From NCBI GenBank assembly GCA_016839605.1, contig JAEOTX010000234.1:1-16081 (forward strand): a stretch of 16,081 nucleotides of DNA. The letters are read 5' to 3'. The notes beneath the pieces are model-generated. The model did not search any database, had not been told where the DNA came from, and worked only from the letters and a program-made list of their open reading frames with translations. The position numbers and the translations under genes are program-made. Below are positions 1 to 16,081 of the stretch, piece after piece. The stretch is from Candidatus Thorarchaeota archaeon. GTDB lineage: Archaea > Asgardarchaeota > Thorarchaeia > Thorarchaeales > Thorarchaeaceae. Position 1 is the stretch's first letter; each line of letters opens with the position of its first letter.

Positions 1-674
1 CCCGGTGTATCGATTATCTGGACGTTCTTGTTTCCAACTGTTAGATGCCCGATAATCACCTTCTTTGTTGTGAAGGGATAGTGCGCTATCTCGGGTTCTG
101 CAGTGGAAACAGCCTTCACAAGAGTGGATTTACCAACATTTGGAAAACCAGCACAGACAATGGTAGGTTCGTTTGGCGCAACTCCGGGAAGTCGAGCCAT
201 TTTCATCTTTGCTTCTATAATGAAATCGAGATTAGGAGCAGTTGCACGTAGAATAGATGATATTCGTCCCTTTGCTGCTCTGCGTGTCTTTTTCATCTGT
301 CGAAAGTCATCAGCGAGCTTCAATGCCTGGATGTGGTTGTTAGTGATATCGTCAATGGGTGGTATGCAGTTGTAGACAGCACCCAGGGATTGTTTCAGTC
401 TATCAGTTCCAACAAGAATCTCTGCCAGTTCGTAGTAGAACGGATGTAGTCGGTTCAGAGTCGGGAAGTCTTGTACTGCACTCTTCAGTTTGGACTTGAC
501 CTGCTTGGTAAACTCCTGAAGGCGAGATATCTCTCTAATGCGAGTTCGCTCCACTCTCTTTAGTCTAAGAGAACTCTTCATACTGAGCCTTGTCGACTTC
601 CTGTGGGCGAAATCTATAATCTCCTCTGAGGTCATGATCGTTGGGACCTTTACAAAGGGATTCAACCATTTCAT
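1..674 (-). CDS. NOG1/GTPBP4-family GTP-binding protein (3' end runs off the window)
   Basis: Not in the ORF track. Manual translation from ATG at 674 gives MKWLNPFVKVPTIMTSEEIIDFAHRK...LHPFYYEL...AGFPNVGKSTLV (G1)...YPFTTK (G2)...IIDTPG (G3), open to the window edge. LHPFY and YPFTTK are NOG1 signatures. TTG at 665 is an alternative start. Confidence 0.93.
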   Translation of the reverse strand, partial: MKWLNPFVKVPTIMTSEEIIDFAHRKSTRLSMKSSLRLKRVERTRIREISRLQEFTKQVKSKLKSAVQDFPTLNRLHPFYYELAEILVGTDRLKQSLGAVYNCIPPIDDITNNHIQALKLADDFRQMKKTRRAAKGRISSILRATAPNLDFIIEAKMKMARLPGVAPNEPTIVCAGFPNVGKSTLVKAVSTAEPEIAHYPFTTKKVIIGHLTVGNKNVQIIDTP

Positions 675-723
675 TTCTGACTACAAATCCTGTTAGATTG
701 TGTCCGTACAAAAGGAACAGGTC

Positions 724-780
724 AAAACGTTTTAAACAGAACCTTCCTGACCCTAATCTGGGACTAAGTCCCAACGGAGG
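724..780 (+). promoter_or_regulatory. Putative promoter/operator/RBS of the psmB run
   Basis: TATA-like TTTTAAA at 730-736 overlapping the palindrome AAAACGTTTT (724-733). Perfect 7-1-7 palindrome TGGGACT-A-AGTCCCA at 759-773. SD GGAGG at 776-780, ahead of ATG 791. Confidence 0.5.
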
Positions 781-790
781 TCTTGTGTTA

Positions 791-1384
791 ATGTCACTTC
801 CTACTGGTGCAACTGTTGTCGGAATAAAATGCAGCGATGGTGCCGTTGTCGCAACTGATTCATTGGTCAGCTGGGGCACTTTCATACTCACAGACAAAGG
901 TGTCAAGGCATTCAAGCTGACTGACTCCATAGTCTTGGCCTCTGCTGGGCTCACGTCAGACTATCAGATGCTCGTGAATAGGCTTCAGGCTTATATCAAA
1001 CTCTACGAGCTTAATCAGAAGAAAGCCATCAGTGTTAAAGCCCTCGCCAAGATGATTGCCAATACTCTGTACCAGCAGAAGATGGCACCCCTCTATGTAC
1101 AGACTGTAATTGTTGGGGTGGATGATAGTGGTCCTGCACTCTATTCACTTGATATGGGTGGTTCACTCATTCCTGATGAGTACACAGCCACAGGTAGTGG
1201 GACACAGACCGCCTACGGTGTCCTAGAGAGAGATTACAAAGAAGGACTGACTGTCAAGGAAGCCGAGAAGATTGCAGTCACTGCAGTGAAGGCAGGGATT
1301 GCTAGAGATGCACAGTCTGGTGGGTCTATCCGTGTGATGACAGTAACAAAGGATGGGGTCACTGAACAAGTCGTCGATAACTAG
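791..1384 (+). CDS. psmB: Proteasome subunit beta, predicted non-catalytic (Thr1 replaced by Ala)
   Basis: MSLPTG|ATVVGIKCSDGAVVATD...K33...ATGSG...ARDAQSGG is the Ntn-hydrolase beta-subunit pattern. Start moved from 641 to ATG 791 because of the GGAGG SD and because 641-674 overlaps the NOG1 gene. Confidence 0.93.
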   Translation: MSLPTGATVVGIKCSDGAVVATDSLVSWGTFILTDKGVKAFKLTDSIVLASAGLTSDYQMLVNRLQAYIKLYELNQKKAISVKALAKMIANTLYQQKMAPLYVQTVIVGVDDSGPALYSLDMGGSLIPDEYTATGSGTQTAYGVLERDYKEGLTVKEAEKIAVTAVKAGIARDAQSGGSIRVMTVTKDGVTEQVVDN

Positions 1385-2646
1385 TGCGTGTGCATTGTTT
1401 GGGATCTCATCATTTGATTTTCCGCACTCATTCCTCTACACGATATAGCGTAGCAGCACTTCTTGGGTCCATAGAAACGGACCATCGCTTAGCCGAGCTT
1501 GAAGTAAGTGCACCTCTTGAGCTCTCAGATAACATGATTCAGCGAGTGGTTGACCGAGGAAGAGTTGTAATTGCTCAGTCAGTCATGAGTACACAGATTG
1601 ACCGAGTATTTCGTGAGAACAGAATGGTAAGGGATCGATTTGGTGACTCAGTCATACTTGTCGCGGGCGGGCCTCACGCAAGTGCAAGACCTAAGGAATT
1701 GCTAGATGCGGGCTTTGATTTTGTTGTGGTGGGTGAGGGAGAGAAGACGTTCAGGGATTTGATGTGGTGTTTGATCAATGATAATGATCCTGCAAATCTA
1801 GACGGCGTTGCTACGGAAGATGATGTTTCCTTCCCAAAGCCAAGAGACCTTCCGAAAGTTTCACTCGACGATTATCCCCCATTTGCATTGGGCATGAATA
1901 TACTTGGGCCGGTCGAAGTGACTCGGGGATGTCCATTTGCCTGCAAGTTTTGCTGTACGCCGTTTCTGACTGGCGGGGGTGTAAGACACAGGTCTGTGGA
2001 ATCGGTTATGCATTGGCTCAAGCAAGCTGTTCAGAAGAGTGGTTTCAGAAGAACATGGTTTCTCTCACCTAATGCCCTATCATATGGTGGAAAGGGACGT
2101 GATGTGGTCCCTGACAAGCTGGAACAGCTGCTAAAAGAGTCAACTGCGGTGGAGGGCCTTGAGGAGGTCTTCTTTGGGGCTTTTCCATCTGAGGTGAGGC
2201 CTGAATTTGTCAACAAGCCGATTTTGGAGATGATGCGAACCTATGTGGCAAATGACACACTCCAGATAGGGCTTCAATCAGCCAGTGACAAGGTTCTCGA
2301 ATACAGCAATCGTCATCATACTGTGAGTGAGGGGTTAAATGCAGTAGAGATCGCACTCGATTGTGGTTTCACGCCACATGTTGATATGATATTTGGACTT
2401 CCAGGTGAAACAAGGAAGGAACTAGATGATACTATAGACATGTGCCAGGCGCTCTCAGACTTGGGTGCAAGGGTCCATGGTCATGTCTTCATGCCATTAC
2501 CAGGCAGCAGTTTCGAGAACATGCCGCCCGGAAGACTGGACCAAGAAAGTAGAAGCACACTGGGAGAGCTTTCACGGAGAGGTGTTTTGACTGGGTCTTG
2601 GAGTAGCCAAGAGGGTCTAGCAGCAAGATTAGCTGCACCTGAGTGA
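1384..2646 (+). CDS. B12-binding domain/radical SAM protein (TIGR04013-like)
   Basis: N-terminal cobalamin-binding-type motif VAGGPHAS...VVVGEGE, followed by EVTRGCPFACKFC (CxxxCxxC), PSEVRPE and DMIFGLPGET. The GTG start overlaps the psmB stop. Confidence 0.85.
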   Translation: MRVHCLGSHHLIFRTHSSTRYSVAALLGSIETDHRLAELEVSAPLELSDNMIQRVVDRGRVVIAQSVMSTQIDRVFRENRMVRDRFGDSVILVAGGPHASARPKELLDAGFDFVVVGEGEKTFRDLMWCLINDNDPANLDGVATEDDVSFPKPRDLPKVSLDDYPPFALGMNILGPVEVTRGCPFACKFCCTPFLTGGGVRHRSVESVMHWLKQAVQKSGFRRTWFLSPNALSYGGKGRDVVPDKLEQLLKESTAVEGLEEVFFGAFPSEVRPEFVNKPILEMMRTYVANDTLQIGLQSASDKVLEYSNRHHTVSEGLNAVEIALDCGFTPHVDMIFGLPGETRKELDDTIDMCQALSDLGARVHGHVFMPLPGSSFENMPPGRLDQESRSTLGELSRRGVLTGSWSSQEGLAARLAAPE

Positions 2647-2717
2647 TGCAATGGCTATTGCCAAACGCTCATAAGACAGGTCCTCGGACTAGGCCCGAAT
2701 GCACCTTGAGTTCTGAC

Positions 2718-3677
2718 ATGCCTACTGAATTGAGAGAGAAGCTCAAACGGCAGGGGTATCATCTTCTTGGAGAGCGAGGAGCATTCAAAGCATGTCAGTG
2801 GCAGAGGAAGAGTCTGGTGCATGGAGATGTCTGCTATAAGCAGCGATTCTATGGAATTGAGAGTCATAGATGCCTGCAGATGACTCCAGTTGTTGACAAA
2901 TGCACTCAGAGCTGCGTTTTCTGCTGGCGAGTCACACCTGCAGATGTAGGTGTGAAATGGAATCAGACAGGTGTCACAAATGAGGGTGTGCTTCCACCGT
3001 CTGAATTGCTAGACCAGACCCTTATGGCCAACCTCAGGTCATTAGGTGGATACAATCCGGAAGTTGCCCCAAGTGTTTCCGCTGAGAAATATAATGAAGC
3101 CAGAGATCCAAAGCATCTGGCCATATCACTAGCTGGAGAGCCAACACTCTATCCATATCTAAGCGGACTCATTGATGAGGGGGAGCGCCGTGGTATGACC
3201 ACATTTCTTGTGACTAATGGAACGCAGCCAAAGGTGCTAGCTGAAATGTCACTCCCCACACAGCTCTATGTCACTCTAGCAGCACCCAATGAAGACGTCT
3301 ACAGATTGTTATGCAGACCGGGTGTGTCTGACGGTTGGAAAAAACTGAATGAAACACAAGAGTTGCTTCATTCACTCTCATGTCGACGCACGAATCGACT
3401 CACCATGGTCGAAGGACAGAACATGCATGGGGCTCGTTCCTATGCGGATATGATTCTGAAGGGAGAGCCGGACTTTGTTGAAGTGAAGGGCTTCATGTTT
3501 CTAGGCTCGTCAAGGGGAAGACTTGCCCAGGAAAACGCTCCCTCTCACCGAGAGATTCGTGCCTTTTCTGAGATGCTAGCATCGCTAACGGGGTATTATT
3601 TACAAGACGAGCAGATTGAAAGCAGAGTCGTTCTGTTAGCACGTAAGAAACACATAAAGAAGATTCACAATATTTGA
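2718..3677 (+). CDS. taw1: tRNA 4-demethylwyosine (imG-14) synthase Taw1/TYW1
   Basis: KACQWQRKSL, CYKQRFYGIESHRCLQMTP, CTQSCVFCWR, HLAISLAGEPTLYP, FLVTNGT, FVEVKGFMFLGSSR. Start taken as ATG 2718; the track start 2643 (GTG overlapping the upstream stop) is an alternative. Confidence 0.95.
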   Translation: MPTELREKLKRQGYHLLGERGAFKACQWQRKSLVHGDVCYKQRFYGIESHRCLQMTPVVDKCTQSCVFCWRVTPADVGVKWNQTGVTNEGVLPPSELLDQTLMANLRSLGGYNPEVAPSVSAEKYNEARDPKHLAISLAGEPTLYPYLSGLIDEGERRGMTTFLVTNGTQPKVLAEMSLPTQLYVTLAAPNEDVYRLLCRPGVSDGWKKLNETQELLHSLSCRRTNRLTMVEGQNMHGARSYADMILKGEPDFVEVKGFMFLGSSRGRLAQENAPSHREIRAFSEMLASLTGYYLQDEQIESRVVLLARKKHIKKIHNI

Positions 3678-3678
3678 G

Positions 3679-4329
3679 GTGGTGGCGACAGCCATGAAAC
3701 TTTCCGAGATTCTTAAACCTATGAGGGCTGAGATCGAAACTGATGATGGAGTTCGAGAGAAGGTACTCCCGCTGTCAAGATCTGCAGTAAGAAAGTGTAG
3801 TGAGTCAATAAAGGAAACCCATAGAGGAAACTTTGACTCAGCTGAGAAGCTGCTATCTGAGGCTCGCGAAACTGCAGAGCAGGCTGCAAAGGAGATGAAA
3901 GGGAGTGAGTTCGTGTCCCGTTCCAAGTCGCTTGATGTTGCATATCAAGAGATAGCAGAAGCGGTAAATCTGTTGTCCCTACTCAGAGACGGTACCTTTA
4001 CTCCGCCTGAGAAGTTCGGGATTCCTACAAGGGCCTACCTCACTGGTCTTGCAGATACTATTGGCGAGCTGCGAAGAGCAGTATTGGACTCGCTTCGGGA
4101 GGAGAGAGTTGATTCTGCAGTGAACTTACTTGGTTTCATGGAGGAGATACTCGACGAGCTGCACACGTTCGATTTCCCAAATGCTCTAGTGCCAGAACTC
4201 AGGAGAAAATGTGATGTTGGCAGGTCTATTATTGAACGAACCCGTGGTGACATTACCGCCGCTATACAACAGAGCAAGTTGGTGAAGGAACTCAGAGGGT
4301 TTGAAGACCGACTTAGAGGCAATCAATAA
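3679..4329 (+). CDS. Translin/TRAX family (C3PO-like) RNA/DNA-binding endonuclease
   Basis: Predicted all-helical. DDGVREKVLPLSR, YQEIAEA, YLTGLADTIGELRR and LRRKCDVGRSIIERTR match the translin family. The start may be ATG 3694. Confidence 0.88.
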   Translation: MVATAMKLSEILKPMRAEIETDDGVREKVLPLSRSAVRKCSESIKETHRGNFDSAEKLLSEARETAEQAAKEMKGSEFVSRSKSLDVAYQEIAEAVNLLSLLRDGTFTPPEKFGIPTRAYLTGLADTIGELRRAVLDSLREERVDSAVNLLGFMEEILDELHTFDFPNALVPELRRKCDVGRSIIERTRGDITAAIQQSKLVKELRGFEDRLRGNQ

Positions 4330-4357
4330 TAAGAGGGAGCAAGGAGAGCAAAGTGAG

Positions 4358-5035
4358 ATGATTGCACCGGACGTTTGGTTCACTCTATATGTATTGGCTC
4401 ATGAGGGTGCAGTCCATAAGAGGGCGGTCTTGACAACGCGAAAGCTTGGTGATCTTCTGGGAGTCAGTCAGCAGACAGCTTCCCGTAGAGTCACATACTG
4501 TGCTGAAGAAGGCTATGTGAGTAGAGTACACACCGCCAATGGGATGCTAATTCAGCTGACAAAGAAAGGTGCCAAAGAACTGAGACGAGTGATGACAAAC
4601 CTAGAGCTCGTCCTTGTTCCACGTGAAGAGGAAATAGTAATTGCAGGACGAGTTGTACATGGTCTTGGAGAAGGAGCATACTACGTCGATGCATATTCGC
4701 CCAGATTTCATGAGTCCCTTGGATTTGAGCCATATTCAGGGACTCTCAATGTCAAAATAGTTGATGATGACTCACGAAGTGCAATCAACAGAATGAAGCA
4801 GACACCTCCACTCATTGTACCAGGGTTCACTTACGAGGGTCGGTCATTTGGAGACGTGGTCTGCTATCGTGTCAAGGTGAATCAGAAAATAGATGGTGCT
4901 GTGGTCATTGCTCAGAGAACTCACCATGGTCAGGAAATCCTAGAGGTAATCTCAGAAGTCAACCTGAGGTCCAAACTGAAAATCAAGGACAACGATCTCG
5001 TGACCCTTACTATTGTCCCGCTGCACAGAGCCTAA
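4358..5035 (+). CDS. ribK: CTP-dependent riboflavin kinase with N-terminal winged HTH (RbkR-like bifunctional regulator/kinase)
   Basis: wHTH TTRKLGDLLGVSQQTASRRV...LTKKG. Kinase motifs GRVVHGLGEGAYYV, LGFEPYSGTLNV, RTHH and LEVISEVNLR. Start moved to ATG 4358. Confidence 0.9.
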   Translation: MIAPDVWFTLYVLAHEGAVHKRAVLTTRKLGDLLGVSQQTASRRVTYCAEEGYVSRVHTANGMLIQLTKKGAKELRRVMTNLELVLVPREEEIVIAGRVVHGLGEGAYYVDAYSPRFHESLGFEPYSGTLNVKIVDDDSRSAINRMKQTPPLIVPGFTYEGRSFGDVVCYRVKVNQKIDGAVVIAQRTHHGQEILEVISEVNLRSKLKIKDNDLVTLTIVPLHRA

Positions 5036-5037
5036 TA

Positions 5038-5718
5038 CTAGTGACCGAACTCTCCAGTGAGAGGCACAAACGCCACTCCACCCCATCTCTTCTTGGTCAC
5101 TTTCGAGTCTTTGTCCTTCTCGACCATCATTAGTTCTTGATAGAACCCCCGAGACCCGATGGGAATTAGCATGATTCCTCCGGGACTGAGCTGGTCTATC
5201 AGGGGTGGTGGAACACTTGGTGCTGCTGCCGCGACAAGAATTCTGTCAAATGGGGCCTTATCCGGGAGGCCTTTCCCGCCATCACCCTGAATGAGAGTCA
5301 CTCTGTCAGCATAACCCGCACGCTCAAGATTACCTCGTGCAAAATCAATGAGTCCCTTGACAATCTCAATTGTATAGACATGTCCTGGATTGGAGGAGTC
5401 CTGCGGTGCTACTATCTCTGCACACAGAGCCGCATGATACCCCGAGCCTGCGCCTATTTCTAAGACTCGATGGCCCTCTACCAGATTCAAGCCTTCACAC
5501 ATAATGACGCACATGTGTGGTGCTGAGATTGTCTGGCCGAGCCCTATGGAGAGAGGGGAATCACGATATGCATGTTTTCTTGACTCTGGTAGTACAAATT
5601 CCTCTCGAGGGACAGCTATGAATGCTTGTTTCACGACTTCTGTGTTGAGATAACCTCTACGTTGTAGACTCTGAGCGAGGCCTTCCTTTTGTTTTTCCAG
5701 TGAGCTGTCCCGCATCAT
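5038..5718 (-). CDS. pcm: Protein-L-isoaspartate O-methyltransferase
   Basis: VPREEFV, AYRDSPLSIGLGQTISAPHM, VLEIGAGSGYHAA, APFDRILVAAAAP, QLSPGG, VAFVPL. Start at ATG 5718 or 5715, not 5811. Confidence 0.95.
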   Translation of the reverse strand: MMRDSSLEKQKEGLAQSLQRRGYLNTEVVKQAFIAVPREEFVLPESRKHAYRDSPLSIGLGQTISAPHMCVIMCEGLNLVEGHRVLEIGAGSGYHAALCAEIVAPQDSSNPGHVYTIEIVKGLIDFARGNLERAGYADRVTLIQGDGGKGLPDKAPFDRILVAAAAPSVPPPLIDQLSPGGIMLIPIGSRGFYQELMMVEKDKDSKVTKKRWGGVAFVPLTGEFGH

Positions 5719-5774
5719 TACCGGTACACGAATGAACATGCAATGATAAAAGCGTTGACCGCCATGGCCTGGAC

Positions 5775-6200
5775 ATGCAAAGAGTGAGGTTTCGGGCCTG
5801 TGGACATGCAAATGTGATTGGGGAACACAGGACTACGGTAGAGATTACCACTGAAGACTACCTTACTCAAGAGGGTACTTGCATCATAGGGATTCGAGCT
5901 GACCAAGCATTGAATGAGGTACCCGATGAAATCAAGGCACTTGCAGCGTCAGAGAAAACCAAGATCATTCTGAAACTGAAAGCAGGTAATCTTACAGAGG
6001 CGGTAACAGGGAGAGGGAATCCAGGGCTCACATATTCAGATGCGGTCAGCATGGTGGCAAGAAAGAGCTCATTTGTCTGCGATAGGACTCTTATGGTAGG
6101 TGCTGACAAGGCGGCTTCTGATCTGGACCGCTCGTTTGTTGATGCCTTGAAGGATTCTAGTGCGTCAATAGAGTGTGAGCTACTCTTTGTCACTGAATGA
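5775..6200 (+). CDS. DUF371 family archaeal protein
   Basis: GHANVIGEHRTTVEIT, LTQEGTCIIGI, VARKSSFVCDRTL and ADKAASDLDR are typical DUF371 motifs. Confidence 0.88.
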   Translation: MQRVRFRACGHANVIGEHRTTVEITTEDYLTQEGTCIIGIRADQALNEVPDEIKALAASEKTKIILKLKAGNLTEAVTGRGNPGLTYSDAVSMVARKSSFVCDRTLMVGADKAASDLDRSFVDALKDSSASIECELLFVTE

Positions 6201-7260
6201 CTACATCCGCAACCATCTGATACTCATAGGGGGCGCTATCGCGCACTCTACGGATAGTTTCAATCCGAGCTACTTCTCTGCCACTCTCGTTGACAAGACC
6301 GGTAATCTTCTCGGTCAGGCTGCCCTCGGGGTCTTCTCCGCCCATGAATTCGTAGTAGTGCATGACTCCCTCGGGTTTTAGAGCCTTACAAGCATCCCCG
6401 ACAAACTCGAATGCTCCAGCTGGGTGATTCATGATCACACGATCGACATCACCATCAAAGCCGCTCTGGATGTATTCGTGGGTATCTCCAAGTATTGGTA
6501 TGACTTCTCCAGCAAAACGATTGAGTTCCAAGCTCTCTTGAAGTAGGTCGATAGCATCTGGGTTGATGTCTACTGCGTAGACTTTGACTCTATGTCGTCT
6601 TGCGATATGCAACGCAAAGGGTCCAACTCCAGTGAACATGTCTATGACCAATTCACCATCTGTAGCTAAATCGGCTATTCGATTGTGCTCCTCAAGCAGC
6701 CTTGGGCTGAAGTAGGCTTTAGCAACATCTACAGCAATTCTGAGATTATACTCGGTGTGAATTGTCTTTGTCTTATTCTGACCTGCAAGAATATCGTATT
6801 GCCGGACCCGTGTTGTTCCAGATATTGGGCCCCTCTTACCAAGTACCGTGTTGAAATTCTTGTGAACTGTCTTTAGAGCGGCGCCAATCTGCCTTGCGTA
6901 GTCCGTGAGCTCGTCAGGAATCTCAATGACTGCTATGTCCCCAACCAAATCATACGCACGTGGAAGTAATTCAAGTAAATCAGAAGGAATCAGACCCACA
7001 AGCGCTTCTGAGAGTGTTTTTGGACCCATAAAGACTGGTGTGAACTCGCGTTTTCCAACCTCGTATTTGATCTTCCCAAGGATCTTCTTGAGGCCCTTCT
7101 CTGTCTTCTTCTTGGTCAATGGGAAGTACAGCCAGTCTTCGTCTTTTGCTATCTTGCACTCAGTATCTAGAAGTTTCGCATCAATAAGGGCCTGTCTAGC
7201 CTTCTCTCCATCACCCACGTTTGTTCGCACGAAAGGTCTATCGAACGACACGGGTATCAT
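6190..7260 (-). CDS. trm5: tRNA (guanine37-N1)-methyltransferase, Trm5 family (with N-terminal D1 domain)
   Basis: RAYDLVGDIAVIE, TIHTEY, KAYFSPRL, VIDMFTGVGPFAL, AVDINP, RVIMNHP, MHYY, VRDSAP. Overlaps DUF371 tail-to-tail by 11 bp. Confidence 0.9.
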   Translation of the reverse strand: MIPVSFDRPFVRTNVGDGEKARQALIDAKLLDTECKIAKDEDWLYFPLTKKKTEKGLKKILGKIKYEVGKREFTPVFMGPKTLSEALVGLIPSDLLELLPRAYDLVGDIAVIEIPDELTDYARQIGAALKTVHKNFNTVLGKRGPISGTTRVRQYDILAGQNKTKTIHTEYNLRIAVDVAKAYFSPRLLEEHNRIADLATDGELVIDMFTGVGPFALHIARRHRVKVYAVDINPDAIDLLQESLELNRFAGEVIPILGDTHEYIQSGFDGDVDRVIMNHPAGAFEFVGDACKALKPEGVMHYYEFMGGEDPEGSLTEKITGLVNESGREVARIETIRRVRDSAPYEYQMVADVVIQ

Positions 7261-7317
7261 TTAGCAAGCGTTCCTAATGAGTCTGGTTGTCGAGGGTATG
7301 CAGCAGTTGCACTAACC

Positions 7318-7360
7318 TTGGACAAAGTTGGACAGGTGCTTATATAGTTCAAATTGGACA
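7318..7360. promoter_or_regulatory. TATA box flanked by three TTGGACA direct repeats
   Basis: TTGGACA at 7318-7324, 7328-7334 and 7354-7360. CTTATATA at 7339-7346 is usable on either strand, for trm5 or for the + strand transcript. Confidence 0.55.
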
Positions 7361-7364
7361 GCAT

Positions 7365-7605
7365 GATGTAGAGGTGGTCAATGACAAGAACCACGTCAAT
7401 GAACTGACTCTACAGTCGCCGCGAGTTGCACGGAAACAGAAAACGCCTGTGGAGAGGACGTAAGACGTCTTGGTAAATCCTCCGAGATTTGTGTGATGCT
7501 GCTTCGATGAATCAGGAACCGAACATCGATTATGGAACGTTATGTCCAAGTCTGTATAAGTTTCGGGCAACGGGAAGGATTATCATCAGGCAAAGACGCG
7601 ACATC
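7365..7605 (+). ncRNA. Candidate structured RNA (ncRNA or long 5' leader), family not recognised
   Basis: No credible protein in the 366-bp gap between trm5 and the likely NTase start. It begins ~20-25 nt after the TATA box. Hand-found helices cover most of the stretch: 7367-7373/7408-7414, 7374-7378/7390-7394, 7395-7398/7405-7408, 7425-7435/7561-7571, 7436-7440/7551-7555, 7455-7461/7465-7471, 7473-7479/7486-7492, 7504-7509/7524-7529, 7415-7419/7598-7602. Confidence 0.45.
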
Positions 7606-7626
7606 TCCGCAGCAGGGGTAGCAATA

Positions 7627-8706
7627 TTGCCTGGACAAGAACACACACTTCGAGACCGTGATCTTATACTCACAGAACCTGGAATCTTCTTTCGGGTCTA
7701 TGGTTATTGGCACCCATCTTCTGGGTACGTCTGTGACCCTGAATATGTCCCGATGTCAATATTCAACACAGAGACCCTGCTTGAACAACGAATCAGGAAG
7801 AAGGGATATTGTAAGTTCTATGGCTCGGAGGGTATAGAGTTTGTCACAGAGAAGTATCCCCAATTCATGGTCCCGTATCCACCACTTGATACAATCCTCG
7901 TTGGAGTGAGGCACTCTGACGTTGAAAGGGAACTGAGAACAGACGTGCGTCTGAGAGAGATGCTTGAATCACCGCCGGATGACCTCCTCGCAGGCCTCCT
8001 AGTTGAACTCATTGACTTTCTTCTTGATAACACGTCTATCAGAAAGTCGGACTTGGGGATATTTGGGAGCCTCCTTGCTGGCATATACCACCCTCAGTAC
8101 TCAGACCTAGATATCACAGTCTATGGAAAGGACACATTTGAGAAACTCAGACCCTATCTGATGGAGTGGTACTCTGAGCCTGATGGATATCTTGCCAATG
8201 AGTTCATTGTAGAGGTGCAGCAGTTTCTTGACAAGCCCTCACCCTTCACTGCAATAACTCGAGAAGAGATAATCGCGCATCATCGTCGAAAGGGAATCTA
8301 TGGGATACTCCCTGGGGCAAGAGACCCATTCCTCAAGGTTGAGTTTGAGCCCATCCGGAGATTTGACGAGATTGATAATCTAGCAGAGGATGCCACAATG
8401 ACCCCTAGTGACAGAATCACGGTCCGGGCACGCATCACTGAGCATGATAATGGGTACTACATGCCTAGTGAGTATGGAATAGAAACAATCGAGGTCCTTG
8501 AGGGGGACACAAGTGCCTCTCCCACGAGGGTCCTCAACTATATTGAACAGTTCAGGATGATGGCCTTCAAAGATGAAGAAGTAATAGTTTCAGGGGTGCT
8601 CGAGCATGTTGAACGAAGAAACACCGAGTACGATCAGATAACACTGAGCTATCCACTTGGATGGGAGGCAAACGTCCTCAAGACGATAGATGCAGTGGAA
8701 TTCTAA
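7627..8706 (+). CDS. Pol-beta-superfamily nucleotidyltransferase, COG1665-like; catalytic motif intact
   Basis: LRDRDLILT..G..FRVYGYWHP N-terminus. GIFGSLLAG...SDLDITVYG gives the GS + DxD motif (DxD at 8104-8112), with KVEFEP as the candidate third acid. The C-terminal part is beta-rich (OB-like). Start placed at TTG 7627 behind AGGGG, giving 359 aa, similar to the paralog; the track start is 7489. Confidence 0.75.
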   Translation: MPGQEHTLRDRDLILTEPGIFFRVYGYWHPSSGYVCDPEYVPMSIFNTETLLEQRIRKKGYCKFYGSEGIEFVTEKYPQFMVPYPPLDTILVGVRHSDVERELRTDVRLREMLESPPDDLLAGLLVELIDFLLDNTSIRKSDLGIFGSLLAGIYHPQYSDLDITVYGKDTFEKLRPYLMEWYSEPDGYLANEFIVEVQQFLDKPSPFTAITREEIIAHHRRKGIYGILPGARDPFLKVEFEPIRRFDEIDNLAEDATMTPSDRITVRARITEHDNGYYMPSEYGIETIEVLEGDTSASPTRVLNYIEQFRMMAFKDEEVIVSGVLEHVERRNTEYDQITLSYPLGWEANVLKTIDAVEF

Positions 8707-9791
8707 TCCTCTTTGACCAGTCTGATGAACTCTTTCCCAGCTCCTGCCTTTGAGCCCACCATCATTTGATAGAAGACCTCATCGTTCGGATCACTCGGTG
8801 TCACTTTCTGAGTGATGCCAGATGCCTCTACCGTATCTCCTTGTCTAATGAGACCTCTAAAGGACCCTTCATAGACCATAATTCTGGTTATGTGTCCGCT
8901 ATCGATTATATCCAGTGATTCAGACCTGCTCTCATAGAGCGCAGGGATAAACAGACCATAGGTGTCATTGGTAATCTCCATCTTCACTCGAACAGGAGAA
9001 GGCGTGACAGTAGTATACGATTCGCTCCCATGCGTGATTGGAGCTTCCTCTGGGAGTAGAATTGGCATTACTCCAATGGATCGCTCATTGCAAAGAAGCC
9101 CCATTCTCCTTGTGAAGAGAGTCTTCATGTCCTCTAATGGTATCACAGGTATACGCTCTACAACCCTAGACATAGTTCGTTTCCACTCATGCATCTCCCG
9201 AAGACGCATGTGGGTGTTCTGTTCAGCCACAGTTTTGTATTCTTTCTGTAGATGCCAAGCGGTTTCGAAGCCGTAGATGTTCATGTTGATGTCAGAAAAA
9301 CTAGGGTCGTGTGCCTTCCATGCAACGCTGCCCGTAACCCCCAGCCTCTCAAGGGGGATTCCAAGTGTATCATGAAGAGTCTGAGCCATCAAAGCCACGC
9401 TTTCCTCAAGAGGGTCTCTTGCCTCAGACTCAAGTATCTCCTTCACCCTAATCTCAGGACTGAAGTATTTCTGAACATCAGTCTTAGGAACTTCGAGTAG
9501 TTTTGTACCGAAGTGGGCATCGTCAACAAGGTAGTCCTCTTGCGCCTTCTTCATGCCCTCCGTCGCTGACACTCCTCCTCCCCAGAAGATGCGCTTGTAT
9601 CTCTGACCGTGGGCCTGCCACTGACCGTCTGGATGTGGTATGTATTTCAAAAATGAGAGTATCCTGTCTGTTGGTTGGATGTATCCCAGTGTGACATAGA
9701 CCCTCCCGTTTGAATCATGGATTACATCACGGTCTCTAACAGCGTCGGGTAAGTCTACCAGTGCAGGTTGGTTAACATCTGTCAGTTTCAA
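8703..9791 (-). CDS. COG1665-like nucleotidyltransferase paralog with degenerate catalytic motif
   Basis: VRDRDVI...YVTLGYIQP...LKYIP, LGVTGSVAW...SDINMNIYG (DxN), GDTVEASG. Same domain layout as 7627-8706. TTG start with upstream GAGG. Confidence 0.75.
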   Translation of the reverse strand: MKLTDVNQPALVDLPDAVRDRDVIHDSNGRVYVTLGYIQPTDRILSFLKYIPHPDGQWQAHGQRYKRIFWGGGVSATEGMKKAQEDYLVDDAHFGTKLLEVPKTDVQKYFSPEIRVKEILESEARDPLEESVALMAQTLHDTLGIPLERLGVTGSVAWKAHDPSFSDINMNIYGFETAWHLQKEYKTVAEQNTHMRLREMHEWKRTMSRVVERIPVIPLEDMKTLFTRRMGLLCNERSIGVMPILLPEEAPITHGSESYTTVTPSPVRVKMEITNDTYGLFIPALYESRSESLDIIDSGHITRIMVYEGSFRGLIRQGDTVEASGITQKVTPSDPNDEVFYQMMVGSKAGAGKEFIRLVKED

Positions 9792-9850
9792 TCGCAGGTT
9801 CCTCGTTAGATAGATTAGGGGCTCATGTTTGAAGCAGGTTGGGAGTACGA

Positions 9851-11065
9851 ATGAAGATTCTCCATCTTTGTGACAGCCTTAACCCTGCCGGTCTTGGAGG
9901 GTACGAGTCTATTATTCATTACCTGTCAAAAGCCATGACAGCAGAGGGACATGAGTCATTTATTGCAACACAACCACCCTATCGTAACTCTCCGGAAGAG
10001 ATCCAGAAACAACACTATACCATATTTCATTTACCAGGCAACTTACTTGAGGCTAGAAAGTGGGAGTTCTATGCGCTACCCGAAGATGAGAGAGAAGAGG
10101 CAGCTGGAAAGCTGTTCAAGCCCAATGACGTTGGTGAGAATGTAGGTATACTCACAGACCAGCTTGTCAGACTCATTCATGAAATTCAACCTGACATCAT
10201 CCATGCACACAGCACGTACGTGGTCTTTAACAAAGTGATTACGAAACTACGGTTGCTCTCCGAGCTGGAGATCCCAGCTATTGTTACGATTCATGGATTG
10301 CCTAAGCCCCTCATCCTACCAAGTGGGAAAGAAACGACAGACTTCAAGGAGTTCACCTCGGACTTTGGATTTGATCTTGTTATAGCGGTCAGCGAGAACG
10401 TTGCTGGAGCCATCAAGGAACATCTAGATTCGGATTTTCATGAGAGAGTTCGAACGATATACAGTGGTATTGACCTGTCTGTTTTCAGGCCTTTACCGGA
10501 TGTAGACAAACAATGGGACTTGGCATTCATGGGTCGGCTTGAGGCAATGAAATCTATAGACCTGTTTCCAGAGATGTTGTCCCTACTAAAGCCCAAGTTT
10601 CCTGATCTCAGGATGATGATGACGGGGGAGGGGTCACTCAAGGACTGGCTATTCAAGGAGTTTGAGAAGGAAGGTGTATCATCCATGGTAGACTACCAGG
10701 GAGTCGTTGAAACTGATGATGTCCCTGCTCTGATCAACAAGAGTCGAGTCTTCCTCTATCCATCTAGACGAGAACCCTTTGGGCTTTCTATTATCGAGGC
10801 GATGGCCTGTGGCGTCCCCGTCATAACTACGGATGTTTTTGGTCCACGAGAGATAGTCAAGCATAACTATGATGGAATTGCAGTGTCGCCTGATGATGTT
10901 AGAGCGCTAGCTGATGCGGTTGAAACTCTCTTGTCAGATGATGACCTTTGGAAAAAAATTGCACAAAATGGTCTCAAGTCTGTTGCGGAGAGATATGACA
11001 TCAAAGAACATGCAAAGCAGCTAGTGACAATCTATCAGGAAATGATTGACAGAGGAAAAAAATGA
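9851..11065 (+). CDS. Glycosyltransferase family 4 (GT-B)
   Basis: MKILHL...GGYE, PDIIHAHS, TIHG, IAVSE, IYSGID, FMGRL..MK, EPFGLSIIEAMACGVPVI (EX7E). ATG 9851 follows a GGGAG SD. Confidence 0.92.
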   Translation: MKILHLCDSLNPAGLGGYESIIHYLSKAMTAEGHESFIATQPPYRNSPEEIQKQHYTIFHLPGNLLEARKWEFYALPEDEREEAAGKLFKPNDVGENVGILTDQLVRLIHEIQPDIIHAHSTYVVFNKVITKLRLLSELEIPAIVTIHGLPKPLILPSGKETTDFKEFTSDFGFDLVIAVSENVAGAIKEHLDSDFHERVRTIYSGIDLSVFRPLPDVDKQWDLAFMGRLEAMKSIDLFPEMLSLLKPKFPDLRMMMTGEGSLKDWLFKEFEKEGVSSMVDYQGVVETDDVPALINKSRVFLYPSRREPFGLSIIEAMACGVPVITTDVFGPREIVKHNYDGIAVSPDDVRALADAVETLLSDDDLWKKIAQNGLKSVAERYDIKEHAKQLVTIYQEMIDRGKK

Positions 11066-11093
11066 GTGTGTGGGACTCAACGGAGCCCCACAT
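11051..11093 (-). terminator. Hairpin plus U-tract terminator after ipk
   Basis: Stem 11069-11078/11083-11092 is fully paired on the minus strand (one G-U), followed by T7 (A7 at 11056-11062 on +). Confidence 0.55.
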
Positions 11094-11099
11094 TTGGGT

Positions 11100-11918
11100 C
11101 TATTCCACAATAACTCGAGTACATTGACAGTCTTCGTTGTTAAGAAAGGCCTTCAGATTTCCATAGTTCATCATGGAGAGTAGTCCAACCTCCAGACCTT
11201 GTTCTATTAGTGGCTTGGCTGGAGCTATGGCTTTGAGCTTCCCCTTCATTGCACCACTCGCATCATCGATCCCTGATGCACCCATTCTCTGTAGGGCCGC
11301 GTCAAGGTCATTGAGGTTGATTGTGTCTATGCGAGCCGCATCGGATTTCAGCTTGGGATCCGTTTCATAGATGCCAGACACATCCGATGCAAAGATCAAT
11401 CGTTTGGCACCGAGCTCCTTTGCAATGATAACGGCTAGTTGATCTCCACTCCCTACACTCCACCCCATAGCTGAGTCGACTAAGATGTCACCTCCCAACA
11501 GAGGAACCATGCCAATGGAGGCAAAGCCCTTTAGAGGTTCTAAGAAGTAGTTTGTCATCCGCATCTTCTCAGAGGTCACCATAGAAGATGGATACATCAG
11601 ACACACCGGGATTCCAGCGTTCTGGAGTTCCTTCACAATGATATGTCGAAGTGTGGCAACACTCTCCTGAGTCTTTGAAAGAGGCAGAAGCTGTTCCGGA
11701 CCTAAGAACCCCTTGTGGAGATTATGCTCAAGGACCGGTGGGTGACCGTACGAACCTACTCCATGTAGTAGTACAAGTGATTGGATGGGTCCTTCATCGA
11801 GGCATTCCCCAATCTCGCGGGACACTGATTCTAGGACTTCCTTTCTGTAGGTATACGGCTTTGTCTTGTCGGTCAGCAACGAGCCACCAAGTTTGATGAC
11901 TGTGATGTCTTTGGTCAT
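11100..11918 (-). CDS. ipk: Isopentenyl phosphate kinase (amino acid kinase family)
   Basis: VIKLGGSLLTDK, LHGVGSYGH (IPK-type His), VPLLGGD, GSGDQ, ASDVSGIY, DASGAMKGKL. Confidence 0.85.
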   Translation of the reverse strand: MTKDITVIKLGGSLLTDKTKPYTYRKEVLESVSREIGECLDEGPIQSLVLLHGVGSYGHPPVLEHNLHKGFLGPEQLLPLSKTQESVATLRHIIVKELQNAGIPVCLMYPSSMVTSEKMRMTNYFLEPLKGFASIGMVPLLGGDILVDSAMGWSVGSGDQLAVIIAKELGAKRLIFASDVSGIYETDPKLKSDAARIDTINLNDLDAALQRMGASGIDDASGAMKGKLKAIAPAKPLIEQGLEVGLLSMMNYGNLKAFLNNEDCQCTRVIVE

Positions 11919-11936
11919 TGTAGCGCACCAAAGCAG

Positions 11937-12743
11937 TTAGAACAGACTGAACGGCGCAAATGGCCAGTATAGACCAAGGAATGGTAGCAGTAGTATCATT
12001 ACAATGGCAGCAATGGTGATGGTCAGATTATCAAGCCCCTTGGGAGTAATGGCCTCTACAATGGTGGCAACAAGACTCACTACCAAAATCGGTATGAATA
12101 GGTCTATGACTGAGAATGTCGTTACTTCCAGCGAGAACAGGAACACCAGAATAGTGCTGAACAAGACAGAGCCTATGAACATCCCTATCACGCCAGCCAA
12201 AGTCTTCTCAGCACCGCCAATTCCAAACTTCTTGTCACCGCCATACTTCCGTCCTATCACGTCAGCGAAACCATCGCCTCCAGCCAGACATCCAAAGACA
12301 ATCAGTGCTAGTGGGGTGGCATTGGCTAAGTTCCCATCGGTAGGAACATAGAACCAAAGGATAGCAATAATCACCATTAGGGTTGCATAGTAAAGTGTAC
12401 CTCCGAGCAGCTCTTTGGGATCTCCAGACCTTGACATTGATCCGACAAAGTCCTCATTGATCATCTTTCCAGTGCCAATAGCCACAAACAGGATGACAAA
12501 GAGCAGTGGTGCAATCATTGCCAGCCAACGACTGAAGACTCCACCAGAAAAGAGCATCCAAGTGACTACCCACAGTGGGGCTGCGAAGGTGTGAATGACT
12601 TTCCGTGTTACAGTAGTTGAGAGAGCTCCGCTCTTCTCAATTCTAGCATTGATCTGGACAAGCATCAGTATCAAAAAGAACGAGATAATGAATGCGATAA
12701 CATCCCAGACCAGCTCTAGACCAGGTAAAGGATTGAATACCAT
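11937..12743 (-). CDS. CTP-dependent membrane prenol kinase (phytol/farnesol/dolichol kinase family)
   Basis: Multi-TM protein with RKVIH, SMSRSGDPKELLGGTLYY (resembling plant farnesol/phytol kinases), GDGFADVIGRKYG, KTLAG and DNLTI. ATG 12743 has a GAGGAG SD and a TTTAAA box near 12769-12775. Confidence 0.82.
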   Translation of the reverse strand: MVFNPLPGLELVWDVIAFIISFFLILMLVQINARIEKSGALSTTVTRKVIHTFAAPLWVVTWMLFSGGVFSRWLAMIAPLLFVILFVAIGTGKMINEDFVGSMSRSGDPKELLGGTLYYATLMVIIAILWFYVPTDGNLANATPLALIVFGCLAGGDGFADVIGRKYGGDKKFGIGGAEKTLAGVIGMFIGSVLFSTILVFLFSLEVTTFSVIDLFIPILVVSLVATIVEAITPKGLDNLTITIAAIVMILLLPFLGLYWPFAPFSLF

Positions 12744-12822
12744 AATCAATCTCCTCGGATTGAAGGGTTTTAAAAGGACTCATTCTGCTCACCTAAAAGT
12801 CTGTTGAGAAGATGATGAGCGA

Positions 12823-12854
12823 GAATAAAAGAGAGAAGGGGCAATAGAGCCCCT
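12823..12854 (-). terminator. Hairpin plus pyrimidine-tract terminator after the peroxiredoxin gene
   Basis: AGGGGC (12837-12842) / GCCCCT (12849-12854), followed on the minus strand by TCTCTCTTTTATTC. Confidence 0.5.
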
Positions 12855-12867
12855 GATAGTTGTAAAT

Positions 12868-13515
12868 CTAGAGGTCCTTTTTGCAGAACCACCAATCTGT
12901 GCAGTCGTAGCCCTCTTTGAGACGCTGCTCTGCATCGGCCTTGGTCTTTGGAGGTGGGACAATCACCTTATCGCCTGGTTTCCAGTTAGCTGGAGTAGCG
13001 ACCTTGTGCTTGTCAGAGGTCTGAAACGCATCAATGACTCTCAGAATCTCAGCCATGTTTCGACCATTGCTCAGTGGATAGTAGATCAATGCCCTCAGCT
13101 TGAACTCGGGGTCAATGAAGAACACTGCTCTTACTGCAGCTGTCCCACTCTGAGCGGGATGTATCATTCCGTACTTCTTAGCAACATTCATACTGAGATC
13201 TTCGATGATTGGGAATGGAATCTCAGTTCCGAACTTCTCCTTGATTGTACTAATCCAAGATATGTGGGAATAGATACTGTCAATACTTAAGCCTAGCAGC
13301 TTGACGCCCCGCTTCTCAAGTTCGGGATAGATTTCTGTAAATCCAATGAACTCGGTAGTACAGACAGGGGTAAAGTCTGCAGGATGACTGAACAGAATCA
13401 CCCAGCTCCCTTTGGCCCATTCACTGAACTTGATTGTGCCATCTGTAGTAGCCGCTTCAAAATCAGGTACTTCTTCTCCAATAAGGAGCATTCGTCGTTC
13501 TTCTTGTGCTTCCAT
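12868..13515 (-). CDS. Peroxiredoxin, Prx6/archaeal TDXH type
   Basis: LFSHPADFTPVCTTEF, AVRAVFFIDP, YYPLSNGRN, ATPANWKPGD, and C-terminal CTDWWFC with two extra Cys. Start moved to ATG 13515. Confidence 0.95.
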   Translation of the reverse strand: MEAQEERRMLLIGEEVPDFEAATTDGTIKFSEWAKGSWVILFSHPADFTPVCTTEFIGFTEIYPELEKRGVKLLGLSIDSIYSHISWISTIKEKFGTEIPFPIIEDLSMNVAKKYGMIHPAQSGTAAVRAVFFIDPEFKLRALIYYPLSNGRNMAEILRVIDAFQTSDKHKVATPANWKPGDKVIVPPPKTKADAEQRLKEGYDCTDWWFCKKDL

Positions 13516-13545
13516 TGTAACAAATCCTTGAAATTTGAACATAAT

Positions 13546-13611
13546 CAATAATGATTATTATTTAAGTATTATGCTCCATAAAGTTTAAATCGCTAATAAT
13601 AATCTTTATTA
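13546..13611. promoter_or_regulatory. Divergent promoter with two Fur/Per-box-like 7-1-7 operators
   Basis: CAATAAT-G-ATTATTA (13546-13560) and TAATAAT-C-TTTATTA (13597-13611), each with one mismatch from perfect symmetry. TATA-like elements at 13559-13566 (-) and 13584-13590 (+). Confidence 0.7.
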
Positions 13612-13634
13612 CAATATGTAACCTGAGAGGTACT

Positions 13635-14066
13635 ATGATGAATCTTAGACTGGACGTGGCATCAGTTTTGAGGAAGAATGGACATCGTGCAACTCCTCAA
13701 CGACTTGCAATATACGAAGCCATTTGGAATGCAGGGGACCATCCAACAGTGGATAAGATTCACAGCTCAGCCATAGAAAGGGATCCTACAATTAGCCTAG
13801 CTACCGTCTATAAGGCACTTAGGCTCTTCACTGATATCGGACTTACAAGAGAGATGGCCTTTAGAAAGGAATCAACACGTTATGATCCTGTTGTGGACGA
13901 GCATGTCAACCTAGTATGTAACAGTTGTGGAGAAGTTGAAGACTTCAAATTTAATCCAATCGAGGGGCTAAAAGCCGCGATAGAGAATCGAACAAAATTT
14001 CAGGTCCGTGGACAGAGTTTTGAGGTCTATGGACTCTGTTCTAATTGCAAAGCAAGAATGGAATAG
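13635..14066 (+). CDS. Fur-family transcriptional repressor, PerR-like
   Basis: RATPQRLAI, HPTVDKI, ISLATVYKAL, RYD...HVNLVCNSCGEVED, YGLCSNC (two CxxC). Divergent from the peroxiredoxin gene. Confidence 0.9.
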   Translation: MMNLRLDVASVLRKNGHRATPQRLAIYEAIWNAGDHPTVDKIHSSAIERDPTISLATVYKALRLFTDIGLTREMAFRKESTRYDPVVDEHVNLVCNSCGEVEDFKFNPIEGLKAAIENRTKFQVRGQSFEVYGLCSNCKARME

Positions 14067-14097
14067 AAAAGAAAGAGGAAGGGGGAGTAGGTCCCCC
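14065..14097 (-). terminator. Hairpin plus pyrimidine-tract terminator after the ECF S gene
   Basis: GGGGGA (14081-14086) / TCCCCC (14092-14097), followed on the minus strand by TTCCTCTTTCTTTTCT. Confidence 0.55.
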
Positions 14098-14101
14098 AAG
14101 C

Positions 14102-14716
14102 CTATTGCGGTGGCCGTAGATGTGATACTAGTGTGGTCACTAGTGCGTGCCAGACTCTCGCGAATACTGGTGTCAGGAGCATGACCGATGGAAGACCCAC
14201 TGTGATGAGTGGAAGCATCACGAATCCCAGAGCTACTAGGGTCGCAATGGACTCCACAGTCAGTCCAACTGCTACAACAATCAGGACTGTGAACACAAAT
14301 CCCACTGTAGAGAGGACTGACAGTTTGATGAGTGACCGCCCACTAGTGAGATCATAGGTAGCTAAGCCCACAATGAAACCCAGGAGGCCATAGCCAACCG
14401 CGGGTAGTGTCATCGTCACCACTGTACCCCTGATCGCCAGGTCATAGAAGACAACACCTAGGTACCCAGTGAGGAATCCTGCGAGCGGTCCCCTTATCGC
14501 CGCAACCACACCGATGACGGCTAGCGCAGGAGCGATGCCAAGTTTGAACAATGACACCATCGTGAAGGGCATGGGTACCATGGATAACAGGACGAAGACT
14601 CCGGTTCCGACAAGGGCATAGAACAGGGTCCATGCGAAGTTGTAGCCGTCCTGTATGTAGAACCTCTCAAGGATCGACTTCTTCTCTGTGACTTCAATTA
14701 CTGATTCTTCAGACAT
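14102..14716 (-). CDS. ECF transporter S component (substrate unknown)
   Basis: ~200 aa with 5-6 hydrophobic segments. IAPALAVIGVVAAIRGPLAGFLTGYLG...YDL matches the S-component GPxxG pattern. Confidence 0.7.
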   Translation of the reverse strand: MSEESVIEVTEKKSILERFYIQDGYNFAWTLFYALVGTGVFVLLSMVPMPFTMVSLFKLGIAPALAVIGVVAAIRGPLAGFLTGYLGVVFYDLAIRGTVVTMTLPAVGYGLLGFIVGLATYDLTSGRSLIKLSVLSTVGFVFTVLIVVAVGLTVESIATLVALGFVMLPLITVGLPSVMLLTPVFARVWHALVTTLVSHLRPPQ

Positions 14717-14728
14717 TTTTATACCACC

Positions 14729-16081
14729 TCACATTATCACCAGGTAGTATGATCCTGGCTGTAGAGTCAGTGAATAGTCACTGCCAGCAATGGTCAGGTC
14801 TCTTGGTGTACCATCTCCATATACTGTGGGAGTTGAGTCAAAGTTGCTGAATGTCAGAGTGGCAGCTTGGTCCACCTTGATGTTCAGAACAAAGCCCTCC
14901 TTCACGGGATCCCACTCAGCCTGATACACCCAGATGTTCTCATCGTCAGCCTCGTTTATGTATGGGTAGTCCCAGAATGCTGCTGGCCGTGGTACAACTA
15001 GGTCATTCAGCGTAACTGGATTGGTTCCCCATATCCATCCGTATGCTATGCTAGTCTGAAGGAATGGTTCCAGACTTGATGTGTCCCAGTGCATCTCCCG
15101 ACCATCTGCAGACCACACCTTGTTGTACAGACCGGAGAGGAAATTCAGAATCCTCTGTACTGTGTTGAAGTCACCCTCTTGTTTGGAGAGAGCAAGCGTG
15201 AACAAGCAGGCCAGAAACTCGAATGTGCCAAAGTTGCTGGTAGAGTACATCGAGTCAACGAAGTACATCTGGTCTCCAGATAGCTCTTTGCCGTACTGCT
15301 CAATGAACACTGAGTAGTCCTCATCGGTCACTTCTGGTTGAAGGAAGTCCATGAACTCCAGAGACCATGCAACCCCATAGCCTCGAGACCTCAGATTCCC
15401 CTCTGTGCTGAATGGTGAGAGACGGTTACCAGGGAACTCCTGTTGAGGCCCCTCCGTTGGTTGTTGAAAACCAAAGGGCTCCTGCACAAAGTAGCCATCA
15501 ACATAGAGGTCATACTGATCCTGCATGATGGTATTTGCAAAATTGAGTCCATAGTCCCAAATCGGCATGTAGTTAGTAGAATACATATTATCATAGAGTC
15601 CTGTTGCATACACTGGGATGCTGTTACACTGGACCCAGACTTCGTAGGGTTCACAGGGTATGAGACCGCATTCCCAGATGCCTCCCTCTTGAGGATTACC
15701 AAAGCCATCTGTAGTCAGAGAGTTGTTCCAGTCTTCAACATAGTAGGTGATCTCATCAACGAACTCTCCAGTGTTGAAGTTCCGCTCATGGAAAAGCTCC
15801 ATCAAGGCATAGTGTCCAGTCCACATGATGTTGGCAGGGCCTCTCCACCCACCTGTATAGATATCGTCAGCATCGGGAGTGAATGTGTCAGGATAATAGT
15901 ACCCTGTCCAGTTCTGTGTAATCGAGGCGTATTCCCATTCGAAATACTCAATGGAGTCATTCCCCCAGTCAGCAACAGATGTATTGAACTTCCTGATCAG
16001 ATTATCAGAAATCTCTTCGTAATAGCTTGTTCGGTAACCAGGAGTTGTTTCATAGTACATAGCCAGAGAATATGCCATGAA
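14729..16081 (-). CDS. Linalool dehydratase/isomerase-like protein (5' end outside the window)
   Basis: FMAYSLA, ANIMWTGHYALM (NIMWTGH at 15812-15832) and IPCEPYEVWVQCNS (CEP...QC at 15626-15655) parallel the Castellaniella defragrans Ldi motifs NIMYKGHLNLM and VCEPDNYFVQCNS, as recalled. The frame stays open to the window edge (TTC precedes ATG 16078). Confidence 0.75.
   Translation of the reverse strand, partial: FMAYSLAMYYETTPGYRTSYYEEISDNLIRKFNTSVADWGNDSIEYFEWEYASITQNWTGYYYPDTFTPDADDIYTGGWRGPANIMWTGHYALMELFHERNFNTGEFVDEITYYVEDWNNSLTTDGFGNPQEGGIWECGLIPCEPYEVWVQCNSIPVYATGLYDNMYSTNYMPIWDYGLNFANTIMQDQYDLYVDGYFVQEPFGFQQPTEGPQQEFPGNRLSPFSTEGNLRSRGYGVAWSLEFMDFLQPEVTDEDYSVFIEQYGKELSGDQMYFVDSMYSTSNFGTFEFLACLFTLALSKQEGDFNTVQRILNFLSGLYNKVWSADGREMHWDTSSLEPFLQTSIAYGWIWGTNPVTLNDLVVPRPAAFWDYPYINEADDENIWVYQAEWDPVKEGFVLNIKVDQAATLTFSNFDSTPTVYGDGTPRDLTIAGSDYSLTLQPGSYYLVIM

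Follow-up and report, generated by a model that had tools for sequence, protein, structure and literature searches.

Organization of the locus

The window, by which we mean the whole 16,081-nt stretch of Thorarchaeota DNA that was analysed, carries a nucleotidyltransferase (NTase) gene (A) and a facing paralog (B), flanked by a tRNA methyltransferase gene and a glycosyltransferase gene, with a non-coding stretch upstream of A. The features of this interval are as follows:

6190..7260, minus strand: Trm5b-type tRNA (m1G37) methyltransferase (Pfam TRM5-TYW2_MTfase, E 2.6e-43), the ancestral downstream neighbour of B
7297..7573, plus strand: mini-element of 277 nt, IS200/IS605 family (tnpB-only, IS1341-like), non-autonomous, located after AGGG and ending in ...CAACGG
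7340..7347, plus strand: TATA box of the mini-element left end, conserved in the left ends of the copies on contigs C28 and C229 and of the insertion in genome G012
7412..7573, plus strand: right end of the mini-element, an omega-RNA-like scaffold homologous to the terminal ~135 nt of tnpB and to what follows downstream
7579..7619, plus strand: putative native promoter and leader region of A, with an ATTATCA box at 7579-7585 and a GGGGT Shine-Dalgarno-like motif at 7615-7619
7627..8706, plus strand: NTase A, alpha clade, 359 aa, GS...DLD
8703..9791, minus strand: NTase paralog B, beta clade, 362 aa, GS...DIN
9851..11065, plus strand: GT4 glycosyltransferase (Pfam Glycos_transf_1, E 3.8e-41)

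A previous reading of the sequence alone (the sequence-only reading) had joined a structured RNA, an active NTase, a catalytically dead paralog and possibly the GT4 gene into a single candidate system. Much of its description of the layout was accurate: the TATA box TTATATAG lies at 7340-7347, no conserved coding sequence is present between the Trm5b start at 7260 and the TTG at 7627, the TAA of A and the TAG of B overlap by 4 bp on opposite strands (8703-8706), and the GT4 gene, divergent from B, has its ATG at 9851, 59 nt away from where B begins (9791). We placed the start of A at this TTG, as relatives have a Met in that alignment column.

The Trm5b gene scores E 1.3e-77 against the NCBIfam Trm5b profile, under that profile's cut-off. 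Trm5b is located downstream of B on the same strand at 17 of the 18 other loci of the Thorarchaeota family, with a B-Trm5b gap of -47 to 90 nt at 16 of them, while at the 17th a TnpB-like gene lies between the two. The GT4 gene had been considered as part of the system, but it is a syntenic neighbour outside any conserved module: its adjacency to a family member is limited to the Thorarchaeota synteny block, being found at 11/18 Thorarchaeota loci, 0/20 Asgard pair loci and 1/66 alpha loci. A search with PADLOC returned no defence-profile match at E <= 0.01 for A, B, GT4 or the gamma paralog introduced below.

The sequence upstream of A belongs to a dispersed IS200/IS605-type repeat

Sequence of the mini-element occurs in five copies in its own genome, namely, the one in the window and those on contigs C28, C229, C45 and C84, to which the window right end is 68-86% identical. 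The five copies share the ending ...GGGCAACGG, which reads GGGGAACGG in both full-length copies, and beyond it their flanks diverge. Two of them form the 3'-terminal part of complete tnpB genes that encode the OrfB_IS605, Cas12f1-like_TNB and HTH_OrfB_IS605 domains, and the full-length copy on C45 has a CTTATAA box ~35 nt before the tnpB ATG. The window element is a non-autonomous derivative, since it has no tnpB ORF, with only a relic of ~50 codons of the tnpB frame left, in which the peptide MNQEPNIDYG corresponds to AKQEPNISPR at the tail of TnpB. The N-terminal extension of A (7489/7507), which the sequence-only reading had singled out for checking, shows no protein-level conservation and is a relic of this same reading frame. 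TnpB-type genes number nine in the genome, which also has one degraded fragment, and a search of the assembly, 80% complete, turned up no Y1 TnpA (Y1_Tnp).

Among the 13 orthologous Trm5b-A spacers of the genus, eight have no insertion at all and are 83-89 nt long. An element is present at the same site in G001 and G011 (88-92% identity) and in G002 (70%), and G012 has an insertion at an unrelated site; none of the alpha loci seen outside the genus carries the mini-element. AGGG precedes the element in four independent insertions. The boundaries of the mini-element are ambiguous by 2 nt (GG), beyond which it shows no target duplication, and inverted terminal repeats are absent. All spacers of the genus, with or without the element, contain GGA(A/T)TATCATC downstream of the insertion point, and we infer that the ATTATCA box, together with the Shine-Dalgarno-like motif, is a candidate for the native promoter and leader of A.

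The dense pairability attributed to this region did not hold up in folding, as the minimum free energy of 7366-7590 (-59 kcal/mol) is that of shuffled sequences (mean -58.5; z = -0.12). Neither an Rfam match at E <= 1 nor a tRNA was found. When 16 related copies were compared, however, invariant scaffold blocks and several kept, apparently covarying helices emerged, with double changes in 6 of the 23 consensus pairs and a variable hairpin that is paired in all 16 copies despite their differing sequences. Structure is suggested only by comparison of copies, not by the single sequence. The proposed link between this RNA and the NTases is not supported: orthologous A genes (8/13) lack the upstream element, an outcome that the sequence-only reading itself had named as evidence against such a link; the stretch is instead a dispersed repeat derived from IS605/TnpB.

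We propose that the mini-element went in after AGGG in the short Trm5b-A spacer of one sub-lineage, just upstream of the ATTATCA box of A. Its left end keeps the element's own TATA box, and its right end is the segment in which, where the element is full-length, the 3' end of tnpB and the region encoding the omega-RNA scaffold overlap. Transcription from the element TATA box might then produce an RNA resembling omega-RNA or continue into A. One may ask whether this sub-lineage has recruited the mini-element as an additional promoter or a long 5' leader that alters the expression of A, or whether it is a live stand-alone omega-RNA gene that serves the TnpB proteins of the genome in trans with a guide from the promoter region of A. 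The TATA box is aimed at A, the right end abuts the ATTATCA box, the element is kept at 88-92% identity in G001 and G011, its scaffold blocks are invariant over 16 copies, and nine TnpB genes are at hand in the genome. However, the conserved promoter-like box of A and its Shine-Dalgarno-like motif are intact downstream, and the likeness among close relatives may only mean recent insertion. We consider this possibility rather unlikely.

Sequence and predicted structure of NTases A and B

The assignment of A to the Pol-beta fold with a GS..DLD signature is supported by its GIFGS and SDLD motifs and by a match to Pfam NTP_transf_2 of 24.3-24.6 bits (cut-off 21). B, correctly described as a GS..DIN paralog, contains GVTGS and SDIN and shares 24% identity with A (E 3e-16), collinear over ~345 residues; it has no match to NTP_transf_2. 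The third acidic residue, on a later strand, is a Glu that does not vary: E285 in the 405-aa reading of A, within KVEFEP, opposite LPEEAP of B in the alignment. AF2 models were obtained with pLDDT of 91.9 for A and 94.8 for B, the latter with the same three-domain layout as A. In A, the predicted palm (residues 116-243) matches TUT7 (Z 7.7, rmsd 3.1, 92 aligned) and TUT1 (Z 6.7), and the predicted OB fold (258-359) matches SSB/MCM-N (Z 8-8.7), where Z of 7-8 is in the range that the search tool itself calls common. As modelled, a TUT-like palm together with a ssDNA/RNA-binding-like OB fold would also suit a nucleic-acid substrate.

We found 252 homologs of B. DIN or DVN is present in every scored sequence of the B clade (73 by pattern and more by eye), and DxD in every sequence of the A clade; the Asp-to-Asn change is fixed in the DxN clade, which spans the Thorarchaeota family, whereas most beta members outside that family keep DxD. 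This family-wide Asn would make B a non-catalytic or altered subunit, and residual or altered activity is conceivable because GS, the first Asp and the later Glu are kept.

B is present in 15 of the 16 genera of the Thorarchaeota family, genus g12 being the one that lacks it, and in 14 genera it occurs without A, directly upstream of Trm5b. Orthologs of A (>80% identity) are restricted to one genus (g1). Because of this restriction, and because B directly precedes Trm5b in 16 of 18 other genomes, A is an insertion that arrived between B and Trm5b within this genus, tail-to-tail with B. The usual alpha' partner of alpha members is missing for A in the genomes of the genus, a single-contig assembly included.

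A four-clade archaeal family with C1-cofactor neighbours

A and B are the alpha and beta members of an ancient archaeal family with four clades (alpha, alpha', beta and gamma), each with clade-specific motifs. The family comprises ~1,300 clusters at 50% identity, and our literature search found no paper on it. Its members consist of an N-terminal domain (RDRD), a Pol-beta palm and a C-terminal OB fold. In the hG[GS] motif, G and S never vary across two alignments, of 119 and 96 sequences, and the [DE]x[DE] pair is found in all alpha, alpha' and gamma and most beta members, with SDIN/SDVN instead in the Thorarchaeota B clade. NTP_transf_2 is above its cut-off in 54 of 119 members. That such proteins come as paralog pairs was a sound expectation: Asgard genomes harbor alpha'-alpha and gamma-beta operons, and Bathyarchaeia have four-gene clusters of the order beta, alpha'-alpha, gamma.

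These pairs differ from the one formerly proposed, in which A was the specific partner of B. The ancestral partner of B would be the gamma paralog, encoded with DID on contig C205 of the same genome. An active/inactive A:B heterodimer confined to this genus and independent of any RNA nevertheless has points in its favour: in each of the 13 A-bearing genomes of the genus the genes are tail-to-tail and their stops overlap, a block of partial Trm5b, A and B has been duplicated as a unit in a closed genome, A is without alpha', and alpha of Bathyarchaeia also converges on a different paralog, the two frequently overlapping by 4 bp. Against this, B predates the arrival of A, the 14 genera without A have B together with gamma, and beta partners gamma elsewhere. 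We regard such a heterodimer as unlikely.

Gene strings that contain family members include GCHY-1 (MptA type), Pterin_bind+DUF4346 and flavoprotein+4Fe4S genes, and other neighbours of the family are CitG, FwdDBA and Ftr. CitG lies within 8 kb at 20 and Ftr at 14 of the 66 alpha loci, although these counts are not independent since many Bathyarchaeia loci are mutually related; CitG is within 8 kb at 2/20 Asgard loci. In 61 Asgard genomes, the family and Ftr are both present in 44, the family only in 8, Ftr only in 3 and neither in 6. Genome G027, of genus g12, has neither, and genus g18 has Ftr with no family member, even by profile search, in three genomes that are 93-98% complete, one of them closed. 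In the genome studied here, the CitG homolog is unlinked (contig C218), and no C1-cofactor gene adjoins A or B in the window.

Judged from gene context only, the family most likely carries out a transfer of nucleotidyl or phosphoribosyl type by which a phosphodiester is made in the side chain of a C1 cofactor. More specifically, and with less than even odds, we tentatively suggest that the four-clade NTases, acting as alpha/alpha' and gamma/beta heteromers with a CitG-like protein, are the long-missing enzymes attaching the ribosyl-5-phosphate/hydroxyglutarate tail of methanopterin-type cofactors, the Thorarchaeota beta being a fixed-DxN, non-catalytic partner of gamma, and one genus having a solo alpha in addition. 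The family might instead act on RNA, for example in nucleotidylation of tRNA 3' ends or small RNAs. The closest matches of the palm are TUT7 and TUT1 (Z 7.7 and 6.7), those of the OB fold are SSB, RPA and aaRS anticodon-binding domains (Z 7-8.7), and Trm5b comes after B in the same orientation throughout the Thorarchaeota family, with Taw1 3.5 kb off. However, Z scores of 7-8 are in the range called common, adjacency to Trm5b is confined to one family-level synteny block (0/20 and 0/66 loci elsewhere), and the recurrent neighbours in distant lineages are C1-cofactor genes and CitG. An RNA substrate for the family is doubtful in our judgment.

Interpretation of the interval

We conclude, with a probability of roughly 0.7, that the interval holds three unrelated things, namely, a mini-element, alpha and beta NTases with a likely C1-cofactor role, and a GT4 gene, rather than one RNA-protein system. 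It is very improbable that an active/inactive A:B heterodimer has this RNA as its own substrate, template, scaffold or riboswitch-like leader: the TATA box, ~280 nt and A are all in one orientation, four genus genomes have an element of the same family at exactly that site, and A combines an OB fold with a TUTase-like palm, but the insertion is missing at eight of the 13 orthologous A genes, the element was seen at no alpha locus beyond the genus, the sequence recurs at scattered sites and is homologous to the 3' ends of tnpB genes, and its single-sequence fold is no better than shuffles.

For the system as first described, the main result is negative, an apparent RNA-enzyme system being a transposon relic with neighbouring genes, and it cautions that TnpB right ends and omega-RNA scaffolds can look like dedicated leaders. 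On the other hand, neighbourhoods in other archaea make this uncharacterised family a candidate, open to testing, for steps in the synthesis of C1 cofactors that are still unassigned, and the lineage offers a natural experiment, with a fixed Asp-to-Asn subunit and an alpha copy lacking its usual partner.

Comparison with known systems

As in tnpB-only (IS1341-type) members of the IS200/IS605 elements and the miniature elements derived from them, the right end of the mini-element is homologous to the tnpB 3' end and the sequence beyond it. A shared terminus with differing flanks, AGGG-adjacent insertion and the lack of inverted terminal repeats and of an evident target duplication are further points of likeness, as are, for omega-RNA (right-end RNA), the apparently covarying RNA/DNA hairpins and the intact TnpB genes with the same right end in the genome. 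The window copy differs from such elements in having no TnpB ORF, with no Y1 TnpA in the 80%-complete assembly, and from omega-RNA in matching no Rfam model, its transcript and guide being predictions.

The family resembles Pol-beta NTases (NTP_transf_2) in the GS motif, the DxD of A, a later acidic residue and a predicted palm that superposes on TUT7. It differs in its family-specific N-terminal RDRD domain and C-terminal OB fold, in having no solved relative by sequence, and in the DxN of B, which has no Pfam match.

CitG and CitX carry out alpha-ribosyl transfer from ATP followed by NTase-type phosphodiester formation, and chemistry of this type would suit the ribosyl-phosphate-hydroxyglutarate tail of methanopterin. 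Like CitG/CitX and MdcB/MdcG, many Bathyarchaeia and some Asgard loci have a CitG-like gene near NTase-fold paralogs; CitG is, however, unlinked in the window and genome studied here. CitX is unlike the family in lacking an OB fold and the N-terminal domain, and a comparison of the family profile with E. coli CitX by hhalign detected no similarity (probability 0.9%), at a sensitivity limited by the single-sequence template. The parallel would be one of a possible way of working, not of family membership.

Finally, B may be compared with pseudo-NTase partners such as DZF-domain proteins. It differs from them in keeping GS, the first Asp and the later Glu, and any complex that it forms is hypothetical; it is like them in the fixed replacement of one catalytic Asp by Asn in a well-conserved, full-length paralog with an intact sister gene.

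Gene content of the locus

The window is contig C189 of a Thorarchaeota-type Asgard genome that is 80% complete. Its first genes encode an NOG1 GTPase, a proteasome beta subunit, a B12-radical-SAM protein, Taw1, a translin-like protein, a CTP-dependent riboflavin kinase, PCMT and a DUF371 protein, and the remaining features are as follows.

6190-7260, minus strand, Trm5b
7297-7573, predicted mini-element upstream of A
7627-8706, plus strand, nucleotidyltransferase (NTase) A
8703-9791, minus strand, NTase B, a paralog of A
9851-11065, plus strand, glycosyltransferase gene (GT4)
following GT4, isopentenyl phosphate kinase
11937-12749, minus strand, unknown gene (270 aa)
12868-14066, peroxiredoxin and PerR-like regulator
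14729-16078, minus strand, 449-aa protein

All landmarks named in the sequence-only reading were found in the window, namely, a TATA box (TTATATAG, 7340-7347), the motifs GS...SDLD in A and GS...SDIN in B, the overlapping ends of the two genes (8703-8706), and the GT4 start codon (ATG, 9851), 59 nt from the start of B. A and B share 24% identity over their whole lengths (E-value 3e-16).

Several other genes of the window deserve mention. Taw1, a wyosine radical-SAM enzyme, the B12-binding radical-SAM protein (both in 1384-3677) and Trm5b lie within 6 kb and form a block that is syntenic across the family-level lineage, a loose tRNA-G37 modification neighbourhood. The 270-aa protein directly downstream of isopentenyl phosphate kinase has no Pfam or NCBIfam match, and adjoins this kinase in many Thorarchaeota genomes (61-85% identity); because this adjacency is kept, it is a possible unassigned partner in the mevalonate pathway. 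The genes of the peroxiredoxin and the PerR-like, Fur-family regulator are divergent, and the GC content of their shared spacer dips to 39%. The 449-aa protein is 50-58% identical across the Thorarchaeota family, its sole Pfam match being a faint one to linalool dehydratase/isomerase-like proteins.

The element upstream of A

The RNA proposed upstream of A is, with a probability of about 0.9, a relic of a TnpB-type transposon. Using BLAST and nhmmer, we identified four further copies of this sequence in the same genome. Those on contigs C45 and C84 comprise the last ~135 nt of intact genes (410 and 428 aa) and the sequence just 3' of them; since these genes encode HTH_OrfB_IS605, OrfB_IS605 and Cas12f1-like TNB domains, both are TnpB genes. 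The remaining copies, on contigs C28 and C229, lack a gene and are short, like the one in the window. Every copy terminates at ...GTTTCGGG(C/G)AACGG, immediately beyond which the sequences diverge. In TnpB systems, the omega (right-end) RNA extends over the tnpB 3' end and the right end of the transposon, with the guide located immediately beyond the element. Following this layout, we read 7297-7573 as a mini-element; judged by its sequence, it is a non-autonomous member of the IS200/IS605 family in which a predicted promoter at the left end and an omega-RNA-like right end are retained. Besides nine TnpB-type genes, the genome harbors one degraded fragment; a search of this 80% complete assembly did not detect a Y1 transposase.

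The upstream sequence had been described as densely pairable, but its single-sequence fold is no better than those of shuffled sequences (z = -0.12). Sixteen copies from six genomes contain long invariant blocks, compensatory changes in 6 of 23 consensus helix pairs, and a variable hairpin that stays paired through quite different sequences. Rfam returned no match in the whole window at E <= 1, and a tRNA/tmRNA scan of the window found none.

We aligned the spacer between Trm5b and A from 11 genomes of the window's genus (g1). It is only 83-89 nt long in eight of them, which lack the element; we read the supposed structured RNA as a mini-element and not as a partner of the NTase. Two blocks of the spacer are conserved, CCTAATGAGTCTGG near Trm5b and GGA(A/T)TATCATC ~45 nt upstream of the start codon of A, and an insertion of 259-277 nt separates them in the window and in its nearest relative, G001. 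A later search recovered the same insertion in a third genome (G011, 92% identity) and, in a fourth (G002), a diverged version at this site with 70% identity. In the spacer upstream of the A ortholog of another relative (G012; locus L012, contig C45 of that genome), a different insertion, of 176 nt, occupies another position; it has a similar left end (TTGGACAAAGTTGTACAGGTGCTTATAT) preceded by CAGGG, and the same ...AACGG terminus, and probably belongs to a second family of mini-elements that uses the same ends. Four gene-less insertions start directly after AGGG, and their left ends have in common CAG(C/T)TGC, TTGGACA and a CTTATAT(A/G) box; the full-length copy on C45 of the window's genome has a CTTATAA box ~35 nt before the tnpB ATG. 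Downstream of the insertion, the promoter-like box of A (7579-7585) and a GGGGT motif (7615-7619) are intact.

The placement of the start of A at TTG 7627 in the sequence-only reading was borne out: close relatives of A have a Met exactly at this alignment column, and distant homologs start about five residues ahead of the conserved LRDRD motif, hence 7261-7626 is intergenic. The open frame that runs from 7489 into A reads ...SMNQEPNIDYG, matching the C-terminal tail of TnpB (...SAKQEPNISPR), which makes the apparent N-terminal extension of A a remnant of the tnpB frame. A longer A starting at 7489 or 7507, which is not conserved in relatives, was accordingly rejected.

The NTase family and its pairs

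The family to which the paralogs A and B belong is uncharacterised. The AlphaFold models of A and B (pLDDT 91.9 and 94.8, respectively) have the same three domains. In the predicted model, residues 116-243 form a middle domain that superposes on the palm of TUT7 and TUT1 (Z 7.7 and 6.7), and residues 258-359 a C-terminal OB fold (Z 8-8.7 versus SSB and MCM-N). The N-terminal domain, with an invariant RDRD motif, gave no match. Pfam NTP_transf_2 matches A and 54 of 119 family members; NCBIfam has no family for A or B. When PDB sequences were searched using A, B or the family profile, all matches were spurious (nanobodies and designed helical proteins); Foldseek against PDB gave nothing beyond weak OB-fold rows (E >= 0.01), and ESM Atlas only unnamed archaeal clusters. 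A profile search yielded ~1,300 clusters at 50% identity, nearly all of 330-370 aa, from Thorarchaeota, Bathyarchaeia, Methylarchaceae and others, named only "hypothetical" or "predicted nucleotidyltransferase". Our literature searches on the family, including CitG with methanopterin, found no relevant paper. A role in defence was rejected, PADLOC giving no match.

The phylogenetic tree of 203 members from the fetched loci indicates four clades, each with its own motif.

Clades of the NTase family (clade; motif; member in the window's genome)
alpha; FGS...DxD; A
alpha'; HGS...DID; none
beta; TGS...; B
gamma; SGS...DID; contig C205, 47707-48816

Nearly all beta members outside the Thorarchaeota family keep DxD in this tree, where DIN occurs only in B of the window and in genome G057; DIN or DVN is fixed in every Thorarchaeota sequence of the B clade that we examined.

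Asgard genomes contain alpha'-alpha and gamma-beta operons with intergenic gaps of -100 to +81 nt, and Bathyarchaeia often have beta(-) alpha'(+) alpha(+) gamma(-) clusters, where alpha and gamma are arranged tail to tail and frequently overlap by 4 bp. These arrangements make alpha with alpha', and beta with gamma, the usual pairs of the family. Of the proposed NTase pair, the paralogy and the contrast of DxD with DIN stood, but A as the specific partner of B was not supported: there is about an even chance that B's partner is gamma and not A. An A:B heterodimer in genus g1, where the two genes are adjacent, is possible but unlikely. Alpha' was found neither in the window's genome nor in a single-contig relative.

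History of the locus

Fifteen of the 16 genera of the Thorarchaeota family have a B ortholog. In 16 of 18 genomes of other genera, as well as in G003 of genus g1, the gene next after B on the same strand is Trm5b (gap -47 to 90 nt). Orthologs of A with >80% identity are confined to genus g1, where 13 of 16 genomes have one, in each case convergent with B; the next-best relatives of A are 49% identical (Hermodarchaeota/Thorarchaeota MAGs), followed by those in Bathyarchaeia (about 40%). The adjacency of B and Trm5b elsewhere and the confinement of A to g1 indicate that A was inserted later between them. The closed Thorarchaeota chromosome of the single-contig relative (locus L059, CP070658.1, 1210144-1227220) has a second copy of the partial-Trm5b-A-B block, duplicated as a unit in an unrelated neighbourhood, with A 81% and B 68% identical to those of the window. 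In a genome of another genus (G071; locus L133, contig C16), a 406-aa ORF between B and Trm5b is similar to the zinc-finger/RuvC region of TnpB (46% over 41 aa, E-value 1e-9). IS605-family elements seem to land repeatedly in the B-Trm5b spacer. Among the loci with direct B-Trm5b order, 11-12 have GT4 divergent from B; we rejected GT4 as a member of the NTase system. The RNA-NTase-GT4 unit of the sequence-only reading is not real as a unit, its RNA being attributed to the transposon relic.

Functional context

Outside the window, the context of the family points to biosynthesis of a C1 cofactor (methanopterin or methanofuran). Gamma-beta pairs share gene strings with an MptA-type GTP cyclohydrolase (GCHY-1), a Pterin_bind+DUF6513+DUF4346 protein and a flavoprotein+4Fe4S protein. 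Some Bathyarchaeia clusters adjoin a CitG homolog and FwdDBA, and others Ftr, a creatininase-family protein, an Asn-synthase-like protein and flavoproteins. Among 66 alpha loci gathered with alpha-only sequences, CitG lies within 8 kb in 20 and Ftr in 14, and Ftr directly adjoins the NTase pair in two Asgard genomes. Across 61 Asgard genomes, which are mutually related, 44 have both the family and Ftr, eight the family only, three Ftr only, and six neither. Against the C1 link, three small (1.3-1.4 Mb), nearly complete Asgard genomes of genus g18 (G038, G049 and G059) have one or two copies of Ftr and no NTase family member, even by profile search, and CitG is unlinked to the NTase genes in the window's genome. 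An RNA substrate would suit the family as well, its TUTase-like palm and OB fold being compatible with one. A role in cofactor synthesis is nonetheless our best current guess, though a tentative one. For such a role, the chemistry of CitG and CitX is a plausible template for how a ribosyl-phosphate phosphodiester might be built; as hhalign of the family against E. coli CitX gave a probability of 0.9%, the likeness to CitX is one of analogy, not of membership.

Follow-up and report, generated by a model that had tools for sequence, protein, structure and literature searches.

The 277-bp segment at 7297-7573 (+ strand) of the window, i.e. the whole 16,081-nt stretch of Candidatus Thorarchaeota DNA that was analysed, is very probably a protein-less derivative of an IS607-type insertion sequence, a type of element in which a serine-recombinase gene, tnpA, accompanies the RNA-guided nuclease gene tnpB; the derivative retains the left end with the tnpB promoter, the first tnpB codons and the last ~160 nt with the omega-RNA scaffold. 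The segment is inserted at GG, belongs to a multi-copy family, has a 3′ module homologous to the 3′ end of tnpB plus the right end of the element, and has a pseudoknotted fold backed by covariation. A sequence-only reading of the same DNA had proposed an unrecognised class of RNA at 7365-7605; what lies there is better described as a TnpB nuclease's omega-RNA (reRNA) scaffold, within a mini-element of IS607 type that has no genes.

The 7365-7605 stretch is entirely non-coding and lies in the spacer between two divergent genes, both outside the element, one for a Trm5/TYW2 tRNA methyltransferase (6190-7260, − strand; Pfam TRM5-TYW2_MTfase, E 2.6e-43) and one for a nucleotidyltransferase (NTase; 7627-8706, + strand; Pfam NTP_transf_2). 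With 7261-7620 as the query against 40 related genomes, sequence alignment revealed that bases 7261-7296 abut 7572 onward directly in G005, G009, G015 and G014, i.e. the insertion is missing, and the spacer of G006 is likewise empty as judged by spacing. Alignment of the orthologous spacers gives the empty allele as ..GTCGAG-GG-CAAGG.. (the empty sites can also be written GTCGAGGG|CAAGG) and the filled allele as ..GTCGAG-GG-[TATGCAG...GGGCAAC]-GG-(C/G)AAGG.., and no target duplication is seen on comparing the two. Thus, 7297-7573 is a 277-bp insertion in the Trm5/NTase spacer, flanked by GG on either side and lacking from at least five related genomes. A conserved system comprising the RNA plus the nucleotidyltransferase is ruled out, as congeners keep both genes without the RNA element.

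The true NTase start is the TTG at 7627, which is preceded by a GGGG box; this assignment follows from the invariance of GGGG..AATATTG at all the orthologous loci and from closure of the upstream frame at the empty sites. The open reading frame at 7489-8706 (405 aa) was rejected as the real gene, being 46 codons too long, with its first 46 codons in the mini-element; these extra codons (window 7489-7626) result from a frame that stays open on leaving the mini-element. The ATG at 7277 was likewise rejected as the original start, since that frame reaches a TAA in the empty-site genomes. It may be asked whether the host has co-opted the insertion, such that its outward promoter and transcript feed expression of the NTase gene, 54 nt downstream. 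The promoter faces that gene, there is no T-run terminator between 7573 and the TTG at 7627, and the element has been retained at this site in three species; however, sister species lack the element, downstream of the insertion the promoter-like AAGGATTATCAT of the native locus and the Shine-Dalgarno-like GGGG are unchanged, and the TATA box of the G001 copy is mutated (TTATGTAG), all of which make co-option improbable.

The 3′ 159 nt of the element (7415-7573) recur in five copies in its own genome (G000) and, as detected with a covariance model, in 24 of 61 genomes from the taxonomic family, where a single genome may have as many as 37; related copies are present, e.g., at G000:C28 and G000:C229, and in many relatives. 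In full-length copies the repeat runs over the 3′ end of tnpB and terminates precisely where the element does, a layout seen in G000:C45, G000:C84 and G022:C57, and in copies from G018 and G024. In the C45 and C84 copies the repeat begins inside ...CEVCGLRIDRDLNAAVNL..., which corresponds to the TnpB zinc finger and RuvC-III motif, and the sequence directly upstream of it is ...EYHCEVCGLRIDRDLNAAVNLVA... Among 34 distinct copies, homology stops at ...CAACGG (7573), after which the bases differ in each copy. It is by this layout, with the scaffold over the tnpB 3′ end and the right end of the element and the guide taken from the flank, that a TnpB omega-RNA (reRNA) is defined.

The TnpB open reading frames of the C45 and C84 copies (406 and 403 aa) match HTH_OrfB_IS605, OrfB_IS605 and Cas12f1-like_TNB, and their closest relatives (70-84% identity) are all from Candidatus Thorarchaeota MAGs. 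They resemble the ISDra2 TnpB/omega-RNA system (PDB 8BF8, 8EXA, 8H1J) in that they align end to end with ISDra2 TnpB (8BF8; E 5e-69) with the catalytic RuvC D/E/D residues intact, and in that the C-terminal tail overlapping the RNA (..T.NA.G..VR..) is similar. No close tnpB partner was found for the window copy itself, the nearest tnpB-linked scaffolds being only 68-78% identical. Beside the tnpB element of C84 there is a weak match (L022 1929-1981, − strand) to the archaeal C/D-box sRNA family sR2, scoring 23.6 bits against a gathering score of 42.

The type of transposon is indicated by the G022:C57 copy, in which a 190-aa Resolvase-family tnpA open reading frame overlaps a 409-aa tnpB by 4 bp and is followed by the same scaffold; the presence of a serine-recombinase tnpA next to tnpB makes that element IS607-type. 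GG is present at both junctions in all 18 of the 18 copies with a recognisable left end. By contrast, ISDra2 is an IS200/IS605 element with a Y1 transposase and a TTGAT target, and no Y1 transposase (PF01797) was found in the six genomes G000, G011, G014, G018, G022 and G024. Counting against the IS607 assignment, the C45 and C84 TnpBs are nearer to that of ISDra2 than to the solved 384-aa relative 8iaz, which is probably the TnpB of IS607 ISFba1. No tnpA of either kind was detected in the element's own genome, which is 80% complete, so the element can be called only potentially mobile at present. IS607 crossover takes place between GG dinucleotides, and ISXfa1 TnpB uses a GGG TAM and requires the pseudoknot (PMC10711439). 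Immediately to the left of the element is GAGGG (7292-7296, + strand), a TAM-like target-adjacent motif whose last two bases are the GG of the crossover; all 18 copies have GG at the end of the left flank, and in 14 of them it is GGG. The GG junctions and this left motif match the published IS607 mechanism and GGG TAM.

The mini-element corresponds to an internally deleted IS607-type tnpB element, and its anatomy is most readily appreciated by comparison with the full-length tnpB-only copies (~1.35-1.4 kb) and with ~280-bp mini-elements of G018. The left end (7297-7362, + strand) comprises TATGCAGCAGTTGCAC, three TTGGACA repeats (7318-7324, 7328-7334 and 7354-7360) and the TATA-like TTATATAG (7340-7347), with a start motif that is common to copies in G018 and G024; over the copies with a recognisable left end (n = 18) the element starts (T/C)ATGCA(A/G)CAG(C/T)TG and ends CAACGG. 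An inverted TTGGACA occurs at 7543-7549, at the right end, and these repeats, three on the left and one inverted on the right, are probable recombinase-binding repeats. The TATA box is at the same position in the full-length copies, where it lies ahead of the tnpB start codon, and mini-elements retain the left end, the fixed-position TATA-like box, the first few tnpB codons and the last ~50 codons. In the window the left end is followed, on comparison with full-length copies, by what is left of the tnpB start, joined to a decayed piece of RuvC-III coding sequence (7363-7414, + strand), then by the scaffold (7415-7573, + strand); the reading frame goes ATG ATG and then TAG (7363-7371), and the 277 bp contain no open reading frame of their own. 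In the genus of G018 (G018, G049, G058, G066, G071 and G075) there are dozens of ~280-bp mini-elements per genome, 88-96% identical and many of them at contig ends; the mini-element family appears to be currently expanding in that genus.

Two other types of entity were considered for the window copy and rejected. A classic MITE, with terminal inverted repeats and mobilised by a DDE transposase, is disfavoured relative to an IS607-type element by the GG junctions, the lack of a duplication and the tnpA of G022, and the 'inverted repeat' behind the MITE idea is the TTGGACA repeat motif. For a C/D-box sRNA (AUGAUGU at 7363, CUGA at 7404), the spacing is too short and C′/D′ boxes are lacking.

The fold of the scaffold was derived from an alignment (A2) of the 34 homologous copies of 7415-7573, using RNAalifold and explicit counts of pairs. 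In the resulting covariation-derived fold pairing is kept in 98.8% of the pair cells, with double (compensatory) changes at 12 pairs; none of 500 shuffles gave as high a value and slid controls gave 33-44%. P1 (7415-7437) has covarying column pairs, i.e. 2/22 (UA replaced by CG in eight copies) and 9/15 (CG in 20, GC in 14). P2 pairs CCUG (7446-7449) with CAGG (7513-7516) and P3 pairs GAGG (7454-7457) with CUUC (7502-7505); a lineage-variable hairpin at ~7473-7492 has double changes in six of its seven pairs. P5 (CCGAAC 7519-7524/GUUUCGG 7560-7566) has four pairs each with 7-8 compensatory copies, and P6 is a small stem (GGA 7534-7536/UCC 7545-7547). The P1 loop forms a pseudoknot with the right end (GUUG 7425-7428/CAAC 7568-7571), with column pair 14/159 being GC in 28 copies, UG in three, UA in two and GU in one. 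All these helices are on the + strand. By folding energy the scaffold alone has a z of +1.0, despite its covariation support; thermodynamic folding thus misses a covariation-backed scaffold, and a near-zero z is no argument against this class of RNA.

This fold differs from that proposed in the sequence-only reading, within whose coordinates there is nevertheless a conserved multi-helix module with a pseudoknot. All of the helix strings quoted in it are present where described, including TGTAGAG (7367-7373)/CTCTACA (7408-7414), GTGGT (7374-7378)/ACCAC (7390-7394), GTCA/TGAC and the long helix GTTGCACGGAA (7425-7435)/TTTCGGGCAAC (7561-7571); a homolog-based covariation analysis, which it had suggested, did reveal a conserved fold in the 34 copies, of a different form, the earlier pairings giving 78.2% of cells paired over 7415-7573 as against the 98.8% above. 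Of the long helix, the first 4 bp (GUUG/CAAC) survive, as the pseudoknot, and the remainder is broken at two pairs in 19-20 of the 34 copies. Among the four internal hairpins, that at 7473-7492 and the GGA/UCC core of that at 7533-7548 are conserved; those at 7455-7471 and 7504-7529 are specific to the window copy. The proposed ACAGA/TCTGT pairing is not conserved in the 34 copies, and P1 and P5 take the place of CGGAA/TTTCG in their alignment. The crossing and terminal pairings that draw on 7574-7605, on which a pseudoknot or switch had been postulated, fail because the DNA there is outside the element and unique to each copy, i.e. the crossing 3′ strand is flanking host DNA, occupied by the predicted guide. 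As to the extent of the RNA, transcription is predicted to start ~26 nt past the TATA box (7340-7347), not far from the proposed 5′ end, and the proposed 3′ pairings, which involve 7579-7601, draw on the host flank.

The 5′ three-way junction (7367-7414) is best read, from comparison with full-length copies, as a deletion joint in which a remnant of the tnpB start codon meets a decayed RuvC-III remnant. Its pairs are 85.7% paired over the five copies of the subfamily compared with 83.0% in shuffles, 92 of 500 of which are as high, without any covariation, and half of the junction is deleted in the G001 ortholog, where 18 nt have been lost between GTCAATGA direct repeats in the 7363-7414 region. 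It had been likened to an SRP Alu domain; no Rfam match to such a domain or to a riboswitch was obtained, even at E up to 10. A novel, free-standing structured RNA of ~240 nt, riboswitch-like or SRP-Alu-like and serving the downstream NTase locus, has in its favour that the helix strings exist, that the minimum free energy (MFE) fold recovers the outer 5′ stem and that a TATA box is located upstream. Against it, the folding energy of 7365-7605 (+ strand) is little different from that of dinucleotide shuffles (MFE −65.3 versus −62.8 ± 4.3 kcal/mol, z −0.59, with 54 of 200 shuffles folding as well; the reverse strand gives z −0.26), at least five congeners retain both genes at this locus but lack the segment, the 5′ junction is unconserved, the 3′ pairings are in copy-specific flank, and the sequence recurs as a dispersed, tnpB-linked repeat. 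We consider such an RNA exceedingly improbable.

Scans against Rfam gave nothing at gathering level; at relaxed thresholds they gave a consistent match to a known family, RAGATH-18 (RF03064). With this sub-threshold match and the near-zero z, the outcomes that the sequence-only reading had itself named as refuting it were partly obtained. The match spans 7446-7518 (+ strand; model 1-71 of 71, 23.9 bits), and the homologous place in three other copies, including the G022 tnpA-tnpB element, scores 25-28 bits; none of the four (23.9-28 bits) reaches the gathering score of 44.9 bits. The motifs CCUGUGGAG and CGAUGAA.CAGGAA are common to the scaffold core and RAGATH-18. According to Ren et al. 2024 (PMC11061315), IS607 TnpB reRNAs have RAGATH-18 as their core, with ~50 conserved nt on one side and ~60 on the other; there are two pseudoknots, and the TAM is AGGAG. 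The present scaffold family is thus a divergent archaeal branch of the RAGATH-18-type IS607 guide RNA, lying below the Rfam cut-off.

The scaffold thus has much in common with the RAGATH-18-containing reRNAs of IS607 TnpBs, such as those of ISFba1 (PMC11061315) and ISXfa1 (PMC10711439), i.e. its place at the 3′ end of tnpB and the right end of the element, a relative with a serine-recombinase tnpA, GG at both junctions with a purine/G-rich left motif (the published TAMs are AGGAG and GGG), full-length alignment of the central core to RF03064, and a pseudoknot from the 5′ hairpin loop to the 3′ end beside the guide. It differs in scoring 24-28 bits rather than 44.9 or more, hence its lack of annotation by Rfam, in a scaffold of ~159 nt rather than 187 nt, and in its host, an Asgard archaeon, when 98% of the reported strains are Firmicutes. 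The window copy is also without tnpB or tnpA. Stand-alone omega-RNAs, as described by Altae-Tran 2021 in the account relayed in PMC10691335, act in trans, as do PATE-like gene-less IS derivatives (Meers et al. 2023, PMC10055086). Like these, the window element is protein-less and has been mobilised, combines both ends with a guide scaffold, and has effector-encoding copies in the same genomes. It differs from the described examples in being archaeal and of IS607 type (GG crossover, TTGGACA repeats) instead of IS605 type with subterminal palindromes; its own activity in trans is a predicted one. With both ends kept, no protein gene, empty alleles and further dispersed copies, the window copy is one more example of an already known kind of element, the stand-alone omega-RNA mini-element.

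If it functions as these likenesses suggest, the TATA box at 7340-7347 would direct transcription from about 7370; the transcript would include the scaffold and continue into the flank, whose first ~16-20 bases (7574 onward) would serve as the guide, a length taken from the literature (PMC10711439; PMC11061315). The predicted guide (7574-7593, + strand; GAAGGATTATCATCAGGC...) is the host DNA right after the right end. TnpB from a full-length relative (G000:C45 or C84, with D/E/D intact) would bind the mini-element RNA in trans, and the complex would cut the empty version of the site, which has the RGG motif and a match to the guide; the filled site would be spared, since its right end reads CGG before the guide. 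A serine recombinase, also supplied in trans, would move the element by GG crossover.

Alternatively, the element may be an inert fossil, i.e. an immobile sequence without a working guide RNA whose pairings are inherited from its parent. The lack of a detected tnpA in its 80%-complete genome and of a known close tnpB partner fits this alternative, as does some visible decay, namely a C.A mismatch in P1 of the window copy (7417/7435), the 18 nt missing from the G001 ortholog and, in that of G011, a mismatch in the pseudoknot. Between G000 and G001 the scaffold has undergone four and three polarised changes on the two branches and the element has changed at about half the third-codon-position rate, which indicates weak constraint only. 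By contrast, with the covariance model R1 the window copy scores 162 bits, equal to and within the range of the tnpB-linked copies, the TATA box is retained in four of the five subfamily copies (that of G001 being the exception), and the subfamily has recently spread between lineages. An inert fossil, for which the identification of the window copy as a protein-less IS607-type derivative would still hold, is a possibility to be taken seriously, though the less favoured one.

The spread of the subfamily shows a discordant pattern at two loci. Host clades were defined from the third codon positions of both flanking genes, which are 45-61% identical between clades: clade A comprises G000 and G001, clade B comprises (G011, G002) with (G005, G015), clade C G009 and G014, and clade D G006 and G004. 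At locus 1, the Trm5/NTase spacer, the subfamily is present in G000, G001 and G011, with copies 91-95% identical (92% between the two lineages), and the locus is empty in G005, G015, G009, G014 and G006, among them sister species of G011; the comparison here was of window 7297-7573 with G011:C29, G011:C68 and G001:C80, at the identical GG site. At the same GG, G002, the sister of G011, has another, decayed 253-bp member of the family (G002:C94), 68-70% identical and with a 15-nt scaffold deletion. At locus 2 (G000:C28 ~7276-7542; G011:C79) the subfamily is present in G000 and G011 only, the copies being 84.5% identical; G005, G015, G009 and G014 have an empty locus 2, and G002, G012, G007 and G010 probably do as well, to judge by flanks that matched partially or with gaps. 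The locus 2 insertion, at GG/TAATACC, falls on the upstream gene's stop codon; the first bases of the element (TAG) provide a new one.

The five subfamily copies form one clade (support 95/93). The flanking genes of the two host lineages are ~47-61% identical at third codon positions, i.e. saturated, and vertical descent, at the G000/G001 rate, would predict ~63-75% identity of the copies between clades; the ancestor of the copies is thus far younger than the hosts. At either locus the flanks keep the type of their own lineage as far as the junction, and 18-19 nt of the would-be guide target are identical across species at both. IS607 recombinases are reported to have little target preference. 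No co-converted flanks, as a sign of recombination-based homing, are apparent at either locus; on the left, the nearest lineage markers are 11-12 nt away at locus 1 and 4-6 nt away at locus 2, and on the right of locus 1 they are ~20 nt away. Every one of them is of the recipient type, and the absence of co-conversion argues against simple homologous-recombination homing, especially at locus 2. Near locus 2, at G000:C28 ~7798-7897 (L019 2001-2100), there is an intergenic block that is 93% identical between G000 and G011, the third positions of the neighbouring genes being only ~50% identical; the block matched nothing in scans for tRNAs and against Rfam.

It may be that the same-site copies arrived at two GG sites in two distant species by a guide-RNA-dependent route, either by TnpB/omega-RNA cleavage of the empty site followed by repair, or via an R-loop by the RGG that steers a serine recombinase to the adjacent GG; this proposal is a tentative one, to which we attach well under an even chance. 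It is also possible that an older resident element was replaced by recombinase action on its ends, or that there is a cryptic site preference. All of the genomes are MAGs, and cross-contamination is unlikely, because the G011 copies have private substitutions and clade-B flanks.

The work removes a false lead, i.e. a new structured RNA possibly working with nucleotidyltransferase genes, and puts in its place an exact annotation, with element ends, promoter, scaffold helices, pseudoknot, guide and TAM-like motif. The RAGATH-18-type IS607 guide RNA has, on this assignment, a divergent and abundant branch in the Thorarchaeota, with as many as 37 copies in a genome, that the Rfam threshold misses; its covariance-supported fold and the intact TnpB genes are usable for testing archaeal TnpB systems. 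Of these results, only the discordant same-site pattern at the two loci might surprise a specialist, and it bears on the role of TnpB guide RNAs in the spread of elements. If the guide-RNA-dependent route is true, the pattern would be evidence from natural populations of inter-lineage homing or targeting by a protein-less guide-RNA element.

Follow-up and report, generated by a model that had tools for sequence, protein, structure and literature searches.

Two neighbouring two-gene modules in a Thorarchaeota contig: a polyprenol kinase-like/IPK pair and an Ldi-like/S-component-like pair

Introduction

Phytol salvage in plants and cyanobacteria (VTE5 and VTE6) and the farnesol-geranylgeraniol kinases FOLK and PfPolK follow a logic in which an alcohol is converted to its monophosphate and then to its diphosphate. 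The opening step is catalysed by a member of the polyprenol kinase family that crosses the membrane several times and carries an Arg-Lys-x-x-His clamp (PMC10849223), and VTE6 (COG1836), the second kinase of phytol salvage, is a membrane protein as well. Polyprenol-kinase-family enzymes yield the class of compounds on which isopentenyl phosphate kinase (IPK) acts (PMC10849223, PMC8500459). IPKs are known from the archaea M. jannaschii, T. acidophilum and M. thermautotrophicus (3k4o, 3lkk, 3ll9, 7lnt, 8u0k), and four pocket residues limit the chain length in these enzymes (PMC8500459). Two separate kinase activities that carry a free prenol to the diphosphate were described in an archaeon in 1996 (cited in PMC9385802 and PMC10849223); the portions of the literature consulted assign no genes to them. 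Engineered pathways for isoprenol or isopentenol utilisation use the same two steps, with a promiscuous kinase followed by IPK acting on the alcohol-derived monophosphate (PMC8500459, PMC9654404).

Ldi (LinD) of Castellaniella defragrans (5g1u, 5hlr, 5i3t) is an extracytoplasmic (α/α)6-barrel enzyme. ECF S-components such as ThiT (3rlb), RibU (5kbw), FolT (5jsz), PanT (6zg3) and BioY (4dve) share a small six-helix membrane fold. To our knowledge, there is neither a solved Ldi/S-component complex nor a described S-component that is obligately paired with an exported enzyme.

Here we analysed a 16,081-nucleotide stretch of a Thorarchaeota genome (the window), which is the whole of contig C189. 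A sequence-only reading had combined four of its genes, coding for an Ldi-like enzyme, an ECF S-component, a prenol kinase and an IPK, into one salvage pathway for terpenoid alcohols. All four gene identities were upheld at the family or fold level, and the genes are described below as two pairs.

Results

Organization of the locus

The ORF listing and family searches confirmed that the six genes at the locus are real. The features of the locus are as follows.

11100-11918, (-): IPK2 gene, an ORF of 272 aa; downstream gene of the kinase operon.
11937-12749, (-): PolK-like ORF, likely gene 11937-12743; upstream gene of the kinase operon.
12768-12775, (-): A/T box TTTTAAAA, some 28 nt 5' of the PolK start codon, read from the sequence.
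About 12821-12854, (-): terminator-like hairpin AGGGGC...GCCCCT with a T-rich run, downstream of prx, read from the sequence.
12868-13548, (-): 1-Cys-type peroxiredoxin (prx) between the two pairs; NF009668 at 312.7 bits, PF00578 and PF10417.
13635-14066, (+): Fur-family (PerR-like) regulator, divergent from prx; PF01475 at 98 bits.
About 14066-14098: terminator-like hairpin and T-run, 3' of the S-like gene, read from the sequence.
14102-14716, (-): S-like membrane protein gene; downstream partner of the Ldi-like gene.
14729-16081, (-): Ldi-like gene; ORF open at the end of the window.

The window spans the whole contig, and its end truncates the Ldi-like gene on the 5' side; about 100 codons are missing, including those for the N-terminal membrane/signal helix; full-length orthologues comprise 540-560 aa. 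The likely start of the PolK-like gene is the ATG at 12743, with MVFNPL being the N-terminus of the orthologues. The short intergenic gaps claimed earlier were confirmed, namely 18 bp between the kinase and IPK genes (11919-11936) and 12 bp between the Ldi-like and S-like genes (14717-14728). This pairwise arrangement is far beyond chance, each pair being found again in dozens of genomes. The hairpins and T-runs after prx and after the S-like gene, together with the TTTTAAAA box 5' of the PolK-like gene, possibly an archaeal TATA element, agree with the earlier caveat that the pairs are separate transcription units in this genome. The intervening peroxiredoxin is found in some relatives and missing from others, and the best NCBIfam model for the regulator is PerR (118.9 bits, below the cut-off of 180).

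The PolK-like kinase and IPK2

The PolK-like protein spans the membrane repeatedly and is of the dolichol/phytol/prenol kinase type. It differs from the polyprenol kinase family in that it had no match among the Pfam or NCBIfam models, with no score on PF01148 or on a curated polyprenol-kinase model, and the sole matches in a PDB profile search were to CdsA (4q2e/4q2g, E 3.7). Its invariant motifs are R49-K50-x-x-H53, G158-D-G-x-A-D-x-x-G-R-x-Y-G, E-K-T/S-x-x-G and V-E-x-x-x-P-x-x-x-D-N, and the RKxxH motif is the counterpart of the charged clamp of PfPolK (PMC10849223). Homologues are named dolichol kinase, phytol kinase or polyprenol kinase family in public sources. These motifs and the names given by other annotators are the basis on which we assign the protein as a putative kinase. 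A separate PolK paralogue (C160-type, 24-28% identity) occurs in almost every relative, also where the PolK-like and IPK2 genes are missing.

IPK2 passes the equivalog model NF040647 (160.6 bits, cut-off 120), and its closest PDB matches are the IPKs 8u0k and 7lnt. Like the known archaeal enzymes, it retains the catalytic Lys (K9), the Gly loop (G11), the catalytic H59 and D144. The pocket residues R1-R4 are L80, T83, I145 and V155, a combination that lies within the range of ordinary C5 enzymes (PMC8500459); therefore we see no sign that IPK2 takes long prenyl phosphates. Judged from these residues, a kinase in the membrane and a soluble partner for short chains would be a mismatch, which counts against a two-step route.

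The earlier reading had recommended checking for a second ipk in a mevalonate cluster. A second ipk was located on contig C205 of the same genome, with a higher score (191.7 bits) than IPK2. IPKs of the C205 type occur in 34 of the 36 relatives of the family, including five without IPK2 (G018, G019, G022, G031 and G034; 92-98% complete). Unlike the known archaeal IPKs, IPK2 is a distinct accessory paralogue: in a tree whose deep branches are without resolution, the IPK2 proteins form one monophyletic clade (SH-aLRT 97) apart from the universal Thor IPK. IPK2 (P0001) shares 30-37% identity with the single IPKs of other Asgard lineages versus 27-28% with its own C205-type IPK. The caveat that the IPK encoded here serves the normal mevalonate pathway thus did not hold, as IPK2 is an extra paralogue and not the housekeeping copy. 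A second, solitary IPK is also found in MK-D1 and in one Hermodarchaeote. In the Chloroflexia genome G063, no IPK came up besides the PolK-linked one, which may therefore also act as the housekeeping enzyme there.

In 75 of the 79 evaluable loci, the PolK-like gene has IPK2 as its immediate neighbour on the same strand, at a distance of 11-130 bp. These include the cultured Promethearchaeum syntrophicum MK-D1, Hermod- and Hodarchaeota, one Bathyarchaeia-labelled MAG and six Chloroflexota MAGs; the order is inverted in G041 with the adjacency kept. The two genes are lost or retained as one unit, both being missing from five high-quality genomes. The tight kinase/IPK pair noticed earlier is hence a genuine, deeply conserved operon. 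In MK-D1 and four further Loki-type loci, the gene immediately upstream, in the same orientation, codes for a UbiA-family prenyltransferase, for which the best model is heme O synthase (197-205 bits, cut-off 210).

The Ldi-like enzyme and its S-like partner

The Ldi-like protein scores 37.8 bits against PF18566 over a stretch of only 35 residues, and its family profile detects Ldi in the PDB with an E value of 7e-22. In an AF2 model of a full-length orthologue with 82% identity (pLDDT 89.4), an (α/α)6 barrel is followed by a C-terminal β-sandwich. Foldseek with this model ranked Ldi (5g1u) at the top (E 7.7e-14, TMt 0.78); GH105, the fold ranked second, had an E value nine orders of magnitude higher (7e-5). 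The profile alignment places Met125, His129, Cys171 and Cys180 of Ldi at the invariant M180, H184, C237 and C246 of the Ldi-like family. The protein is a true Ldi-family (α/α)6 barrel. It differs from Ldi in having only about 18% identity, an additional N-terminal membrane helix and the β-sandwich of about 80 residues, and the profile alignment gave no established or recognisable equivalents of Asp39' and Tyr45. The hydrophobic helix spans residues 9-26 of the full-length orthologue, and the enzyme is predicted to be extracytoplasmic like Ldi, either exported or membrane-anchored. In further contrast to Ldi, its gene is accompanied by that of an S-component-like protein, its predicted binding partner, and by no monoterpene degradation cluster.

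The S-like protein scores 22.8 bits against PF07155, below the cut-off of 26.7, and 24.7 bits against NF010182. With its AF2 model (pLDDT 81), the top 23 Foldseek matches in the PDB were all ECF S-components (ThiT, FolT, RibU, PanT and BioY; TM 0.5-0.66, E 0.06-0.6), which points to a small membrane protein with an S-component-like fold. Unlike known S-components, it falls below the Pfam cut-off, comes as the obligate partner of an exported enzyme and has no adjacent ECF module: EcfA and EcfT genes were absent beside the S-like gene in the loci inspected. The same genome carries four EcfT/CbiQ genes.

The pairing of the Ldi-like enzyme with an S-component-like protein, proposed from the sequence, proved sound. 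An Ldi-like gene is followed by an S-like gene in every genome with the former, including the family f13 at 38% identity, and the pair is duplicated in tandem in G016 and G003. A model of the complex scored 0.72 (runs 0.72, 0.74 and 0.69; best control 0.00). Of 80 solved complexes, 58 attained this mark, as did 2 of the 110 mismatched pairs. At least 89% of the contacts are common to the runs, and the pLDDT of the partner is at least 80. In this model the N-terminal helix of the Ldi-like protein packs against the S-like protein, and the barrel sits over its outer loops (residues 48-61, 91-105 and 151-169). The model supports binding between the two proteins.

Linkage of the two pairs

The two pairs occur together only within one Thorarchaeota family. 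Uniqueness to this genome, which the earlier reading had named as grounds for refutation, does not apply to the linkage: in 12 of the 17 relatives with both pairs, across five genera, Ldi, S, PolK and IPK2 follow one another on a single strand with 0-2 kb between S and PolK, and the distance from the S-like to the PolK-like gene is 175-213 bp in G016, G003 and G026. The family shares a syntenic block (Tyw1, translin, riboflavin kinase, PCMT, Trm5, NTase and GT4, then IPK2 and PolK, prx and perR, S and Ldi, and SHMT), from which G022 lacks only PolK-IPK2 and G011 only Ldi/S. Among the 32 PolK-IPK2 loci with less than 60% identity, none has an Ldi/S pair within 3 kb. Ldi/S without PolK-IPK2 is found in four genomes (G022, G031, G048 and G058; 92-98% complete or closed), and PolK-IPK2 without Ldi/S in at least 15. 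The proposed check of synteny and co-occurrence therefore favoured each pair, which is strongly conserved, and went against the four-gene linkage beyond one family. Since this linkage is limited to one family and lies in a block with tRNA-modification, riboflavin kinase, PCMT and glycosyltransferase genes, shared ancestry explains it. The proximity and common order in 12 of 17 genomes nevertheless leave room for a loose functional link between the modules.

Discussion

We propose, with a probability of roughly 0.6, that two independent modules of two genes each lie side by side at the locus through ancestral gene order in one Thorarchaeota family. This reading builds on the family and fold assignments, the paralogy of IPK2, the conserved adjacency, the phyletic independence of the modules and the predicted Ldi-like/S-like interface. 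The first module (11100-12743) pairs a homologue of CTP-type membrane prenol/polyprenol kinases with a dedicated IPK paralogue. The PolK-like kinase would convert a free isoprenoid alcohol to the monophosphate and IPK2 would convert the prenyl monophosphate to the diphosphate, so that the pair most likely phosphorylates a prenol twice in succession. The diphosphate could return to prenyltransferase reactions as a salvage or recycling route, and the housekeeping step of the mevalonate pathway would be left to the IPK on contig C205. We infer the kinase activities, the nucleotide donor and the chain length from these relationships. The second module (14102-16081) would comprise an exported or membrane-anchored Ldi-family enzyme, probably seated on a small membrane protein with the S-component fold. 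Outside the cell and right above the binding face of this partner, the enzyme most likely acts on an alkenol by hydration, dehydration or isomerisation. The substrate of the Ldi-like enzyme, transport and any hand-over from this module to the kinase module are likewise what we infer.

The four-gene pathway of the sequence-only reading, in which the Ldi-like enzyme makes primary allylic alcohols outside from environmental terpenes or tertiary prenols, the S-component imports them and PolK and IPK2 phosphorylate them twice for lipid synthesis, is unlikely as a whole. Its parts stand, namely the kinase/IPK operon and the exported Ldi-like enzyme with its S-like partner; the recurrent gene order, the accessory nature of IPK2 and an extracytoplasmic enzyme docked on the S-like protein, which fits conversion outside followed by uptake, speak for it. 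However, the pairs do not co-occur outside one family, where the flanking housekeeping genes are equally conserved in order, no Ldi/S pair lies near the 32 more distant PolK-IPK2 loci, each module occurs without the other, and terminator-like sites and the oppositely oriented perR separate them in this genome. It is doubtful, too, that the Ldi/S module modifies isoprenoids in the membrane or envelope of the cell itself, for example by hydrating double bonds of lipid chains to tertiary hydroxyls with the S-like protein presenting the lipid and not importing a nutrient, or that its substrate is a non-terpenoid alkenol. The helix packing and barrel placement in the complex model, the lack of adjacent EcfA/EcfT genes, the tandem duplicates and the acceptance by Ldi itself of many tertiary alcohols up to C13-C16 (PMC12455561) are consistent with such a role, but the uniform matches of the partner to vitamin-type S-components and the EcfT homologues in the genome fit a transporter.

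It is very improbable that the kinase pair is ordinary housekeeping, with the membrane protein acting as dolichol kinase in N-glycosylation or as a cytidylyltransferase of the CdsA/CarS type, beside a mevalonate IPK and with a meaningless adjacency. Public annotations of homologues as dolichol kinase or phosphatidate cytidylyltransferase, the C5-like pocket of IPK2 and the single IPK of one Chloroflexia genome would suit this view. Against it stand the separate C160-type PolK and C205-type IPK in nearly all relatives, also in those without the pair, the loss or retention of the pair as a unit, with five high-quality genomes lacking both genes, an adjacency conserved across Asgard classes and in Chloroflexota, and a PolK-like protein without any PF01148 match.

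With two independent modules, the kinase pair would resemble phytol salvage and PfPolK in its two-step logic and in a membrane-bound first enzyme with the RKxxH clamp, and the 1996 archaeal activities in taking a prenol to the diphosphate. It departs from phytol salvage in that the second kinase is a soluble IPK paralogue of the amino-acid-kinase fold and not a VTE6 membrane protein, and in that one operon encodes both enzymes, in archaea as well as in Chloroflexota. The engineered isopentenol pathways share the scheme with IPK as the second kinase but are synthetic, with unrelated soluble first kinases; if the proposal is true, PolK-IPK2 would be a natural, operon-encoded version of them with a membrane first kinase. 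The PolK-IPK2 pair can be tested as a candidate for the natural re-activation of free isoprenoid alcohols.

Gene organization of the window

The window is a complete contig (C189, 16,081 bp) of an Asgard metagenome-assembled genome (MAG) that is 80% complete, and its close homologues carry the label Candidatus Thorarchaeota. The features relevant here are listed below.

Features of the window, with coordinates, strand and basis
11100–11918, minus strand, IPK-like protein (IPK2), from the ORF list
11937–12749, minus strand, multi-pass membrane protein (PolK-like), from the ORF list
12868–13548, minus strand, peroxiredoxin (prx), from ordinary family matches
13635–14066, plus strand, Fur/PerR-like regulator, from ordinary family matches
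14102–14716, minus strand, 204-aa membrane protein (S-like), from the ORF list
14729–16081, minus strand, Ldi-like ORF that runs past the contig end, from the ORF list

The start of the PolK-like gene is probably the ATG at 12743, as its orthologues open with MVFNPL. The ORFs lie exactly where the sequence-only reading had placed them, and the gaps of 18 bp between IPK2 and the PolK-like gene and 12 bp between the S-like and Ldi-like genes were recovered. Putative terminators, each a hairpin with a T-run, lie 3′ of prx and 3′ of the S-like gene, and the kinase gene has an A/T box on its 5′ side. These signals indicate that the two pairs are separate transcription units in the window genome, in agreement with the earlier caveat that they do not form one operon.

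A polyprenol-kinase-like membrane protein

Neither the PolK-like protein nor its distant orthologues nor a second paralogue in the window genome, on contig C160, matched any Pfam or NCBIfam model up to E = 10, and a search of the genome with PF01148 (CTP_transf_1) returned only another gene, on contig C101. A profile search of the PDB found only CdsA (4q2e/4q2g), over the same C-terminal stretch that holds the motifs described next and with a non-significant E-value of 3.7. Conserved positions in this protein include G158-D159-G160, G166, Y169, E181-K-T, and D240-N241, and an alignment with paralogues down to 24–31% identity revealed the invariant motifs G-D-G-x-A-D-x-x-G-R-x-Y-G, E-K-T/S-x-x-G, and V-E-x-x-x-P-x-x-x-D-N. 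We take the C-terminal nucleotide-binding region of polyprenol kinases to consist of GDGxADxxGRxxG, followed by K-S/T-x-x-G and then a DN motif. Close to the N-terminal helices, 13 sequences, distant paralogues among them, show little or no variation at R49, K50, and H53 (R-K-x-x-H), and R-K-x-x-H is the charged clamp of the Plasmodium prenol kinase PfPolK (PMC10849223). Public annotations name the homologues as dolichol kinase, phytol kinase, or polyprenol kinase family. As the curated models give no match, membership of the polyprenol-kinase superfamily rests on these motifs, and on them we accept the PolK-like protein as a putative member.

IPK2 is a second, PolK-linked IPK

The assignment of the IPK2 protein of the window (P0001) to the IPK family by sequence is solid. 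It scored 160.6 bits against NF040647 (isopentenyl phosphate kinase equivalog; cut-off 120), its best PDB matches, with alignments to 8u0k and 7lnt, are all IPKs, and the catalytic H59 (GSxGH), K9/G11 of the N-terminal Lys/Gly loop, and D144 of the GD motif are present in P0001 and all 11 aligned IPK2 sequences. The genome encodes another IPK on contig C205, which is 27% identical to P0001 and scored 191.7 bits on the IPK model. The sequence-only reading had raised the possibility of a second ipk inside a mevalonate cluster. The C205 copy is flanked instead by a HerA-like ATPase, GlmS, and SufS, and by their neighbouring genes neither this copy nor the one on the window belongs to a mevalonate cluster.

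Of the 36 same-family genomes among 60 relatives, 34 carry the C205-type IPK, which is spread more widely than IPK2; IPK2 is missing together with the window-type PolK from the same five genomes (92–98% complete). A tree of 50 Asgard IPKs groups PolK-linked copies from three families in a single clade (SH-aLRT 97) and the universal Thorarchaeota copies of the C205 type in a separate one (SH-aLRT 99), with the deep forks staying open. Judged by sequence, the window IPK is an extra, dedicated paralogue.

An enlarged alkyl pocket was sought in IPK2 as a sign of long-chain substrates, and gave no signal either way. Residues Y70, V73, V130, and I140 of THA IPK limit chain length (PMC8500459), and the corresponding positions, mapped through the 8u0k and 7lnt alignments, are L/T/I/V in IPK2, V or I/I/V/I in the universal Thorarchaeota IPK, and F/T/A/I in other Asgard IPKs. 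The pocket residues of IPK2 are unremarkable, and the sequence gives no reading of chain length. Behind the fourth pocket residue (R4), IPK2 has a conserved V-G/C-S segment in place of I-L-S.

Some variation was seen elsewhere in the family. In the universal Thorarchaeota IPK a Leu replaces the first His of HGxGSFGH (column H52; e.g. L001:7046–7849), and this column is Gln in two IPK2 sequences (L007, L008). Some other Asgard families carry the IPK domain within longer ORFs of ~450 or ~630 aa that look like fusion proteins (L037:1990–3345, L044:1975–3309, L049:2557–4467, L050:1472–3364).

The PolK-like/IPK2 pair is conserved across Asgard archaea and in Chloroflexota

A scan with the PolK alignment, using one genome per species, gave 80 loci. 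Of the 79 that continue beyond PolK, 75 have an IPK2-type gene 11–130 bp downstream on the same strand. The pair is present in Promethearchaeum syntrophicum MK-D1 (53% and 52% identity), in Hermod- and Hodarchaeota, and in a Bathyarchaeia-labelled MAG. Six Chloroflexota MAGs carry it as well, at 48–52% and 40–51% identity to the Asgard proteins, and this sharing of the operon implies transfer between domains. MK-D1 and one Hermodarchaeote possess, besides the linked copy, a separate IPK that scores higher, and in the Chloroflexia genome G063 the linked IPK is the only one found. In genome G041 the gene order is reversed with PolK and IPK2 still adjacent.

The Chloroflexota loci (L128–L131, L133, L134) belong to Caldilineaceae, Chloroflexia, Promineifilaceae, and Ardenticatenaceae MAGs; in L128 (genome G064) two TGA stops interrupt the IPK2 reading frame. 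Two other loci look like operon decay or rearrangement: at G027:C22:67187–72090 about 3.3 kb separate PolK from IPK2, and an IPK2-like fragment of 49 residues that contains stop codons adjoins PolK; in G004, a closed genome, IPK2 is reduced to its first 44 residues after PolK (C1:1097463–1097594).

We looked for isoprenoid or ECF genes recurring around the modules in distant genomes, and none with an obvious link was found except a UbiA-family prenyltransferase gene. The neighbours seen there encode a HAD hydrolase, CoaBC, ThyX, a radical SAM protein, an ABC ATPase, FTR1, ArsR, YgbA, an MFS protein, and a sulphur-transport protein. The UbiA-family gene lies immediately 5′ of PolK-IPK2 on the same strand in MK-D1 and four more Loki-type loci.

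UbiA-family genes 5′ of PolK-IPK2
L112:2082–2960 (NZ_CP042905.2, ~2727296–2728174), plus strand, MK-D1
L120:1978–2886, same strand as PolK-IPK2
L121:1342–2223, same strand as PolK-IPK2
L122:1360–2247, same strand as PolK-IPK2
L132:1341–2219, same strand as PolK-IPK2

The best model for these proteins is heme O synthase (TIGR01473), at 197–205 bits, slightly below the cut-off of 210.3. By family, the product is a predicted consumer of prenyl diphosphate beside its putative producers. A small HTH_10 protein is encoded between the UbiA-family gene and PolK in three of the five loci.

In Loki-type genomes (L097, L098, L104, L113–L115, and other loci) the neighbours of the pair are conserved: on the upstream side a sulphur-transport gene (PF04143) together with three small ORFs, and on the downstream side a YgbA_NO-family gene together with an MFS transporter. 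Contig DATKTW010000156.1 (L095), labelled Candidatus Nanopelagicaceae bacterium, also bears a PolK-IPK2 pair of the Asgard type (59% and 47% identity), followed by the MFS gene seen downstream in Loki-type loci; it is probably an archaeal contig mis-binned into an actinobacterial MAG.

The Ldi-like enzyme and its membrane partner

The Ldi-like protein is related to the linalool dehydratase/isomerase (Ldi) of Castellaniella defragrans. Its full-length orthologues are 540–560 aa long, with an N-terminal hydrophobic helix and a C-terminal β-sandwich. The window copy lacks the helix because the contig ends there. At the N-terminus of the orthologues a basic stretch is followed by a hydrophobic helix at residues 9–26, from which we predict putative export and an extracytoplasmic location. 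PF18566 (cut-off 26.1) gave 37.8 bits with the window protein, whose N-terminus is missing, 46.9 bits with a full-length orthologue, and 77.9 bits with the homologue of a different family (f13), and the family profile matched Ldi in the PDB at E 7e-22. With an AF2 model of an orthologue (pLDDT 89.4), the top Foldseek matches were all Ldi (E 7.7e-14, TMt 0.78), the next fold being GH105 at E 7e-5. The modelled fold is an (α/α)6 barrel that is closest to Ldi by a wide margin.

His129, Cys171, and Cys180 of Ldi align to the invariant H184, C237, and C246 of the orthologue family, and Met125 also aligns to an invariant residue; the key residues are named in PMC12455561, where they are numbered C170, C179, and H128. 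The column of Asp39, which comes from the neighbouring protomer, is variable and holds Ser in the orthologue, Tyr45 falls within an insertion, and the N-terminal segment aligns weakly (11.5 bits).

The weak sequence matches of the S-like protein were only to riboflavin S-components (RibU-type models), both below cut-off: PF07155 at 22.8 bits (cut-off 26.7) and NF010182 at 24.7 bits (cut-off 99). The top 23 PDB matches of its model (pLDDT 81) in Foldseek are ECF S-components, with probability ~1.0, TM 0.5–0.66, and weak E-values of 0.06–0.6, and as modelled the protein has the six-helix ECF S-component fold. The window genome encodes four CbiQ/EcfT-family genes at other sites, and none adjoins the module in any locus examined. 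At 4301–5035 (plus strand), inside the conserved block described below, the window also encodes a riboflavin kinase that is CTP-dependent and has a MarR-type domain at its N-terminus, and no evidence of a connection with the S-like protein was seen.

Wherever the Ldi-like or the S-like gene occurs, the other lies next to it, including in two closed genomes from the other family, with 38% identity. Tandem copies of the pair occur at L003:7221–11961 (genome G016) and L005:9038–14962 (genome G003), with paralogues ~53–57% identical; in G003 the copies are separated by prx-perR. With the cognate Ldi-like and S-like proteins of G016, complex prediction gave a score of 0.72 (runs 0.72, 0.74, and 0.69), with the best control at 0.00; 58 of 80 solved complexes attained that mark, as did 2 of 110 mismatched pairs. 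The runs had at least 89% of contacts in common and a partner pLDDT of at least 80. In the model the N-terminal helix of the enzyme lies against the partner helices, and barrel residues 365–437 lie over the outer loops of the partner. The prediction supports binding of the Ldi-like enzyme to the S-like protein.

Are the two pairs one pathway?

The sequence-only reading had proposed one terpenoid-alcohol salvage pathway formed by all four genes. The linkage on which it was built recurs in relatives and is therefore not unique to the window genome: both modules occur in 17 of 61 genomes, within ~2 kb and in the same order in 12 of the 17. Of the 80 loci in the species-wide scan, 18 have the Ldi/S pair at most 3 kb from PolK; these 18 are all of the Thor type and have a PolK identity of at least 62%. 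Twelve related loci were mapped, and in these both pairs sit within a block of family-wide conserved order, namely Tyw1, translin, CTP-dependent riboflavin kinase, PCMT, a small ORF, Trm5, NTase(s), and GT4, followed by IPK2 PolK, the variable prx/perR, S Ldi, and SHMT with others. Inherited gene order explains the linkage as well as function does. Genome G022 has kept the block and Ldi/S and lost PolK-IPK2, and G011 has kept the block and PolK-IPK2 with Ldi/S absent. The modules are on different contigs or far apart in the remaining 5 of the 17 genomes, Ldi/S occurs alone in four (G022, G031, G048, G058) and PolK-IPK2 alone in at least 15 of the 61, and none of the 32 more divergent loci has an Ldi/S pair within 3 kb of PolK. 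Either module clearly works in the absence of the other. The observation has been confirmed and its interpretation upheld in part, and we regard an integrated four-gene salvage pathway as unlikely.

Discussion

Of these results, the PolK-like/IPK2 operon, found across Asgard archaea and in Chloroflexota, has the greatest value. Enzymes of the polyprenol kinase family yield prenyl monophosphates, which IPK-family enzymes convert to diphosphates. As the product class of the former is the substrate class of the latter, the simplest reading of the pair is a two-step module that would convert an alcohol to the monophosphate and then to the diphosphate.

Plants, animals, parasites, and one archaeon are known to re-phosphorylate free farnesol, geranylgeraniol, and phytol. 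No gene has been assigned outside plants to the second salvage kinase, which turns the prenyl phosphate into the diphosphate (PMC10849223, PMC9385802), and in Sulfolobus the kinase activities on geranylgeraniol and geranylgeranyl phosphate are known from biochemistry alone (PMC9385802). Isoprenoid recycling in sediment archaea has been inferred by isotope labelling (discussed in bioRxiv 10.64898/2026.05.15.725266). In the literature searched, whose coverage is incomplete and hence no proof of novelty, we found no paper that describes, for Asgard archaea, the pairing of PolK with IPK or that of Ldi with S.

A broader reading takes the PolK-like/IPK2 pair as the natural and hitherto unassigned genetic basis by which archaea and some bacteria would salvage prenols, with the Ldi-like/S-component pair as its front end in Thorarchaeota. 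The dedicated IPK paralogue would then be the missing prenyl-phosphate kinase, and the docked Ldi-like/S-component complex would convert and capture sedimentary terpenoid alcohols. We give this joint reading about one chance in six; if true, it would provide a molecular mechanism for the isoprenoid recycling proposed in benthic archaea. A second lead, independent of the first, is the predicted complex of the Ldi-like enzyme and the S-component. An exported Ldi-family enzyme predicted to sit on an S-component-like protein would be an unreported coupling of an extracellular enzyme to a membrane binding protein.

The conserved operon of a prenol-kinase homologue and a dedicated IPK paralogue is a concrete gene pair for assay, and its presence in the cultured Asgard archaeon MK-D1 makes experiments possible. 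If the pair acts on C15–C20 alcohols, it would be the natural counterpart of the engineered isoprenol pathways of biotechnology (PMC8500459) and would offer a mechanism for isoprenoid recycling by sediment archaea.
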